A DNA stretch of 64,000 bases from an archaeon. Its GTDB lineage: Archaea > Nanobdellota > Nanobdellia > Pacearchaeales > DTIR01. The position numbers and the translations under genes were made by a program. Each line of letters begins with the position of its first letter. Position 1 is the first letter of the stretch. The notes under the pieces were generated by a model that was not told the origin of the DNA, did no database searches, and saw nothing but the letters and a program-made list of their open reading frames with translations. This document shows positions 1-64,000 of this stretch, one piece after another. The DNA lies in contig JAZDFA010000007.1 in the NCBI GenBank assembly GCA_043808285.1, positions 129,187 through 193,186 of the forward strand, written 5' to 3'.

Positions 1-459
1 CAGGCTCATAAATATGGATTAATTGCTATTGGAATAACTGCTGTTGGAAGCAATCCTGAACTTCAAAAATTAGTAAAAGGCGAGAGAGAGGATAAAAAAG
101 AACTTGATGAAAAAGACAAGAAAGAAGCAGTAAAGTATCTCAAGCATGCAGCAAGAATTCTTTCAGAGAATGGGGCAGATATAGTAAAAACATATTACTG
201 TGATGGTTTTGAAGAGGTTATTGATGCTTGCCTTTCTCCAATTATAATTGCGGGTGGAACAAAAAAACCTGCGAAAGAGGCATTAAACTTTACATACAAT
301 GCAATAAAGGCGGGAGCTGTCGGCGTTGATATGGGAAGAAATATTTTCCAAAATGAAAATCCTGTTGCAATGATAAAGGCTATGAGGGAAATAGTCCATA
401 ATGGAAAAACAGCTGAAGAAGCATATGACTTCTACAAGAAAGCAAGCATGAAACAATAG
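1..459 (+). CDS. DhnA-family class I aldolase (fructose-bisphosphate aldolase / ADH-synthase type), C-terminal part; the 5' end lies outside the window
   Basis: Frame 1 is open from base 1 to TAG at 457-459 and is absent from the ORF track because it has no start. The translation GADIVKTYYCDGFEEVIDAC..IIIAGGTKK..GAVGVDMGRNIFQ fits the C-terminal pattern of archaeal class I aldolases. Confidence 0.65.
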   Translation, partial: QAHKYGLIAIGITAVGSNPELQKLVKGEREDKKELDEKDKKEAVKYLKHAARILSENGADIVKTYYCDGFEEVIDACLSPIIIAGGTKKPAKEALNFTYNAIKAGAVGVDMGRNIFQNENPVAMIKAMREIVHNGKTAEEAYDFYKKASMKQ

Positions 460-477
460 AAAAAATCTTTATAAAAA

Positions 478-1512
478 ATGAAAGTCGGAATGTATTACAA
501 TAACAGCAAAGTACTTGTTGAAGAAATGCCTGTTCCTGAAGTTCATGATGATGACTTGCTTCTAAAAGTTAATGCCTGTGGAATATGCGGCAGCGACATA
601 ATGGAATGGTACAGAATCAAGAAAGCGCCTCTTGTTCTGGGTCATGAGATTACAGGAGAAATTGTTGAAACTGGAAAGAATGTTAAAAAATTCAAGAAAG
701 GAGACAGAGTCTTTTCAACTCATCATGTTCCCTGCAATGAGTGCTATTACTGCATTACGGGCCATGAAACTGCATGCGAAACATTTCATACAAAAAATAA
801 CTTTAGTCCTGGAGGATTTGCAGAATATCTAAGAGTTTCTGGAAAAAGCGTTGATACAGGAACTATAAAACTTCCTGATGATGTTTCTTACGAGCAAGGA
901 ACATTTATCGAGCCTCTTGGGACAGTTGTAAGGGGGTTAAGAAGAGCAGAATTAAAGCCCGGAGACAGTGTTCTTGTTCTTGGAAGTGGGCTTGCGGGAT
1001 TGCTGAACATAAATCTCTCAAAAGCACTCGGCGCAGGAAGAATAATTTCAACTGACGTAAATGATTACAGATTAAATGCTGCAAAAATATTTGGCGCAGA
1101 ATATGCATTTAATGCAAAAGAGGACATTCAAAAACTTGTAAGAAATGCAAATGAAGGCAGATTAGCAGACAAGGTGATAGTATGCACAGGCAGTTTGTCT
1201 GCAATGTCTCAAGCATTGCAGTCTGTTGAAAGAGGAGGCACAATATTGTTTTTTGCTGTTCCTAAACCTGAAGAACTTGTTAGTATAGACTTAAATCCGT
1301 ACTGGAGAAATGATATAAGCATCAAGACAAGCTACGGAGCAGCCCCTTTAGACAATAAACAGGCTTTAGAGCTTATAAGAGCCAAGAATGTAGATGTTGA
1401 TGAGATGATAACACAAAGATTAAGCCTTGAAGAGATTGCAGAAGGATTCAGGCTTGCAAGCGAAGGCAAAGAATGCCTGAAAGTCGTAATAAAGCCGCAT
1501 AAAAATGAATGA
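478..1512 (+). CDS. Zinc-dependent alcohol dehydrogenase (MDR superfamily, threonine/sorbitol dehydrogenase-like)
   Basis: 344 aa. It has the CGICGSD and GHEITGEIVETG zinc-ADH motifs, the structural-zinc cysteines CNECYYC, and a GSGLAG nucleotide-binding motif. Confidence 0.85.
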   Translation: MKVGMYYNNSKVLVEEMPVPEVHDDDLLLKVNACGICGSDIMEWYRIKKAPLVLGHEITGEIVETGKNVKKFKKGDRVFSTHHVPCNECYYCITGHETACETFHTKNNFSPGGFAEYLRVSGKSVDTGTIKLPDDVSYEQGTFIEPLGTVVRGLRRAELKPGDSVLVLGSGLAGLLNINLSKALGAGRIISTDVNDYRLNAAKIFGAEYAFNAKEDIQKLVRNANEGRLADKVIVCTGSLSAMSQALQSVERGGTILFFAVPKPEELVSIDLNPYWRNDISIKTSYGAAPLDNKQALELIRAKNVDVDEMITQRLSLEEIAEGFRLASEGKECLKVVIKPHKNE

Positions 1513-1921
1513 ATATAGATTGGAGCATTTTGGATTGATTGTTTCTAATATTGAGAAATCTGCTGAATTTTACAAGAAAAATTTTGGATTTTCAGAAGTA
1601 AAGCAATTTGAAAAGCCTGATTTGGAAATAAGAGGATTGATAATGAAACTAGGGAATTTTGCAATTGAACTGCTTCAGCCTTATTCAGAAACAGATTCTA
1701 AGGAATGTATTAAAGAAAACATTGAAGGCAAAAGATCTCCTAAAGGATTATTCAAGAAAATAGCATCAGGTCATATTGCTTTGAGTGTTCCTGATATTAA
1801 TTCTGCCTATCAAAATCTGAAAGAAAACAATGCTGATATTCTAACAGAAATAATTGAATATAGATATTTTTTCTGCAGAGATTTGGACAATATCTTGCTG
1901 GAAATAAGGCAAAGAAAGTAA
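1505..1921 (+). CDS. VOC / glyoxalase-family protein (methylmalonyl-CoA epimerase-like)
   Basis: 138 aa. The N-terminal LEHFGLIVSNIEKSAEFYKKNFGF and the later GHIALSVPDI are typical of the VOC fold. It overlaps the ADH stop by 8 nt (ATGAATGA), suggesting an operon. Confidence 0.65.
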   Translation: MNEYRLEHFGLIVSNIEKSAEFYKKNFGFSEVKQFEKPDLEIRGLIMKLGNFAIELLQPYSETDSKECIKENIEGKRSPKGLFKKIASGHIALSVPDINSAYQNLKENNADILTEIIEYRYFFCRDLDNILLEIRQRK

Positions 1922-1983
1922 AATAATTTTTATTTTCAAAGAGTTTAGATGGATTTTTATAGTTTAAATAATTAGGAGGATTA

Positions 1984-2367
1984 ATGGGAAAAGCAGAGTT
2001 ATTGATTGATGAGGACATAACCAAATACAAGGGAAATTGGATTGCTGTATACAACAAGAAAGTTATAGCTTATGGAAATAACCTAAAAGAAGTCCATGAG
2101 AATGCCTCTAAATTATATTCGAGCGATCAATTCTTCCTTCATAAAATTCCTGAAAACTCTTATCCTTTTCTTTTCAACTTTTCCAGTGGATTATTGAAAA
2201 CACGAAACTTGTTTTCTACACCTCGGGAAGTCTCGCAATTCAGGTCGGGTTTGGAAAAAAGCACAAAAGAAGCTTTCAAAAGAATAGACCGGAACAAAAG
2301 AGAGACGCTTGCAGAAAGCATGAGCCTTATTTTAGAGGGATATAGACATAATTTATTTCTAATTTAG
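1984..2367 (+). CDS. Hypothetical protein (the N-terminal ~50 aa resemble the small archaeal DUF5678-type domain)
   Basis: 127-aa ORF with a GGAGG motif 5-9 nt upstream. The segment KYKGNWIAVYNKKVIAYGNNLKEVHENA is recognised only weakly. Confidence 0.35.
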   Translation: MGKAELLIDEDITKYKGNWIAVYNKKVIAYGNNLKEVHENASKLYSSDQFFLHKIPENSYPFLFNFSSGLLKTRNLFSTPREVSQFRSGLEKSTKEAFKRIDRNKRETLAESMSLILEGYRHNLFLI

Positions 2368-2457
2368 GACTCTGTTTAGGCTGCAAGGGTAGGATTTTTA
2401 TTTTAAAAGGAGGGTTAATTTAAGAAAGTTTTTAAACTGATATTTCTGGACAGAAAT

Positions 2458-2676
2458 ATGAAAAGTTACAAAGGACTTTATGTCCCTGAAAAAATAGAAT
2501 TGTCTTTTGGAAAGGGATATGTGAATCTAAAATACAAAGGAATGAACCACAGCAGGGTTACATTAAGCGGCCACTTCACTCCCGAGGATATAAAAAAAGC
2601 AATTGGCGATTTGGAGATAAGAGTAGGCCGGGAGAGAAGAGCAGAATTTCGTGGCGAGAGAAGAAGCAGGGAATAG
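2458..2676 (+). pseudogene. Short ORF, possibly a truncated and diverged paralog of the C-terminal nuclease module of 4130..5020
   Basis: GLYVPEKIELSFGKGYVN..HFTPEDIKKAIGDLE..RAEFRGERR lines up by eye with DFYLPDYDYYIEFYGGFPG..FITPDELRDLDTAIKKEL..RSFGEGSV of the intact gene. Confidence 0.3.
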
Positions 2677-2752
2677 AAGGCTGGGAGATTTCTTATCAGT
2701 TTTAGAGAGTTTGGGGAATAAATTTTTATAGATTGATTTTTTCACTAATAAG

Positions 2753-2977
2753 ATGATAACTGGAGACATGGTGGGGTGGGCAAGCAATATATTTTTTGTT
2801 TTGGGTGCTATTTTAATTGCCCGAAAAAATAAGCTGGGATTTTATGCCAATATTGTTGGCAATTCCGGGTACGTCATTCAGGGAATAATGCTTGGAATTA
2901 CAAGCATAGGGGCAATTTCTGTGATGTTGGTCTGCCTTAATATATATGGGCTGATTTACTGGGGAAAGAAGGGCTGA
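2753..2977 (+). CDS. Small three-helix membrane protein, PnuC-like half-unit
   Basis: 74 aa with three hydrophobic segments. W..N....LGAILIARKN..F..NIVG...Y......L and the C-terminal NIYGLIYWG resemble the conserved pattern of one triple-helix repeat of PnuC transporters. Confidence 0.35.
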   Translation: MITGDMVGWASNIFFVLGAILIARKNKLGFYANIVGNSGYVIQGIMLGITSIGAISVMLVCLNIYGLIYWGKKG

Positions 2978-3081
2978 TTTTTCAAGCAGATTATCTCTAT
3001 TGATAATCAAAAGTGAGGTGACGCGGGGGTTTCTTGGTTTTACAGAAAGAAGTTTTGAGAGACAGAAAGAATTAAATTTGT

Positions 3082-4074
3082 ATGCCTCTAATAATATTGA
3101 ATAAGCCTAAAAAAATGAAATTAGACATAAAGAGTTATTTTTCAACAAGAATAAGAGCTAGATTAGCAGAGTTCATAGTCTCTGAAGTGGCAAGGGGCAT
3201 TTTAACAACTAAATATCCTCCGGAAATTTTAGAAGAAGAATTCTTTAATATCATTCCTAAAGAAGAAAAAGATTTCTTAAAAAAATATTGGACAACTTTT
3301 GATATCTTTAAGCCTATCTTTGAAATTATTGATGAAATCCCAGTATACGAAGATTTTATTCTATATGAGGTTAAGAGCAAAGTAATAACTGAGAAGAATC
3401 AAAGAGAATTAGAAAATCCAATTATAAGATTATCCTTAAATCAAAAACAATTCCTAGATGAATCTAAGAAGTTAGGCATTGCTGTGAAGTTTTTTTTAGT
3501 TTTCTTTTTGAAAGACTGGGAAGTCCAATACAATGAATTTGATATAGATAATTTAAGTGCTTATACTAAACCAAATTCAGTTTGGAATGAAGAAAGAATG
3601 AAAAGAATAAAGTCTTCAAAACTAAGCCAATTTTGGAATGATTTATTCCCAGATAGAGTTTTATACCGCATAGATGAAAAAGAATTAGAAAAAGAAGAAA
3701 AAAAGCAATCTGAAAATTATCTAAAAGAGATTGTAAGGACTCCCTTAAATGATTTTGAGAAAAAAATGTTGATCGAACGTGCAAAAAAGAAAAATAAACC
3801 TACGCCAAAATTTTTAGAAGAGGAGCATTATGAAAGAGCAGAGTATGACAAAATAAAAAATGGAAAAAGAATAAAAATTGGAGAGGATTATCTGGACAGA
3901 GTACAGAAGATAAAGGAGACTTTTTCAAATGCCTATGAGCCTTGGGAAAAAGAAGAGGAAGATAGGCTAAGAGAGTTATTTTCTGAAGAATCAAAGATTA
4001 AGGAAATCTCCAAAATTTTAAAAAGACAGCCAGGAGCTATTAAATCTAGATTAAAGAAGATTGGTCTTCTATAA
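3082..4074 (+). CDS. Hypothetical protein with a putative PD-(D/E)xK nuclease-like N-terminal region and a C-terminal Myb/sigma-r4-like HTH
   Basis: 330 aa. It has a D..(n)..LYEVKSK motif, a charged coiled middle, and a C-terminal PWEKEEEDRLRELF..SKIKEISKILKRQPGAIKSRLKKIGL typical of short Myb/SANT-like HTH modules. Confidence 0.4.
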   Translation: MPLIILNKPKKMKLDIKSYFSTRIRARLAEFIVSEVARGILTTKYPPEILEEEFFNIIPKEEKDFLKKYWTTFDIFKPIFEIIDEIPVYEDFILYEVKSKVITEKNQRELENPIIRLSLNQKQFLDESKKLGIAVKFFLVFFLKDWEVQYNEFDIDNLSAYTKPNSVWNEERMKRIKSSKLSQFWNDLFPDRVLYRIDEKELEKEEKKQSENYLKEIVRTPLNDFEKKMLIERAKKKNKPTPKFLEEEHYERAEYDKIKNGKRIKIGEDYLDRVQKIKETFSNAYEPWEKEEEDRLRELFSEESKIKEISKILKRQPGAIKSRLKKIGLL

Positions 4075-4098
4075 TTTTCTTTGGATTTGCAAGTGGAA

Positions 4099-4115
4099 GA
4101 TTTTTATAGAATAGA
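4099..4115 (+). promoter_or_regulatory. TATA-box promoter of the nuclease gene (GATTTTTATAGAATAGA)
   Basis: An AT-rich TTTTATAG box lies 31 nt upstream of ATG 4130. The same 17-mer recurs at 8117-8133, 32 nt upstream of xseA. Confidence 0.5.
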
Positions 4116-4129
4116 AAGATTATCCGAAG

Positions 4130-5020
4130 ATGCCAAAAAATCCGCTGAGATATCAGAAAGGAAAAAAGAGTGCTGCGACAAGGAAAAAGATTTCTGCAAC
4201 GCTTAAAGAATATTTCAAGACGCATCCTTCGCCTTTCAAAGGCAAAAAGCATTCCGCTGCCAAAAAAAGGGAGATGAGCAGATTGAAGATTGAGTTCTTG
4301 AGGCAAAATCCTTCGTGGGCTGCGAAGAAAAGCAAGGAGATGAAGAAGTATTGCAAGAAAAATCCTGAATTTATGCGGAAGGCGCAGAAAATTTCTATTG
4401 GTTACATGAGAAAACATCCGGAGATATTGGAAAGAAGAGCGGAGAGCATAAGGCTTCGATACAAGAATGACAAGAAGCTCATAAAAAGAATATCTTTCAA
4501 GCTGAAAGAAAAATGGAAAGACCCAACTTACGCGAATCTTGTTGATTCAAGGGTTACGGCATGGTGGAGAGAGCATCCTAATATGAAAAAGGAAAGGGCA
4601 GAAGAGGCGAGAGAATACTTTCTTGCTCACCCAGAGGATTTCAGGGAGAAATTCCTTAACGCGAAAAGCAATCCGTTCAAGTGCCACATAATGACAAGAC
4701 AGGGATTCAAGGTTAGAAGCAAAGGAGAGAAAAAGATTGCAGATTATCTGTTTGAAAAAGGGATTGAGTGTGAGTATGAAAGTGAAAACTTTATTTTAGA
4801 AGGGTGGGCGTGCACCCCTGATTTCTACCTGCCAGATTATGATTATTATATTGAGTTTTACGGCGGGTTTCCCGGCAGCAGGCCCAAAAAGGTGTTAAAG
4901 AACAGGCTTTATCCGAAATACTCTGTTGCTTGTATATTCATAACGCCTGATGAGTTGAGAGATCTTGATACTGCTATTAAAAAAGAGTTGCGTAGGAGTT
5001 TCGGAGAAGGGAGCGTTTAG
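4130..5020 (+). CDS. NUMOD3-like DNA-binding repeats fused to a C-terminal PD-(D/E)xK (Vsr/restriction-endonuclease-like) nuclease; homing-endonuclease-like selfish gene
   Basis: 296 aa. There are two GKK(H)S..(K/R)KK(I/M)S motifs (NUMOD3-like) in a K/R-rich N-terminal half. The C-terminus is SKGEKKIADYLFEKGIECEYE....PDFYLPDYDYYIEFYGG. Its 3' end has several decayed copies in this window. Confidence 0.55.
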   Translation: MPKNPLRYQKGKKSAATRKKISATLKEYFKTHPSPFKGKKHSAAKKREMSRLKIEFLRQNPSWAAKKSKEMKKYCKKNPEFMRKAQKISIGYMRKHPEILERRAESIRLRYKNDKKLIKRISFKLKEKWKDPTYANLVDSRVTAWWREHPNMKKERAEEAREYFLAHPEDFREKFLNAKSNPFKCHIMTRQGFKVRSKGEKKIADYLFEKGIECEYESENFILEGWACTPDFYLPDYDYYIEFYGGFPGSRPKKVLKNRLYPKYSVACIFITPDELRDLDTAIKKELRRSFGEGSV

Positions 5021-5043
5021 AAAGGGTTAGCTATCTTATTTCC

Positions 5044-5562
5044 CTACATAATTATTGCCTCAATTTTATTTATGAAACTATAAGCGTCTTGCTTTATGCT
5101 TTCAGCTATTTCTTTTGTTGTTTGTTTTGTTACGCTATACTGTGCAATTTCTCTCTTATGTTTTGCCGCAGATAACTTTTCTATCTCTGATTTTTGTATT
5201 ATGGCATTTTTCAAAAGATCTATGTCTTCCTTAGATATTATTTTCTTTTTAAGAAAAAATTCTTCAAGCAATTTTATTGTTGCGGTGTGATTCCTGCTCT
5301 TGTATCCAATTTTCGCAATTAGGGATAATGCCGCAGCATACATTGCGTAATATCCGCAAATAACCACCCATTCATCACTGTTATAATCAGAAGGTATCTT
5401 TAGCAAATCTCTTGCTTTTTGGTTATTGTTTAGATCTGAAAGCAGGCTCATTGTGACTAAGTTAGTTCTTGCTTTTTGCAGGTATTTTTTAGAAAGATTT
5501 TTTGCAGAATCATCTTTTGAGATATATCCTCCACTGATTAGCTGCTTAATGTCATTTATCAT
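5044..5562 (-). CDS. HEPN domain protein (toxin-like partner of the upstream nucleotidyltransferase)
   Basis: 172 aa. The pattern YYAMYAAALSLIAKIGYKSRNHTATIKLL ... KHKREIAQY fits the HEPN family. It overlaps the MNT gene by 11 nt. Confidence 0.65.
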   Translation of the reverse strand: MINDIKQLISGGYISKDDSAKNLSKKYLQKARTNLVTMSLLSDLNNNQKARDLLKIPSDYNSDEWVVICGYYAMYAAALSLIAKIGYKSRNHTATIKLLEEFFLKKKIISKEDIDLLKNAIIQKSEIEKLSAAKHKREIAQYSVTKQTTKEIAESIKQDAYSFINKIEAIIM

Positions 5563-6211
5563 CTTTATACATCCAATAATAAAAATTATCTCCCCCTTTA
5601 AATGCTATTCCATACCTCTTTAAATCATGCCACAGTTCAGGATTCTCCTTTTTTATCTTAGGAAATTCGTGAATTGGCAATACTACCTGAGAAAAGTTGA
5701 TCCCGTATTTATGTTTTAATGATTTAACAAAATCCTCTGCCTCTTTTTCTTTACCTGGGATACAGGTAATAATCAAATCAACATCGCTTTGTTTATTCTC
5801 AGTTCCTTTTGAATAACTTCCAAACAAGATTACTCCCAATGAAAGGGGATTATTCTCTACTTCTTGGATTGCATTATAGACTGTTTTGTGTTTCTTAATA
5901 AATTGGACTTTTCTTTGGAGCATATACCTGATAAAACCTAGGCTATAAGAGTATGGAGTTTTTGTATCAAGAGAGTAAACAAGAGTTTTTCCTATTTGTT
6001 TTTCGATAACAATCTTTTTTTTAGTTAAAGATTTTAAGGCAGCATTAACTCTCTCATAAGAATAGTCAACTCTCTCTTGAATCTCTTTAATTGTCATCTC
6101 CTCAGCTTCTGGGAAAAAAGCAGCAATTATAGTTCCCTCTAAATGAGAAATCTCCAATTCCCCAAAAATTGCACTAAAACCTTCTTCCTGCTTTCTTTTG
6201 ATCTTTTCCAT
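5552..6211 (-). CDS. Minimal nucleotidyltransferase (MNT) with an N-terminal winged-helix domain
   Basis: 219 aa. It has the LFGSYSKGTENKQSDVDLII nucleotidyltransferase motif (GS..(n)..DxD). The N-terminal ~90 aa look like a wHTH (TIKEIQERVDYSYERVNAALKSLTKKKIV). Confidence 0.8.
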   Translation of the reverse strand: MEKIKRKQEEGFSAIFGELEISHLEGTIIAAFFPEAEEMTIKEIQERVDYSYERVNAALKSLTKKKIVIEKQIGKTLVYSLDTKTPYSYSLGFIRYMLQRKVQFIKKHKTVYNAIQEVENNPLSLGVILFGSYSKGTENKQSDVDLIITCIPGKEKEAEDFVKSLKHKYGINFSQVVLPIHEFPKIKKENPELWHDLKRYGIAFKGGDNFYYWMYKDDK

Positions 6212-6217
6212 TTTCCT

Positions 6218-6255
6218 ATTACTGATATTTCAATAATATTACTGATTTATCAGTA
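6218..6255. promoter_or_regulatory. Candidate operator of the MNT-HEPN operon
   Basis: ATTACTGAT occurs twice (6218-6226 and 6238-6246). The second copy forms the palindrome TACTGA-TTTA-TCAGTA with 6249-6255. The site lies directly upstream of the minus-strand start at 6211. Confidence 0.4.
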
Positions 6256-6647
6256 GTTAAATATCTTTCGGTTGGGGAATTATGGTGTTTTTTATAAATA
6301 TTGGAGAGGCTCCGTATCTTGATACAACGCTTATAAGCCCAACTTTCATTATTTTAAGATGGGCAAAAAAGAGGCTCTTGATTGCAAGATATCTAAGATT
6401 ATAGAAGATATCAGAGAGATAAAAGAAGAAACTGTCAAGATAAGAAACAGGCTGCAAGAATTATTCCCTATTTTTTATTCTTATCATGCTCCTTTAATCA
6501 GGTTAATTAAAGGAGCGGAGAACCTATCACCTCTGGAAGTTTTTAACCTGAGTCAGTTAGGGTATCACCACTGATTTATCCGCAAAAGAGGCATTTCATA
6601 AAGGCTAGCGGTTTTAGCAAAAAACCGCTGCCTTTTGTATTTATTGT

Positions 6648-6699
6648 GATTCTGGGGGGGGGGGTGGAAAGGGAGTTTCGGGGGAAGGGGGCGTTCTAA
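6648..6699 (+). repeat. Decayed relic of the 3' end of the 4130..5020 gene family, containing a G11 homopolymer
   Basis: GATTCTGGGGGGGGGGGTGGAAAGGGAGTTTCGGGGGAAGGGGGCGTTCTAA parallels ..GAGTTTCGGAGAAGGGAGCGTTTAG at 4993-5020 and the relic at 9575-9629. Confidence 0.5.
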
Positions 6700-6707
6700 C
6701 CAAAAAG

Positions 6708-6735
6708 TATTTAAATGTTATAACAATGTTATAAC
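6708..6735 (+). promoter_or_regulatory. TATA box followed by a tandem palindromic operator (2 x AATGTTATAAC)
   Basis: TATTTAAA at 6708-6715. AATGTTATAAC sits at 6714-6724 and again at 6725-6735, and each contains the perfect palindrome GTTATAAC. The ATG at 6739 implies a leaderless mRNA. Confidence 0.5.
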
Positions 6736-6738
6736 CTT

Positions 6739-7515
6739 ATGGAAGCAATCATAAAAGATGCTATTAAAGTAGGAAATAGTGCCGGGATTCTGCTGCCAAA
6801 ATCATGGGAAGGTGGCAAGGTTAAAGCAGTGTTAATTGAAGAGCCCTTAAACATAAAGTGGGAGGTATTAAGGATTCTTGAGCCCTATCTAAAAGACATT
6901 ATTGCAGTATTCCTTTACGGTTCTTATGCCAGAGAAGAGCATGACAAAAAATCTGATGTAGATGTCTTAGTGGTAGCAAACAGGAAAATAGATATCCCTA
7001 AAAAAAGCAGGTTTGATATTACGGTCATTACAGAGGACAAAACAGGCAAGATGAGGGACAATGACCCTATTTTCTTCTATTCGTTATTAAGAGAGGCAAA
7101 ACCAATAATAAATGCATCATTTCTTTTATCCCTGAAGAAAGAAGAGCCAAGAGCAAGTTATTTCCGGAATTTTATTGAAAGCACCAAAAGGATGATAAAA
7201 ATGAACAAGGAGTTTATAGAACTTGATAAATTGGACGGGGAATTGCTTGAATCCACCAGCGTCATTTATTCAATAATATTGAGGCTGAGAGGAGTTTTCA
7301 TTATAAACCTGATATTAGAAAAAAAAGAATATTCCAATACCCTATTCAAAAATTGGATAAAGAACAATGCTGCAGGAATTGAGTATGACAAAATTTACAA
7401 CATCTACAGAGCAATAAGGGATAAAAAAGAACCTGAAGAAGAGGGAAAAATTAAAGATGTGGAAATGCTGCTGCATCTGCTTGAAAAAGAGATAAGTAAA
7501 CTGGAGAAAAAATAA
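6739..7515 (+). CDS. AbrB/SpoVT-like DNA-binding domain fused to a nucleotidyltransferase domain
   Basis: 258 aa. The N-terminal VGNSAGILLPKSWEGGKVKAVLIEE looks like an AbrB-type swapped hairpin. It is followed by the NTase motif LYGSYAREEHDKKSDVDVLVV and a helical C-terminal half. Confidence 0.65.
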   Translation: MEAIIKDAIKVGNSAGILLPKSWEGGKVKAVLIEEPLNIKWEVLRILEPYLKDIIAVFLYGSYAREEHDKKSDVDVLVVANRKIDIPKKSRFDITVITEDKTGKMRDNDPIFFYSLLREAKPIINASFLLSLKKEEPRASYFRNFIESTKRMIKMNKEFIELDKLDGELLESTSVIYSIILRLRGVFIINLILEKKEYSNTLFKNWIKNNAAGIEYDKIYNIYRAIRDKKEPEEEGKIKDVEMLLHLLEKEISKLEKK

Positions 7516-7519
7516 AAAA

Positions 7520-7705
7520 ATGGCAAATAGAAAAAAGAGGCTTAAGAAAGGAATAGAATCTCTCAAGAAGCAGATAATGTTCCATGAAGAAAAACGGGAA
7601 AAAGCTAAAGAAGATGGAAAAGAGGAATTAGTTTCTTACTATGATGACGAGATTAAATCAAAAGAGAAGGATATAGAAAAGAAGAAGATAATTCTTGATA
7701 AATAA
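7520..7705 (+). CDS. Small lysine/glutamate-rich coiled-coil protein
   Basis: 61-aa ORF that starts 5 nt after the previous stop. It has no recognisable domain. Confidence 0.3.
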   Translation: MANRKKRLKKGIESLKKQIMFHEEKREKAKEDGKEELVSYYDDEIKSKEKDIEKKKIILDK

Positions 7706-7706
7706 G

Positions 7707-7755
7707 TTGGAAGTTAAGGGGGGGTTTCCTGGGATGGAAATGTTTAGGTTTCTAA
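7707..7755 (+). repeat. Internally deleted relic of the nuclease-gene 3' end
   Basis: GGGGGGGTTTCCTGGG (compare GGCGGGTTTCCCGGC at 4863-4877) is joined to ..ATGTTTAGGTTTCTAA (compare the relic tail at 9615-9629). Confidence 0.45.
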
Positions 7756-7841
7756 TCATTGTATTCCTGCTTTAGGTGGTAGGGTGACGCAATAAGGTTT
7801 GGTTTTGGATGGGTAGGCTTGTGTTTCGGATTTTTGTCTAG

Positions 7842-8110
7842 TAGATTATGATTATTATGTCAAGAACACTTGACAAAACTCGTGTGTTCTTGATCATCCT
7901 AAAGTTGCCTGCTAAATCAGTATTCAGCAACTTTATGATATTGAGTTTTATGGGGGGTTTCCTGGGTCGAGGAGGAAGAAAGTGATTAAGAATAAGCTGT
8001 ATGCTAAGTACTCTGTTGCTTGCATTTTTATTACGCCCGGAGAGGTGGGGGATTTGGGTGGGGCGATAGTTGGGGAACTTGAAAGGGAGTTCGGACGTGG
8101 GAGTGTGTGA
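7842..8110 (+). pseudogene. Decayed copy of the last ~190 bp of the NUMOD3/PD-(D/E)xK nuclease gene, interrupted by an 81-bp hairpin element
   Basis: TAGATTATGATTATTAT / ATTGAGTTTTATGGGGGGTTTCCTGGG...AAGTACTCTGTTGCTTGCATTTTTATTACGCC...GGGAGTTCGGACGTGGGAGTGTGTGA is collinear with 4834-5020 of the intact gene. The reading frame is not preserved upstream. Confidence 0.75.
7859..7939 (+). mobile_element. Hairpin MITE-like element (IS200/IS605-derivative-like), copy A
   Basis: It is inserted right after TTAT. Stem 1 pairs TCAAGAACAC (7860-7869) with GTGTTCTTGA (7884-7893). Stem 2 pairs TAAAGTTG (7900-7907) with CAACTTTA (7928-7935). It is absent from the homologous position of the intact gene. 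Confidence 0.7.
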
Positions 8111-8116
8111 AGGATG

Positions 8117-8133
8117 GATTTTTATAGAATAGA
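8117..8133 (+). promoter_or_regulatory. TATA-box promoter of xseA, identical 17-mer to the nuclease-gene promoter
   Basis: GATTTTTATAGAATAGA lies 32 nt upstream of ATG 8149 and is identical to 4099-4115. Confidence 0.5.
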
Positions 8134-8148
8134 GAACTAGAGTAAAAT

Positions 8149-9375
8149 ATGGAAACCAATCTTGAGCCGAATACAAAAATATATTCTGTAGATGAAATAA
8201 CAACGCACATTAAAAATTTAATAGAGAGGGATGAAGCCTTGCAAGACATTTCTGTTGAGGGAGAGATATCTAATTTCAGGCATTCCAATAAAATGCATAT
8301 GTACTTCAGTTTAAAGGATGAAAATTCAATAATAGAATGTGCCATGTTTCAAAGGGCAAATCAGAATCTGGAATTTATGCCATCAGATGGAATGAAAGTA
8401 GTTGTCAGAGGATATCTGGAGGTCTATAAACCCAGAGGCACATATCAAATAATTGTAGAGGAAATGCATCTAGCCGGAAGGGGCAAATTGTATCTTGAAT
8501 TTTTAAAACTAAAGGAAAAATTGGAAAAAGAAGGGCTATTTAAAGAAGACCACAAGAAACCTCTTCCAAAATATCCTAAAACTATAGGCGTGATTACATC
8601 TCCTGAAGGGGCAGTTATTTATGATATCATTAAAGTTGTAAAAAGAAGATATCCCCATGTCAAGATTATACTCTTCCCTTCCCCGGTTCAGGGAAATGAA
8701 GCAAAATATAGGATAGTAGAAGGAATAAAAAAATTAAATCAGATTTGTGTTGATGTGATAATTATTGCAAGAGGGGGTGGTTCATTTGAAGACTTATGTT
8801 CATTTAATGAAGAGATTATTGCAAGGGCAGTTTATGATTCCAAAATACCAATAATCTCTGCTATAGGTCATGAAACAGATTTTACAATTATAGATTTTGT
8901 GGCTGATAAAAGAGCTCCAACTCCTTCTGCGGCTGCTGAATTGGTAGTTCCAGATGAAATAGAAGTTTACAATAATCTTTCCAATCTTGAAAACAAGATC
9001 TATAGGTGCATGATAAGAGTAATTGAATCTTATAAACAAAGAATCCATTATATCTCAAATAGACTGATTTTTAAAAGACCTTTTAGTTTAATAGAAGGAT
9101 ATAAACAAACTCTGGATGAACGAGGAATCCAGCTTAAACAAACAGTAGTTAACAAAATTGAAATTCTAAAAAGAGAAGTAAATGGATTTGAAGGAAAGCT
9201 GAACGCTTTAAGCCCTTATTCAGTATTAAAGAGAGGATATAGCATCACACAAAAAGATGGTAAGATTGTTTCAAGCATAAAGAATATAAGCAAGGGAGAT
9301 ATTATTTACACAATTGTAAAGGATGGGGAAATAAAATCTGGGATAAAAAACAAAAATGAAAGAAAAATCATTTGA
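8149..9375 (+). CDS. xseA: Exodeoxyribonuclease VII large subunit
   Basis: 408 aa. An N-terminal OB-fold region (VEGEISNFR.H..GH.YF.LKD) is followed by GVITSPEGAVIYDI, IIARGGGS.EDL and ISAIGHETDFTI, the canonical XseA pattern. Confidence 0.9.
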   Translation: METNLEPNTKIYSVDEITTHIKNLIERDEALQDISVEGEISNFRHSNKMHMYFSLKDENSIIECAMFQRANQNLEFMPSDGMKVVVRGYLEVYKPRGTYQIIVEEMHLAGRGKLYLEFLKLKEKLEKEGLFKEDHKKPLPKYPKTIGVITSPEGAVIYDIIKVVKRRYPHVKIILFPSPVQGNEAKYRIVEGIKKLNQICVDVIIIARGGGSFEDLCSFNEEIIARAVYDSKIPIISAIGHETDFTIIDFVADKRAPTPSAAAELVVPDEIEVYNNLSNLENKIYRCMIRVIESYKQRIHYISNRLIFKRPFSLIEGYKQTLDERGIQLKQTVVNKIEILKREVNGFEGKLNALSPYSVLKRGYSITQKDGKIVSSIKNISKGDIIYTIVKDGEIKSGIKNKNERKII

Positions 9376-9571
9376 AGAGGCATTGGAAAAAATAGACGAG
9401 GTCATAACCTCACTTGAAGAGGAAGATTTGCCATTGAAGAAAAAAATAGAAAAATTCAAGGAAGGCGCTGAATTACTGAAATTTTGCAACAAAGAGCTCA
9501 AGGAATCTGAGCTGAGCATACAGAAGATTTTAGATAAAGATGGAAAGATCAAGCTCGAAGAATTTGAATAA
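9356..9571 (+). CDS. xseB: Exodeoxyribonuclease VII small subunit
   Basis: 71 aa. SFEEALEKIDEVITSLEEEDLPL is the XseB signature. It overlaps xseA by 20 nt. Confidence 0.8.
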   Translation: MKEKSFEEALEKIDEVITSLEEEDLPLKKKIEKFKEGAELLKFCNKELKESELSIQKILDKDGKIKLEEFE

Positions 9572-9574
9572 AGA

Positions 9575-9629
9575 GATTCTGGGATATTTGGGTAGGGAGT
9601 TCGGAGAAGGGGGGTGTTTAGGTTTCTAA
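9575..9629 (+). repeat. Decayed relic of the nuclease-gene 3' end
   Basis: GATTCTGGGATATTTGGGTAGGGAGTTCGGAGAAGGGGGGTGTTTAGGTTTCTAA translates in one frame to ..LGREFGEGG.., compared with ..LRRSFGEGSV* in the intact gene. Confidence 0.5.
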
Positions 9630-9641
9630 AAATAAGATATT

Positions 9642-10088
9642 TTACTTTTCTTTATTATCAAAGAAACAATGTTTCCTTACTACTTGTATAAGTTCTTTAC
9701 TCTCTTTACTTTTTGTATCTTGCATTTTCCACTCTTCTAATTTTATAGAAGAAGCATTAAACTGATAATAAGCATTTTTATAGAAAATAGCACTTAAAGT
9801 CATAAGAATTCCTAAAGAAACAAGGATTACTGAATAATCTTTAAATGAAAAGGATAGTAAAATTAAGAATAAACCAAAAAAAAGTACCCCCCATGCTCTT
9901 TTTTCTTCTAAATCTATTGAAACTAGGTGCTTATAATCTAAATCTCTCAGAGTTTTATCCCCCACTAAATTTTTTTTGAATTTTAATAACCTCTTGTTTG
10001 TCGCAATCCAATTTATGCCCCCCACTTTATGTTCATACTCTATCTTCTCTTCGGGGGATAATTGATTTAAGATATATTCTTCTACCAT
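9642..10088 (-). CDS. Membrane protein with an N-terminal bacterial-PH-like domain
   Basis: 148 aa. GGINWIATNKRLLKFKKN is followed by two hydrophobic helices. The domain assignment is weak. Confidence 0.35.
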   Translation of the reverse strand: MVEEYILNQLSPEEKIEYEHKVGGINWIATNKRLLKFKKNLVGDKTLRDLDYKHLVSIDLEEKRAWGVLFFGLFLILLSFSFKDYSVILVSLGILMTLSAIFYKNAYYQFNASSIKLEEWKMQDTKSKESKELIQVVRKHCFFDNKEK

Positions 10089-10171
10089 GTTAGTACCTCT
10101 TTTCTATGATGCTAGAGTTAGTTAATAGAGATATTTAAGGGTTTTGGGCAAGAGGCAGAGGGGAATTTGGG

Positions 10172-12094
10172 TTAAAAATTAATTCTAGATTTAAAATAAT
10201 TCTCAACTTCTTTATCCACAAAATAAACATAACATCCCTTCATGCCTCTTGACATTAAGACACGATAAATATTCTTAACATACTCATCAAATCTCTCTCT
10301 GCTTTTTTTTAGCATTGGGTCTTTAGATCCATCACGGTTAGCTATCAAGCAATCATTCGCTTTGTCATATTTTAAATCAGCACCAACAATTACACCTATA
10401 TAATCGAACTCAAAACCCTGAGCAGTATAGATACATCCAACTTGTTTAATCCCTTCTGGTTTATATGCCCACTCATACCACCTAACATAACCTTCTGGAG
10501 GGGTAATGTCTCCATGAGTTTCCCAAGGCATTTCAAAACTTTCAATTTTAACATCTTTTACTAATTCTCCTTTTTCATTAAGTTTTGTAGACCAGGGCCA
10601 ACAATATCCTGCAACAATCCTAGCACTCATGCTTTTTTGTGAATTTTTCTCTTTTATTATCTCATAAAGTTGATTTGGAGAATCTATGATTTGAAAATCA
10701 AAATTATCTTCTTTTTTCAAAATCTTTTTTTCAGAAGTATATCCTAAAACATGTTCTAACCAATCCAGATAGTTATCTGAACCATTACATCTAAACTGCG
10801 AGGTTAGCTCCACTTCTTCGATATTTCTTCCCAACATCTCTCCAGTCTTTTTGATTAATTTAGTATTTCCTACTTCTGCGCCCCTGATCGTCTGTTTGTC
10901 ATCTATAAAAAAAATAGAGGTTTTTGCACACCTAATTAACTGCTCTACTTGAGGCATGGTTGTTCTATTCTCTTTTTTAGTGAATCTATGGTCTGATTTT
11001 TCACCAATTCTATGTGCTTCATCAACAATTAAGATATCTAACTCATTTTCACCAATTTTGGTAGGTATATATGGATCTAAACTGGTAAAGAGTATTTTGG
11101 CATTAACTTCTCCAACTTTTTGCCCCCTTTCCATCTTATATCTGATTGCTTCAATTAATGGTTTTGACCTAGATGAAAAGAATATCTTGTATTTCTTATC
11201 TTTATGACCTGCAAATTCTGCCAGAATATGTAAAGCGATTACTGTTTTACCAGTGCCAGGCCCGCCTTTTACTATAACCACACTTTTTTCATTGTTTGTT
11301 TCACCTTTTTTTATTTTATCAACAATCGCATTTCTAGCATATATCTGATCATCAAGCAAATTAAAATCAGATTCTTTTTTTATAACGGTGGAAGCATTAT
11401 CCAAAAGTTTTCTTGAGGGTCTTATGGGAGATTCCATGAACTTATTAAAAATATCAAAACCATCTTCTTGACCTAGTAACTCTTTCAATCTCTCTGCTAA
11501 TTTCTCTATATCGTTTTTTGTGTAGATTGGATATTTGGCTAGAACTTCACTATATTTGATGTCAAATAATCCTTTTCCTTCTTTTTTATCATAATTTGGG
11601 CAATAAGCACAACCAAATAAATTAACTTCTTTTTCTTCAAATATTTCCACAAAACCCAATAGATAATTACTGTATCCCTGAACTTGTTGTGAAGGATGCG
11701 CAACCTTTCTTTTATCTCCACCAGTATATGTTTCCACAAAGTTTCCTTCACAGTCTAATGCTTCTACATCTTTCCATTGCTTCATCTCTATATGCACGAC
11801 TATCCCTTTTCCGTGTTTATTCTTACCAAATAATAAACAGTCAATTCTTTTCTGGGTATAGGGAACTTGATATTCAAATGAAACATAAACATTTTCTAAA
11901 CAGCCTAATTCAATCAAATTTTTTATTACTTTTCCAGTATCTACCCAAGAATTAAACTCTGGCTCTCCAGCCTTTCTTCCGTAGGATTTTGAGAAGTTTT
12001 CTTGAAGTATGTCTGCAAATTTATTTAGTAATACATCTCTGACAAATTGTTTTTGCGGTGCGTCATAAATAATCAGTCTATTCAGCATTTTCAA
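10172..12094 (-). CDS. DUF2075-type SF1 helicase/ATPase with an N-terminal PD-(D/E)xK nuclease-like domain
   Basis: 640 aa. The N-terminus has IDCLLF..(n)..VVHIEMKQW (D...ExK). It also has Walker A GGPGTGKT, DEAHR, and the C-terminal YTAQGFEFDYIGVIVG and YRVLMSRGMKGCYVYF. The start is TTG at 12094 or ATG at 12088. Confidence 0.8.
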   Translation of the reverse strand: MKMLNRLIIYDAPQKQFVRDVLLNKFADILQENFSKSYGRKAGEPEFNSWVDTGKVIKNLIELGCLENVYVSFEYQVPYTQKRIDCLLFGKNKHGKGIVVHIEMKQWKDVEALDCEGNFVETYTGGDKRKVAHPSQQVQGYSNYLLGFVEIFEEKEVNLFGCAYCPNYDKKEGKGLFDIKYSEVLAKYPIYTKNDIEKLAERLKELLGQEDGFDIFNKFMESPIRPSRKLLDNASTVIKKESDFNLLDDQIYARNAIVDKIKKGETNNEKSVVIVKGGPGTGKTVIALHILAEFAGHKDKKYKIFFSSRSKPLIEAIRYKMERGQKVGEVNAKILFTSLDPYIPTKIGENELDILIVDEAHRIGEKSDHRFTKKENRTTMPQVEQLIRCAKTSIFFIDDKQTIRGAEVGNTKLIKKTGEMLGRNIEEVELTSQFRCNGSDNYLDWLEHVLGYTSEKKILKKEDNFDFQIIDSPNQLYEIIKEKNSQKSMSARIVAGYCWPWSTKLNEKGELVKDVKIESFEMPWETHGDITPPEGYVRWYEWAYKPEGIKQVGCIYTAQGFEFDYIGVIVGADLKYDKANDCLIANRDGSKDPMLKKSRERFDEYVKNIYRVLMSRGMKGCYVYFVDKEVENYFKSRINF

Positions 12095-12453
12095 AGCTCG
12101 TTATATTTCTTATTACTCCCCTTCGCCTTTTCAACGGGATATTTCTTTTCGTTCTTTTCCAGCTTCTTATTTAACTCTGTTGCCAAGTCTATGTCATATT
12201 TTTGGGCAAGCCTGATTAGAAAGTATAAAACGTCGGCCATCTCCTCGGAGATGTGCTGCTTTTTCTCTGGATTCTTGAACATTTCTTCTATTTCTTTTTC
12301 AGATTTAAACCTGAAATGCTCTAGAAGCTCTGAAGCTTCGGTAATAATGCCTATTGCAAGGTCTTTGGCTCCGTGATACTGGTCCCAGTCCCTGTCTTCG
12401 CAGAATTTCTTTACTTTTTCCTTTAGTTCCTGAATGTTGGTTTTGTGGTCCAT
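12091..12453 (-). CDS. MazG-like (DCTPP1-type) nucleoside triphosphate pyrophosphohydrolase
   Basis: 120 aa. FCEDRDWDQYH..KDLAIGIITEASELLEHF....EEMADVLYFLIRLA....DL......KLEKNEKKYP matches the all-alpha MazG/dCTPase pattern. Its stop lies within 4 nt of the DUF2075 start. Confidence 0.85.
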   Translation of the reverse strand: MDHKTNIQELKEKVKKFCEDRDWDQYHGAKDLAIGIITEASELLEHFRFKSEKEIEEMFKNPEKKQHISEEMADVLYFLIRLAQKYDIDLATELNKKLEKNEKKYPVEKAKGSNKKYNEL

Positions 12454-12522
12454 GTTGCTACAAGAATTGTTGGATTTATAGGGTTTTCGATAGGATGGAT
12501 AGAGAGGATATTTTAAATAGAT

Positions 12523-13257
12523 TTGTTGAATTGCTTAAGAATGGATAAATTAAAGAGAATAGTATCTGATAGGCAATGGTATCACACTTCAGCACCACTA
12601 AAGGTATTTGAAGGAAGACTTAAAGATATGATATTTTTAGAAGGAACTATCCTTACACAAAAAAATATGAATTCTTCAACTAAAAACGAAGCAAGAAAAC
12701 AATATGTAATTATGTTAGTTACATGTTATGAAACATATACTAGGGAAATGTTCAAAATATTGATTAATGAAGAACTTGTTGCTATTCCTAAAATAAAAAA
12801 GATGAAGGATGTAAAATTCGCAATAGAAGAAATTGAATATATAAAGAAAAATAATATAGAGTTATCTGAGTTGCTAGCAGAGTACATAAACTTTCAAAAT
12901 TTTGAAGAAGTACTTGAAATATTCAAAAATTTCGGATTAAACAAAAAAATAGATGAGAGTTTAAATAATCGGGATGGAGTTATGCCACTGCCAGATTCTA
13001 TTTTTAAGAATAAAAAGATAGATAGCGAAACTTTCGTAATTGAATTCTTTAAACAGATGACACTACATAACAAAATAGACAAAGAATACCTCTTTCATCA
13101 AATTAGGCTATTATTAGGAATAAGACATAAAATAATCCATAAGAATATTGATATAACCATTGAACAAGAAGACCTATTAACATTCACTCTTGCGATCTAT
13201 GAAATTGTTATGATACTAGACAGGTTCGTTCAAGACATGACATCCTCCCCACCCTAA
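12523..13257 (+). CDS. HEPN-like (RiboL-PSP/Abi-like) protein
   Basis: 244 aa, all-helical. The C-terminal LLLGIRHKIIHKN contains an Rx4H HEPN motif. It is divergent from the MazG-DUF2075 operon. Its last codons run into the IS200-like element. Confidence 0.4.
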   Translation: MLNCLRMDKLKRIVSDRQWYHTSAPLKVFEGRLKDMIFLEGTILTQKNMNSSTKNEARKQYVIMLVTCYETYTREMFKILINEELVAIPKIKKMKDVKFAIEEIEYIKKNNIELSELLAEYINFQNFEEVLEIFKNFGLNKKIDESLNNRDGVMPLPDSIFKNKKIDSETFVIEFFKQMTLHNKIDKEYLFHQIRLLLGIRHKIIHKNIDITIEQEDLLTFTLAIYEIVMILDRFVQDMTSSPP

Positions 13258-13943
13258 AGGTTTGATGCTGATGCATCAAATCCTCACTTCGTTCGGAGTG
13301 GGGTTTCCATGATGGTGTTCTTCTTGATTCAAGATATAATTTCTCACAACATCTTCTTGAACAAATCCTACTGAAGCTGCAAACTTGCCTCTGCTCCATA
13401 AATGCCCTTTGGGATACCTTAATCTTGCCTTTGGATTTTTCTCAAAGAAAAGTTTTGCAGATAATCCTTTTAAAATTAGCAAAACCTTTGATGCAGACAT
13501 ATTCAAAGAAACTTGCACTTCACAATGAATATGCTCTGGCATCACAGATAAAACAATAATTTTTATGTTATGCATGATTGCTGCCCTTCTTATGCAAGCG
13601 ATGCAAAGATTTTTTTGCTCTTCTTTAGCAAACATTTTGTAGGCATACTTTGATTTCCATTCAAGATGAAGCATCATCACCCCAACAGAATGAGAGTAAT
13701 GAGCATACTCATGTTTTTTATTTTCTGTATAGCTCCCGCTAAGTTGTATTTGTGTTTCCATTTTTCTCCGCACGGGGCGCGTTGTCGCGCACCGTAAAGT
13801 TTATTATCTGAGAGAAAGTTACAACTACATCTGATGATTTTCAGGGAGCTGCAACAAGCTCTCCCTGAATTATAATTTCTAAAGTAGAAAAAGATTACCG
13901 CAAACGCACTACTCCAGCCTAAAGGCTGGGGATTTCTTCTTAG
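13258..13943 (-). mobile_element. IS200-like element (boundaries approximate)
   Basis: tnpA is flanked by hairpins. On the 3' side: TTTGATGC-TGAT-GCATCAAA (13261-13280). On the 5' side: GCGCG-TTGT-CGCGC, CAGGGAG..CTCCCTG and CCAGCC-TAAA-GGCTGG (13786-13930). I saw no terminal inverted repeats, as expected for this family. Confidence 0.5.
13276..13773 (-). CDS. tnpA: IS200/IS605-family Y1 (HUH) transposase TnpA
   Basis: 165 aa. It has the HUH motif PEHIHCEV, LKGLSA, and LWSRG...SVG.....V.NYILNQ with the catalytic Tyr, collinear with IS200 TnpA. Confidence 0.85.
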   Translation of the reverse strand: MRRKMETQIQLSGSYTENKKHEYAHYSHSVGVMMLHLEWKSKYAYKMFAKEEQKNLCIACIRRAAIMHNIKIIVLSVMPEHIHCEVQVSLNMSASKVLLILKGLSAKLFFEKNPKARLRYPKGHLWSRGKFAASVGFVQEDVVRNYILNQEEHHHGNPTPNEVRI

Positions 13944-13996
13944 TTAATTAACGTTTTAGCAGTTATAGAGTAAGGCAGTTGATGGGTATTTTTAGG
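13944..13996 (-). repeat. Dispersed intergenic repeat (IGR family); the only inverted copy in the window
   Basis: The reverse complement reads CCTAAAAATACCCATCAACTGCCTTACTCTATAACTGCTAAAACGTTAATTAA. Confidence 0.7.
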
Positions 13997-14017
13997 GTAG
14001 GGATAAATGGAAAATCA

Positions 14018-14097
14018 TTTCTGCAAAACTAAGGGAAAAACAAATCTTCTAAGAACTAAAAACCTCTCCACCCCAGTCCTAACTTATAAAATTAAAC
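14018..14097 (+). repeat. Dispersed intergenic repeat (IGR family), degenerate forward copy
   Basis: TTTCTGCAAAACTAAGGGAAAAAC...CTAAAAACCTCTCCACCCCAGTCCTAACTTATAAAATTAAAC. Confidence 0.55.
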
Positions 14098-14131
14098 AAA
14101 GCTTTTTAAATAACAGAATATAAATTATATA

Positions 14132-14842
14132 ATGAAAAAGTTTATGTTAATAATTTTCTTCATCACCCTTGGGCTGATGCTATCACTTGGAGTACATGCA
14201 CAGAATTATGGAGAGAATAAAGATAATTCTAGTAAAAACAGTGATTATAAAATCGAAAATAAAACCCAGTACGAGAACAACTCCAATCACAACGAATCTG
14301 GACAGGGGAGTAATAATGAGACAAATAACAGCAGGGGTATTGGGCAGGAGTTAAGCGCCCAGATAAGAGAACTGAAAGGAGAACTTAAAGAAGGCAACTA
14401 TACAGGGTCTTTAGGCCAGCTTCTTAATGTAAAGCAGCTAAGTTCAGATCTTAGAGAGTTAAGAGTCAAAAATGTTTCTGCTGAGACTAATTTGAACGTA
14501 ACTAGGGAGCAGATTAATGAAAGAACAAAATTAACCGTTAAGTTAAATAATGGCAAAGAAAAAGAAATAAAGATAATGCCAGATACTGCATCTGAAAGAG
14601 CATTAGAATCACTAAAGTTAAATTCTTGTTCCTCAGAAAATAACTGCACAATTGTTTTGAAAGAGACTGGCGTTGGAACTAAAGATAATTCGATAAAATA
14701 TGAGATTCAGATAGAGAGGCATGCAAAGCTGCTAGGACTATTTAGAATTAAGATAGCAGAAAGAGCAGAAGTTGATGCAGAATCCGGAGATACAAAAGTA
14801 AAGAAGCCCTGGTGGGCATTTTTAGCAGTTGAAACCGAGTAA
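14132..14842 (+). CDS. Secreted or surface protein, Asn/Ser-rich N-terminal region
   Basis: 236 aa. It has an N-terminal signal-like hydrophobic segment (MKKFMLIIFFITLGLMLSLGVHA) and no recognisable domain. Confidence 0.45.
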   Translation: MKKFMLIIFFITLGLMLSLGVHAQNYGENKDNSSKNSDYKIENKTQYENNSNHNESGQGSNNETNNSRGIGQELSAQIRELKGELKEGNYTGSLGQLLNVKQLSSDLRELRVKNVSAETNLNVTREQINERTKLTVKLNNGKEKEIKIMPDTASERALESLKLNSCSSENNCTIVLKETGVGTKDNSIKYEIQIERHAKLLGLFRIKIAERAEVDAESGDTKVKKPWWAFLAVETE

Positions 14843-14866
14843 TATTCAGAATTCTTAAAAACACTT

Positions 14867-14957
14867 ATGTCACGTAAATTAACAACCCTCCAAAAGAAAA
14901 ACCCTGCTGCAAACTCCTAAAAATACTCCGCGTAACCTTATTCCTGTATTTAACAGG
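14867..14957 (+). repeat. Dispersed intergenic repeat (IGR family): a tail module plus one unit
   Basis: ATGTCACGTAAATTAACAACCCTCC is followed by CTGCAAACTCCTAAAAATACTCCGCGTAACCTTATTCCTGTATTTAACAGG. Confidence 0.7.
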
Positions 14958-15002
14958 CAATTTAATAATAAGCTTTATTAATAGATTTTTCAAGTGTTAT
15001 TC

Positions 15003-16711
15003 ATGAAAGTAGCGATAGTTCACAAGGACAAGTGCCTTCCGGAAAAATGTGCAAATCTCTGCGCAAGATTATGCCCGGTTAACCGCAAAGGCGAGAATTG
15101 CATAGAGATAAATGTGAAAGCAAAGATAGAGGAGACAGCATGCATAGGCTGCGGCATATGCCAAAATAGATGCCCTTTTGGCGCAATAAGCATCACTAAT
15201 CTTCCTTCTCAGCTGGACAAGAGCCTTTTTTACCGGTATGGGAAAAATGGATTCTGTCTTTATGGGCTTCCCACCCCAAAAGTGGGAGTTTTAGGATTAT
15301 TGGGCAGAAATGGTGTTGGAAAATCAACAGCATTGAATCTCCTTTCAGGAAAATTAAAAATAAATCTGGGACAGGACGAAGTATCAGATGAAAAAATAAG
15401 GCAGTTCTTGCAGGGTTCAGAGCTTTTGGGGTATTTTGACAATATCAATAATATTTCTTTTTCAGTAAAGCCTCAGAATCTTTCAGAAGTTGCAAAACAC
15501 GACCTTACTGGCCTGGAATTGATAAAAAAGTTTGGAGATGACAAAGAGATAGAGAATTTTTGTAATATGCTAAAGATTAATTTTCTAGACAGGAAGCTTG
15601 CGCAGCTTTCCGGTGGAGAGCTTCAAAAATTATCAATAGCAATTTGTGGCATGAAAAATCAGATGTATATCTTTTTGACGAGCCATCAGCATTCTTGGAT
15701 ATACAGGAAAGGCTTCGTGTTTGCGAGTTCATAGAGCATATTGCAAAGAAAAGCAAGGTAATTGTTGTAGAGCACGATTTGCTCATGCTAGATTACATGA
15801 CAGATTTCATAAACATATTTTATGGGGTTCAGGCATGCTACGGAATTGTCTCGGGGATAAAGCCTTCAAGAAGGGCAATAAATGATTACTTGGCTGGGCA
15901 ATTGCCTGAAGAGAATGTGAGATTTAGGGACAAGGAAATAAGCTTTAAGTTCATTCATTCAAGAGATGCAAGAAAGGAAGTAATAGCTTCATGGGATAAG
16001 TTCACTAAGACGTTTGAAAACTTCAAGATGGAGGCAGATGCTGGAAGCATACCCCTCAAGGGAATAGTGGGGATTGCAGGAAAAAATGGCACGGGAAAAA
16101 CAACTTTTGTGAAGTGCATTGCAGGAATAGAAAAAACTGACTTTGGCACTATTGATTTGAAGATGAAAGTTTCTTACAAGCCCCAGTACATCCAAGGTGA
16201 TGAAAGGCTTGTTGGGGAAGTTGTAAAGGAAGAAAGAATACCAAAAGCAATTGTTTCAGCTTTTTCAATGGAAGGTGTTATGACCAAGAAAACAAAAAAT
16301 CTTTCAGGGGGGGAACTTCAAAAATTGGCTATTGCATTATGCTTGTCAAAAGAAGCAGACCTTTACTTGCTTGATGAGCCCTCGGCTTTTTTGGATGTTG
16401 AAGAAAGGCTGCAGTCAGCAAAAACAATAAGGAGTATAATTGATGAGAAAGAGAAAGCTGCATTTATAGTAGAGCATGACTTGCTTTTCCTTAGCTATGT
16501 TGCAGATTCATTGGTTGTTTTCTCTGGAGAGCCCGCAAAGCATGGATTTGCACGCTCTCCAATTGAATTTACTCATGGGCTTAATGAGTTGATGAAGGAG
16601 CTTAATATAACAATAAGGAAGGACAAGGATTCTGGCAGGCCGAGGATAAACAAGAAGGATTCAGTTCTTGACAGGGAGCAGAAAGAAAAGGGGAAGTATG
16701 TTGAGCTGTGA
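15003..16711 (+). CDS. ABCE1 (RNase L inhibitor / ribosome recycling ATPase), interrupted by a 1-nt frameshift at an A5 run (15654-15658)
   Basis: The N-terminal 2x[4Fe-4S] cysteines are C..KC..LCARLCP and CIGCGICQNRCP. NBD1 has GRNGVGKST and LSGGELQK. After the shift come VYLFDEPSAFLD and NBD2 with GKNGTGKTT, LSGGELQK and LYLLDEPSAFLD. Track ORFs 14994..15734 and 15644..16711 are its two halves. Confidence 0.9.
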
Positions 16712-16738
16712 TTAATAAAAAAACAAAAAACTACTTCC

Positions 16739-16989
16739 TCTGCAAAACATTGATTAATAATTATTAATTTAGTGGGCGGCTTAAAGGTGGGGGGAAGCAA
16801 AGATGGGGCAGGTAAGGGATTCTAACAGGAAATTTTCTTGGATTTTTCTAGGATAAAAGAGAATTAGGGCTCAATGCCTATTTAAAAAATTCAAGTGTGA
16901 AAGAAAAAATCTTCTACAAACCCCTAAAAACCCACCACGTAACCCTGCCCCTATACTGCTAAAGAAGGATACAACAATTAACAACCTCC
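16739..16989 (+). repeat. Dispersed intergenic repeat (IGR family): a short unit plus a long unit
   Basis: TCTGCAAAACATTGATTAATAA, then TTTAGTGGGCGGCTTAAAGGTGGGGGGAAGCAAAGATGGGG...AATTCAAGTGTGAAAGAAAAAA...CACGTAACCCTGCCCCTATACTGCTAAAGAAGGATACAACAATTAACAACCTCC. Confidence 0.75.
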
Positions 16990-16997
16990 CAACAACT

Positions 16998-18272
16998 TTA
17001 TGATGCTAATCTCTTAATCAATTCATCGCTCTTTTTCATTCCGTCCTTTATTCTGTCTTTAAAGAATTCTTTTGTTTCATCAAATTGCTGTTTGTACCCC
17101 CTTGTATCTCCATGAGCGATTATTGAAGCCCATTCCCTTACAGCAGTATGGAATTCCAAATCATCTCCCCTTATTCTTTTGTCAAACAGTGCTGCATTAA
17201 CAGACTCTTCAAGCATCCCCCTATTTCTAAATAAATATTCGGCTATTCCCAATCTCAGCCTGAAAGGAGGAGTCTGGCATATCAGATTCTTGTAAGGGTT
17301 TATCTTTAATTGATGCCACGCATCAACCATTGATAATATGCTTAGATGAGAGTTTGGCTTTTTATCTATCTCTTCTCCTAATCTGAACTCTCCCATTATT
17401 TTATCTTCAAGCAATATTTTGGAGTCCTTATTCCCAAAAACAAACTCTCCTGATTTCTTTACCCTGTCTTTGAATGCAGATTCATTTTCCTGAATCATCA
17501 GTTTGAACAATTCAGATTCTGAATCTGCATATTGTTTTATCTGCTCTCTTGCAAAAGGATTAATGATTGCAAGCCCTGAGTAAATATGGGATTTCCCCCC
17601 GTAAATTCTAAGAGTCATCAATACCTTGACATTATCAATCCCTCCAACATAAGAGGCATTTTCCCAGGGGTAGACAATTGCATTTTTCCATGCAGTTCCC
17701 ATTGCCTCAAATCCCATATGAGTAACTGCCTGTGTATCTGCAGTAACTTTGTCATGCTCTTTGTAATCTTTGATTTCTATAATTTTAGAGCCCAGCTTCT
17801 GGAAAATTTCTATCGCTCTTTTATAAGCTTGCTCAGAACTTCGATGCCTTATAACTGCCAGACTCTGCCCAACAGGGCTGATTGTTGGTCCATGCAATGA
17901 ATGGCATGTTACTATATTAGCATCTCTTGGCAGATATCTCTCAAAAGCTTCTATTTCAGGAGTTTTTACAGATGTCTGGCCTGCAACGATAGCCCCACTT
18001 TTTGTTGATGGGCCAAATTGTTTTGCTACTCTGCCAATATTCTCCGCTTCTACAGAATAGAATATCAAATCACTTCTTCTTGAAACTGCCATACCGTCAT
18101 CAAGAATATGAATCTCCATCCCCTGCAATTCCATTTCTAACTGATTTCTCTTCTCAGGCAAATCACAGCCATTAACTCTGTAACCTTTTCTGGCAAACTC
18201 TTTTGCATATAACTTGCCCATATCTCCCAAACCAATAATTCCTATTTCCATAATTAATCTCTCAGAAAACAT
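16998..18272 (-). CDS. tyrA: Prephenate dehydrogenase (fungal TYR1-like type)
   Basis: 424 aa. It has the IGIIGLGDMGKLYAKEF NAD(P)-binding motif and a long C-terminal domain as in TYR1-type enzymes. The likely start is the internal MEIGIIG (18251). Confidence 0.75.
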   Translation of the reverse strand: MFSERLIMEIGIIGLGDMGKLYAKEFARKGYRVNGCDLPEKRNQLEMELQGMEIHILDDGMAVSRRSDLIFYSVEAENIGRVAKQFGPSTKSGAIVAGQTSVKTPEIEAFERYLPRDANIVTCHSLHGPTISPVGQSLAVIRHRSSEQAYKRAIEIFQKLGSKIIEIKDYKEHDKVTADTQAVTHMGFEAMGTAWKNAIVYPWENASYVGGIDNVKVLMTLRIYGGKSHIYSGLAIINPFAREQIKQYADSESELFKLMIQENESAFKDRVKKSGEFVFGNKDSKILLEDKIMGEFRLGEEIDKKPNSHLSILSMVDAWHQLKINPYKNLICQTPPFRLRLGIAEYLFRNRGMLEESVNAALFDKRIRGDDLEFHTAVREWASIIAHGDTRGYKQQFDETKEFFKDRIKDGMKKSDELIKRLAS

Positions 18273-18386
18273 CTCTGAGGTACTTCCCTCACCTCTTTAT
18301 TTAACAGGTATCGAATATTTAAAAATCTAATGCCGTTTGAAGTTTCTTAGAGCAACCTTTATTAATGTGATTTCTTTTTTAAAAAT

Positions 18387-20093
18387 ATGTTTGAGGAAAA
18401 GATAGGTGAGCTCATAAGTGGCATAAAAGACCTCGGATTAAAAGAAGAGGAAGTAATTTCCAAGCTTGAGATTCCAGCCCAAAAAGAATTTGGAGATTTT
18501 GCATTTCCCTGCTTTTTTCTTGCAGCAAAGCTAAAAAAGAATCCAAATGATATTGCAAAGCACATTGCAGAAAAAGTCATGAGTAAGAGAGCAAAAGAGA
18601 TAACAAAGGTTGAAATTAAGGGGGCATATATTAATTTTTTTCTTGATAGCAAGCTTATTGCCCAAAAAGTTGTAAATGATATCCTAGAGCAAAAAGAGGA
18701 TTATGGCAAAAGCGAGGAAGGAAAGAAAAAGAAGATAGTAATTGATTTTTCCGGACCAAACATAGGAAAGCCAATGCATATTGGGCATATACGCTCAACT
18801 ATATTGGGAGATTCTCTCTTGAGGATATTTGAGCATTGCGGATACGATGCAAAAGGAATAAATTATCTTGGCGATGTTGGATTGCACATAGGCAAGCTTA
18901 TTGTAGCATATGAATTATGGCTTGACAAGAATGCATTGAAATCTGACCCGGTTAAAGAGCTCTTAAGGCTTTACATAATGTTTTGCGAAAAAGAGAAGAC
19001 AGAATATCAGGAAGGCATTGAAGAGGAATTCCAGGACAATGAATGGACGCTTAAAGCGAAAGAAAAATTAAAGCTCCTAGAAGAAGGAGATGAAAAAACA
19101 GAAAAAATATGGAATGATATCTTGAAATCATCAAAAAAAGGATTTAACGAAGTATATTCTATTCTTAATGTAAACTTCCATGAAACAACAGGCCAAAGCT
19201 TGTTTTCAAAGAAAGGAAAAGCGATAATAACTGAGGCATTAAAAAAAGGTTTGGCAAAGATTGAAGATGATAATGCAGTTTATGTTGAACTAGAGCCATT
19301 GCCAAAGAAATATGTGCTGAGGGCAAATGGAACAGCAGGCTACATAACTCAAGACTTGGGCGCAGCAGTTGAGCGATACAGCAAATACAAGTTTGACAGG
19401 ATGATTTATGTAACTGATTTTAGGCAGGAGATGCATTTCAAGCAGCTTTTTGCAATATTATCTAAGTTCGGCTACAATTTTGGAGATAAGCTTACCCATC
19501 TTGGTTTTGGGACAGTAAATTTCGGTGCTGAAATAATGTCTACAAGAAAAGGAAAAGTGATACTGCTAAATGATGTTCTTGCAAAAACAGTAGAGAAGGC
19601 AGATGAAGAAATAAAGAAGAGAGAAACAAAAGGAGATGCTTCAAAGATAGGAGTGGGGGCGGTAAAATACGCATTCCTAAAGAACGAGCCTTCAAAGGAT
19701 GTTAGCTTTTCATGGGAACATTCCCTTAATTTTGAGGGGAATACAGGCCCATACCTGCAGTATTCTTATGCTCGTGCATCAAGCATATTAAGAAAATCAA
19801 CCAAAAAAGCAAAAGCAAAATATATTCATTCTCTCCAAAGTGATGAAGCAGAGTTAATCAAGAAGCTTTCAAGATTCTCTTCTATTTGCTCAAAGGCCCT
19901 TAGCGAGCTAAATCCTTCAGTGATATCTAATTATTCATTTGAGCTTGCGCAGAATTTCAGCGAGTTTTATCATTCTTCCACAGTAATAGGCTCTCCAGAA
20001 GAAGAATTCAGGCTTGCAATAATAGAGTGCTATATGATAGTAATCAAGCAATGCCTTCATCTTTTAGGAATAGAAGTAATGGAGGAAATGTAA
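18387..20093 (+). CDS. argS: Arginyl-tRNA synthetase
   Basis: 568 aa. It has the class I HIGH-type motif PNIGKPMHIGHIRSTILGD, then YVTDFRQEMHFKQLF, and a C-terminal anticodon-binding DALR-like domain ending in ..M. Confidence 0.9.
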   Translation: MFEEKIGELISGIKDLGLKEEEVISKLEIPAQKEFGDFAFPCFFLAAKLKKNPNDIAKHIAEKVMSKRAKEITKVEIKGAYINFFLDSKLIAQKVVNDILEQKEDYGKSEEGKKKKIVIDFSGPNIGKPMHIGHIRSTILGDSLLRIFEHCGYDAKGINYLGDVGLHIGKLIVAYELWLDKNALKSDPVKELLRLYIMFCEKEKTEYQEGIEEEFQDNEWTLKAKEKLKLLEEGDEKTEKIWNDILKSSKKGFNEVYSILNVNFHETTGQSLFSKKGKAIITEALKKGLAKIEDDNAVYVELEPLPKKYVLRANGTAGYITQDLGAAVERYSKYKFDRMIYVTDFRQEMHFKQLFAILSKFGYNFGDKLTHLGFGTVNFGAEIMSTRKGKVILLNDVLAKTVEKADEEIKKRETKGDASKIGVGAVKYAFLKNEPSKDVSFSWEHSLNFEGNTGPYLQYSYARASSILRKSTKKAKAKYIHSLQSDEAELIKKLSRFSSICSKALSELNPSVISNYSFELAQNFSEFYHSSTVIGSPEEEFRLAIIECYMIVIKQCLHLLGIEVMEEM

Positions 20094-20095
20094 AG

Positions 20096-20572
20096 ATGGA
20101 CCCCATAAGGAAATTTAGGATTTATGTTGTAGCAATTTTTCTTGCTTTGTTTTCGCTTACAATCATAGAGATAATAAACCAAAATATATTTGCCGAGTTC
20201 TTTATGAGGATAAGAGAGCATGTTTCATGGATTCTTGGTATCACAATCGGGATGGTAATGCCCAATATCCTTCTTAGAATAAGATATGGGGCATTTAGAA
20301 GAGAGTTTACACCAAAAATAGATGAGAGGTTCTATATGTTCCTGGCAAACACTTCTCTGCTTGTGTTTATAGTCTCTTTTGGGAGGGGAATCATCGTGCT
20401 TTTCTTTACAGAATACTTTGAATATTTTCATTTGATAACAGTTCAATGGCTCATTATTGTTTACCTTTGGTTCAAGTTCGTAAACGGCTTCAAGATTTCA
20501 TGGAGATACATAGTTTCAACAGAGCTGATACTGCTTGCATGCACTTCAATTCTCTTGATATGGCTGAAGTGA
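20096..20572 (+). CDS. Integral membrane protein, unknown function
   Basis: About five hydrophobic helices. The start is moved to ATG 20096 (MDPIRKF), just after the argS stop. The track ORF starts at 20027, inside argS. Confidence 0.45.
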   Translation: MDPIRKFRIYVVAIFLALFSLTIIEIINQNIFAEFFMRIREHVSWILGITIGMVMPNILLRIRYGAFRREFTPKIDERFYMFLANTSLLVFIVSFGRGIIVLFFTEYFEYFHLITVQWLIIVYLWFKFVNGFKISWRYIVSTELILLACTSILLIWLK

Positions 20573-20601
20573 TGTTTTAGTTTTTTTCTAAATAGAATTC
20601 A

Positions 20602-20656
20602 TCTGCAAAACCAAAGAAAGACTATTCTCAAGCCCTGCTCTGTATATGCTAAAAAA
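20602..20656 (+). repeat. Dispersed intergenic repeat (IGR family), forward copy
   Basis: TCTGCAAAACCAAAGAAAGACTATTCTCAAGCCCTGCTCTGTATATGCTAAAAAA. Confidence 0.55.
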
Positions 20657-21204
20657 TTATTTCTCGTATAAAGTCCCTTCTTTTTTTGCCTTGTGATAAT
20701 CATACAAAGTTCTCTCAATATCTCTTGCTTTGACATTCAGCTTTTTTGCATATCCTCTCAAGCTTTCAAGATAATCTCTCCAATTTCTAAAATTAAATCC
20801 AACTCCTGATGGCTTGCCATTCACAACACCATAAAGATGAAGTGTCTGCCAGACTCTTATGTCAATAACCCCATATCTCTTTGGGTCTGTCAATGCAAGT
20901 ATTGCTGAAGCCATTGGTATTGACACCCCCTGAGTTCTGTAAGCAGGTCTATCCTCTCTTGCTCATCCCTTGATGCAAACACTCTCCCAGATATCCTGGC
21001 TACTTTCTTAGGAGAATTGCTGATATACAATTGCTTTGGCCTGGGACTTTTCCACATGCAAATCCTTACGAACTCTTTTTTTGTGACATACCCCCTTTTT
21101 CTTGCATCAGTCAGTTCATTGATTATCCGTGCAGTCTTTGGCTCTTCCTGCTCATGGACATTTTCTCTCAAGAGAGCTTCAATATTATTATATTCCTTTT
21201 TCAT
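20657..21204 (-). pseudogene. Helix-hairpin-helix (DNA-glycosylase-like) protein split by a frameshift in a C5/G5 run (20926-20930)
   Basis: Track ORFs 20890..21204 and 20657..20926 are one gene. Adding one G to the run restores ..[29 protein letters not shown].., an L.GV....AS.IL HhH-type motif. Confidence 0.55.
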
Positions 21205-21279
21205 TCTTATTCCCTTAGAAAAAAGCTAAGGTGCTTATCACCCCTCTAAAAAATCATATATCTGGGATTTATAAATTTT

Positions 21280-22575
21280 TCAATTATCTTCAACAATCTT
21301 CCCATACAAATAATGGGGGGAAGTTTTCACAATCTCAACATCAACAAATTTTCCTAAGATATTTTTTCCATTGACTGCTATTAGGTTATAATCTTTATTT
21401 CTCGCCAGAAAAGTATCCTCAAATCCATGCTTGTCAACAATTGCTTTGCCATTCCAACCCAACATCTTGGCGCTTTCTTCCTTGCAGATTCCAAGATGCA
21501 GTTCTGAAATAACTTTTGCCCTCTTCTTAGACTCTTTTGCATTTATCCGCTTCAATCCAGAAGCTTCTGTATTTTTCATTGGCCAGAATCTGCTAAGGTT
21601 AAGAATTTGAGGTCTTATTTTTTTTATCAATTCAACTGTTTCATCAAAATCATCTTTGCTTTCTGTTGGATATGCAACAATGATGTCTGTTGATACAGTG
21701 ATAGTTGGAAATTCTTTGCGGAATGAATTTACTATTTTTGTGAAATTCTCTTTTGAATATCCTCTTTTCATTTCCTTCAAGACTTTATTGCTGCCAGACT
21801 GGATTGGGATGTGAAGGAACTTAAAAAATTTCTCATCACGGTAGCATTCTATCAATTCATCAAGAAATGGGAGAACATGATTTGGATTCATCATTCCCAG
21901 CCTTACATAGAACTTGCCTTTAAGGGAGAGTATTTCTTTAAGCAGTACTGGAAGCATGTATTTGCCGCTTTCAAGACCATATGCTGCATTATCCTGGGAG
22001 GTGAGCCATATTTCCTTGCACCCATTTGCAAGGTCATTTTTAATGTTCTTTATTATCTCTTCTTTAGGATAGCTGAATAATTCTCCCTTTGCCTGCCTTG
22101 TTATGCAGTAAGTGCATTTTCCAACGCATCCTTCAAGTATCTGTGTTATTCCTATAACGCTGCTTGAAGGAATCTTTGGGAGGCATAATTTAGGCTCATT
22201 AATCTTTCCAGTCATGAAAACTTTTTTGCCCTGGCTTATTTTCTTTACTGCATTTGCAATATTCTTAACATGATGGCTTCCCACAAATGATGAATTGGGA
22301 GCAATTTGAAGTATCTCTTTTGAAAAAACATCTGGCATGCATCCTGAAACTATAAACCTTGCACCAAATTTCTTTCCAATCTCCTTTACTCTTGAAAGCA
22401 TCTTTTCTTTTGTAGGACCTTTTACTATGCAAGTATTTAGTATTGCAAAATCAGCTATCTTGATGTTTTTCACAATAAAAAGCCCAGCCTGCCTAAGTAT
22501 GCCAGAGATTATCTCGGCATTGTTCTGATTGGCAGAACAGCCATACGTTTCGATGTAAACATTTTCTATCTGCAT
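21280..22575 (-). CDS. MiaB/MtaB-family radical SAM methylthiotransferase (archaeal/eukaryotic CDKAL1-like t6A37 type)
   Basis: 431 aa. It has an N-terminal UPF0004 domain (ETYGCSANQ), the radical SAM motif CVGKCTYC, and a C-terminal TRAM-like domain (GKFVDVEIV). Confidence 0.85.
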   Translation of the reverse strand: MQIENVYIETYGCSANQNNAEIISGILRQAGLFIVKNIKIADFAILNTCIVKGPTKEKMLSRVKEIGKKFGARFIVSGCMPDVFSKEILQIAPNSSFVGSHHVKNIANAVKKISQGKKVFMTGKINEPKLCLPKIPSSSVIGITQILEGCVGKCTYCITRQAKGELFSYPKEEIIKNIKNDLANGCKEIWLTSQDNAAYGLESGKYMLPVLLKEILSLKGKFYVRLGMMNPNHVLPFLDELIECYRDEKFFKFLHIPIQSGSNKVLKEMKRGYSKENFTKIVNSFRKEFPTITVSTDIIVAYPTESKDDFDETVELIKKIRPQILNLSRFWPMKNTEASGLKRINAKESKKRAKVISELHLGICKEESAKMLGWNGKAIVDKHGFEDTFLARNKDYNLIAVNGKNILGKFVDVEIVKTSPHYLYGKIVEDN

Positions 22576-22607
22576 GAAAAAAATGAAATAAGGAGATTAT
22601 TAAAATT

Positions 22608-23462
22608 TTACTTCTTGAATTTTGAAAGAGTCTGCCTGCTTATCTGGGATGCAAGAACTTTGTCTTTGTTTATTACAACCTTTATCTGGGCATCTTTCTC
22701 AAATATCTCTTTTATCATTGAATTGCAGTCAATTTCATCAACTCCAATTGCTTTTGCAAATGCATTGTCAAGCTTGTTTTTCAATTCAAGCGGAATGTAT
22801 ATCTGTATAACGAGGTCTCCAAACACCATTATCTCAGATGTTTCAGCGCATCTTACTCCAAGCTTTACATTTCCGCCTAGTTTGTTATAGAATTTTGATG
22901 CCCATCTGTCTATTGCGCAATCTCCCGAGCATAATGTGAAAACCTTATGCCCCATTTTTGCAAGCTGCCTCATCCAATTATACTCTGCCCTCAGGTAAAA
23001 AATGGGGCGCCACTCGTGGGAGTGGTGAAAGCAGATGTTTTCCTTCTGCTTTGAATTCGTTACATAATTCTTTTGAAGGTAATAGAGATATTTCTCAACA
23101 TCAAACCATGTCTTGAAGATAAAAACCCTGATTGCATCAGAATTGCCATCTTCTCGGTCAAATATTGCTGCCTGCTTTTCTGAAAAATAATTCACCCGGA
23201 TTATTTCTGTCTGGTTATGTATCTCCTTCACCCATTCAAGATTAAGAGTATAGCCTTCTTTTGTTTTAAGAAGTATTTTCCCATCAATCATCTGCATTAC
23301 AGCCTTGTAGACTGCTTGGTATGTGACTTTCTTTGCATGCTTCTTTCTTACGGCGTGATATATTTTTTTTATGCTTAGCGGCCAGTCATAGCTAAGAATA
23401 TTGACAATGATGTCTTTTGTAGAGCCTTCCTTGCTCCTATAGACTGAGATATCTGGATACAT
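22608..23462 (-). CDS. Hypothetical protein with an N-terminal winged-helix DNA-binding domain
   Basis: 284 aa. SIKKIYHAVRKKHAKKVTYQAVYKAVMQMIDGKILLK looks like a wHTH. The remainder is unassigned. Confidence 0.35.
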   Translation of the reverse strand: MYPDISVYRSKEGSTKDIIVNILSYDWPLSIKKIYHAVRKKHAKKVTYQAVYKAVMQMIDGKILLKTKEGYTLNLEWVKEIHNQTEIIRVNYFSEKQAAIFDREDGNSDAIRVFIFKTWFDVEKYLYYLQKNYVTNSKQKENICFHHSHEWRPIFYLRAEYNWMRQLAKMGHKVFTLCSGDCAIDRWASKFYNKLGGNVKLGVRCAETSEIMVFGDLVIQIYIPLELKNKLDNAFAKAIGVDEIDCNSMIKEIFEKDAQIKVVINKDKVLASQISRQTLSKFKK

Positions 23463-23538
23463 TCACTTTTTCATCCATTCAATATTTTAAACTTTTTGGT
23501 TAACTTTTTGATAACCTAAAGTATATTATCAAACATCC

Positions 23539-23826
23539 TTGAAGTGTATCATGAAAGAGGCATTTTTAAGATGCAGATATATGGAGGGGGGAATAGCATT
23601 CTTAGGAGAATACATGATAAAATTAAATACAGAAAAAGGAGAAAAGAACTGGTGCATAATAAACAAGGAAGATTTGATAAAACAGGATAATGAAAATGGC
23701 TTGGTAAAGGTCATTTCAGAGCCCTCGAACAAAAAAGGGAATATTCTTGTCGCAATAAACGACGTAGGAGATCATAGAATCTCTACTTTCTCTGTGCCTG
23801 AAACAGAAATAGTGGACATAGATTAA
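23539..23826 (+). CDS. Small protein translationally coupled to the downstream radical SAM gene
   Basis: 95-aa ORF, or 72 aa from the internal MIKLN. Its stop TAA (23824-23826) is 1 nt before ATG 23828. Confidence 0.3.
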   Translation: MKCIMKEAFLRCRYMEGGIAFLGEYMIKLNTEKGEKNWCIINKEDLIKQDNENGLVKVISEPSNKKGNILVAINDVGDHRISTFSVPETEIVDID

Positions 23827-23827
23827 A

Positions 23828-24691
23828 ATGTTTTTTCCACTGGATAAATATGAGGAGATAAAAGCGGGAAGGAGAAACACCCTGCAGATTTTTATAACTA
23901 ATAGGTGTAACCTCAATTGCATTGGATGTTTTGCAAAAAAGGTTATGAAAGAAAAGCAAAAGGACATCACAATAAAAGAGTATAGTTGGGCAGTAAATGA
24001 ATTCTTGAAAAAAGGCGGGGGGCAAATAAACCTCCTTGGCGGGGAGCCTCTGATGCATCCTAGATTAAGAGAGATAATAGAGATAAACAAGAAGAGGAAA
24101 ATAAAAACAACAATATACACAAATGGAATTATGCTTCCAAATTTTGGAGAAAAAGATTTACAAGGAGTAAAATTAAGAGTTTCAATTTATTGCAAGAACA
24201 AGGGAATCAAAAGTGCAGTTAAACTGCCCAAAACAAGCAGCAAAATAGAAGTCTGCTATATGATTTCAAAGAAAACTTCCCTAAAAGAGATGCTTGCCAG
24301 CGCTTATCACATAGAAAAGAATCACAATTGCAATGTTTTCTTCATATCAAGCATAAGGGAGCTAGACAACAAGAACAAAGAATTCTTTGAAGACACAGAC
24401 CTGACAATGAACCTGCTGAGATACAAAAGAATTGTCCACGAATTTCTCAAAGAATACAAGGGAAATATGCAAATTCACATATCAAAAAGAGGAGTATTCG
24501 AAAGCACAAAAAATCTGGCTGAAAACAAATGCAGGTTTGCAAATTATTTCATAGGCAAAAAAATAATACAATGCCCTTATGACACAATCAATCTGAAATT
24601 TCAAAAAAGCTACGAATTCAACAAGAGGCATTGCCAGCATAACAATACCTGCCTCATGAGCAAAATTATACTAAGAAAGATTGATAGGTAA
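23828..24691 (+). CDS. Radical SAM enzyme with a C-terminal Cys-rich region
   Basis: 287 aa. It has the CNLNCIGC (Cx3Cx2C) motif, GGEPLMHP, and C-terminal cysteines (C..(n)..C...C.....C). Confidence 0.75.
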   Translation: MFFPLDKYEEIKAGRRNTLQIFITNRCNLNCIGCFAKKVMKEKQKDITIKEYSWAVNEFLKKGGGQINLLGGEPLMHPRLREIIEINKKRKIKTTIYTNGIMLPNFGEKDLQGVKLRVSIYCKNKGIKSAVKLPKTSSKIEVCYMISKKTSLKEMLASAYHIEKNHNCNVFFISSIRELDNKNKEFFEDTDLTMNLLRYKRIVHEFLKEYKGNMQIHISKRGVFESTKNLAENKCRFANYFIGKKIIQCPYDTINLKFQKSYEFNKRHCQHNNTCLMSKIILRKIDR

Positions 24692-24755
24692 TACGGGTAA
24701 AATACTTCAATTAATAATAACAATCGGATTTAATTTAATCAGAAAAAATATTTAT

Positions 24756-25574
24756 TTATACAGCAACCTTGCTTAATGGTTTAAGGCCGCCCCATGTTGA
24801 ATCAAACATGCCCTCAACTGCATTTGCGAAGAATTCTGTGTTTACCCACACACTAGAATCATAGCTTGGATGAATCTTTTCATCATCAAGCATCATAAAC
24901 ATTAATTCATCTCCATCAACAACACAGAATCTTGCCTTTGGCCCCTCAAGATGCTTTACCTCTGCAATCTTTGACATGTCCTTTGCAAACTTAATATTGT
25001 TTTTGGTTATTGGTGCTGCAACTCTTATCTTTACTCCTCTCTTTTTTGCTTTTTCAAGTGTTGGCATCAATGCTTCCATTTTTCTGTTTAATCCTTCAGC
25101 AGTTGTTACAAGAGTAATGCTCTTGTCTGCCCCCCTCATCATCATATCAAGATGATTGTATATGTTCTGCCTTCCTTTCAATGCTCCTGCCAAATCAGAA
25201 GGCTGAATAAATTTCACACCATCTGTAAAAAGCAAATTTAATTCCTTTAGAACTTCATCATCCTTTAGATTATCAAGCCTCAATGATTTCTCTTTCGCTT
25301 CAGTATGAAGGTTTCTCTTGGCCCTCTCTATTACTTCTTGAGGCTTTAATGCTACAAACTTTATAGGCTTTCCTATTTTCATCACGATAAAACCTTTTTT
25401 TTCAAGAGATTCCAAAATATCATATGTCCTGCTTCTTGGAACATCGCTTATAGTGCTTAGCTCGCCGGCAGTAGAAACTCCTCTGGAAAGCAAAGATGCC
25501 CAAACTTTTACTTCATAGAGATTTAAATCAAAAATTTTTCTTAATCTGCTTAAAAATTCTTCTCTTACTATCAT
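24756..25574 (-). CDS. TrmB-family transcriptional regulator
   Basis: 272 aa. LYEVKVWASLLSRGVSTAGELSTISDVPRSRTYDILESLEKKGFI is the TrmB wHTH. It has a C-terminal effector-like domain. Confidence 0.8.
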   Translation of the reverse strand: MIVREEFLSRLRKIFDLNLYEVKVWASLLSRGVSTAGELSTISDVPRSRTYDILESLEKKGFIVMKIGKPIKFVALKPQEVIERAKRNLHTEAKEKSLRLDNLKDDEVLKELNLLFTDGVKFIQPSDLAGALKGRQNIYNHLDMMMRGADKSITLVTTAEGLNRKMEALMPTLEKAKKRGVKIRVAAPITKNNIKFAKDMSKIAEVKHLEGPKARFCVVDGDELMFMMLDDEKIHPSYDSSVWVNTEFFANAVEGMFDSTWGGLKPLSKVAV

Positions 25575-25642
25575 TTTTTTGTGTTTGTTCTCCTTAGAAA
25601 GTTAATAACTCTGAGGAGAAAGTACTATTTAAACCTTTCTTT

Positions 25643-28444
25643 TCAAAACAGTATCGCTGCTTTTTTGCCCTTAATTTCGGCATCAAATCTGCTTGCTTTT
25701 TTGGGTGTTTCATCGTCTATATCTATAATGGTTATATTGGTTGCATTCACCTTGGTTTTTATCATGTCAATGTTGTCTTCAACCCCCCTTTTTAGTTCAC
25801 TGCCTAGTTGTAATACGAGATCTATTGAATCATCTTTCTTAAGCTTTGATTTTTTTCTTGCATCCTGTATGTTTCTTAAAAGCTCCCTTGCATAGCCCTC
25901 TCCCTCAAGTTTTGGGGTGAGTTTTGTGTCAAGTTTCACTGATATTTCTTCCCCTTTTGTTATATTTACCTCTTTCACATTAAGCTGCTTTAGTATTATT
26001 TCCTCCACTTCATCGCTTAATATTGTATTGCATGTTACCTCTGCTTTTGCAAGAGGCCATCTTACACCCAAAGAAACAACCGCCCTCTGCGCCATTCCAA
26101 TCTCTATTATTTTCTCAGCTATCAGGAATTCATTCTCTAGTTTTTCATTTATTTTAGACATGTCAAACTCAGGCATTATGCAAAGGTGTATCGATTCTTC
26201 TTCTGCCTCTCCTTTTTTCTTTAGTTCCTGCCATATCTTTTCAGTTATGAATGGCATTATAGGTGCAAGGATTTGCAGCAGCCCCTTTCTTATTTCATCA
26301 AGAACGCTATAAGCTTCACTCGCCCTTCCTCTTATCATCTGTATATATGTCCTGCTTAAATCAAAAACAATGAATCTCTCAATTATCTGCAGCGCTTCAG
26401 GAATCCTAAACTTGTTGTAATATTCACTTGCTTCCTTTAATGCAGAATGATATCTTGACAGAATCCATTCATCCTCTACATTTAATTGCCCGCTCTTATT
26501 TTCTGTCTGTTCAATAAAATTATTCACATTAAGCAGTATTGTAATCACTTTTTGTATGTCCATGAATTCCTTTTCATCAAATGCAAAATCTTCACCCTTT
26601 GAAACTTTCGCAAAGTAATATCTCAGATAGTCCCTGCCAAATTTTTGTATTATCTCTTGCGGTGAGATTATATTACCCATGCTTTTTGACATTTTTTTCT
26701 TTCCTAAATCCAAGACCATTCCATGAACTGCAATATTTTCAAATGGCTTCTTGCCAAATCTTATTACTGAAAGTATAAGCTGAGAATTCCACCATCCCCT
26801 TATCTGGTCCTTACCTTCTATGTTTAAGTCTGCTGGCCAGAATTTTTCAAATAATTCTTTTTCTTTGGGAAACCCTAACGCTGCCCAGCTTGAAACTCCC
26901 GAATCAAACCATACATCAAGCACCTCTTCAACTCTTTTCATTTCATTTCCGCATTCGCATTTTATTGTTATATCATCAATCTCAGGCTTGTGAACTTCCT
27001 CTACTTTTTTGCCACTAAGTTCTTCCAACTCTTCTACACTGCCAATCACTTTCTTTTCATTGCACTTGCTGCAAGTCCATATTGGAAGAGGCGTGCCCCA
27101 ATATCTTTTTCTTGAAACAGGCCAGTCAGAAACTCCCTCTAGCCATGAATTCATTCTCAATTTCATCCATGATGGAATCCATTCAGTTTTTTCATTCTCA
27201 GACATTATTATGTCATGTATCTTTGATATCCTCAAAAACCATTGAGGCTGTGAAATCATTAAAAGCGGGCTTTTGCATCTCCAGCATAGCGGATAATCAT
27301 GATTGTATTTCATTTTGTAAACCAGCATTGATTTGCTTTCCAAATCAGTTATTATTTCTTCATCTACAACTCTTGCCTTTTTTCCTTGATATTTTCCAGC
27401 TTCCTCTGTGAGCAATCCATTTATTGAAACTGGGGAAGGCATGTCTAATTCGTATTCTTTGCCTACCTCATAGTCTTCTTTTCCATGGCCTGGCGCGCAA
27501 TGGACTAATCCTGTTCCCTCTTCAAGATGGACATATCTCCCAGACAGCACAATCTTGTATCCATTTTTTACAGAAAGATTTAGGTCTTTGGAAAGAGGAT
27601 TTTCATATTCCCATCCCTCCATTTCTTTTCCATCATACTCTGCTTTTGCATTAAACCCCAGTTCAAGAGAAGCCATGATCTTGGCAACAAGCTCCTTTGC
27701 AATTATCCACCTATCGCCATTTGAAAGCTCTATCTTCTGATATTTGAAATCAGGATGCACCATCACTCCTGTATTCCCTGGCAGTGTCCATGGAGTTGTT
27801 GTCCATATTATCAGGAAGGTATTTTTCTTTTGCTTAAGCGGAAATTTTACGAAGACTGAAGTATCATCCTGCTTGCCATATTCTATTTCATTGTATGCAA
27901 GGGCAGTCTCGCATCTTGGGCAGACGTGAACTGGGTATTTTCCAAGGTAAAGCAATCCCTTTTCATCAGCAACCTTGAAAGTTTCCCATATAGCTTCTAT
28001 GTAATCCGTGGAGAGTGTTAGGTAAGGATTGTCAAAATCCATCCAGACTCCTAAGTCTTTAAACTCAGAATTCATTACATCAATATATTGTGTTGCAAAC
28101 TGCTTGCACTTCTCTATGAACTTCTTTACACCAAAAACTTCTATGTCTTTCTTTGTCTTGCTTCCTATTTCCTTTTCTATCTGGAATTCAATTGGCAGCC
28201 CATGAGTATCATAACCTGCCCTGTCAAAAACATCATAGCCCTGCATCCTTTTTGTTCTCATTGCAATGTCTTTTAGTATCTTGTTTAATGCAGTCCCCAT
28301 ATGGATATGTCCTGTCGCGTATGGTGGGCCATCCATGAAGTAGAATTTTTTTCCTTGCGCATTTTTTTCTTTTACTTTCTTGTAAATCTGGCTTTTGCTC
28401 CAGAAATCAAGCACTTCTTGTTCAGTTTCTTTGAAATTGTACAT
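25643..28444 (-). CDS. ileS: Isoleucyl-tRNA synthetase (archaeal type)
   Basis: 933 aa. It has GPPYATGHIHMGTALNKILKD, the editing-domain TTPWTLPGN, DWPVSRKRYWGTPLPIW, and KMSKS. Confidence 0.9.
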   Translation of the reverse strand: MYNFKETEQEVLDFWSKSQIYKKVKEKNAQGKKFYFMDGPPYATGHIHMGTALNKILKDIAMRTKRMQGYDVFDRAGYDTHGLPIEFQIEKEIGSKTKKDIEVFGVKKFIEKCKQFATQYIDVMNSEFKDLGVWMDFDNPYLTLSTDYIEAIWETFKVADEKGLLYLGKYPVHVCPRCETALAYNEIEYGKQDDTSVFVKFPLKQKKNTFLIIWTTTPWTLPGNTGVMVHPDFKYQKIELSNGDRWIIAKELVAKIMASLELGFNAKAEYDGKEMEGWEYENPLSKDLNLSVKNGYKIVLSGRYVHLEEGTGLVHCAPGHGKEDYEVGKEYELDMPSPVSINGLLTEEAGKYQGKKARVVDEEIITDLESKSMLVYKMKYNHDYPLCWRCKSPLLMISQPQWFLRISKIHDIIMSENEKTEWIPSWMKLRMNSWLEGVSDWPVSRKRYWGTPLPIWTCSKCNEKKVIGSVEELEELSGKKVEEVHKPEIDDITIKCECGNEMKRVEEVLDVWFDSGVSSWAALGFPKEKELFEKFWPADLNIEGKDQIRGWWNSQLILSVIRFGKKPFENIAVHGMVLDLGKKKMSKSMGNIISPQEIIQKFGRDYLRYYFAKVSKGEDFAFDEKEFMDIQKVITILLNVNNFIEQTENKSGQLNVEDEWILSRYHSALKEASEYYNKFRIPEALQIIERFIVFDLSRTYIQMIRGRASEAYSVLDEIRKGLLQILAPIMPFITEKIWQELKKKGEAEEESIHLCIMPEFDMSKINEKLENEFLIAEKIIEIGMAQRAVVSLGVRWPLAKAEVTCNTILSDEVEEIILKQLNVKEVNITKGEEISVKLDTKLTPKLEGEGYARELLRNIQDARKKSKLKKDDSIDLVLQLGSELKRGVEDNIDMIKTKVNATNITIIDIDDETPKKASRFDAEIKGKKAAILF

Positions 28445-28608
28445 TCTAAATACCTAGTGATTTAGTATTTTTTAAATATTCCGCTCTATTAAGAATCTTG
28501 CTTCAGCTGCCCTCCTTTCCTTCCCTTAGCGTGCATTCATATGTTTTAAGATACTGTCAACTAAAAGGGATAAGATTATAAACTTCTAATTCTTAAACAT
28601 CTCAGGAG

Positions 28609-28911
28609 GTGAGATGTATGAAATGCCCAAATTGTAGAAACACAAATATTTCTAAAAGAGGATTTAGATATGACCAAATTGGAAAGAAACAGAGGTTTCT
28701 TTGTAATAAATGTGAAAAGACTTTTATTAAAAAAGATGGATTTGAAAGAATGAGGCATAAGAAAAGAGATATTGCAAGGGCAATACACCTCCATAATGAT
28801 GGTCTTTCTCTTTTTCAAATTCAAAATCATCTTTGGCAACATGATGGTGTAAAAGTAAGCAGAGAAACTGTAAGAGAATGGTGTGATAGATATTCTGTTT
28901 TTTTAAAATAG
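28609..28911 (+). CDS. IS6-family transposase, N-terminal zinc-finger/HTH part (frame A)
   Basis: A CPNC...(n)..CNKC zinc ribbon is followed by LSLFQIQNHLWQHDGVKVSRETVREWCDRY, which resembles the IS26 Tnp N-terminal HTH. It ends at TAG 28909-28911 right after T7A4. Confidence 0.75.
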   Translation: MRCMKCPNCRNTNISKRGFRYDQIGKKQRFLCNKCEKTFIKKDGFERMRHKKRDIARAIHLHNDGLSLFQIQNHLWQHDGVKVSRETVREWCDRYSVFLK

Positions 28912-29539
28912 GATAAGAAAAATTGTTAAGCCAAAAATTAAAGGAGGCATTCATTATGATGAAAAATACATTAAAGTTAATGGAAAAGAGAATTATGATT
29001 TGAATGCTATTGATAACAAAACCAAGTTTGTTTTAGCTCATTTGTTCGTCGAGAAACGAACAAAACAGAAATGTTATGAATTTCTAAAGCAGATAAAAGA
29101 TTCTTGTTACCATCAAATAATCGAAACTTACAATCAAGAAAAGCATAAGAAAGTTGAGGATAGAAAATTAATAAATTTTGTTTGTGATAAATTTGCAGGT
29201 TATAAATCTGCTTTTAGTAGAAATTTTTATAGAATTGCAAATTTGTCTTTTGGAGTTCCAATTGCTTGTAAAAAATATGGATTAGAGCATAACAATAATC
29301 CAATTGAGAGATACAATGGAAAAATAAAAGATAGGATGAATGGGATGAGAAAAGGTTTTGGTAGTTTTTCAGGAGCAGAAAATTTTATGAATTTGCAATG
29401 TGTAATTCATAACTTTGTAAATCCCCATCAGGAATTGAAAGATAAAACTCCTGCAGAAATGGCAGAAATAGTTTTACCCTTAGGAAGAAATAAGATACTA
29501 GGATTAGCGAGATATTTGGTTAATGTCCCGTTAATCTGA
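28910..29539 (+). CDS. IS6-family transposase, DDE catalytic part (frame A+1)
   Basis: The frame is open from 28910. HYDEKYIKVNG...LNAIDNKTK, VCDKFAGYKSAF and NNNPIERYNGKIKDRM..GFGSF align with DETYVKVNG, NTDKAPAY and NNVIECDHGKLKRI..GFKS of IS26-type transposases. Confidence 0.8.
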   Translation, partial: RIRKIVKPKIKGGIHYDEKYIKVNGKENYDLNAIDNKTKFVLAHLFVEKRTKQKCYEFLKQIKDSCYHQIIETYNQEKHKKVEDRKLINFVCDKFAGYKSAFSRNFYRIANLSFGVPIACKKYGLEHNNNPIERYNGKIKDRMNGMRKGFGSFSGAENFMNLQCVIHNFVNPHQELKDKTPAEMAEIVLPLGRNKILGLARYLVNVPLI

Positions 29540-29590
29540 CAGTATCATGTTTTAAGTTAATTTAAATATTCAGATTACCTCTAGTAATAT

Positions 29591-30049
29591 ATGGGGCTTT
29601 TTGACTTAAAACTTGGAAAATTAAATACCTCCCTTTATGATTTGGGGACTATTGCCGCAGGATTCTATATTGGATACAATGAAGGAAAAGGAATCCCCAC
29701 TGGCAGGTCAGTAGAGTACATGGCAAAATACGGACCAACTACCCTTTCATTGGCTGTTTCCCCATTGATGATTAAGGCAAATTACTCTTTCCTAAAATGG
29801 GCTAGAAAGAAAGTATTGGAAGGCATTGCAAGCGGGAATTTGAAGGTAACTCTTGGAGATAATTCAAAGAAGAAATTTAAAGATTTGAATAAAGAACAAC
29901 AACAAAAAGTGGCAGATTCAATGAAGAATATTGAATCCAAGATTTTATCTCTAAGATATATCGAGCCAGCTTTATTAATCGGATTAAAGACTTCCCTTGA
30001 AACATTTGTAGGATATTATGCTGGAAGATTATACAGCCAGCTAAACTAA
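29591..30049 (+). CDS. Hypothetical protein (probably membrane associated)
   Basis: 152-aa ORF with hydrophobic segments and no recognisable domain. Confidence 0.35.
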   Translation: MGLFDLKLGKLNTSLYDLGTIAAGFYIGYNEGKGIPTGRSVEYMAKYGPTTLSLAVSPLMIKANYSFLKWARKKVLEGIASGNLKVTLGDNSKKKFKDLNKEQQQKVADSMKNIESKILSLRYIEPALLIGLKTSLETFVGYYAGRLYSQLN

Positions 30050-30119
30050 ATCTCTCCCATATCTCACTTATGGAACAGCAATTCGAAAGCTATTTAATAT
30101 AGTTTAATCAAGCTTTTTT

Positions 30120-31106
30120 ATGCGCAAGAAGATAGTGACTATAGGGGGCGGCTCAGGCAGTTTCAATCTCCTGAAAGGTCTTAAGAAATATGTTTTAAGG
30201 GATGATGGGGATGAAAGCATAGACATAACGTTCATAGCAGCATCAACTGATTCTGGAGGAAGTTCTGGAGAATTAAGAGATGAGTTTGGAATATTGCCTC
30301 CAGGAGATATGAGACAGGGATTAATAGCCTTGTCAAATTCTGGTGAAGAATGGAAGAAGATTTTTGGTTACAGGTTTAAGAACGAGAAGAGCAGGCTTAA
30401 TGGGCATAATATTGGCAATATAATAATAACAGGGCTTACTGAAGATTATGGTGAAAAAGAAGCATGGAATAGGCTTCATAAGATGCTTGATGTGCAAGGC
30501 AGAGTTATCCCTTCAACATGGGAAAAAACACATATAACTGCAGAGTATGAAGATGGGACTGTTCTTGATAAAGAACATATGATAGACAAGGCTGATAACT
30601 CTCCTCTTTCAAAAATAAAAAAGCTTTATTCTAATTCAAAGATAAGAGCTAATCCAGAGGCTTTGGAGGCAATAGCAAAGGCAGACGCAATAATAATCGG
30701 GCCAGGAGATTTATACACCAGTATAATATGCAATTTCGTTGTTGGGGGAATTGCAGATGCCATTAAAAAATCAAAGGCAATGAAAGTCTACAATTGCAAC
30801 ATAATGACAAAGCCTTCAGAAACCCCGAAATATAGCGTTGCCACTCACTTTAGTGACATTGAAAAATATCTTGGGAAAGATATTATCAGCACTATCACAT
30901 ACAACAACAATTATGATTTTGACAGCAAGCTTCTCCAAGGTTATAGAAAAGAGAACAAGGAGATTGTAAAATTTAATGCTGGTGAGTTTGCGTCAAAAAA
31001 TGTCAAGCTAATGGGGGCAGATTTGGCAAGTGACAAGGACATAATCAGGCATGATTCTGAGAAACTCTCAAGCATAATAATGAGAGTAATTTTCCCGATA
31101 GTGTAG
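30120..31106 (+). CDS. CofD/YvcK-family protein (UPF0052; 2-phospho-L-lactate transferase-like / gluconeogenesis factor)
   Basis: 328 aa. It has VTIGGGSGSFNLLKGL, TDSGGSSGELRDEFGILPPGDMRQ and IIGPGDLYTSI. Confidence 0.8.
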   Translation: MRKKIVTIGGGSGSFNLLKGLKKYVLRDDGDESIDITFIAASTDSGGSSGELRDEFGILPPGDMRQGLIALSNSGEEWKKIFGYRFKNEKSRLNGHNIGNIIITGLTEDYGEKEAWNRLHKMLDVQGRVIPSTWEKTHITAEYEDGTVLDKEHMIDKADNSPLSKIKKLYSNSKIRANPEALEAIAKADAIIIGPGDLYTSIICNFVVGGIADAIKKSKAMKVYNCNIMTKPSETPKYSVATHFSDIEKYLGKDIISTITYNNNYDFDSKLLQGYRKENKEIVKFNAGEFASKNVKLMGADLASDKDIIRHDSEKLSSIIMRVIFPIV

Positions 31107-31110
31107 AAAT

Positions 31111-31410
31111 ATGGATGAGATAAAAAAGAAAAAAGTTCTTGAATTAATCAGCAGTATTCCAAAAGGAAAAGTTTCCAGTTACAAGATTGTCGCAGATAAA
31201 TTAAAAGTTCATCCAAGGGTTGTTGCCCACGCACTTTCTTCTAACAAGCACCCAATTGTTATTCCTTGCCATAGGGTTGTTCATCATGATGGAAGAGTCG
31301 GGGGCTATACTCCTAAAGGAACAAAAGAAAAGATCAGGATTCTAAAAGAAGAGGGAGTTGAGATTTCTGATGGAAAGATTGATGAGGAAGATTTCTGTTT
31401 TTTTAACTGA
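31111..31410 (+). CDS. MGMT-family protein (methylated-DNA-protein-cysteine methyltransferase DNA-binding/active-site domain only)
   Basis: 99 aa. It has IPKGKVSSYKIVA and the active-site PCHRVV motif. It starts 4 nt after the previous gene. Confidence 0.8.
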   Translation: MDEIKKKKVLELISSIPKGKVSSYKIVADKLKVHPRVVAHALSSNKHPIVIPCHRVVHHDGRVGGYTPKGTKEKIRILKEEGVEISDGKIDEEDFCFFN

Positions 31411-31423
31411 TAAAATTATTTTT

Positions 31424-31476
31424 CCAAATCCAAGGAAAGTCCCATCCTATCTGCTAAATAACCACGTCAATTAAAA
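31424..31476 (+). repeat. Dispersed intergenic repeat (IGR family), forward copy
   Basis: CCAAATCCAAGGAAAGTCCCATCCTATCTGCTAAATAACCACGTCAATTAAAAG. Confidence 0.6.
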
Positions 31477-31504
31477 GATTCTAATAAAAATCACTCATAA
31501 AAAA

Positions 31505-32224
31505 TTATATCCCTTCAATCATTTCCGCTTCAATAAAATGCAATGATGATGGAAAGATTAAGCATGATGGATTTTTTATTTTCTTTTTTGATAATGTTTC
31601 AAAAGTTCCTTTGATTATTTCTTGATGCTCTGTTCCAAGCATTGAGCATGCTATGATTATATTTGGCAAGTTCTCTCCTCTTTTGTCTGATATTTCTTTG
31701 ATGTAGGCTAACGCCTCTTTTGCATCCAGTCCGATATCAAGAAGAAATAATGTGTGCGCTTTTATTGAGTCATTTTCTTTGTAGATATCATAAAAGCTTT
31801 CTGGCTGAAAGCTTTTTTGCCATTTTGGTATTGAAGCAATTTTGCCAAACTTGTACAATTGAAGTCCTGTGTCGCAAACTGCATTGATAACTGAAGTGTT
31901 ATGAATTATTTTTATTTTTACACCTTCTTTTTTTGCTCTCAGGATTATATCTGAGTGAGTTGTTGCAGAAAGAGGGTCTCCATATACCAATATTGCAACA
32001 TCAATTTTTTTAGCATCATTTATTATCTCTTCTGCGCCACTCTCTATTTTTGCCCTGTCTGCAATGATTAGCTTTTTTTCAAGAGATTTTTCAAGTTCGC
32101 AAATTTCATATGGGAATTCTATTGTGTAAGATTCAAGATATGTTTTTTTGCACTTCTTTATTATTTCCAATGACTTGATAGAAACGTCTCCAATATCCAA
32201 ACCCAGTCCTATGATATAAAGCAT
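31505..32224 (-). CDS. dph5: Diphthine synthase
   Basis: 239 aa. It has MLYIIGLGL......S.K.LE.....K.TYLESYT and a tetrapyrrole-methylase fold pattern (LVYGDPLSATTH). Confidence 0.85.
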   Translation of the reverse strand: MLYIIGLGLDIGDVSIKSLEIIKKCKKTYLESYTIEFPYEICELEKSLEKKLIIADRAKIESGAEEIINDAKKIDVAILVYGDPLSATTHSDIILRAKKEGVKIKIIHNTSVINAVCDTGLQLYKFGKIASIPKWQKSFQPESFYDIYKENDSIKAHTLFLLDIGLDAKEALAYIKEISDKRGENLPNIIIACSMLGTEHQEIIKGTFETLSKKKIKNPSCLIFPSSLHFIEAEMIEGI

Positions 32225-32225
32225 T

Positions 32226-32525
32226 TTATTTCTTCCTATTTTTTTTCTTACTCGTTAAATGCTCTTCATTGCAGCATGTTCTGCTGTATGAGCTATGTAC
32301 AAGCAGATAAATGAATGCAGAACTTAATATCAGGAGCCATTTTTCATTTATTCCAATCCTCAAAAATAATGAAGCAATTACCACTGTTGCGCATCCGACC
32401 ATTATTGCAAAGAAAGCGTCTCTTCCCTTCTGGAGTTCTTCTTTTGTTGATTTTGCTAAGAGCATCCCCAATGGAACTGCCGCTCCAAGAACAGTCAAAA
32501 CAAGTATTATTTGCAATGCATCCAT
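32226..32525 (-). CDS. Small membrane protein
   Basis: 99 aa with three hydrophobic helices. Its stop lies 1 nt upstream of the dph5 start. Confidence 0.4.
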   Translation of the reverse strand: MDALQIILVLTVLGAAVPLGMLLAKSTKEELQKGRDAFFAIMVGCATVVIASLFLRIGINEKWLLILSSAFIYLLVHSSYSRTCCNEEHLTSKKKNRKK

Positions 32526-32548
32526 GTTTATTGATTGGAAATATTCAT

Positions 32549-33313
32549 TTAAATTTTTATTGGAAGGTCAAAAAATTTAATGGCATTTATTCCTGCCCCC
32601 TTCCATACCCCTTCAAAAGTTATTTTTTTTATTTCTGCAATTTCTGCTGCTACCTGTTTTATTGATAATGGCGTGTTTCTCTTGCCGAATCCAAACCATG
32701 GAGAGTCAGTTTCAAGCATTATGTTTGAAAGAGGCATGTCTCTTGCAATTTTCTTTATGTCCTTTGACTTCATTATGCTTGGCCCAATTGAGATCCCCCA
32801 ATTGTTTTCAATTATGTTTTTTATATGCTCTTTTGAAGAAAAAAGATGCATTACAACTTTCTTGTCTTTCATTCCTTCTTTTTCTAGTATTGATATGCAG
32901 TCATCAAATGCATCCCTGCAATGGATTAATAGCGTTTTGTCAAGCTCTTTTGCAAGACGGATAAATTCAACAAACATCTCTTTTTGTTTCTCTCTTGAAG
33001 CAGGATTTTTTATGTGGTAGTAATCCAGTCCTGTTTCTCCAATAGCATTGATTAATTCCTTATTCTCTCTTAAGAAGTCAATCGCCTGTTTTATTGTTGA
33101 TTCTGACATCTTCTCTATATATATAGGGTGTATTGCCAAAGCATTAAAAAGAAATAATGGATATTTTTTGTGCAAGTCAATTGCACTCCCAAAATTTGGG
33201 AAATAGGGAGAGGAATTTATTACTGCCTTTAGCTCCTTTTGGCATTCTTTTATTACTTCATCCCTGTCAGAATCATAATCCTTTTGCTGTATGTGGCAGT
33301 GAACATCTATCAT
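32549..33313 (-). CDS. TatD-family metal-dependent hydrolase/DNase
   Basis: 254 aa. It has MIDVHCHI, IGETGLDYY, LLIHCRDA and ETDSPW. Confidence 0.85.
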   Translation of the reverse strand: MIDVHCHIQQKDYDSDRDEVIKECQKELKAVINSSPYFPNFGSAIDLHKKYPLFLFNALAIHPIYIEKMSESTIKQAIDFLRENKELINAIGETGLDYYHIKNPASREKQKEMFVEFIRLAKELDKTLLIHCRDAFDDCISILEKEGMKDKKVVMHLFSSKEHIKNIIENNWGISIGPSIMKSKDIKKIARDMPLSNIMLETDSPWFGFGKRNTPLSIKQVAAEIAEIKKITFEGVWKGAGINAIKFFDLPIKI

Positions 33314-33377
33314 CTTTAAGAGAAAAATATCTCGTTTAAATATTTGGTGTTGTAGAATACTTCAAAAGAAAGACAAT

Positions 33378-33443
33378 TCTTCCAAAACCAAAAATTATAT
33401 TGAGCCACCTTACTCCTAACTGCTAAAATGTCACGTTAATTAG
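33378..33443 (+). repeat. Dispersed intergenic repeat (IGR family), forward copy
   Basis: TTCTTCCAAAACCAAAAATTATATTGAGCCACCTTACTCCTAACTGCTAAAATGTCACGTTAATTAG. Confidence 0.75.
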
Positions 33444-33483
33444 AAAAAGGTTATAGCTATTTTTCACATCAAAAAAACATGAG

Positions 33484-33638
33484 TATTACCGCACCTTAAA
33501 AGGTGCGGTTTGTGTGTTTTTTGGATGCAAGGAAATTCTTTTGAATTTCCGGCACAGAAAATCCAGTAAGATTTTCTTGTGCTCAAGAACACGCGACTAC
33601 ACACTTTAAATGTGTAGTTTTAGTCAAGTGTTCTTGAC
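33484..33638 (-). mobile_element. Hairpin MITE-like element, copy C (longer variant, minus orientation)
   Basis: On the minus strand it starts after TTAT with GTCAAGAACACTTGAC...CGCGTGTTCTTGA. Further hairpins follow (CTACACA..TGTGTAG, GAAAATC..GATTTTC, GGAAATTC..GAATTTCC, CCGCACCTT..AAGGTGCGG). It ends in ..GCGGTAATAC. Confidence 0.6.
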
Positions 33639-33676
33639 ATAAAAAAATTAATAAATGCCAGTTGGTTAGCCCATGA

Positions 33677-34300
33677 ATGCCTCATAAAATCTACAACAGG
33701 CTAAAAGAGGGACTAAAAAAAGTAAGCATAGGAATAGGCCCTGATTGCCATAAAAAAGTTAAGCATATACTTGATGACATCGAGTCACACTTAGGTTTTC
33801 TTTATGAGATGGTTATAAACGACCCAAAAACCGGGGTTTACAACAATAAGTTCTTCGAGGAGATTACAAGCATAGAAATAGAAAAGGCAAAAAGAGGCCA
33901 TGCATTAGCATTGATTATTTCTGATATAGACAATTTCAAAAGAGTTAACGATATATTTGGCCACAAGAAAGGAGATGCAATACTCAAGTATGTTGTAAAG
34001 ATGATAAGAGAAAACACAAGAAAAATAGATGTCATAGGAAGATTTGGCGGGGAGGAGTTTACAGTGCTTCTTCCTTTTACAGATTACCCCAAGGCAAACA
34101 TGGTTGCAGAGAGAATAAGGAAGAAAATAGAAAGCAGCAAGTACCTTCAAAGGCATAAAGTTACAGTCAGCATAGGTCTCTCAACATATGAGGAAAAAGA
34201 TACAATTCAGAAATTATTCAACAAGGCAGATTCTGCATTGTATTATGCAAAGAATCATGGCAAGAACATGACAGTCATGCATAAGGATTTAAAAGAGTAG
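33677..34300 (+). CDS. Stand-alone GGDEF-domain diguanylate cyclase
   Basis: 207 aa. It has DPKTGVYNNKFF, ISDIDNFKRVNDIFGHKKGD, an intact GGEEF active site preceded by RKID five residues upstream (RxxD I-site), VSIGLS, and ADSALYYAKNHGKN. Confidence 0.85.
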   Translation: MPHKIYNRLKEGLKKVSIGIGPDCHKKVKHILDDIESHLGFLYEMVINDPKTGVYNNKFFEEITSIEIEKAKRGHALALIISDIDNFKRVNDIFGHKKGDAILKYVVKMIRENTRKIDVIGRFGGEEFTVLLPFTDYPKANMVAERIRKKIESSKYLQRHKVTVSIGLSTYEEKDTIQKLFNKADSALYYAKNHGKNMTVMHKDLKE

Positions 34301-34319
34301 TATTATTTTCTTTTCCTGC

Positions 34320-35363
34320 ATGAAAACAGGCACAGCAGACTTGCCTCTGCATTATGGAGACTGCCCAAAATGGCTTTTTCCAAGAATGGTAAAATTGTCA
34401 AGGGCAATTTCAGATGTAATAGTGCAAGAGTATGGCACTTCTCAACTTCTAAAACGGCTTTCAAATCCCTATTGGTTTCAGGCATTCGGCTGCGTTCTTG
34501 GATTTGATTGGCATTCTTCCGAGCTTACAACAACTGTATGCAGTGCATTAAAAGAGGGGCTAAAAGACAGCAAAGAGATATTTGTTGCTGGCGGAAAAGG
34601 AAGGGTAAGCCGCAAGGCAATAGAAGAGATAAGCAGAATGGGCTATGAATTGAATCTGGGCGGAGAGAAAATTGCGCAGCTTTCAAAAGCAAGCAGGTTG
34701 GCAGCAAAAATAGACAATAATGCAATACGGGATGGTTTTGCTATCTATTACCATTCTTTTATTTTTGACAATAATGGCAATTGGGTCGTGATACAGCAGG
34801 GAATGAATGACATTACAAGCTATGCAAGAAGATATCATTGGCTAAGCGATATAGTTGATGAAAATATGACCTCTCCCCAGTCAGAAGAATCAAGAAATGC
34901 AAGTGTTGACCTTGTGAATGATAATCCAAAACATCTGGAGCGCTTCATCTCAAAAGGAAGCGGCGGCGGACAGCTTTCAATAAATGATTTCTCAAATAGC
35001 AATAGTTTCACTATGCCTAAAGAGCATTTTCCAAAGATTGATTTTGATATGAATGCAATGCTAAAAGCTTACGAGATACAGCCGCAGGATTACGAGGCGC
35101 TTTTGCTTATCAAAGGGCTTGGAGCAAAGACAGTAAGGGCTCTTGCATTGATATCTGACTTAGTGCACGGATGCAAGGCTTCCGGGCAAGACCCCTGCAA
35201 ATATAGTTTTGCCCACGGAGGCAAAGATGGATGGCCTGAAAAAGTGAATAAAGAAAGATATGATGAGTCTATTAACATATTAAAAGATGCCATAGATAAC
35301 GCAAAAATAGGCAGCAAGCTTAAAGTTGATGCATTAAGAAGGCTTGGTAGATATGCAAATTAA
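34320..35363 (+). CDS. DUF763-family protein
   Basis: 347 aa. The N-terminal ADLPLHYGDCPKWLFPRMVKLSRAI..IVQEYG....LLKRLSNPYWFQAF is the pattern I associate with DUF763. It has an HhH-like LIKGLGAKTVRALALIS near the C-terminus. Confidence 0.65.
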   Translation: MKTGTADLPLHYGDCPKWLFPRMVKLSRAISDVIVQEYGTSQLLKRLSNPYWFQAFGCVLGFDWHSSELTTTVCSALKEGLKDSKEIFVAGGKGRVSRKAIEEISRMGYELNLGGEKIAQLSKASRLAAKIDNNAIRDGFAIYYHSFIFDNNGNWVVIQQGMNDITSYARRYHWLSDIVDENMTSPQSEESRNASVDLVNDNPKHLERFISKGSGGGQLSINDFSNSNSFTMPKEHFPKIDFDMNAMLKAYEIQPQDYEALLLIKGLGAKTVRALALISDLVHGCKASGQDPCKYSFAHGGKDGWPEKVNKERYDESINILKDAIDNAKIGSKLKVDALRRLGRYAN

Positions 35364-35381
35364 AAGATTAGGTTATTCTTA

Positions 35382-35452
35382 TCTGCAAAAAAAGAAAAAA
35401 TAATTTCGTTGCCCTACTCCTAACTACTAAAGCGGGAATACCTTTGATTAAA
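35382..35452 (+). repeat. Dispersed intergenic repeat (IGR family), forward copy (GCGGGAATAC variant)
   Basis: TCTGCAAAAAAAGAAAAAATAATTTCGTTGCCCTACTCCTAACTACTAAAGCGGGAATACCTTTGATTAAA. Confidence 0.7.
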
Positions 35453-35534
35453 AATTATTAATAGCTTTTTTTTAGAATTTATTCAAATCTCAAATTTCCA
35501 TAAATTTATAAATAATTTTGCATTCAAATAGAAA

Positions 35535-36122
35535 ATGATGTTAGGCAAGATATTATCTGAATGGAAGGAATTCTGGGAGATTGCAGAGATTGGAGGCATA
35601 GCAAGGAGATACTTTGCAATAAATCTTTTTGATGAAATACTCACAATAATAGGCATACTAATAGCTAGCTTTTTTTCAAATGTTACTGATTTAAAAGTTG
35701 TTGCCTTGGCAGTAATTGGCGCATCAATAGCAATGACTGTATCAGGAGTATGGGGTGCTTATCTCACAGAGATGGCTGAAAGGAAGGGCAAGATAAGAAG
35801 ATTGGAAAAAAGGATGTCAATAAGCTTGGACAGGTCTCCAATAGCAAGAGCCCATAAATTTGCATCTGTTTTTCTTGGATTAGTTGATGGAGTGCTGCCA
35901 ATGATTGCAGCGCCATTGATGATTTTCCCGCTATTCCTGGCAATACCAGTTAATACTGCTTATTACATTTCATTTGCAACTTCATTCTTCCTGCTGTTCG
36001 TTACGGGGGCTTATCTTGGAAAGATAAGCAAAGAGAATCTTTTTGTTTCAGGAATAAGAATGCTTTTTGTAGGGCTCTTGTGCGCAGTATTAATCTATAT
36101 TGTTGAGCTTATTATAAAATAA
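35535..36122 (+). CDS. VIT1/CCC1-related integral membrane protein (short archaeal type)
   Basis: 195 aa with four or five helices. RRYFAINLFDEILTIIG...SGVWGAYLTEMAERK resembles the short VIT-like family. Confidence 0.45.
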   Translation: MMLGKILSEWKEFWEIAEIGGIARRYFAINLFDEILTIIGILIASFFSNVTDLKVVALAVIGASIAMTVSGVWGAYLTEMAERKGKIRRLEKRMSISLDRSPIARAHKFASVFLGLVDGVLPMIAAPLMIFPLFLAIPVNTAYYISFATSFFLLFVTGAYLGKISKENLFVSGIRMLFVGLLCAVLIYIVELIIK

Positions 36123-36157
36123 GAATGGATATTTCTTCTAGAATATAATCTCTATAA

Positions 36158-36532
36158 TCATTTAGCTTTTTTAGCTTTGTACTTCTCAAATATTCTTGAC
36201 TTTGAAACAAATCTTTTTTGTTCACTTGTGTATAAATGGCCATGGCCGATAATCTCTTCAAGAATACTTTCTTCCTTATTGTCTATTTCTATCTCTCCTA
36301 TAAGTTTTAAATTTGTTCTATGATCTAGGCCACTGATAACATCCTGGGCTGCTTTCATCTTCTCTGGGTCTTTGCAAAACCAGTAATTTGGGTCTTTTCC
36401 CCCCAGTTTATCCACATATCTTCTTACTACAATCCCTTGTCCAGGAATATAGAACCAGTCTCTTCTGTCTCCTACTGTAGGATGAACAGATTTTCCATAA
36501 AGGCTTCCAGTCTCTAATTGATAAATTTTCAT
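36158..36532 (-). CDS. Hypothetical protein
   Basis: 124-aa ORF with no recognisable domain. Confidence 0.35.
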   Translation of the reverse strand: MKIYQLETGSLYGKSVHPTVGDRRDWFYIPGQGIVVRRYVDKLGGKDPNYWFCKDPEKMKAAQDVISGLDHRTNLKLIGEIEIDNKEESILEEIIGHGHLYTSEQKRFVSKSRIFEKYKAKKAK

Positions 36533-36606
36533 TTTAGTATTAGATTTAGTTAAAATTACTGATTTAAAAATCTTTTTCTAAAAGTCTGATTCCTAAAAAT
36601 TATAAC

Positions 36607-36690
36607 CGCCACGACCAGGAATCGGACCTGGATATCTCTCACGAGAAACAAGGTTAGCAACCTTGCGCCGTACCATTGGGCCATCGTGGC
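36607..36690 (-). tRNA. tRNA-Ser (anticodon GCU)
   Basis: The minus strand reads GCCACGA-TG-GCC..GGC-G-CAAGG-TTGCTAA-CCTTG, then the long variable arm TTTCTCGTGAGAGATAT, then CCAGG-TCCGATT-CCTGG-TCGTGGC-G. The 3-bp D stem and long variable arm fit a class II tRNA. CCA is not encoded. Confidence 0.8.
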
Positions 36691-36720
36691 ATAAGGTTAT
36701 CAATTATACTCCATTTTTAA

Positions 36721-37191
36721 ATGTTTTTCAGTAATATATTTATACAAGTGAATAATAAACATTCAATGGTGGTTAGAGGTGTAGAGAGGAAGGTTCTTGA
36801 TTTCAAAAAAAGCATAGAGCCTGTATTGGATGTTCTTGCTTGCAAGTATGAGATAGACTGCCTTTATCTAAACGACTGTCTTCTTCCTTCTATAGGTGCA
36901 TGCAGTGTTTACATGGCTCTTGATGCAAGAGACCCTAAAAAGAAAGAATGCATAAACAAATTCTACAAGGACAAGGATATTCTCGGCTACAATCCCAATT
37001 TTGCAAGGGCAATATTTGAGGTTGATGGAAAGAGGATAGGCAATGTAAGGGTTAATTCAATTCTTCTTACCCCTAGGAAAATTAATGACATCTCAAGGAG
37101 AAAGAATCTTGGCATAAAGGTGGACGAGAGCAAACTTGTGTATGAGGCAATTGCAATAAACGATGCAACAGACGAATCTGCTTTGGGCTAG
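36721..37191 (+). CDS. Hypothetical protein
   Basis: 156-aa ORF. The start may be the internal MVVRG. It has no recognisable domain. Confidence 0.35.
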   Translation: MFFSNIFIQVNNKHSMVVRGVERKVLDFKKSIEPVLDVLACKYEIDCLYLNDCLLPSIGACSVYMALDARDPKKKECINKFYKDKDILGYNPNFARAIFEVDGKRIGNVRVNSILLTPRKINDISRRKNLGIKVDESKLVYEAIAINDATDESALG

Positions 37192-37222
37192 CAAGATCAA
37201 AGCCATACGGGGAAAAGATCTT

Positions 37223-37293
37223 GATGCAAAACCCTAAAAATATTCTTCGTAACCCTACACCTATACTGCTAAATGTCACGTGAATTAACAACC
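37223..37293 (+). repeat. Dispersed intergenic repeat (IGR family), forward copy
   Basis: GATGCAAAACCCTAAAAATATTCTTCGTAACCCTACACCTATACTGCTAAATGTCACGTGAATTAACAACC. Confidence 0.8.
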
Positions 37294-37312
37294 ATTCGTA
37301 AAAAGATAAATT

Positions 37313-37387
37313 ATTTCTGTAAAAACAAGAAAATCCACTAGTGAGCCTTACTCCTACACTGCTAAAATGTCACGTCAATTAACAACC
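37313..37387 (+). repeat. Dispersed intergenic repeat (IGR family), forward copy
   Basis: ATTTCTGTAAAAACAAGAAAATCCACTAGTGAGCCTTACTCCTACACTGCTAAAATGTCACGTCAATTAACAACC. Confidence 0.8.
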
Positions 37388-37409
37388 CCCCAAAAAACAT
37401 TTTTCTTAT

Positions 37410-37493
37410 GTCAAGAACACTTGAAAAAACTCGCGTGTTCTTGATCATTCTAAAGTTGTTGTGTGCAGACAATAACACTTAACAACTTTATAA
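37410..37493 (+). mobile_element. Hairpin MITE-like element, copy B
   Basis: It starts after TTAT (37406-37409). The stems are TCAAGAACAC..GTGTTCTTGA and TAAAGTTGTT..AACAACTTTA. It is collinear with copy A at 7859-7939. Confidence 0.65.
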
Positions 37494-37592
37494 TTAGACT
37501 AAACTATATATTCAATAAGAAAAATGTTTTTAAATACATAGAGTAATGATTTCTTATTCACAAAAAGGTGTTTATAATACGAGGTTAAAAAA

Positions 37593-37871
37593 ATGGCTTA
37601 TAGCAGATCATTAAGAAACGAAGATTACATACAGAAACTTGCAGATTACATCAATAAAAGAAAGGATAAATATCCAATGGACACTTTGAGATGGGCTTTA
37701 ATCAAGCAGGAGCATACAAGGACTTGCGTCGAGAAGGCTATAGAAGTTGCTGCCCAACAAGCAGCCGCTAGAGTCTCAAAACCTGTAGCACCAGTAGAGC
37801 CAAAAGTAGAATTTTGCGAAGAGCCCCAGGAAGAAAGAAAGGGATTTTTTGCAAGACTCTTTGGAATGTAG
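37593..37871 (+). CDS. Hypothetical small protein
   Basis: 92-aa ORF with no recognisable domain. Confidence 0.35.
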   Translation: MAYSRSLRNEDYIQKLADYINKRKDKYPMDTLRWALIKQEHTRTCVEKAIEVAAQQAAARVSKPVAPVEPKVEFCEEPQEERKGFFARLFGM

Positions 37872-37905
37872 TTTTTGTTTTTTGATTTAACAATTTGAAT
37901 TTGTC

Positions 37906-38148
37906 TTAATCGGAAGATTGGCTTTTTGCTAATTTCTTTTCTGCCCTAATGATCATTTCTTTTTTTAATCCTATGAACACGCCACCTTCCTTACCCTGCA
38001 CATAAGTCGCTTCACCGGGTTTTACTATCTCCTTAAGCTCATCCAATTCTATATCTACATGAGTAATCCTTGCATTGCTCTTCCCCTTCTCATGAATGTA
38101 AACATCTGCCTTGCCTAGGAATTTTTTCCCTTCTCCTGCGCCAGACAT
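37906..38148 (-). CDS. Hypothetical small protein, co-transcribed with the hemerythrin-like gene
   Basis: 80-aa ORF that starts 1 nt after the upstream stop. Confidence 0.35.
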   Translation of the reverse strand: MSGAGEGKKFLGKADVYIHEKGKSNARITHVDIELDELKEIVKPGEATYVQGKEGGVFIGLKKEMIIRAEKKLAKSQSSD

Positions 38149-38149
38149 C

Positions 38150-38692
38150 TTAATTACCTCCCTTCTCTATTTCATTTACAATTTCTTTGTATTTTTTATG
38201 TATGAACTTTTTGTCAAATTCATAGAATTCTATTATCATTGCCTGCTTTTCCTGATTATTGAAGTATTGCATTACAGGAATGAAGAATTGCTTGTCTTCT
38301 TTGGCTATATGCTCCGGGTAAAACTTTGCAAGTGTTTCCATACTGTATACTGCCTGCGCTATTGCAGATTTATCTCCTTTCTTATATTTTTCTTTTGCAT
38401 CAACAAGTCTCTTTACATATTCCCTACCTACAACATGCTCATGTATCAGCTCATCCATCATTTTTCTATGCTCTTCTGTCATCTCTTTTTTTGATAAGTC
38501 CCTAAAAAGTATGTACTCCTCCTTTCCATGATGCAGTTTGTCAGCATATGTTTTTATGAAATCAATAATAGAATCAATCAACTCTATATTAAGAGAATTC
38601 TCTTTTTTTATCCTTGTTGTCTCACAGTTCATGATGCATATCATCCGCTCAATCAATCTATGTTCAATCATCAACGGAGCTACAGGCATCAT
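38150..38692 (-). CDS. Hemerythrin-like (HHE cation-binding) domain protein
   Basis: 180 aa. It has PLMIEHRLIE, KLHHGKEEYILF and PEHIAKEDKQFF, which are repeated H...E/H..KE(D/E)..(L/F)F motifs. Confidence 0.65.
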   Translation of the reverse strand: MMPVAPLMIEHRLIERMICIMNCETTRIKKENSLNIELIDSIIDFIKTYADKLHHGKEEYILFRDLSKKEMTEEHRKMMDELIHEHVVGREYVKRLVDAKEKYKKGDKSAIAQAVYSMETLAKFYPEHIAKEDKQFFIPVMQYFNNQEKQAMIIEFYEFDKKFIHKKYKEIVNEIEKGGN

Positions 38693-38768
38693 TTTCTCTT
38701 TTGTCTGTATATAATGCAGCAGTGATTTAAATAAATTTATATCCCTATTAATAATCTAATAAAGTGTT

Positions 38769-38841
38769 GGGGCCGTAGTATAGCCTGGTAGTATCCAAGG
38801 TTCGGGGCCTTGTGACCTGCGTTCGAATCGCAGCGGTCCCA
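38769..38841 (+). tRNA. tRNA-Pro (anticodon CGG)
   Basis: GGGGCCG-TA-GTAT..GTAT-C-CAAGG-TTCGGGG-CCTTG-TGAC-CTGCG-TTCGAAT-CGCAG-CGGTCCC-A. The T loop is canonical and G37 is present. CCA is not encoded. Confidence 0.85.
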
Positions 38842-38855
38842 TATTTCAGTTTTTA

Positions 38856-38931
38856 TCTGCAAAAAAAGAAACTACAATTAGTAAGCCTTATTCTATTAAC
38901 ACCTAAAGCGGGAATACAGTAATTAACAATC
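38856..38931 (+). repeat. Dispersed intergenic repeat (IGR family), forward copy (GCGGGAATAC variant)
   Basis: TCTGCAAAAAAAGAAACTACAATTAGTAAGCCTTATTCTATTAACACCTAAAGCGGGAATACAGTAATTAACAATC. Confidence 0.7.
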
Positions 38932-39024
38932 AATTACACTAAATTTATAGTCATTAATAAGTAGCTACAATAAGAAAGATTTAAATATACAAATTCTCTA
39001 TATTTTTTAAGGAGCTAAAATAAA

Positions 39025-39441
39025 ATGATAAAACAAATAAAAAGTATTGGTGGTGTAGTAAGTGAAATCATTACTGCAACTAAGTATATATCTACTGGGG
39101 CAATAGCTGGCAATTTACCCCATAATATTAGGGAAAAATTAGAGAGAAGGCTAAATTCTGATTCAGATACTATAGGAAAAGTAAGCTTAATTACTAACAC
39201 TATCCTCTACCCAACTATATCTTATTTCGGAGCTATGGCTATAATCGGAAAAAAGGAAGAAGCATTTCTTGCATTGGGCTTAGGCGGGATTTATTCTCTT
39301 TTAGAAGCATGTGTAAGATTAGCTTATGTTGGTGACGGAAATGTCTGCCCAGCTTCTTTACCGGGAAAAATAATTGCCTTGCCATTAGAAGTTAAAGATT
39401 ATTTCTCAAATTTACATCAAAAAGCTAAAAATAATGTTTAG
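39025..39441 (+). CDS. Hypothetical membrane protein
   Basis: 138-aa ORF with hydrophobic segments. A TATA-like TTTAAATA box lies about 45 nt upstream. Confidence 0.35.
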   Translation: MIKQIKSIGGVVSEIITATKYISTGAIAGNLPHNIREKLERRLNSDSDTIGKVSLITNTILYPTISYFGAMAIIGKKEEAFLALGLGGIYSLLEACVRLAYVGDGNVCPASLPGKIIALPLEVKDYFSNLHQKAKNNV

Positions 39442-39468
39442 GAAAATTTTTATTATATTGCACAAAAA

Positions 39469-40092
39469 ATGGTCAACAAGCACGATTTTATGGTGTCTCT
39501 TGAATGGGCAGTGTCATTCATGAAATCAAAAGAGAGGCATGGGGTGGATAATCTGGAGATGTATCTTGGAAGAAAAGAACAGCTTTGTTTATGGCCTATT
39601 GTAAATGTGCTTAATCTTGTAGAGATAGAGCACAGAACTGGAAAGAGCAACAAGCTAAAGATGCTGCAATCAATGATTAGTGACGCAAGAGAAGGTTATG
39701 CGACTGGAATCAGAAGGCTAAAGGCAAAAAGAGATGAAATCAGCAAGGTAATGAATTATTATGAGTATGCTTTTGTGAGTTTTGAGAAAGAATCAGGACC
39801 AATTCCCTTAAGAATTTTAGTAGGAGGTTTAGGCAATATTATTAATTATCCTTCAGATATCCCAAATCTATACAGGTTTATCGAGCCACCCTCTTCAGGA
39901 GGAAAAATAGAGCAACTGGTTACATTGGAGTCTATTAAGGCAAGACACTCCTTGATATCTGAAACTAAAACAAAAAAAGAAAAAATCCCACAGCTTTGCG
40001 TTTTAAAAAATGAATGCGCTTTCAAATATTCCCAGCTTATCAGCGAGGTAATGGGGATAATTGAGAATTACAATTGGCATCAGAAGGGTTGA
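39469..40092 (+). CDS. Hypothetical protein
   Basis: 207-aa ORF with no recognisable domain. Confidence 0.35.
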   Translation: MVNKHDFMVSLEWAVSFMKSKERHGVDNLEMYLGRKEQLCLWPIVNVLNLVEIEHRTGKSNKLKMLQSMISDAREGYATGIRRLKAKRDEISKVMNYYEYAFVSFEKESGPIPLRILVGGLGNIINYPSDIPNLYRFIEPPSSGGKIEQLVTLESIKARHSLISETKTKKEKIPQLCVLKNECAFKYSQLISEVMGIIENYNWHQKG

Positions 40093-40148
40093 AATTTGTC
40101 AGAAAAAACAATTAGGTAACCTTAATTTAGATATTAATTATTCATTTC

Positions 40149-40361
40149 TTCGTGGTCAAGGGTTAATGGGGTAAAGGCAGCAAAGATGAGTGAGGACAAG
40201 ACACTGGGAAAAAATTCTTTTCTGGATTATTTTTAGTAAGATGAATTATAGAGTCATTCGTATTAAAACAATTCAAGTGTGAAAAAACATAATCTGCAAA
40301 TCCAAAAAATACTCTGCGTAACCTTGCTCCTAACTGCTTGATTTCACGTTGATTAACAATC
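40149..40361 (+). repeat. Dispersed intergenic repeat (IGR family), long forward copy
   Basis: ..GTGGTCAAGGGTTAATGGGGTAAAGGCAGCAAAGATGAG...AATTCAAGTGTGAAAAAACATAATCTGCAAATCC...GCGTAACCTTGCTCCTAACTGCTTGATTTCACGTTGATTAACAATC. Confidence 0.75.
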
Positions 40362-40397
40362 TTCCTTAAAGAAAAATTAATGATTATCAATCTCTAT

Positions 40398-41546
40398 TCA
40401 AGACAGCCTTTCCATGTAATCTTTATATCCAAACTCTTTAATGACCTTTAACTTCTTCTTTTTCGTGAATATTGCAATTGATGGAAGATTTATACCATTA
40501 AATGTTGTGTTCTTTACCATTGAATATATGGCCATGTCTAGGAAAATTAGTTTGTCTCCAACTTTGAGAGGTTTTGAAAAAGAATAATCTCCTATGACGT
40601 CTCCTGCCAGACAGGTGTTTCCTGCTAGTCTGTATGTGTACTTCTTTTTGTTTGGAATATTTGCGCCAACAACATTTGGTCTGTATGGCATTGCAATCAC
40701 ATCAGGCATGTGAGCCTCTGCAGATGTATCAAGTATCGCAATATCCATGCCGTTATTTACTATATCCAGCACAGATGCAACAAGTATGCCGCTGTTGAGG
40801 GCAACTGCCTCTCCAGGCTCAAGATAGACATTGATATTATTGTATTTTTTTCTGAAGCTATTGATTATCTTTACAAGCCGGTTTACATCATAATCCTTTC
40901 TTGTTATATGGTGGCCTCCACCAAAATTAACCCACTGCATCTTTTTGATGTATTTGCCAAATTTTTTCTCGTAAACCCTGATTACTCGTTCAAGTGTATC
41001 TGAATTCTGTTCGCACATTGCATGAAAATGCAAGCCAGTTATGCCTGTTAAATCTTTTCCTTTAAATTCCTTGAGCATTATGCCCAATCTTGAGTTTTTT
41101 GCGCAAGGATTATACAATTTCACTTTTATTTCAGAATACTCCGGGTTTACTCTAAGTCCGCATTTTATTTTTTTTGGGATTATTTTTTTGAATTTTTCCC
41201 ATTGAGAAAATGAATTGAAGATAATGTAATCTGCATACCTGATAATCTCTTTGAATTCCTCTTCCTTGTATGCCGGAGAGAAAACATGGACTTCTTTACC
41301 AAACTTTTCATATCCGAGTCTTGCTTCGTTTAATCCTGAAGCGCAAATTCCCTTTAGGTATTTTTTTACTTGTGGGAACGTGCTCCACATTGCATACCCC
41401 TTTAATGCAAGAAGTATGCTGCATCCTGTCCTTTTTTGTACAGAATCAAGAATATGCAGATTGTTCTCCAGAAGCCTCTCATCCAAGATGTAGGATGGAG
41501 TTTTTACTTTTCTGGTATGAAACCCGAGAAATCCGTAACTTTCCAT
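40398..41546 (-). CDS. nspC: Carboxynorspermidine/carboxyspermidine decarboxylase
   Basis: 382 aa. It has the N-terminal TPSYILDERLLENN, an alanine-racemase-fold PLP enzyme pattern (NFGGGH, EPGEAV), and the C-terminal CLAGDVIG. Confidence 0.85.
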   Translation of the reverse strand: MESYGFLGFHTRKVKTPSYILDERLLENNLHILDSVQKRTGCSILLALKGYAMWSTFPQVKKYLKGICASGLNEARLGYEKFGKEVHVFSPAYKEEEFKEIIRYADYIIFNSFSQWEKFKKIIPKKIKCGLRVNPEYSEIKVKLYNPCAKNSRLGIMLKEFKGKDLTGITGLHFHAMCEQNSDTLERVIRVYEKKFGKYIKKMQWVNFGGGHHITRKDYDVNRLVKIINSFRKKYNNINVYLEPGEAVALNSGILVASVLDIVNNGMDIAILDTSAEAHMPDVIAMPYRPNVVGANIPNKKKYTYRLAGNTCLAGDVIGDYSFSKPLKVGDKLIFLDMAIYSMVKNTTFNGINLPSIAIFTKKKKLKVIKEFGYKDYMERLS

Positions 41547-42736
41547 GGCAAACCTTGCTCGTTGAGCTCCTCCATAAATTGGTCTGGGTCAAGTTCTTCA
41601 ATATTGAAAACTCCTTTGCCCTTCCATTTTCCTTCAAGAATAAGTTTTGCCGCTATCATTGTAGGAACCCCAGTAGTATAAGAGATTGCCTGCGCCTTTA
41701 CTTCCTTGTAGCATTCAGCGTGGTCGCATACATTGTATATGTACACTGTTTTTTCTTTGCCATCTTTCTTACCATTTATAACACAGCCTATTACTGTCTT
41801 TCCAGTATATTTTTCTGCCAAAGAGGATGGATCTGGAAGAACTGCCTTTAAGAATCTTAGGGGGATAACTTCTTTCCCTTCATAATTGACTGGGTCTATT
41901 CTAGTCATGCCCACATTTTGAAGGACCTTCAAGTGATTTATATAATTGTCAGAGAATGTCATCCAGAATCTTATTCTTTCTAAGCCCTTAATGTTCTTTA
42001 CTAAAGACTCTTCTTCTTCATGATAAAGCAAATAGCTTTCTTTTTTTCCTACAATTGGATAATCAAATCCAAAATGTATTGAGCTTGTGTCAAGTATTGC
42101 AGGTGTTTCTATCCATTTTCCTTTTGCCCAGTGCCTTACAACCTGAGTTACTTCTCTTATGTTTATTTCAGGATTAAAATTTGTTGCAAATGCTTTTCCA
42201 TGATTTCCTGCATTGCAGTCAAGTATCTCTATTGTTTTTATTGTATCAAAAAGATGCTTTTGAGCGTATGCGCAAAAAACATTTGTTACGCCAGGGTCAA
42301 AACCTGCTCCCAAAAGCGCCATTATCCCTTTTTTCTTGTATTTATCCTGATATGCCCATTGCCATTTGTATTCGAATTTAGCAACATCCAGTGGTTCATA
42401 ATTAGCAGTATCAAGATAATTAATGCCTGTTTCCAAGCATGCATCCATAATTGTAAGATCTTGGTAAGGCAATGCAACATTTATTACCAATTCTGGCTTG
42501 AATTCTTTTAAGAGTTTAACAAGCTCTGGGACATTGTCAGCATCAACTTGGGCAGTTTTTATTTCAACACCAATATCCTTTTTTACTTCTTCCTTTATCT
42601 TGTCGCATTTTTCTTTTGTTCTGCTTGCAAGCATTATTTCCTTGAACACCTGCTTGTTCATTGCACATTTCTTTACAACAACGGTACCCACACCGCCTGC
42701 ACCTATTATCAGTACCCTTCCGGTTTTATTTTTCAT
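41504..42736 (-). CDS. Saccharopine-dehydrogenase-family carboxynorspermidine/carboxyspermidine synthase
   Basis: 410 aa. It has VLIIGAGGVGTVV (Rossmann fold), GAGFDPGVTNVF, and gene-order linkage with nspC (43-nt overlap). Confidence 0.8.
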   Translation of the reverse strand: MKNKTGRVLIIGAGGVGTVVVKKCAMNKQVFKEIMLASRTKEKCDKIKEEVKKDIGVEIKTAQVDADNVPELVKLLKEFKPELVINVALPYQDLTIMDACLETGINYLDTANYEPLDVAKFEYKWQWAYQDKYKKKGIMALLGAGFDPGVTNVFCAYAQKHLFDTIKTIEILDCNAGNHGKAFATNFNPEINIREVTQVVRHWAKGKWIETPAILDTSSIHFGFDYPIVGKKESYLLYHEEEESLVKNIKGLERIRFWMTFSDNYINHLKVLQNVGMTRIDPVNYEGKEVIPLRFLKAVLPDPSSLAEKYTGKTVIGCVINGKKDGKEKTVYIYNVCDHAECYKEVKAQAISYTTGVPTMIAAKLILEGKWKGKGVFNIEELDPDQFMEELNEQGLPWKVTDFSGFIPEK

Positions 42737-43598
42737 TTTTTTTACAAAATTTATAGCTTAATAATGTGTATATTAACTTTGCTGAAATAAAATCAGGCGC
42801 TTTATTAACTTTACTGGGGCATAATTCAACAACGTCGAAACCAACAATATTCTTTGAATCAGAAACTGCCTTTAGCAATTTTAATACTGAATACCAATCC
42901 ATCCCCCCAGGTTCAGGCGTGCCTGTAGAAGGCAGTATAGAAGGATCAAAAACATCCAGGTCGATTGTGATATAAACATTATTTGGAAGTTTTTTTACTG
43001 CATCTTTAATCCAGCTGTCTGAATCATGTATATCCTGTGCAAAGAAAATAGAATCTTTATTCGCGTTTTTTAGCTCTGATGAGTCCATGCTTCTTATCCC
43101 TACAGAGACTATATTGGATGACACTTCTTGCGCCCTTGCAATAACACATGCATGATTGTACTTGCTGCCCTCATAACTCTCTCTCCTATCGCTGTGTGCA
43201 TCAAGATGAAGTATGCCAATGTTTTTGTAATGGTCTGCAAAGGCATTAATCGCACCTATTGAAATTGAATGTTCTCCTCCAATTAATACCACAAACTTTT
43301 CATCATCTAGGAATTTCTTTGTGCTTTCATTAACTTTTTTTATCATTGAGATGGAGTCTTTTTCATCTATCTCTTCTGCAGTGAATATTCCGTTCTTGTA
43401 AACTTCACTGTCAGTTTCAATATCATAGAATTCAAGGTTAGGTGATGCATCAATTATCGCTTTAGGCCCCTTGTCTGCCCCTTTCATCCATGTGCTTGTT
43501 TTATCAAATGGAATAGGCAGAATAATTATCTTAGAACTATCATACTGGCAGAATTCTTTTGGGAAGCCGCCAAAATTCTGGATTTTTTTTTGTTTCAT
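42726..43598 (-). CDS. speB: Agmatinase (arginase/ureohydrolase family)
   Basis: 290 aa. It has GGEHSIS, LHLDAHSD, TIDLDVFDPS and the PEPGG metal-site motifs. Confidence 0.85.
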   Translation of the reverse strand: MKQKKIQNFGGFPKEFCQYDSSKIIILPIPFDKTSTWMKGADKGPKAIIDASPNLEFYDIETDSEVYKNGIFTAEEIDEKDSISMIKKVNESTKKFLDDEKFVVLIGGEHSISIGAINAFADHYKNIGILHLDAHSDRRESYEGSKYNHACVIARAQEVSSNIVSVGIRSMDSSELKNANKDSIFFAQDIHDSDSWIKDAVKKLPNNVYITIDLDVFDPSILPSTGTPEPGGMDWYSVLKLLKAVSDSKNIVGFDVVELCPSKVNKAPDFISAKLIYTLLSYKFCKKNEK

Positions 43599-43601
43599 TT
43601 G

Positions 43602-44225
43602 TTATTGTTTAACAAGAGATTCAAGGCTATTTTCTCTCTTTGCTCCATTGTGTTCTTCGTTTCCTGCCGATTTATTAACATCAGTTATAAAAACCGCAGC
43701 AGCAATTACAGTAGTCCATAAATCCCCCTTTGGCACTTCTGCTGACTGGCATATATGTGTTGTCTTGAATATATGCCCAGATGCCTTGTATATCTGTTCT
43801 CTTTCTTTCCATGCCTTATCCGGGTCAAATTCTACTCCCAGTGTTGTTGCAAGCATTGTTGCAGCCAAGTCTTCTGCATATTCTCCCGCTTCATCAGCTG
43901 TCTTGCCCTCGCCATGATATTCAGATAAGTATCCATATTGCCTGTCTCTTGCCTTTGGCACAGCAACTCCAAGTGCGGCAGATATAAGCCTATTTCGTTT
44001 GTCTGCAGATATGCGTGCCATGACGCAGTAAGTTATATCTCCTGGCTCAAGCAGTTGTATTCCTCTTTCTCTGGTTATTATCTGGCAATTTGGCGGCAGA
44101 ATGCTTGAAACATAAACAAGATTGCATTTTTCTATGCCTGCTTTTCTTAATGCAAGTTCAAATGAACCCAACCCTTCCTTATGGATTCCATACCCTTTTG
44201 TAAAGAATACTTTTTTTGGTGCCAT
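43602..44225 (-). CDS. pdaD: Pyruvoyl-dependent arginine decarboxylase, paralog 1
   Basis: 207 aa. [35 protein letters not shown] contains the self-processing Ser-Ser site. Confidence 0.85.
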
Positions 44226-44233
44226 TTACTTAT

Positions 44234-44848
44234 CTATATCTTTTTAACTTCTACTTTAATGTTATTTTTATTGCTATTCTCATCCTTAGAATCAATTATA
44301 AAAACTGCTGCTGCAATACAAGTAGTCCAGAGTCCCTCTTTATTTCCTGTTGCAGACTGGCATATGTTTGTTGTCTTGAATATATGCTTAGATGCCTTGT
44401 ATATCTTTTCTCTTTCTTTCCATGCCTTATCCGGGTCAAATTCTACTCCCAGTGTTGTTGCAAGCATTGTTGCAGCCAAGTCTTCTGCGTACTCTCCTGC
44501 TTTTTCGTCTGTCTCGCCGCAGGAATGATGCTCTGATAAATATCCATACTGACTAGCTCTTGCCTTTGGCACAGCAACTCCAATTGCAGATGCTACTAAT
44601 CTATTTGGTTCATTTGTTTCATTCTTTGCCATTACGCAAAATGTTATCTGTCCAGGCTCAAGCAGTTTAATTCCGTTTTTCTTAGGTATTATCTGGCAAT
44701 TTGGCGGCAGAATGCTTGAAACATAAACAAGATTGCATTTTTCTATTCCTGCATTTCTTAATGCTTTTTCAAATGATGCAAGCTTGTTTTTGTCTACGCC
44801 TACTCCTTTTGTAAGGAACATTTTTGTAGGCAATATTTGTGAATACAT
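44234..44848 (-). CDS. pdaD: Pyruvoyl-dependent arginine decarboxylase, paralog 2
   Basis: 204 aa. It has the same signature ([38 protein letters not shown]). It sits in tandem with paralog 1. Confidence 0.85.
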
Positions 44849-44996
44849 TTTGTTTTTTCCTAGTTATTTTTAATTATTCTCAATAAAAAATATTATTTTT
44901 AAACCTTTTTCTTTTTTTAAACCTTTTTAAAAGTTGAATTAAATTTTAAAATGATATTTCTGATTTTTTTGTTGCAAATGAAGAAAGAAAAAATTA

Positions 44997-45070
44997 TTTC
45001 TGCAAGACAAAACAATCATTTCTTCACCTTACTCCTAACACCTAACAGCAGGAAATACAAATATTAACAA
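44997..45070 (+). repeat. Dispersed intergenic repeat (IGR family), forward copy
   Basis: TTTCTGCAAGACAAAACAATCATTTCTTCACCTTACTCCTAACACCTAACAGCAGGAAATACAAATATTAACAA. Confidence 0.7.
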
Positions 45071-45097
45071 ATATCTTCTTGAATATTTTTAGTTAAG

Positions 45098-45105
45098 TTT
45101 AAAAG
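45098..45105 (+). promoter_or_regulatory. TATA box of the initiator tRNA gene
   Basis: TTTAAAAG ends 24 nt upstream of the tRNA 5' end at 45129. Confidence 0.45.
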
Positions 45106-45128
45106 TATCGATATGCAAAAATTAACAT

Positions 45129-45204
45129 AGCGGGGTGGAGCAGCCAGGAGTGCTCGCAGGGCCCATAACCCTGAGGTCGTGTGGTTCAAATCCCACCCCC
45201 GCTA
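45129..45204 (+). tRNA. Initiator tRNA-Met (anticodon CAU)
   Basis: The AGCGGGG..CCCCGCT acceptor stem has an A1:U72 pair. The anticodon arm CAGGG-CCCATAA-CCCTG has three consecutive G:C pairs. The T loop is TTCAAAT. The T stem GTG(T)GG/CCCAC needs one bulged U. Confidence 0.8.
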
Positions 45205-45212
45205 CTTTTAAA

Positions 45213-45893
45213 ATGTTGATTCTCGGCATAGATGATGCAGGAAGGGGCCCGGTTATAGGCCCGATGGTGATGGCAGGAGTTCTTATAGATTCTAAAGATG
45301 AAGATAAATTAAGGTTGCTTGGTGTAAAGGATTCAAAACAGGTAATTCAATCAAAAAGAGAAATTCTTGCAAAAGAGATAGAAAAGATTGCAGTTTCATA
45401 TCATTTTGTCATTATATCTGCAAACGAGATTGATGGCAGAGGAGATGCCGGTCTGAATCTGAATCAGCTTGAGGCAGTAAAAACTGCTGCAATAATAAAC
45501 AAATTAAACAAAAAAGATGAAAAAATAAAGGTGGTAATAGATTGCCCATCAGTAAATACAAAATCATGGCAGCACTATCTTGAGGGCTACATAGATAATA
45601 TAGAGAATCTCTCGCTTTATGTTGAACATAAAGCAGATATCAATCATGTTGCATGTTCTGCCGGCTCTATAATTGCAAAAGTTACCAGGGAAAAGGAAAT
45701 AGAGAAACTCAAGAAAAAAATAGGTGTTGATTTTGGTTCAGGCTATCCTTCAGACCCCATTACAAAAGAGTTCATTGCAAAACATGGCGAGCAATATCTT
45801 AAAGAAGGCATAATAAGGCAGACATGGGCAACATGGACGCTTAATCATGAGCCCAAAAAAGAAAAGAAGCAGAAGAGCTTGAGCGAATTTTGA
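45213..45893 (+). CDS. rnhB: Ribonuclease HII
   Basis: The start is moved to ATG 45213 (MLILGIDDAGRGPVIGPMV) because the track ORF (45135) reads through the tRNA. It also has DSK, a VDCPSVN-type motif and GSGYPSDP. Confidence 0.9.
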   Translation: MLILGIDDAGRGPVIGPMVMAGVLIDSKDEDKLRLLGVKDSKQVIQSKREILAKEIEKIAVSYHFVIISANEIDGRGDAGLNLNQLEAVKTAAIINKLNKKDEKIKVVIDCPSVNTKSWQHYLEGYIDNIENLSLYVEHKADINHVACSAGSIIAKVTREKEIEKLKKKIGVDFGSGYPSDPITKEFIAKHGEQYLKEGIIRQTWATWTLNHEPKKEKKQKSLSEF

Positions 45894-45981
45894 TTGCCTT
45901 CTACCCGCTTCATTTATTGTTCTGCCTAAAGAAATAAATTGTTTTTCAATATATAAAAAGTTGTTTTTTTAGAATAATCTT

Positions 45982-46908
45982 TTAGTTCTCAATCATTCTT
46001 GATTCATTTTTAGTTTTAACTGCGATGTAAGCACCTGCGATTATTATAGCTGAACCAAGAATCTGGATTATTGAAGGATTTTCCTTGAGGAATATAGAGC
46101 TTATTATCAGTATCATGATTGGAGAAGCAAGCATTATTACTGTTGCCTTTGAAGGATTTAGATATTTTATCCCATGATACCACAATAATGAATAAATGCA
46201 TAATAATGCAGATGAGATGAGTATGTAACCCCATTGTATTTTTTCTATAGCAAATAATGGCTCTAAACCGAAAGCATAATAAGTTATTGCAATAAGCATC
46301 AATGAGCCAAAAAACATTCTGCCAAATATCAATACTTCAGGATTTTCTTCATCTATCTTAGCTTTCTTGATTATTGTATTTTCTACTGCCCAAAGTATTG
46401 CCGCAGAAAGAATAAGAAAATCCCCCATCCTCATCTTTAATGATGCGTTAGAAAATTCCAGCAGGTAAGCTCCCGCAATCATTGACAAGATGATTATTAC
46501 CTGCTTGCCCTTTATCTTTTCTTTGAGGAAAAGTGAGGAAAGCAGTATTGCATACATCGGCAATGTGCTGTAGAGAAATGCTGCTCTTCCGGCAGTTGTT
46601 TCCCTTAGTCCTAGGAAGAAAAGAAGGAAAGGAGCCCCTCCCCCAATTATGCCAACCATAATAAGTTTTCCCCAAGAAACTTTCTTAAATTTTTTTATGT
46701 TAAATTTGCATGCTAAAAGTGAAATAATAAGAAAAGCTACTCCTATCAAAAAAGCGCGTATTGTTGTGAAGATGAACGGGTCAATCTTTACTACAAAGAA
46801 CTTGTTTAAAACAAAAGATGCAGAGTATATTGCGCAAGCCGATAATACAAGAATTATCCCTAGTAAGTCTCCCTTGTTTTTATTCCCACTTTTTTTGAGA
46901 AACTTCAT
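45982..46908 (-). CDS. EamA/DMT-superfamily transporter
   Basis: 308 aa with about 10 hydrophobic helices in two EamA-like halves. Confidence 0.75.
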   Translation of the reverse strand: MKFLKKSGNKNKGDLLGIILVLSACAIYSASFVLNKFFVVKIDPFIFTTIRAFLIGVAFLIISLLACKFNIKKFKKVSWGKLIMVGIIGGGAPFLLFFLGLRETTAGRAAFLYSTLPMYAILLSSLFLKEKIKGKQVIIILSMIAGAYLLEFSNASLKMRMGDFLILSAAILWAVENTIIKKAKIDEENPEVLIFGRMFFGSLMLIAITYYAFGLEPLFAIEKIQWGYILISSALLCIYSLLWYHGIKYLNPSKATVIMLASPIMILIISSIFLKENPSIIQILGSAIIIAGAYIAVKTKNESRMIEN

Positions 46909-46961
46909 GGTGTTATCTGGATTTTTCCATTTTAATATGTTTTTGTTTTCAAGAAACTTAA

Positions 46962-47144
46962 TTATTGATTATTATTTTTAGCTTTTTTTATAATTCTCAT
47001 GCCTATCGCAACAAAAACAATTCCAATAATACTCAAGGCAGAGGACTTCATGTCAAGATCAAAAACATAACTTATTGCATTCATCAATATCAGTGCAAAA
47101 CCTACAAGAGCCATTACATATCCAGATATTTTTTGTTTGTTCAT
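46962..47144 (-). CDS. Small two-helix membrane protein
   Basis: 60-aa ORF immediately downstream of the RuBisCO gene on the same strand. Confidence 0.3.
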   Translation of the reverse strand: MNKQKISGYVMALVGFALILMNAISYVFDLDMKSSALSIIGIVFVAIGMRIIKKAKNNNQ

Positions 47145-47151
47145 ACTATTC

Positions 47152-48432
47152 TTATCCCCACTGCTTGATTGCTTTTCTTAATTCTTCTTTTTCCTCTGCT
47201 GCCTTCTCCAAGGAAACATTATTCATTACAGCATCAAGAGCCTGCCTGCATGCTCTTGCCCCCTTTATTGTGCCGCCAGGATGCGCATGTATCCCTCCTC
47301 CAAACTGCATTATTATGTCATTGCCAAATATCCTGTAAAGCTCTGGTATCATCAATGGATGCAAGCCTCCAGAAGCAACAGGGAATACTGGCTTTATTTT
47401 TTCCCAGTTTTGTGATAATACTCTCAATGAATCATTCTCTTTCACTTTTTCTTGGATGCACCCATCTCTTATTGCCAGAACCTCGTTTTTATCTCCGTGC
47501 ATCTTTCCCGTTACTGTTCCAATATGAATCTGGTCAAGTCCAATCAGCCTTGTAAGCTTTGCAATAACCTGCATGCTCACTCCATGCTTCTCATTCCTTG
47601 TAATTGCAGAATGCATGCACCTATGCGCATGAAGCACGAGTTTTAAGTCTTCATTAGCTTTTCTTAATGACTGCAATGCGCTCCATCCAACAGGAATAAT
47701 GTCTACCATTATGTACTCTCCTCCGTTATCGCTTACAAATTTAGCTCTCTTTATCATCTCCTCTGTTGTTGGCGCAGTTATGTTTGCAAGATACATCTTT
47801 CTCTCACCAGTTTCTTTTTCAGCTTTTTCTTTCATTTTCAGGCTTAGCTTTATTCTTTCTTGGAATGGATTAAATTTTTGATTTGTGAGATTTTCATCTT
47901 CTTTTACCAAATCGCATCCTCCAAACCATGAGTTGTATGCAACTAATGCATGCTTCTCTGTTGTTAAACCGACTTTTGGCTTTACTATAGTCCCTATCAG
48001 CGGTCTATTTGCCACCTTTGTTATCTTTCTTACTCCCTCTAGTCCATATTTTGGCCCCCTGAATTCTTTTATAACTTCATTTGGAAATGATATATCCAAT
48101 AACTTTAGATTGCTAAGAAGTTTCATGCTGAATATATTTCCTGCTATGCTGCTTAGTATTTGTGGCACAGAGCAAGTCTCGAATAATTCAGAATGATAAG
48201 CAATTTTGGCGATATTTCTTTTCTTGTCCATAAAGAAAACATGAGGTTTAAGCCTTTTGGCTGTTTGAGGACTGAGCGTGCTTATCTCTGCCCAAGTGTC
48301 AATAGAACTCTCTCCAGCCATATTAGTTACAACCTCTTCAAAAGAAAAGCCTTGTGAAGGTTCTATATAATACTCGCAGATTATCTCAGATTTGTTTGGC
48401 TTGTAATCCAGATTGATATATTCTTGAAGCAT
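47152..48432 (-). CDS. rbcL: Ribulose-1,5-bisphosphate carboxylase/oxygenase large subunit, form III
   Basis: 426 aa. It has GTIVKPKVGL, GGCDLVKEDE, LHAHRCMH and SGGLHP......FG.D.IMQFGGGIHAHPGG. There is no adjacent small subunit. Confidence 0.9.
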   Translation of the reverse strand: MLQEYINLDYKPNKSEIICEYYIEPSQGFSFEEVVTNMAGESSIDTWAEISTLSPQTAKRLKPHVFFMDKKRNIAKIAYHSELFETCSVPQILSSIAGNIFSMKLLSNLKLLDISFPNEVIKEFRGPKYGLEGVRKITKVANRPLIGTIVKPKVGLTTEKHALVAYNSWFGGCDLVKEDENLTNQKFNPFQERIKLSLKMKEKAEKETGERKMYLANITAPTTEEMIKRAKFVSDNGGEYIMVDIIPVGWSALQSLRKANEDLKLVLHAHRCMHSAITRNEKHGVSMQVIAKLTRLIGLDQIHIGTVTGKMHGDKNEVLAIRDGCIQEKVKENDSLRVLSQNWEKIKPVFPVASGGLHPLMIPELYRIFGNDIIMQFGGGIHAHPGGTIKGARACRQALDAVMNNVSLEKAAEEKEELRKAIKQWG

Positions 48433-48481
48433 TTTTCCTCTTTTTGTGGATAAATATATTAAATGAAATTTTTAATACTTT

Positions 48482-49228
48482 CTACTTCATCGAAACCAGC
48501 AGTATCGTGAGTATTACTCCTACCATCAAGGAGAATATTGTGCTGTGGTTTGTCGTCTTTGAGCATGAAGCTGGGATTAATTCATCCGCAGATATATAAA
48601 TCATAAGCCCCGCAGTTGCAGCAGTTATCAGCCCTATGAATAGGGGAGATATATTCCTTAGCAGGAAGTATGCGAGTAGAAATCCAAGCAGCGTAGGAAT
48701 TGCTGTTGCTGATGAGAGAAGGAAAGACTTAAGTTTTTTCTTGCTGTAAAGATAGTACGGAGCAGAAGTGCATATCCCTTCAGGTATATCATGTATCGCA
48801 ATTGCCAAAGCTATTACTAATCCAGATCCAACTCCTATTGTACTTCCTATCCCCATAGCCATTCCTTCTGGAAAATTATGCATCGCAATGCCCAAAAGAA
48901 GGTAAATTGATGTTTTTTTTAATTTTAATCCTTGTTCTGGCTCACATAATCCATGATGCAGATGCGGAATGCTTCTGTCTATTGCAAACATTACAATAGC
49001 CCCAAGGAAGATGCCCGTCATTGAGATTAGTGGGGATGATAATTTTATGCTTACTGGGATTAATTCAATGAAAGATATTGAAAGCATTACTCCTGCCGCA
49101 AATGAAAGCATATTGAACATGAAACGATTAGATGGCTTGGTTATAATCCCAATCAAAGAGCCAATTACAGGCCCAAGAATAGCAAGAACTGCAACTAAGA
49201 AAATAATCTCCATCTCTAAAAAATTCAA
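48482..49228 (-). CDS. ZIP-family divalent metal transporter (ZupT-like)
   Basis: 248 aa. It has the HNFPEGMAMG and HDIPEG motifs and about eight helices. Confidence 0.85.
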   Translation of the reverse strand: MNFLEMEIIFLVAVLAILGPVIGSLIGIITKPSNRFMFNMLSFAAGVMLSISFIELIPVSIKLSSPLISMTGIFLGAIVMFAIDRSIPHLHHGLCEPEQGLKLKKTSIYLLLGIAMHNFPEGMAMGIGSTIGVGSGLVIALAIAIHDIPEGICTSAPYYLYSKKKLKSFLLSSATAIPTLLGFLLAYFLLRNISPLFIGLITAATAGLMIYISADELIPASCSKTTNHSTIFSLMVGVILTILLVSMK

Positions 49229-49307
49229 AATACTTATTTAAATCTTGTGAATTAAAAAAATTTAAATACTTGGATGCATCAATAATATAATCATATTAAT
49301 CACATAG

Positions 49308-49961
49308 ATGACATCAGAAATTTGCGAAAATTCTATTGAACGGAAAAACGATGGTGCAAGGGGAGGAGAAGCTTTTGTGCTGGAGGTTGAAGAACCGCTT
49401 TCCGATATGTTTTTGATTAATCTAATTTCTCAAGCAATGGCTCATCATCCAGAGAAAAAAGAAGATGAGAAATTAGAAGAGATAATAGAGGAAGACGAGG
49501 AGGATTCTCCAGATGATGATGGGGAGGGTGATTTCTCCATAGACAAGAATTCTGAGGAGCTTTCAGAAATAATTAGTAAAGAAGACGAAGGCGAAGAGGA
49601 AGACTTGTTTGAAATGCTCCAGCTGCCAAAAATAAACATGCATTATTCTGATGAAGAAGAAAATGATTCCTCAATTGTCCATGAAGAATTCCAAAATCAT
49701 TATACTGGGGATGTGTTTTCAATCATTCATAATTTTTCTACTAGAAACATGGGGGATGCTTCCTCAAAATATTTTGAGAGTGTGATTTCTTCAATGGACG
49801 CAATGAAAGATGACATAGAAGAGATAAATGAGGAAGGGGCTTCCTTTTATAGCACAAGTTCTGAGATTGAAACTGAAGAGGAGATGCCAGATTCAATTGA
49901 TGAAACAGAAAACACTCTATCAAATGACAGGGTTCAGAATTTTGCAGGCGTTCTTAATTAG
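49308..49961 (+). CDS. Highly acidic hypothetical protein
   Basis: 217 aa with long D/E runs (EEIIEEDEEDSPDDDGEGD, EDEGEEED) and no recognisable domain. Confidence 0.4.
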   Translation: MTSEICENSIERKNDGARGGEAFVLEVEEPLSDMFLINLISQAMAHHPEKKEDEKLEEIIEEDEEDSPDDDGEGDFSIDKNSEELSEIISKEDEGEEEDLFEMLQLPKINMHYSDEEENDSSIVHEEFQNHYTGDVFSIIHNFSTRNMGDASSKYFESVISSMDAMKDDIEEINEEGASFYSTSSEIETEEEMPDSIDETENTLSNDRVQNFAGVLN

Positions 49962-50197
49962 TATGTTTTTTTGCTTCTGCTTGCAAGTATTATGTGGGAG
50001 ATTAATATTATCAAAAAAGGAACCCAGATTGAAGTGTGTATTCTAAAAGACAGAGCCTTGTTCAATTTCCCCCAAGTAATGAATTCTATAATATTGTAAT
50101 GGGTTATTCCTAAGCCGGTTATTATCAATGCAATTGAGGATATCAGCAAAAGCCACTGCACCGCTCTTTTTGTAATGCTGAAATAATCTATTTTCAT
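49958..50197 (-). CDS. Small membrane protein downstream of the molybdopterin-domain gene
   Basis: 79 aa with two or three helices. It starts 3 nt after the upstream stop. Confidence 0.35.
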   Translation of the reverse strand: MKIDYFSITKRAVQWLLLISSIALIITGLGITHYNIIEFITWGKLNKALSFRIHTSIWVPFLIILISHIILASRSKKTY

Positions 50198-50200
50198 GTT

Positions 50201-50884
50201 TTATAAAAGGAAGCTTTTGTTTAAATCTCCTTCGTTTGAATATCCTCTTTTTTCCCAGTACCCTTGGTAATCACTATTGTCAGAAAGCTCTATCTTTGTT
50301 ATCCATCTTGCCCACTTGTAACCCCATTTGCTTTCTGCAACCAATTGGAAAGGAAAACCTCTCTCTGGCGGGAGCGTTACATTGTTCATCTGATATGCTA
50401 AAATTATTTTGTTACTCTTTATGTACTCTAGTGGCAATGATGTTGTGTAGCCGTCATAAGAATGGAAGATCACTGTATTTGCCCCACCTATTGGCATTGC
50501 TTCATTTATCAAATCTTCAACGAGAATTCCTTCCCACAAGATTGTAGTGCTCCATCCTTCAACGCAATTTAATTTTACTACCTTGCTGTATCTATCATGA
50601 TTAATAACCTGCTCATAGGTATATCTCTGGGGGTTGTTGACCATCCCCCTTATTTCCAGTTTATAACTGCTGATATCTATATTCTGAATTCCCTTTATTG
50701 AATTCTCTCTAAACTCGCTGATTGCAGACAGCTGCTTTCCTTCATATTCATTTATTTCCATTTCAGAAAGTTCTTTTGGAACTTTGCCAATGAAGAACGA
50801 TGCGATTATTGAAATAAAAATTGCTGCAGCTATTACTGATAGAAGTATGACCTCTCTTAATTTCATCGTCCCTCTTTTTGCCAT
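50201..50884 (-). CDS. Molybdopterin-binding oxidoreductase domain protein (sulfite oxidase/YedY-MsrP-like), membrane anchored
   Basis: 227 aa. An N-terminal helix is followed by LNCVEGWSTTILWEGILVEDL, LAYQMNN..LPPERGFPFQLVAESKWGYKWARW. Confidence 0.65.
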   Translation of the reverse strand: MAKRGTMKLREVILLSVIAAAIFISIIASFFIGKVPKELSEMEINEYEGKQLSAISEFRENSIKGIQNIDISSYKLEIRGMVNNPQRYTYEQVINHDRYSKVVKLNCVEGWSTTILWEGILVEDLINEAMPIGGANTVIFHSYDGYTTSLPLEYIKSNKIILAYQMNNVTLPPERGFPFQLVAESKWGYKWARWITKIELSDNSDYQGYWEKRGYSNEGDLNKSFLL

Positions 50885-50971
50885 ATATGCTATTGTTTGG
50901 GCATGTTATAAAATCTTTCTAATGCAATCTTTAAGATGTTTTATAAATTTGAGTAATTTGTTTAGATAATC

Positions 50972-51541
50972 ATGAATCTGGGAAAGACCCTTTATGTAAC
51001 AAATAGGGATGATTGGCGTGCATGGCTTTCTAGAAATCACCAAAAAGAGAGGGAAATATGGCTGGTTTATTACAAAAAATCTTCTGGCAAGCCAAGGATA
51101 CATTACAATGATGCTGTTGAAGAAGCAATTTGTTATGGTTGGATTGACAGCACTGTTAAAAAAGTGGATGATGAATCTTTTGCGCAGAGATTCACCCCTC
51201 GAAGGCATGGAAGTAAGATTTCAGAAATGAACAAGGAAAGAGTAAGAATACTCATTGCCGGAAATAAAATGACAAAGAAGGGGCTTGATGCAATTTCTGC
51301 AGTTTTCAATCCCGAAAAGGATAAAGTTACAAAGTGGAGGATTGCTCAGGATATAATTAAAGCAGTCAGGGCAGACAGGCAGGCATGGGCAAATTTCAGA
51401 AAATTTCCAGAGAGTTACAGGAGAGTAAGGATAGGATATATTGAAAGCCAGAGAAGCCATAGTAATGAAATGTTTAATAAGAGTTTGCAGAATTTTATAA
51501 AAAAGACTGCAAAGAATAAGAAATTTGGTATGATCAAATAG
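50972..51541 (+). CDS. YdeI/OmpD-associated family protein
   Basis: 189 aa. It has WRAWLSRNHQKEREIWLVYYKK.SGKP...Y.DAVEEAICYGWIDS. Confidence 0.7.
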   Translation: MNLGKTLYVTNRDDWRAWLSRNHQKEREIWLVYYKKSSGKPRIHYNDAVEEAICYGWIDSTVKKVDDESFAQRFTPRRHGSKISEMNKERVRILIAGNKMTKKGLDAISAVFNPEKDKVTKWRIAQDIIKAVRADRQAWANFRKFPESYRRVRIGYIESQRSHSNEMFNKSLQNFIKKTAKNKKFGMIK

Positions 51542-51543
51542 TA

Positions 51544-52386
51544 ATGTCAGGAACATTTAACAAAGATTTAAATTTGGGTGCTGTTTTGTTTATAACTAGA
51601 AAAAAAGGTGAAAAAATGCATGCTTTAGCGTTATCTTCTGGTTCGTCTGGAAATTGTTTTTACATAGAGGACAAGGGAAATGCAATTCTTATTGATGCAG
51701 GCATAAGTGCAAAGAAGACAGTGCAGACGTTATCCTCTTTTGGCAAGAATGCGGCAGACATAAAAGGAATTTTTTTAACACATGAGCATACAGACCATAT
51801 TAGGGGGGTGGAAGTTCTTTCAAAGAAATTAAAAATTCCTGTTTTTGCAACAAAAAAAACATTTCAGAATTCTTCCTTTGAAGGAAATGAAGAACTGCTT
51901 AATTGCATAAGGAATAATGAAGTGACTGACATTGGCAGTTTGAGTGTAGAGGCGTTTTCAAAGTTTCACAAATCTGCAGACCCGGTTTCATATACTGTTT
52001 CTGCAGCGGATAAAAGAGTTTCAGTAATAACTGATTTGGGCACTAGGTGCAGCAATACAATAAGCCATGTGAAAGATGCGGATTTTCTCTTCCTTGAATC
52101 GAATTATGATGAGGATATGCTTTCTGATGGGAAGTATCCTGCATTCCTCAAGCAATGGATAAGCAGCAATAAAGGTCATCTGTCAAACATGCAGGCATCA
52201 CTTCTTGTTCTTGAGCATGCCTCTCCAAAACTAAAGAGTCTTGTGCTCTCGCACCTAAGCAAGAATAATAACAACCCCGAGCTTGCGTTAAATACAATGC
52301 ATACTTTGATTAAAGAAAGGCATGATTTGAAACCCCAGATTTCTGTGTCATTAAGAGATGTTCCTACCGCTTTGTTCTGTATCTAA
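51544..52386 (+). CDS. MBL-fold metallo-hydrolase
   Basis: It has THEHTDHIRG (HxHxDH) and IDAG. The likely true start is the internal MHALALSSGSSGNCFY. Confidence 0.75.
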   Translation: MSGTFNKDLNLGAVLFITRKKGEKMHALALSSGSSGNCFYIEDKGNAILIDAGISAKKTVQTLSSFGKNAADIKGIFLTHEHTDHIRGVEVLSKKLKIPVFATKKTFQNSSFEGNEELLNCIRNNEVTDIGSLSVEAFSKFHKSADPVSYTVSAADKRVSVITDLGTRCSNTISHVKDADFLFLESNYDEDMLSDGKYPAFLKQWISSNKGHLSNMQASLLVLEHASPKLKSLVLSHLSKNNNNPELALNTMHTLIKERHDLKPQISVSLRDVPTALFCI

Positions 52387-52417
52387 AAAATGAAAATTTT
52401 TAAACAGATTATATCTA

Positions 52418-52954
52418 ATGTGTAAAATGGACTCAATACTTTTTGCATCGCTTTTGATTTTTCTTTTTATATTATGGTTTTTCTATACTAGATTTACTGG
52501 TGCAGAATATTATCCAACTACAAGAAGAAAAATGGAAAAGATGCTCCAGTATGCCTCATTGAAAAAAAATGATGTTGCTTATGATTTGGGATGCGGAGAC
52601 GGAAGATTAGTTATTGCTGCTGCAAGGAAATGCCGCAAGGCAGTTGGTATTGAGATAGATTTCCTAAGATTTGCCATTTCATTTGTCAAAGCAAAGTTGC
52701 TTGGCTTGAGAAATGCAAAAATTATCCTTGGAGATTTGTTCAAGCAGGATTTAAAGGATGCGAATGTTGTTTTTCTTTTCCTGAGGCAGTGGACAAATGA
52801 CAGACTGCAGGAAAAACTTTCAAAATTAAATAAAGGAACAAGAATTGTATCGCATTATTGGATATTCAAGGGTTGGAAAGCCGTAAAGAAGGATGACAAG
52901 CTCAAGATTTACCTGTATATAGTGGGGAAGGGAATGAAGAAAGGTAAGAAATGA
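52418..52954 (+). CDS. Class I SAM-dependent methyltransferase with an N-terminal membrane helix
   Basis: 178 aa. It has the motif I sequence AYDLGCGDGRLVIAAA and a GDLF post-I pattern. Confidence 0.7.
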   Translation: MCKMDSILFASLLIFLFILWFFYTRFTGAEYYPTTRRKMEKMLQYASLKKNDVAYDLGCGDGRLVIAAARKCRKAVGIEIDFLRFAISFVKAKLLGLRNAKIILGDLFKQDLKDANVVFLFLRQWTNDRLQEKLSKLNKGTRIVSHYWIFKGWKAVKKDDKLKIYLYIVGKGMKKGKK

Positions 52955-53425
52955 TTATTTTTGAGAATTATCTGTTGGCTGGGCATCTAAAACCTTGTAT
53001 CCTTTTAAATCCCTATACATAAACTGAGTTTTAGAATCAAATTTAGGCAAACATAAAAAAGCCTCCCACCATTTTCCATCTCTTGAATATCTATCATTCT
53101 GTATCTCTTTGTAAGAAACAACTGCTTTCTCCCCAATGGCTTTAAATTTTTTATAAATTTGTCCATAGTCAGATTCAAATACTGCATTCTTGCCTTTAAA
53201 CTTTACAGAGAAACTTTCATCCTCAATCATAACCATCCCTAAAGTAATCATGACTGGATCTAGCTGATCATACTTAGGGGTATGTTTCATAGAAACAACA
53301 ACAGCCTCCTTTTGCTTTACTGGAGAGTTTGCTGGAATATCAAACTCATATTTGCATCCGCTTGCCAGTATAGGCAAGGCTATAGTTAGTGTTCCAACAC
53401 CTAGTATCTTTTGAAGTTTGTTCAT
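52955..53425 (-). CDS. Putative lipoprotein
   Basis: 156 aa. The signal peptide ends in a lipobox-like LASGC. Confidence 0.5.
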   Translation of the reverse strand: MNKLQKILGVGTLTIALPILASGCKYEFDIPANSPVKQKEAVVVSMKHTPKYDQLDPVMITLGMVMIEDESFSVKFKGKNAVFESDYGQIYKKFKAIGEKAVVSYKEIQNDRYSRDGKWWEAFLCLPKFDSKTQFMYRDLKGYKVLDAQPTDNSQK

Positions 53426-54147
53426 TTTGCCATTACCCTCTCTATTTTATTTGCAGCATCAGCTGGCTTATAAGATAATGAGACTTCATTATCCTGTTTT
53501 CCAAGGAGTGAATTGATATTATCCATTATCTTTGAAGCATTTAATTCGGATTTCATCAGATATGCATCTAAAGTAGAACCATTTGGATTAACCCAATAAC
53601 TTGGCAAACACTCCACAGGTTCATTGCCGCTCTTTTGATGGGCAGCAACTGCCTCAGGAACTGAATGCAGATACATCCTATCATAACCCTTGTTATATGC
53701 AGCTGTTTCTGCAATCTTCTTTGATATCTTATACATTCCTTTTCCCTGGTATTCTGGGTGAGTTTCAACAAGCTCAAGATAGAATGCTTTGTTATCTTTT
53801 AGCTGTGGGCATTCATAAGCAGTAGTATAATTCATGTTCTTTTGGTTCTGTTTGTAATGTGAAGCAGGATAACAGATTATATAGCTCATTATCTTCCCAG
53901 TATTCTTATCTTCAATAGCTAGGTTGATTCCTTTCTTGTCACTTAAGATGTCCTTGAGTGCTTGTTTAGAATAATCAAGATCCTTGTACATTGATTGCAG
54001 CTGATAAAGTTCATCAAAATCATTAAGTGAAGTAGTTCTCACTCTTGCATTCATCCCTTTAAGGGTTTCATTGCTTTCATTTGTGTTTTTTACAAGTGTT
54101 TCCAAGCCCATTATTTTTTCAAGTCCTTTCATTTTGTTTTTCTCCAT
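53422..54147 (-). CDS. GNAT-family N-acetyltransferase (putative)
   Basis: 241 aa. LELVETHPEYQGKGMYKISKKIAE fits the acetyl-CoA-binding motif A (Q/RxxGxG/A). Confidence 0.5.
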   Translation of the reverse strand: MEKNKMKGLEKIMGLETLVKNTNESNETLKGMNARVRTTSLNDFDELYQLQSMYKDLDYSKQALKDILSDKKGINLAIEDKNTGKIMSYIICYPASHYKQNQKNMNYTTAYECPQLKDNKAFYLELVETHPEYQGKGMYKISKKIAETAAYNKGYDRMYLHSVPEAVAAHQKSGNEPVECLPSYWVNPNGSTLDAYLMKSELNASKIMDNINSLLGKQDNEVSLSYKPADAANKIERVMAK

Positions 54148-54262
54148 GTTTATTTTTTGTTTACTCCTTAATAGTTATAATACTTCGGCATATAATAAAG
54201 TTATGATGTAAAAATAAGCTTTTACCGAAATATTTATATATTAAATTAGTCTAAAGAGGATT

Positions 54263-55282
54263 ATGAGGCTTGATGGCACTAGAGGGGAGATAAACCTCGA
54301 TAAGAAGGATAGAAAGATAATTGAGATGCTTGCAAAAGATGGGCGAGTTCCGTTGACTCAGATTGCAAAGAAGTCAATGCTTAGCAAGGATTCTATTGCC
54401 TACAGGATAAAAAGGCTGCAGGAGCGAGGGGTAATAAAAAAGTTTTGTACAATCGTCAATTACAAAAGTTTTGGATACACCGCCTATAATGTGCTTTTGC
54501 AAACAAGGGAGGTCACAACAGAAACAGAAGAGAAATTTTTAAAGTATCTTGACAAAGAACCAAGGATAATAGATGTTATTGATTATTCTGATATTATTGA
54601 TTTTCAGATAAAGATTCTTGTAAAGGACATAGAGGAATTTGACAGTATTATATCTTGGATAAAGAGAGAATTTGCAGAAATTATTGAGCATATAATAACT
54701 CTTCACGTAGTTGAAGAGATGAGCAATAGAATACTTCCATTAGAGATGGGGGATGCAAAAATAGAGAGCAAGTCTGGCGGTGTTGCTAAGCTTGATGAAA
54801 AAGACATAAAAATAATCAAATTGCTCAATGAGAATTGCAGGCTTTCTAGTTATGATATTGCCCCCAAGATAGGCATTAATGCAGACACAGTGATATACAG
54901 GATAAAGAAGATGGTTTCAAGCGGAGTGATAAAATTTACTACTGTAGTAAATCTCTCTGCTCTTGGCTACAGTGGCAATGCACTTATGCTGAAATTAAGG
55001 ACATTGGATGAAAAAAAGGAGCAGGAAATAGAAGATCATATAAAGTCAAATGCAAATCTCCTCACCGCAGAAAAGACAATAGGTGAATGGGACCTTGTCC
55101 TTCATTTTGTCACAAAGGATGCAAGGGACTTTCATAGCATCATAAAGAAGATAAGAATGGAGTTTGGCGCATCAATCCTTGTTTATGACACTTTAATGGT
55201 GTATAGGGAATATGAATTTGATTATGGGAGTTTTCTTTCAGAGGATGAAACTGGCAAGGCAGCGAAGGGAATGAAGAAATAA
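54263..55282 (+). CDS. Tandem Lrp/AsnC-family transcriptional regulator (two HTH plus RAM units)
   Basis: 339 aa. D.KIIEMLAKDGRVPLTQIAKK..LSKDSIAYRIKRLQERGVI recurs as D.KIIKLLNENCRLSSYDIAPK.GINADTVIYRIKKMVSSGVI. Confidence 0.8.
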   Translation: MRLDGTRGEINLDKKDRKIIEMLAKDGRVPLTQIAKKSMLSKDSIAYRIKRLQERGVIKKFCTIVNYKSFGYTAYNVLLQTREVTTETEEKFLKYLDKEPRIIDVIDYSDIIDFQIKILVKDIEEFDSIISWIKREFAEIIEHIITLHVVEEMSNRILPLEMGDAKIESKSGGVAKLDEKDIKIIKLLNENCRLSSYDIAPKIGINADTVIYRIKKMVSSGVIKFTTVVNLSALGYSGNALMLKLRTLDEKKEQEIEDHIKSNANLLTAEKTIGEWDLVLHFVTKDARDFHSIIKKIRMEFGASILVYDTLMVYREYEFDYGSFLSEDETGKAAKGMKK

Positions 55283-55303
55283 TTGCTATGTGAAGGAAAA
55301 AAT

Positions 55304-55378
55304 CTTACTGCAAAACTAAGAAAAGTCCCATCCCTTCTGCCCCACTCTATATCTGCTTGATTTCACTACTATTAATAA
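55304..55378 (+). repeat. Dispersed intergenic repeat (IGR family), short forward copy
   Basis: CTTACTGCAAAACTAAGAAAAGTCCCATCCCTTCTGCCCCACTCTATATCTGCTTGATTTCACTACTATTAATAA. Confidence 0.7.
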
Positions 55379-55602
55379 AAAGATAATTTAGCGGTCGTCT
55401 AAGGTTTTTTTGGAAAGAGAAGATGGAGGGAGTAATGATTCTTTGGGATTTTCTTGGATTTTGGAGGGTAAGAGGTGAATCTGAGTTATGCCTAAAAACA
55501 ATTCAAGTGTGAAAGAAAAAAACCAATCTGCAAATCCCATAACTACAATTCGTAAGCCTTACTCTATAACTCCTAAACTGAATACAACAATTAACAACCT
55601 CC
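55379..55602 (+). repeat. Dispersed intergenic repeat (IGR family), long forward copy
   Basis: AAAGATAATTTAGCGGTCGTCTAAGG...AATTCAAGTGTGAAAGAAAAAAACCAATCTGCAAATCCC...TTCGTAAGCCTTACTCTATAACTCCTAAACTGAATACAACAATTAACAACCTCC. Confidence 0.8.
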
Positions 55603-55644
55603 ATATTCCAAAAATATTAAATAAGAGATAAAATATAATCAAAT

Positions 55645-55926
55645 ATGGACCTTAAGGAGATACAAAAAACAGTAAAGAGAAGAATAAATCTTTATGTTTC
55701 TCTTTACAAGGATAAAAGAACTCCATTAATTTCTAAGGTATTTTTATGGATTGCAATTGGATATTTTTTCCTGCCATTTGATTTAATTCCAGATTTCATT
55801 CCAATCTTAGGGCAGCTTGATGACCTGATTATTGTTTCTGGTTTTATTTTTCTCTCGTTGAGGTTTATTCCTAAAAAGGTGTATGATGAGAATTATAGAA
55901 AAGTGTTTGGCAAAAGAATTAAATAA
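55645..55926 (+). CDS. DUF1232 (YkvA-like) membrane protein
   Basis: 93 aa. It has the hallmark DLIPDFIPILGQLDDLIIV. Confidence 0.7.
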   Translation: MDLKEIQKTVKRRINLYVSLYKDKRTPLISKVFLWIAIGYFFLPFDLIPDFIPILGQLDDLIIVSGFIFLSLRFIPKKVYDENYRKVFGKRIK

Positions 55927-55946
55927 CCAGATAATATTATCTTATT

Positions 55947-56162
55947 ATGGTTAAAGAATCAAAAAAAGTGGCGGAAGTCAAGTGCAAAACATCTGCGGGG
56001 TGCGGACCTTCTGGCGCAGTTTACGGCTTAGGGTTTATTGGTGCTGCAATCTATTTCATTGGAAAAGCAACAACATTCTGGGCTGGCGTCTTAGGATTTT
56101 TTAAAGCAATGGTTTGGCCTGCATTTTTAGTCTATGAGGCGCTGAAATATTTGAAGATTTAG
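55947..56162 (+). CDS. Small membrane protein
   Basis: 71 aa with two hydrophobic helices. Confidence 0.35.
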   Translation: MVKESKKVAEVKCKTSAGCGPSGAVYGLGFIGAAIYFIGKATTFWAGVLGFFKAMVWPAFLVYEALKYLKI

Positions 56163-56211
56163 GAACTTGAGTTAGCGGGTTTGGGGAAGAAGGGAAGAAA
56201 AAGAATTAATC

Positions 56212-58350
56212 TTATCCAACAATATCCAAAACCTCCTCTCCATACTTCATTATCTTGGTTTTGCCTATGCCATAAATATCCTCAAGTTCTTTGGAAGTTT
56301 TTGGGCGTTTTGATGCTAATTCATTTAATGTAAGGTCTGTGAATATGCAGTATGCTGGGACTTTTTCTTCCTTACTTTTTCTAATTCTCCATTTTTTTAA
56401 TTGCTCAAGAAGTGCCTTTTCGTCTCCGCCTTTACTTTCACGCTTGACACCCTCAATTATTTCCATCATACCCTCGCTTATGAAATATGTTGGCTTCTTG
56501 CCGGAGTATGTGAGGTGCAGTTTCTCAGCTGCTCTGCTCATTGCAACATAAAATAGTCTTCGCTCTTCTGCTTCCTTGTCATATTCCTCTGCCTTCACCA
56601 TTTCTATTACTGGATGCTCGCTTGCCCTGCATGGAAAATTAAGAGAGGTGCAGCCAACAACAAAAACAATCTTTGCCTCTAAACCCTTAATTGCATGTAT
56701 TGTTGCGAGCGTTACATCTTCTTTCTTTGCAATTGCAGTCTTTCTTACCTCATCATTTCTTACAACATGGTTTATTTTAGCCTTCTTCATTCTCTCGGAA
56801 AGGTCTTTTAGCTGCCTGTTTGTCCTTGCAAGAACAAAAATATTATGCCTCTCCTCTTCACTTTCAAGTATCCTACTTATTACAAAATCATATTCTTCAT
56901 CCTCAGAGTCAAAATCAGAAAGATGAACGCATTTCTCCCCCTCAATTGTATGCTCTAAGTCAGGAAGATTCATCTCCTTTATCACAGAATTAATAGTTTC
57001 AACTATATGCTTTTTTGAGCGGTAATTCTTTGTAAGGGTTATTACACTGCACTCTGGATATTTAACTGGGAAATTAATAATGTAATGAACATCAGACCCT
57101 CTCCATCCAAAGATTGACTGCCTTGGGTCTCCAACACCAAAGATATTCTTTGGGTTAAGCAGGTCTATTAGCTCAATTTGTGAGGAGTTCACGTCTTGGT
57201 ATTCATCAACCAATATATGCTCAAATTGCGGGATAACACTTTTGTCCTGCTTGAATAATTTTATTGTGTCAATCATCTGGTCTGTAAAGTCCCTCAGGCC
57301 GTTTTCCTGCATATACTCCTCAATTGATTTAGCTATATTATATATCATCTTGGCAGCATGCTTGTTCTCGCTTTCTGCCATGTGCGAGAAATCCTCTAGT
57401 TTTTCGTTGCGGCTCTTGTAATAATCCAGTATGAAAAAGCAGTCATTCATTAAAAGGTTTGCAAGTTCTTCGCTTGTCCTGTTGTTTATTTTATTTCTTG
57501 TGAAATAATTGTCTATAGCATAATCCATGCCAATCTTGTTCTCATTCAAGGCATAATTCATTGCCATGATTTTGTCTCCATAGTTCATCACTCTTGTAGG
57601 AATAGAATAAATTTTTTCTGCATTGCTCCTTAGAACTTTTTCACAGAACGAATTGAATGTCTCAACCATTATATCGCTAAGGCTAAGATTAGCAAGCCTC
57701 CTAGCCATTTCTCTGCGTGCTTTTCTTGTGAATGTTATTGCAAGTATCTTGTCTGGAGAAACAGATTTGTATTTTACAAGAAACTCTATTCTCTTTACAA
57801 GAACTGTCGTTTTGCCGCTTCCTGCACCCGCAATGCAGAGTATCTTGTCATTGCTTTCTATTATTGCTTTTTTCTGCTCTTCATTGTAACTTTTAAGGAA
57901 ACTATCAAGCTCTCTGAATATCTCTCGGTCTTTCTCGCTTATTTGGGTGGCAGCGTGGCTGAATAATATATTCTTGTTTGAGAGTGTGGGATTGTCAATT
58001 TCATCTATCCCTTTCTTTGTGAGTACCAATACTTTTGAAAACTGGTTCTCATCCATCGCTACTATTTTTATCATGCCATTCTGCATAAGCCTTTCAATCA
58101 TTGCGCTTATCTTGTCGTCAGAATAATTAAGAGAGCCAAAATTGTCAAGAAATGCAAGCTTGTTTTTTTCTATCATTTTCGAATCTTTCCCCTTTAGAAA
58201 ATCCACGAGATTATTTTTTCCAAGGGGAAAAGGAATTTCATACAGCGCCTTTAGCACATGAAGATAATCCATTTCCTTAACACTCTTAATCTCGTCTGGG
58301 ATTACTACATTTCCATTATTATCAAAATTTAACTGCCCCATTTTTATCAT
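56212..58350 (-). CDS. UvrD/PcrA-type SF1 DNA helicase with an N-terminal RQC-like winged helix and a C-terminal HRDC-like domain
   Basis: 712 aa. It has AGAGSGKTT, ITFTRKA, VDEYQDVN, GDPRQSIFGWRG, NYRS, IHAIKGLEA and VAMSRA. The C-terminus AYCIFTDLTLNELASKRPKTSKELEDIYGIGKTKIMKYGEEVL resembles a RecQ HRDC domain. Confidence 0.85.
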   Translation of the reverse strand: MIKMGQLNFDNNGNVVIPDEIKSVKEMDYLHVLKALYEIPFPLGKNNLVDFLKGKDSKMIEKNKLAFLDNFGSLNYSDDKISAMIERLMQNGMIKIVAMDENQFSKVLVLTKKGIDEIDNPTLSNKNILFSHAATQISEKDREIFRELDSFLKSYNEEQKKAIIESNDKILCIAGAGSGKTTVLVKRIEFLVKYKSVSPDKILAITFTRKARREMARRLANLSLSDIMVETFNSFCEKVLRSNAEKIYSIPTRVMNYGDKIMAMNYALNENKIGMDYAIDNYFTRNKINNRTSEELANLLMNDCFFILDYYKSRNEKLEDFSHMAESENKHAAKMIYNIAKSIEEYMQENGLRDFTDQMIDTIKLFKQDKSVIPQFEHILVDEYQDVNSSQIELIDLLNPKNIFGVGDPRQSIFGWRGSDVHYIINFPVKYPECSVITLTKNYRSKKHIVETINSVIKEMNLPDLEHTIEGEKCVHLSDFDSEDEEYDFVISRILESEEERHNIFVLARTNRQLKDLSERMKKAKINHVVRNDEVRKTAIAKKEDVTLATIHAIKGLEAKIVFVVGCTSLNFPCRASEHPVIEMVKAEEYDKEAEERRLFYVAMSRAAEKLHLTYSGKKPTYFISEGMMEIIEGVKRESKGGDEKALLEQLKKWRIRKSKEEKVPAYCIFTDLTLNELASKRPKTSKELEDIYGIGKTKIMKYGEEVLDIVG

Positions 58351-58491
58351 TCATTCATTAATCAGTTTAAATAATTTGTTTTTGTCCCGTCGATTATTTC
58401 TTTGGAGAGTATAAAAATCAATTCTAAGTTAGAAAAACCGAAATATTTATAAACCACCTTTGTAGAATATTTTTAATTAATCAAATAAAAA

Positions 58492-59784
58492 ATGGCGAGA
58501 GAAAAACCAAATTTCAATGTTATTTTTGTAGGTCATGTAGACCATGGCAAGAGTACAGCAATCGGAAGATTGTGGTATGAATCAGGGAAGCTGCCAGAGC
58601 AAGAGCTTCAAAAATTAAAGGACGAAGCAGCAAGGCATGGCAAGGTTGGTTTTGAATTCGCATTCGTTATGGACAAATTCAAGGAAGAGAGAGAAAGAGG
58701 AGTTACAATTGACCTTTCTTATAAGAAACTAATTACTAAAAACTTTGAAATGACAATAATCGATGCTCCTGGTCATAAGGACTTCGTAAAGAACATGATA
58801 ACAGGCGCATCTCAAGCAGATGGTGCAGTACTAGTCGTTGCATGCCAGCATGGTGTAATGGCACAGACAAAGGAACATATATGGTTATGCAGAACAATGG
58901 GTGTTGGTCAAATGGCTGTATTAATCAATCAGATGGACACAGTAAATTATGATGAAGACAAATACAATAAGGTAAAAGCAGACTTATCTGTTCTGTTAAA
59001 GACTGCAGGTTTTAACCCTGATAAGATAAACTTTATTGCAGGTTCAGGTTTCAAGGGAGACAACATAACAAAGAAGAGCGCAAATATGGCTTGGTACAAG
59101 GGACCAACAGTACTTGAGCAATTCGACTTATTCACTCCTCCTGAAAAGCCAACTGAATTACCATTAAGAATGCCTATTCAAGATGTTTATGAAATCACCG
59201 GTATCGGAACTGTTCCAGTAGGAAAGATAGAGACTGGAATAATGAAGAACGGACAGAAAGTAATAATCTTGCCTGGAAGGACCGGAGCAGGAATAAATGG
59301 CGAAATAAAGACAATAGAAATGCATCATGAGACATTGACTGAAGCCATGGCAGGAGATAATGTTGGTATAAACATAAGAGGAGTTGGGAAGAAAGACCTA
59401 GCAAGAGGGGATGTAATCTGCGATGCAGCAAATCCACCATGTGTAGTTGAGGAATTTACAGCTCAAATAGCAGTAATCAATCATCCAACAGTAATTGCCA
59501 AAGGTTACACACCAGTATTCCATATTCACACTGCACAAGTACCTTGCCAGTTTATTGAATTGATAAAGACAATTGATTCTAAGACAGGACAAACTTCCAA
59601 GGAAAATCCAGACTTTTTAAAGAATGGAGATGTTGCACAAGTCAAGATAAAGCCAATGGGCAATCTTGTTCTTGAAAAGCAGTCAGTAAATCCTCATATG
59701 GCAAGATTCGCTATAAGAGACGCTGGCCAGACAGTTGCAGCAGGAATATGCACAGATTTAATTGCCAAGAAGATCGGCAAGTAA
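58492..59784 (+). CDS. tuf: Translation elongation factor EF-1 alpha
   Basis: 430 aa. It has [17 protein letters not shown] and NQMD, and the archaeal/eukaryotic-type N-terminus. Confidence 0.95.
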
Positions 59785-59901
59785 GTATTTTCTTTTATTT
59801 TTTATTAGTAATTAATAAATAAAGATTTATCAAAAAAACAAAATTGAAGTTTTGTTTTTAGGATCTTAAAAACCCACAATAAAACAAGAGGTTTTTATGA
59901 T

Positions 59902-60047
59902 GCAGGTTTTTAGGGATTTTTATTCCTAACCTGATGATCTTTTGATATTTTGCTCTGTCCCCATATAACCTCAATTCTTCAAAACAAATAAAAAGTCCCA
60001 TCCAACTGCCTGACTCTATAACTGCTAGATTTCTGTTAATTAATAAT
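59902..60047 (+). repeat. Dispersed intergenic repeat (IGR family), extended short unit
   Basis: GCAGGTTTTTAGGGATTTTTATTCCTAACCTGATGATC...TCAATTCTTCAAAACAAATAAAAAGTCCCATCCAACTGCCTGACTCTATAACTGCTAGATTTCTGTTAATTAATAA is collinear with 61244-61370. Confidence 0.75.
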
Positions 60048-60252
60048 AGTTAATTTAGCGGTCGCCTAGAGAAGGTTGGGGGCAGCAAAGATGGGTAAGT
60101 GGGGGGAATGTATGGGACAAATCTTAGGCAGAATTTGAAGATGTGGGCGGAGAATCTGTGTCATGCGTAAAGAAAAATAATTCATAAAAAGAAAACCCCA
60201 TGCGTAACCTTACTTCTATACTGCTAAGGCAGGGATACAACAATTAACAACC
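60048..60252 (+). repeat. Dispersed intergenic repeat (IGR family), long forward copy
   Basis: TAGTTAATTTAGCGGTCGCCTAGAGAAGGTTGGGGGCAGCAAAGATGGG...ATGCGTAAAGAAA...CATGCGTAACCTTACTTCTATACTGCTAAGGCAGGGATACAACAATTAACAACC. Confidence 0.8.
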
Positions 60253-60466
60253 AGATAGTTAGAAGTTCTGTTACCATTACTAAGTAATTAAAAAAAGAAA
60301 GATTTAAATACTACCTATGCCTATACATATTATCACCTCTTTTACCCGGGAGAGGCTTAAATCGGTGCGTCTTTTAGATTGCTGATTTAACCTCTCTTAG
60401 GGTTTCATACTATCATTACATCTTATTAAACAAAAAAGAGTTATAAGGAGGTAAAAAACAACAAAA

Positions 60467-60832
60467 ATGAAAAACTTAAAACAAATCACTGAAAATATAG
60501 CTAATAATGAAATTGCTGCTGAATTAGCAGAAGCAAAAGCTGAGTATAAACAAGCAATAAAAGAGTACAATAAATCTCTAGTTGGCACATATGGAAGTTA
60601 TGCTCTGTCCTTAGGTATTATTACTACAGGTATTTATTTCGCAGGACAAGCGGCAACTGACCTTGGTCCTAATACCCCTCAAGGGATTGCAATTCCTTTA
60701 TTTATAATAATGGCTAGTTCCTCTGTATTTGCACCGATTTTTGGTTCAAATATTTTATACCATAGTGAAAAAGCAAGGTACTTAAATTCAAAGAAAAAAG
60801 ACCTTGTTGCAAAACTTGAGGCAGCTAAATAA
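60467..60832 (+). CDS. Hypothetical membrane protein
   Basis: 121 aa. An N-terminal amphipathic helix is followed by two hydrophobic helices. It shares its first seven codons with the next gene. Confidence 0.4.
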   Translation: MKNLKQITENIANNEIAAELAEAKAEYKQAIKEYNKSLVGTYGSYALSLGIITTGIYFAGQAATDLGPNTPQGIAIPLFIIMASSSVFAPIFGSNILYHSEKARYLNSKKKDLVAKLEAAK

Positions 60833-60833
60833 A

Positions 60834-61190
60834 ATGAAAAACTTAAAACAAATTATAGGAACAGGAATGATGGCTTTAGCTTTGCCTGCAGTATTAGCTG
60901 GATGCGGCAATGATAAGACAACTGGAAAAAGCAATAGCACAGGTTATGCTAAATCAAGTCCTGCATACACAATTACAGTAAAAAGTGGAGATAACCTTTC
61001 ATTTTATCTTGGAAAAGAAGGCTATCCAATAGACCTTAATATGTATACTAAAGTTGTAAAGGCATTGAACTATGACAACAAGCAGGCATTTGTAAACTAT
61101 GACGGTGGTCAGATAAGAGACAACAGGGAAATATTATTGCCAGACCTTAATAATGATGGCAAGGTTGGCGGCAAGACAGGAAAAAGATAA
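60834..61190 (+). CDS. Putative lipoprotein
   Basis: The start is moved to ATG 60834 (MKNLKQIIGTGMMALALPAVLAGC), which gives a lipobox-like signal peptide. The track ORF starts at 60804. Confidence 0.5.
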   Translation: MKNLKQIIGTGMMALALPAVLAGCGNDKTTGKSNSTGYAKSSPAYTITVKSGDNLSFYLGKEGYPIDLNMYTKVVKALNYDNKQAFVNYDGGQIRDNREILLPDLNNDGKVGGKTGKR

Positions 61191-61243
61191 GCTTTTTTCT
61201 TTTTTTTATATTTTATTAATTTATTTAATAAGCAAAGACTAAT

Positions 61244-61370
61244 GCAGATTTAGGATATTATTCCTAAACTGCTCATCTTTGGTCATATTTATTATCAATT
61301 CTTCAAAACCAATAAATCACTCCTCCTTCTGCCCTATTCCTGTACTGCTTGATACAGCATTAATTAATAA
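61244..61370 (+). repeat. Dispersed intergenic repeat (IGR family), extended short unit
   Basis: GCAGATTTAGGATATTATTCCTAAACTGCTCATC...TCAATTCTTCAAAACCAATAAATCACTCCTCCTTCTGCCCTATTCCTGTACTGCTTGATACAGCATTAATTAATAA. Confidence 0.75.
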
Positions 61371-61591
61371 AAAGATAAGTTAGCTGCTCAGTTGGGGTGC
61401 GGGGGGTAGAGAAGATGGGTGAGGACAAGATTACTAAGAAAAATTTTTTTGGATTGTTCTGGGTAAGAGGAGAATTTGAGCAATGCGTAAAGAAACAATT
61501 GATAACAAAAGAAAAAACATCTGCAAAACAAAAAGAAAAACAATTCGTAAGCCCCACTCTATAACTGCTAAACAGAATACAACAATTAAAG
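61371..61591 (+). repeat. Dispersed intergenic repeat (IGR family), long forward copy
   Basis: AAAGATAAGTTAGCTGCTCAGTTGGGGTGCGGGGGGTAGAGAAGATGGG...ATGCGTAAAGAAA...CATCTGCAAAAC...TTCGTAAGCCCCACTCTATAACTGCTAAACAGAATACAACAATTAAAG. Confidence 0.8.
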
Positions 61592-61662
61592 ATATTCTTT
61601 CTCTCTTCTTTAGTTAAAACATATCTTTTTATACGCAATTTGTCTTCCTTGTTTACAAAAAG

Positions 61663-62154
61663 ATGGCAAAGCATGGAAAGATTACTAAGGGAAGATATGA
61701 ATTCGGGGTTATTGCTGTTCTGTTTTTGATAAGTGGTATAGCCTTGCTTCTTGAAGGGCAGGGAATCTTGCCAGGCATACACAATTTATGGCCCATGTTT
61801 GTTTTCGTTGTTGGCATGGGATTGTCTTTGATGTTTTATCAGGACTGCAAAGATGTAGGACTTCTTGGGCTGGGCTCATTCCTTTTAATGACAAGCATAT
61901 TGTTTTTTTATCTTAATTACACTTCCTGGGTAAAACTCAAAGAGTGGTGGGCGTCTTTTATATTCATAGTTGGAGCTTCATTGATTATATGCAGTATATA
62001 CAGTCGCAAGAGAATATTTTTCTTGGTAGGATTATTCGGAATTCTGCTCAGCATAGCTTTTATTTTGATATTTGCAGTTTCAGCATCACTTTGGCCAGTC
62101 TCTCTCATTATAGCAGGTATTTTTATACTCATAATATCTAGATTTGATAACTAA
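61663..62154 (+). CDS. Integral membrane protein (about five helices)
   Basis: 163 aa. Its stop is 2 nt before the radical SAM gene start. Confidence 0.45.
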   Translation: MAKHGKITKGRYEFGVIAVLFLISGIALLLEGQGILPGIHNLWPMFVFVVGMGLSLMFYQDCKDVGLLGLGSFLLMTSILFFYLNYTSWVKLKEWWASFIFIVGASLIICSIYSRKRIFFLVGLFGILLSIAFILIFAVSASLWPVSLIIAGIFILIISRFDN

Positions 62155-62156
62155 AA

Positions 62157-63560
62157 ATGAAATCGCAGCTCGAAAGCAGTTCAAAGAGAATAGCATTTAT
62201 AGAGCCAAGAGGCTCCAAGGACAATGTTTTTTCAAAATCTATAACATGGCCGCTATTAGGCCCAATATATCTCGCAACTATCCTAAAAAAAGAAGGATAT
62301 GACGTTAAAGTATATAATGAGAATATTCTTGGAAGAGATATTAATCTTCATGAGCTTGATGTTGATGTTCTTTGTCTTACTGGATTAACCACTACAATAG
62401 ACAGGGCATATGAAATTGCCATTAAGTTCCGGGCATTAAACCCCCAAGGCAAGGTGATAATCGGAGGAATACACGCTTCATTTATGAAAGAAGAGTCTGG
62501 AAGATATGCAGATTACGTTGTTTCTGGCGAGGGAGAAAGCGTTATAGCAGACTTGATTAAGAATGGTTCTAAAGAAAAATTTATTGATGCGCATAGGATT
62601 GAAGACATGAACAAACTGCCAATCCCCGATTTTTCTCTATTGCAAAATAACAAGAGGATGCCAATAACTCCAATCATGACTTCAAGAGGATGCCCTTTTG
62701 GATGCAATTTCTGCTCAGTTACAGCAATGTTTGGAAGAAAATTCAGGACAAGAAGCATTGAGAAAGTGGTTGAGGAATTCAGGAGAATAAAAACTAAAGG
62801 CACTTTCTTTTACGATGATAATTTATGCGCTGACAAGAAAAGGGCAGCAGCTCTTTTTGACGCGCTCAAAAGAAACAACCCAAATAATGTGGTATGGACT
62901 GGCCAGGTAAGATGCGATGCAGCCAATGACGATTCTTTGTTAAGGAAAATGGCTGATTCTGGATGCGTGAAAGTCTATATAGGATTTGAATCAGTCAATC
63001 AGAAAACTCTTGATGCATACAACAAATCACAGTCAGTAAAGGATATAAAAATGGCAATCAAGAAATTCCATGATTACGGCATAGGAGTTCACGGGATGTT
63101 TGTGCTTGGTTCAGATGAGGATGACAAGCATGTTTTTGATGCGACAACCGAGTTTTCCAATTCTAATGAAATAGATTCTGTCCAGTATATGATATTGACT
63201 CCTGGCCCGGGCACACCATTTTTTGCAAGGCTGGAATCTGAAAACAGGCTTTTGCACAGGATGTGGGAGTATTATGATGGCATGCACGTTGTTTTCCAGC
63301 CAAAGCTCCTTTCTCCAACAGAGCTTCAGCAAGGCATGATTGACTGCTACAAGGATTTTTACACCTACGGCAAGGCATTAAATGGCGCAGTAAACATAGT
63401 CTATGACAAGGCTGCAGATTTATGCGCATCCGCTTTTAATCGGGCAAAAAGATATTTCCCAAGGAATTGGGACACCACGCTTTTGGGCAAGATAATAATC
63501 CATAGATGGATGAAAACAAACAAGAGCTATCTGGGATATTTAAGAAATAGAAAAAATTAA
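62157..63560 (+). CDS. B12-binding-domain radical SAM protein
   Basis: 467 aa. An N-terminal cobalamin-binding-like Rossmann region (DVLCLTGLTT, VIIGGIHAS) is followed by the radical SAM motif CPFGCNFCSV. Confidence 0.8.
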   Translation: MKSQLESSSKRIAFIEPRGSKDNVFSKSITWPLLGPIYLATILKKEGYDVKVYNENILGRDINLHELDVDVLCLTGLTTTIDRAYEIAIKFRALNPQGKVIIGGIHASFMKEESGRYADYVVSGEGESVIADLIKNGSKEKFIDAHRIEDMNKLPIPDFSLLQNNKRMPITPIMTSRGCPFGCNFCSVTAMFGRKFRTRSIEKVVEEFRRIKTKGTFFYDDNLCADKKRAAALFDALKRNNPNNVVWTGQVRCDAANDDSLLRKMADSGCVKVYIGFESVNQKTLDAYNKSQSVKDIKMAIKKFHDYGIGVHGMFVLGSDEDDKHVFDATTEFSNSNEIDSVQYMILTPGPGTPFFARLESENRLLHRMWEYYDGMHVVFQPKLLSPTELQQGMIDCYKDFYTYGKALNGAVNIVYDKAADLCASAFNRAKRYFPRNWDTTLLGKIIIHRWMKTNKSYLGYLRNRKN

Positions 63561-63586
63561 ATACCCTATATTAAATTTATTATTTA

Positions 63587-64000
63587 ATGATTAGTTATTA
63601 TATAGTCTTATTGGGGATTGTGCAGATGTTCTTCTGCCTTTTTCTTGTTCGTAGAATCATGAAGCTGATGGATAATGATAGATTAAGGAATGATTGGAAT
63701 GTTATTTTTGGGTTGGTATGCTTTTTTCTTTTGGGATATGCTCTCTATTTTTATTTTCTGAGTAGGACTATAACAGACACAGAATTAAGCAGGCTTTTAA
63801 TCTCCCTTATTTTATGTTTTGGTGCCTCTTTTGTAATAATTGTTCTTTTAGTTATAAAAACTTCCATAAGTTCCCTTACTTTTGATAAGAAAAATGTTCT
63901 TAATTCAAACAAGGCATTGAAAGCAAGCGAGACCAAGATAAAAAGCATGGAAAAGAAGATAGAGCAGAAAAATAAGGAACTTGAAAATACATTAGAGGAT
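63587..64000 (+). CDS. Membrane protein with a C-terminal coiled coil, 3' end outside the window
   Basis: The frame is open from ATG 63587 to the window end (138 codons) and is absent from the track because it has no stop. It has three or four hydrophobic helices and then KASETKIKSMEKKIEQKNKELENTLED. Confidence 0.4.
   Translation, partial: MISYYIVLLGIVQMFFCLFLVRRIMKLMDNDRLRNDWNVIFGLVCFFLLGYALYFYFLSRTITDTELSRLLISLILCFGASFVIIVLLVIKTSISSLTFDKKNVLNSNKALKASETKIKSMEKKIEQKNKELENTLED

Follow-up and report, generated by a model that had tools for sequence, protein, structure and literature searches.

We have found, in the 64 kb of archaeal DNA analysed here (the window), a gene for a short GGDEF protein that carries an intact set of catalytic motifs. 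The explanation that we consider best for the observations as a whole, and in which we place considerable confidence, is that this gene encodes a minimal, product-inhibited and presumably dimeric diguanylate cyclase, belonging to a DPANN family that probably goes back to a single ancient acquisition and has since descended vertically. This is no new kind of enzyme; the unusual feature is its host. Judged from sequence, the GGDEF gene appears to be an inherited, core-like gene across Pacearchaeota, and the enzyme appears to be functional.

The gene occupies positions 33677..34300 of the forward strand (stop codon included), begins with ATG in both the ORF list and the sequence, and encodes a protein of 207 aa. 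An exact match to this protein is present at NCBI (MFH1248974.1, ‘MAG: GGDEF domain-containing protein [archaeon]’, on a contig of 200,499 bp); members of the family are already annotated as GGDEF proteins by NCBI and JGI. The Pfam model PF00990 (GGDEF) matches residues 48-197 with E=1e-41 (142.8 bits versus a cut-off of 23.8), which delimits the catalytic domain to 33818..34267 on the forward strand, and the NCBIfam model TIGR00254 matches with E=5e-47 (159.6 bits versus a cut-off of 37.4). The closest solved structures, 3ign (E=4e-30), IsPadC, WspR and PleD, are active diguanylate cyclases; the crystal of 3ign, the closest of them, contains c-di-GMP, while IsPadC is phytochrome-linked. By sequence and by structure criteria the protein belongs to the GGDEF diguanylate cyclase family. 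Neither Pfam nor the AlphaFold2 model described below revealed a sensor domain in it. An earlier note on this DNA had reported a catalytically intact-looking GGDEF protein lacking a sensor domain in an archaeal genome, and the motifs, the Pfam matches and the archaeal markers of the window all agree with that description.

The motifs quoted in the note are all seen, at the spacing it gave, in the translation of the gene. The first is D49-P-K-T-G-V-Y-N-N-K-F-F60 and the second D83-I-D-N-F-K-R-V-N-D-I-F-G-H-K-K-G-D100; the A-site motif G124-G-E-E-F128 is encoded at 34046..34060 and the I-site motif R115-K-I-D118 at 34019..34030 (both on the forward strand), with the five residues VIGRF separating the latter from GGEEF. 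An RxxD I-site ahead of GG[DE]EF is a feature of many, not all, cyclases. Residue conservation was counted in an alignment of 123 family members with 41-72% identity. Twelve positions, D83, D85, K88, N91, D92, H96, D100, R115, D118, R122, E127 and F128, are invariant (123/123), and the patterns GG[DE]EF and R..D.....GG[DE]EF are both present in every one of the 123 sequences. Retention of these positions and motifs in spite of such divergence is, at the level of sequence, strong evidence that both catalysis and product inhibition are under purifying selection.

When aligned with ligand-bound, active cyclases, the protein matches them at the DxD-FK-ND-GH-GD, RxxD, RxGGEEF and AK-xx-G[KR]N motifs. 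Residues D83, D85 and K88 align to the DxDxFK of 3ign, IsPadC and WspR; the invariant N91 and D100 make up the guanine-specifying pair; and in the active-site stretch R122-F-G-G-E-E-F128 an Arg precedes GG[DE]EF, as is required of GGDEF cyclases. K192 is conserved at the C-terminal phosphate-binding site (motif AK-x-x-G-R-N). The sole departure among the mapped residues is K196, a conservative change: the five aligned structures carry the Arg of ‘GRN’ at this position, as do 101 of the 123 family members; Lys is found in the clade of the window protein and in 21 of the 123 members. The ‘ERIR’ segment of AERIR aligns with c-di-GMP-bound 3ign, and by this alignment R146 is likely the secondary I-site arginine. 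In terms of PleD (numbered as in Chan et al. 2004 and Wassmann et al. 2007; the offset is a constant 244, which agrees with the aligned ranges), the metal-binding segment with D327 and K332 presumably corresponds to D83-x-D-x-F-K88, the guanine-binding N335 and D344 to N91 and D100, the I-site residues R359 and D362, and also R366, to R115, D118 and R122, the A-site E370 and E371 (within G368-F372) to GGEEF at 124-128, and the secondary I-site R390 to R146; the phosphate-binding K442 and R446 would be matched by K192 and K196.

A protein with this fold might primarily serve another purpose than c-di-GMP synthesis: it could make a different nucleotide (cGAMP, pppGpG or oligonucleotides), or its I-site or A-site could mainly bind nucleotides, making it a receptor or a scaffold. 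Altered products do occur among GGDEF enzymes, as in the Hypr GGDEFs (PMC10249747), the clade of the window protein has K196 in place of the usual Arg, and the neighbourhood yielded neither a cognate phosphodiesterase nor a receptor. There is also a weak similarity to Cas10 palm domains, seen with Pfam Cas10-Cmr2_palm2 (27.3 bits versus a cut-off of 27, E=4e-6, for part of the domain only) and with the PADLOC Cas10 model (E=4e-4); TIGR02578 reaches 16.5 bits versus a cut-off of 170. However, Hypr enzymes have Ser at position 100, where 123/123 family members have Asp, and N91 is invariant; since both guanine-specifying residues are present, the protein is not the cGAMP-making ‘Hypr’ variant. 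A pure receptor, in turn, would not need an A-site, yet the full A-site is invariant. As to Cas10, the GGDEF match exceeds these by orders of magnitude, and a search of the window for cas genes, CRISPR, CARF or defence context found none, so that membership in a defence system as a Cas10 cyclase of type III CRISPR was rejected. A main role other than c-di-GMP synthesis is, in our judgement, unlikely.

The N-terminal part of the protein bears on how such a cyclase could work. The AlphaFold2 monomer model (built with a 113-sequence alignment; pLDDT 94, pTM 0.83) consists of a helical hairpin followed by a canonical GGDEF domain. The hairpin takes up residues 1-47 (33677..33817, forward strand; helices 2-19 and 22-47, pLDDT 79-89 for residues 1-50), and its second helix continues straight into the GGDEF domain. 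In a Foldseek search the model matched 3ign best (E=2e-16, TM 0.90 to the target, rmsd 1.9 A), along with the coiled-coil cyclases 3i5c (a GCN4-WspR fusion) and 6ttr (DgcB); PDB 6d9m was also among the matches. HMMER aligned the GCN4 zipper of 3i5c to residues 35-47. Pfam has no domain within residues 1-47, and the hairpin is kept family-wide, with P22, L42 and Y43 invariant in an alignment of 13 sequences (A3). Taken together, the model and the analogy with the coiled-coil cyclases suggest that the hairpin is a dimerisation stalk.

On the diguanylate cyclase reading, then, the ~47-residue hairpin would pair two subunits as a coiled coil or a four-helix bundle, so that two GGDEF domains, each loaded with GTP, come together. 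Their GGEEF active sites would condense two GTP into c-di-GMP, which could rebind at the I-site (R115xxD118 together with R146) and thereby limit output. Without a sensor domain, control may be exerted by this I-site feedback, by the level of expression or by a partner that binds the stalk, in the manner of SiaC for SiaD. Dimerisation, the enzymatic product, feedback inhibition and a signalling role in vivo are what we infer for the protein along these lines.

The earlier note took the gene for a rare archaeal GGDEF and possibly a horizontal acquisition. Indeed, a word-indexed search with the single sequence yielded five clusters with 70-72% identity plus a handful with 44-52%; every one was a short, stand-alone protein, and the outcome suggested a tiny family of ~13 clusters. 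The impression of rarity arose because this first search had limited sensitivity, and a tiny family was rejected once a profile, built from 13 sequences of the first search (the alignment A3), brought the count to at least 123 clusters, each of this same protein of roughly 196 aa. The 120 proteins listed by the profile search are 192-228 aa long and score 286-341 bits; when 50%-identity representatives were searched exhaustively with an HMM, the best 150 included at least 13 short full-length family members. Family members with a named organism are from Pacearchaeota, Nanoarchaeia or Nanoarchaeota and include a protein of a 2016 Rifle genome. The contigs that carry family members reach 623 kb (contigs of 464 and 623 kb are among them). 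The note had named homologs that are common in related archaea and have a known role as an outcome that would speak against its finding; the homologs proved common, and no role is known for them.

A phylogeny of the GGDEF domain with its nearest neighbours, also proposed in the note, was built by neighbor joining. The 12 full-length members found by the first search form a monophyletic archaeal group in 465 of 500 bootstraps (93%), with three clades confirmed by genomic context. The nearest outgroup is the protein P0014, whose sister position is weakly supported (180/500). We considered P0014 and its locus, L023, as a case of an archaeal GGDEF gene beside a BcsA-PilZ cellulose synthase; this was rejected, as a FapF-like outer-membrane transporter is encoded there. 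The locus is most likely bacterial and was used as an outgroup only.

The host of the window gene is a DPANN archaeon, as follows from the elongation factor EF1A of the window, which has 79-83% identity to proteins of Candidatus Pacearchaeota or Nanoarchaeota. Besides this aEF1A-type factor, archaeal markers in the window include the diphthine synthase gene dph5 (TIGR00522, E=2e-61), ABCE1/RLI, two pyruvoyl arginine decarboxylases (ArgDC), TrmB, a RuBisCO large-subunit homolog and RNase HII. The GC content of the window is flat at about 0.35. The GGDEF gene has a GC content of 0.357, as compared with 0.367+/-0.025 for window genes; its GC3 and codon usage are within the range of window genes, and its codon-usage distance is mid-range. 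A bacterial mis-bin with a break in composition, the event that would have undone the earlier note, has left no trace here: composition has no break and native values, and the flanking markers are archaeal.

Gene order supplies further evidence. Close orthologs (70-72% identity), situated on independent contigs, share the arrangement CofD - MGMT - dph5 - small membrane protein - TatD - GGDEF - (variable) - VIT1-like. Members with 44-46% identity are located in a larger block, ArgRS - TrmB - IleRS - dph5 - DtdA - GGDEF ... RNase HII - SMC, and the window has ArgRS, TrmB, IleRS, dph5 and RNase HII in the order of that block. In the third clade the GGDEF gene adjoins genes for an alpha/beta hydrolase and the thermosome. 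The thermosome, dph5 and DtdA assignments in the loci of homologs were confirmed with NCBIfam.

These data allow us to weigh the possibility that the gene came to this locus by a recent horizontal acquisition, by bacterial mis-binning or by a chimeric assembly. GGDEF proteins are overwhelmingly bacterial, and most likely so are the closest relatives outside the family (P0014, in a locus with a FapF-like barrel and BcsA-PilZ); a scan of GTDB representatives with exact peptide patterns retrieved bacteria only, at 33-41% identity, though the scan missed the archaeal family; dispersed hairpin repeats are located upstream of the gene, and IS200 and IS240-like genes are present elsewhere in the window. 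Against this, the orthologs at 70-72% identity, from independent contigs and different samples, sit in an identical slot among archaeal housekeeping genes, the distant members retain the wider syntenic block, GC and codon usage are free of anomaly, the family is monophyletic and archaeal markers flank the gene. A recent import or an artefact is therefore largely refuted, and we see scarcely any likelihood left for it. The large monophyletic family, the conserved synteny and the native composition together imply that any transfer from bacteria was ancient rather than local. The simplest history is that bacteria probably donated the gene a single time, in the distant past, and that it has since been passed on by vertical inheritance. 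The idea of a rare and possibly horizontally acquired gene thus gives way to that of a large monophyletic family with native composition and, where it was checked, housekeeping synteny.

Upstream, a hairpin-rich spacer of 363 nt separates the GGDEF gene from the divergent TatD gene. Between these two genes we delimited an intergenic element at 33480..33645 (no strand assigned) with inverted repeats and a fold z-score of -8.0. Positions 33583-33637 are one of three copies in the window of a dispersed palindromic repeat, TCAAGAACAC...GTGTTCTTGA, the half-site of which occurs 6 times in the window versus 0.1 expected, and a 36-nt motif at 33408-33442 is repeated at 37346-37381. The hairpin element and the dispersed repeat reported upstream of the gene in the earlier note are therefore real, while their reading as mobile-element debris is not demonstrated. 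In orthologous loci an ORF of 74-88 aa takes the place of the hairpin element; the small ORF upstream of the GGDEF gene in loci L013 and L016 was considered as a shared feature and set aside, having no counterpart in the window. The GGDEF gene predates the upstream repeats, and nothing links the repeats to its origin or to a mobile element.

The hairpins were also examined as a candidate riboswitch, and this was rejected: Rfam gave sub-threshold chance matches only, and the hairpins are located upstream of a putative TATA box. The latter, a putative BRE/TATA box (AAAAAAATTAATAAAT; 33641..33656, forward strand), lies 21-36 nt 5' of the ATG and is made of a purine-rich stretch and a TTAATA(A/T)AT box. 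The sequence AGAAAAATTAATATAT is found at the same position in the orthologous loci L013 and L016, and TA-rich boxes of the TTTTATATAT type in L025-L027. Within a genome that is AT-rich, this pattern suggests that the GGDEF gene may be transcribed from its own archaeal BRE/TATA promoter, into an mRNA with a short leader or none.

Downstream, a DUF763 gene (34320..35363, forward strand; Pfam DUF763, E=2e-109) starts 19 nt after the GGDEF gene, a distance that the earlier note gave correctly by the ORF coordinates. Its presence beside the GGDEF gene is facultative. Of the four close orthologous contexts, two only, the window and L016, have DUF763 after the GGDEF gene; it is absent in L013-L015, and in L017 an unrelated gene of 322 aa stands in its place. 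DUF763 as a conserved partner of the GGDEF gene was accordingly rejected on synteny, and the operon with DUF763 that the note considered possible is not supported. A literature search for a function of DUF763 found none. Farther downstream, a co-directional gene for a VIT1-like membrane protein of 195 aa (35535..36122, forward strand; Pfam VIT1, E=1e-6) keeps its position in all four close contexts (L013, L014, L016 and L017) but does not accompany the GGDEF gene in members that are more distantly related. A DAC gene beside the GGDEF gene in L026 was considered as a conserved pairing and dismissed, the short ORF at the corresponding position in L025 being unrelated to DAC.

Partners of a c-di-GMP circuit were sought as well. 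As the earlier note had stated for the window, there is no PilZ, EAL or HD-GYP domain in its 78 ORFs that do not overlap and have 70 aa or more (Pfam E<=0.01, 64 kb), nor was any detected in genes called up to 10 kb away from nine archaeal homologs. No c-di-GMP riboswitch reached the Rfam gathering score in the window and 140 kb of related loci. With none of these elements in the window or the loci, a complete signalling circuit is not demonstrated. The downstream receptors are probably outside the classical PilZ/EAL/HD-GYP set.

It is conceivable that c-di-GMP would be aimed outward, at a host or at neighbouring bacteria of episymbiotic DPANN cells, and not at an internal circuit. Absence of classical receptors and phosphodiesterases from the sequence examined fits this idea, as does a protein without any sensor domain, and DPANN archaea are generally symbionts with reduced genomes (PMC8204110). 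Still, the idea is argued purely by inference, the gene has no export system linked to it, and the housekeeping genes beside it vary from clade to clade; since many receptors for c-di-GMP lack a recognisable signature, failure to detect them is weak evidence. We give outward signalling very little credence. More broadly, we regard it as a tentative but serious prospect that Pacearchaeota and related DPANN archaea either possess a genuine c-di-GMP pathway, running through effectors (and probably phosphodiesterases) unrelated to PilZ, EAL and HD-GYP, or export c-di-GMP to influence their hosts. Each of these alternatives would make c-di-GMP a second messenger of Archaea.

According to reviews up to 2022-2023, GGDEF proteins and c-di-GMP are all but absent from archaea or unconfirmed there (PMC5847659, PMC10086821, PMC10249747). 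Römling (2022) noted that archaeal GGDEF proteins were still to be confirmed on archaeal contigs (PMC10086821), and a 2023 review of archaeal second messengers stated that c-di-GMP had not been detected in any archaeon (PMC10249747). We found no published description of the present DPANN family. The locus and the family, with invariant catalytic residues, housekeeping synteny and contigs of hundreds of kilobases, provide the archaeal-contig confirmation of GGDEF for one lineage. A small, soluble protein lacking a sensor should make a directly expressible and assayable candidate for archaeal c-di-GMP synthesis, and the family defines a set of genomes in which to seek non-canonical c-di-GMP receptors.

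Among characterised systems, the window protein is comparable to cyclases in which a helical stalk likewise leads directly into the GGDEF domain: DgcB of Caulobacter (6ttr), the engineered GCN4-WspR (3i5c) and SiaD of Pseudomonas aeruginosa (stalk, 7e6g). All three are among the structural matches of Foldseek. A- and I-sites are intact in these enzymes as in the window protein, and by analogy the expected mechanism is synthesis driven by dimerisation and inhibited by product. The differences are that the window protein has only a short stalk, a helix-turn-helix hairpin of ~47 residues, and lacks any further input domain, that no SiaC-like partner is known for it and that its host is a DPANN archaeon. 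With PleD and WspR (1w25, 3bre) the protein shares 34-39% identity over the GGDEF domain and the same mapped metal, guanine and I-site residues; unlike them, it has no REC input domain, and activation by phosphorylation is not possible. The Hypr cGAMP synthases (Geobacter GacA type) have the GGDEF fold in common with it, 6d9m being one of the structural matches, and differ at the specificity switch, where all 123 family members have the Asp of D100 and Hypr enzymes have Ser. Finally, GGDEF proteins had been noted before in archaeal genomes, CAJ37382 of Methanocella arvoryzae and a REC protein with an inactivated GGDEF domain in ‘Ca. Micrarchaeum acidiphilum’, which is also a DPANN archaeon; both were flagged as possible contamination (Galperin et al. 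2018, PMC5847659). By their descriptions, these are isolated cases, one of them inactivated, whereas the window protein is catalytically intact and its family, anchored in archaeal synteny, comprises at least 123 clusters.

A palindromic hairpin repeat (TCAAGAACAC...GTGTTCTTGA) is present in the window in three copies, all intergenic, at positions 7860-7893, 33583-33637 and 37411-37444; its half-sites occur six times in the window versus 0.1 expected by chance. The copy at 33583-33637 lies upstream of the GGDEF gene, and its loop holds a nested second hairpin. Two intergenic regions (33408-33442 and 37346-37381) share, with 94% identity, a 36-nt motif, CCTTACTCCTA.CTGCTAAAATGTCACGT.AATTA, a weaker copy of which is found at 37254-37287. 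Each copy of this motif is situated upstream of a hairpin copy, at a distance of some tens to ~140 nt; this arrangement may represent a small repeat element of composite type or a site of regulation.

Genes resembling those of insertion sequences are an IS200-like Y1 transposase gene (13276-13773, minus strand) and a pair of adjacent plus-strand ORFs located between the genes for IleRS and CofD. The first ORF of the pair (28609-28911) is Cys-rich and has no Pfam match, the second (29000-29539) has a weak match to a DDE transposase of IS240 type, and the two look like a fragmented IS element; no insertion was found in the IleRS-CofD interval of orthologous loci. The Y1 transposase gene is near genes (10172-12453, minus strand) for a 640-aa Schlafen-group-3-like helicase (PADLOC matches to PDC-S41, Nhi and AbiO) and, following it, a MazG-like protein, which may form a defence island.

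The ABCE1/RLI homolog is encoded by two overlapping plus-strand ORFs, 14994-15734 and 15644-16711, with domains Fer4_RLI, Fer4 and ABC_tran followed by ABC_tran/SMC_N; the split points to a frameshift, an error in sequencing or a pseudogene. Pyruvoyl-dependent arginine decarboxylase is encoded by two paralogous genes in tandem (43602-44848, minus strand), which adjoin genes of agmatinase/arginase-family, saccharopine-dehydrogenase-like and Orn/DAP decarboxylase-like types (40398-43598), and jointly these genes make a polyamine-biosynthesis cluster.

Among loci with archaeal homologs of the GGDEF gene, L026 (Pacearchaeota contig Ga0265297_10000045) carries a diadenylate cyclase gene (DAC, PF02457; 10592-11164, minus strand) that is convergent with the GGDEF gene and directly adjoins its 3′ end. 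This arrangement, seen in one Pacearchaeota genome, was rejected as a conserved pairing because the short ORF in the same position of locus L025 is unrelated to DAC. In L013, the locus of a close ortholog, a 154-nt tRNA match (11396-11549, minus strand), probably an archaeal tRNA containing an intron, is directly downstream of the VIT1-like gene.

The window also encodes a hemerythrin-domain protein (38150-38692, minus strand; Pfam E-value 4e-11). Hemerythrin domains serve as sensor modules in some bacterial GGDEF cyclases, where they occur as fusions; the hemerythrin protein of the window is stand-alone.
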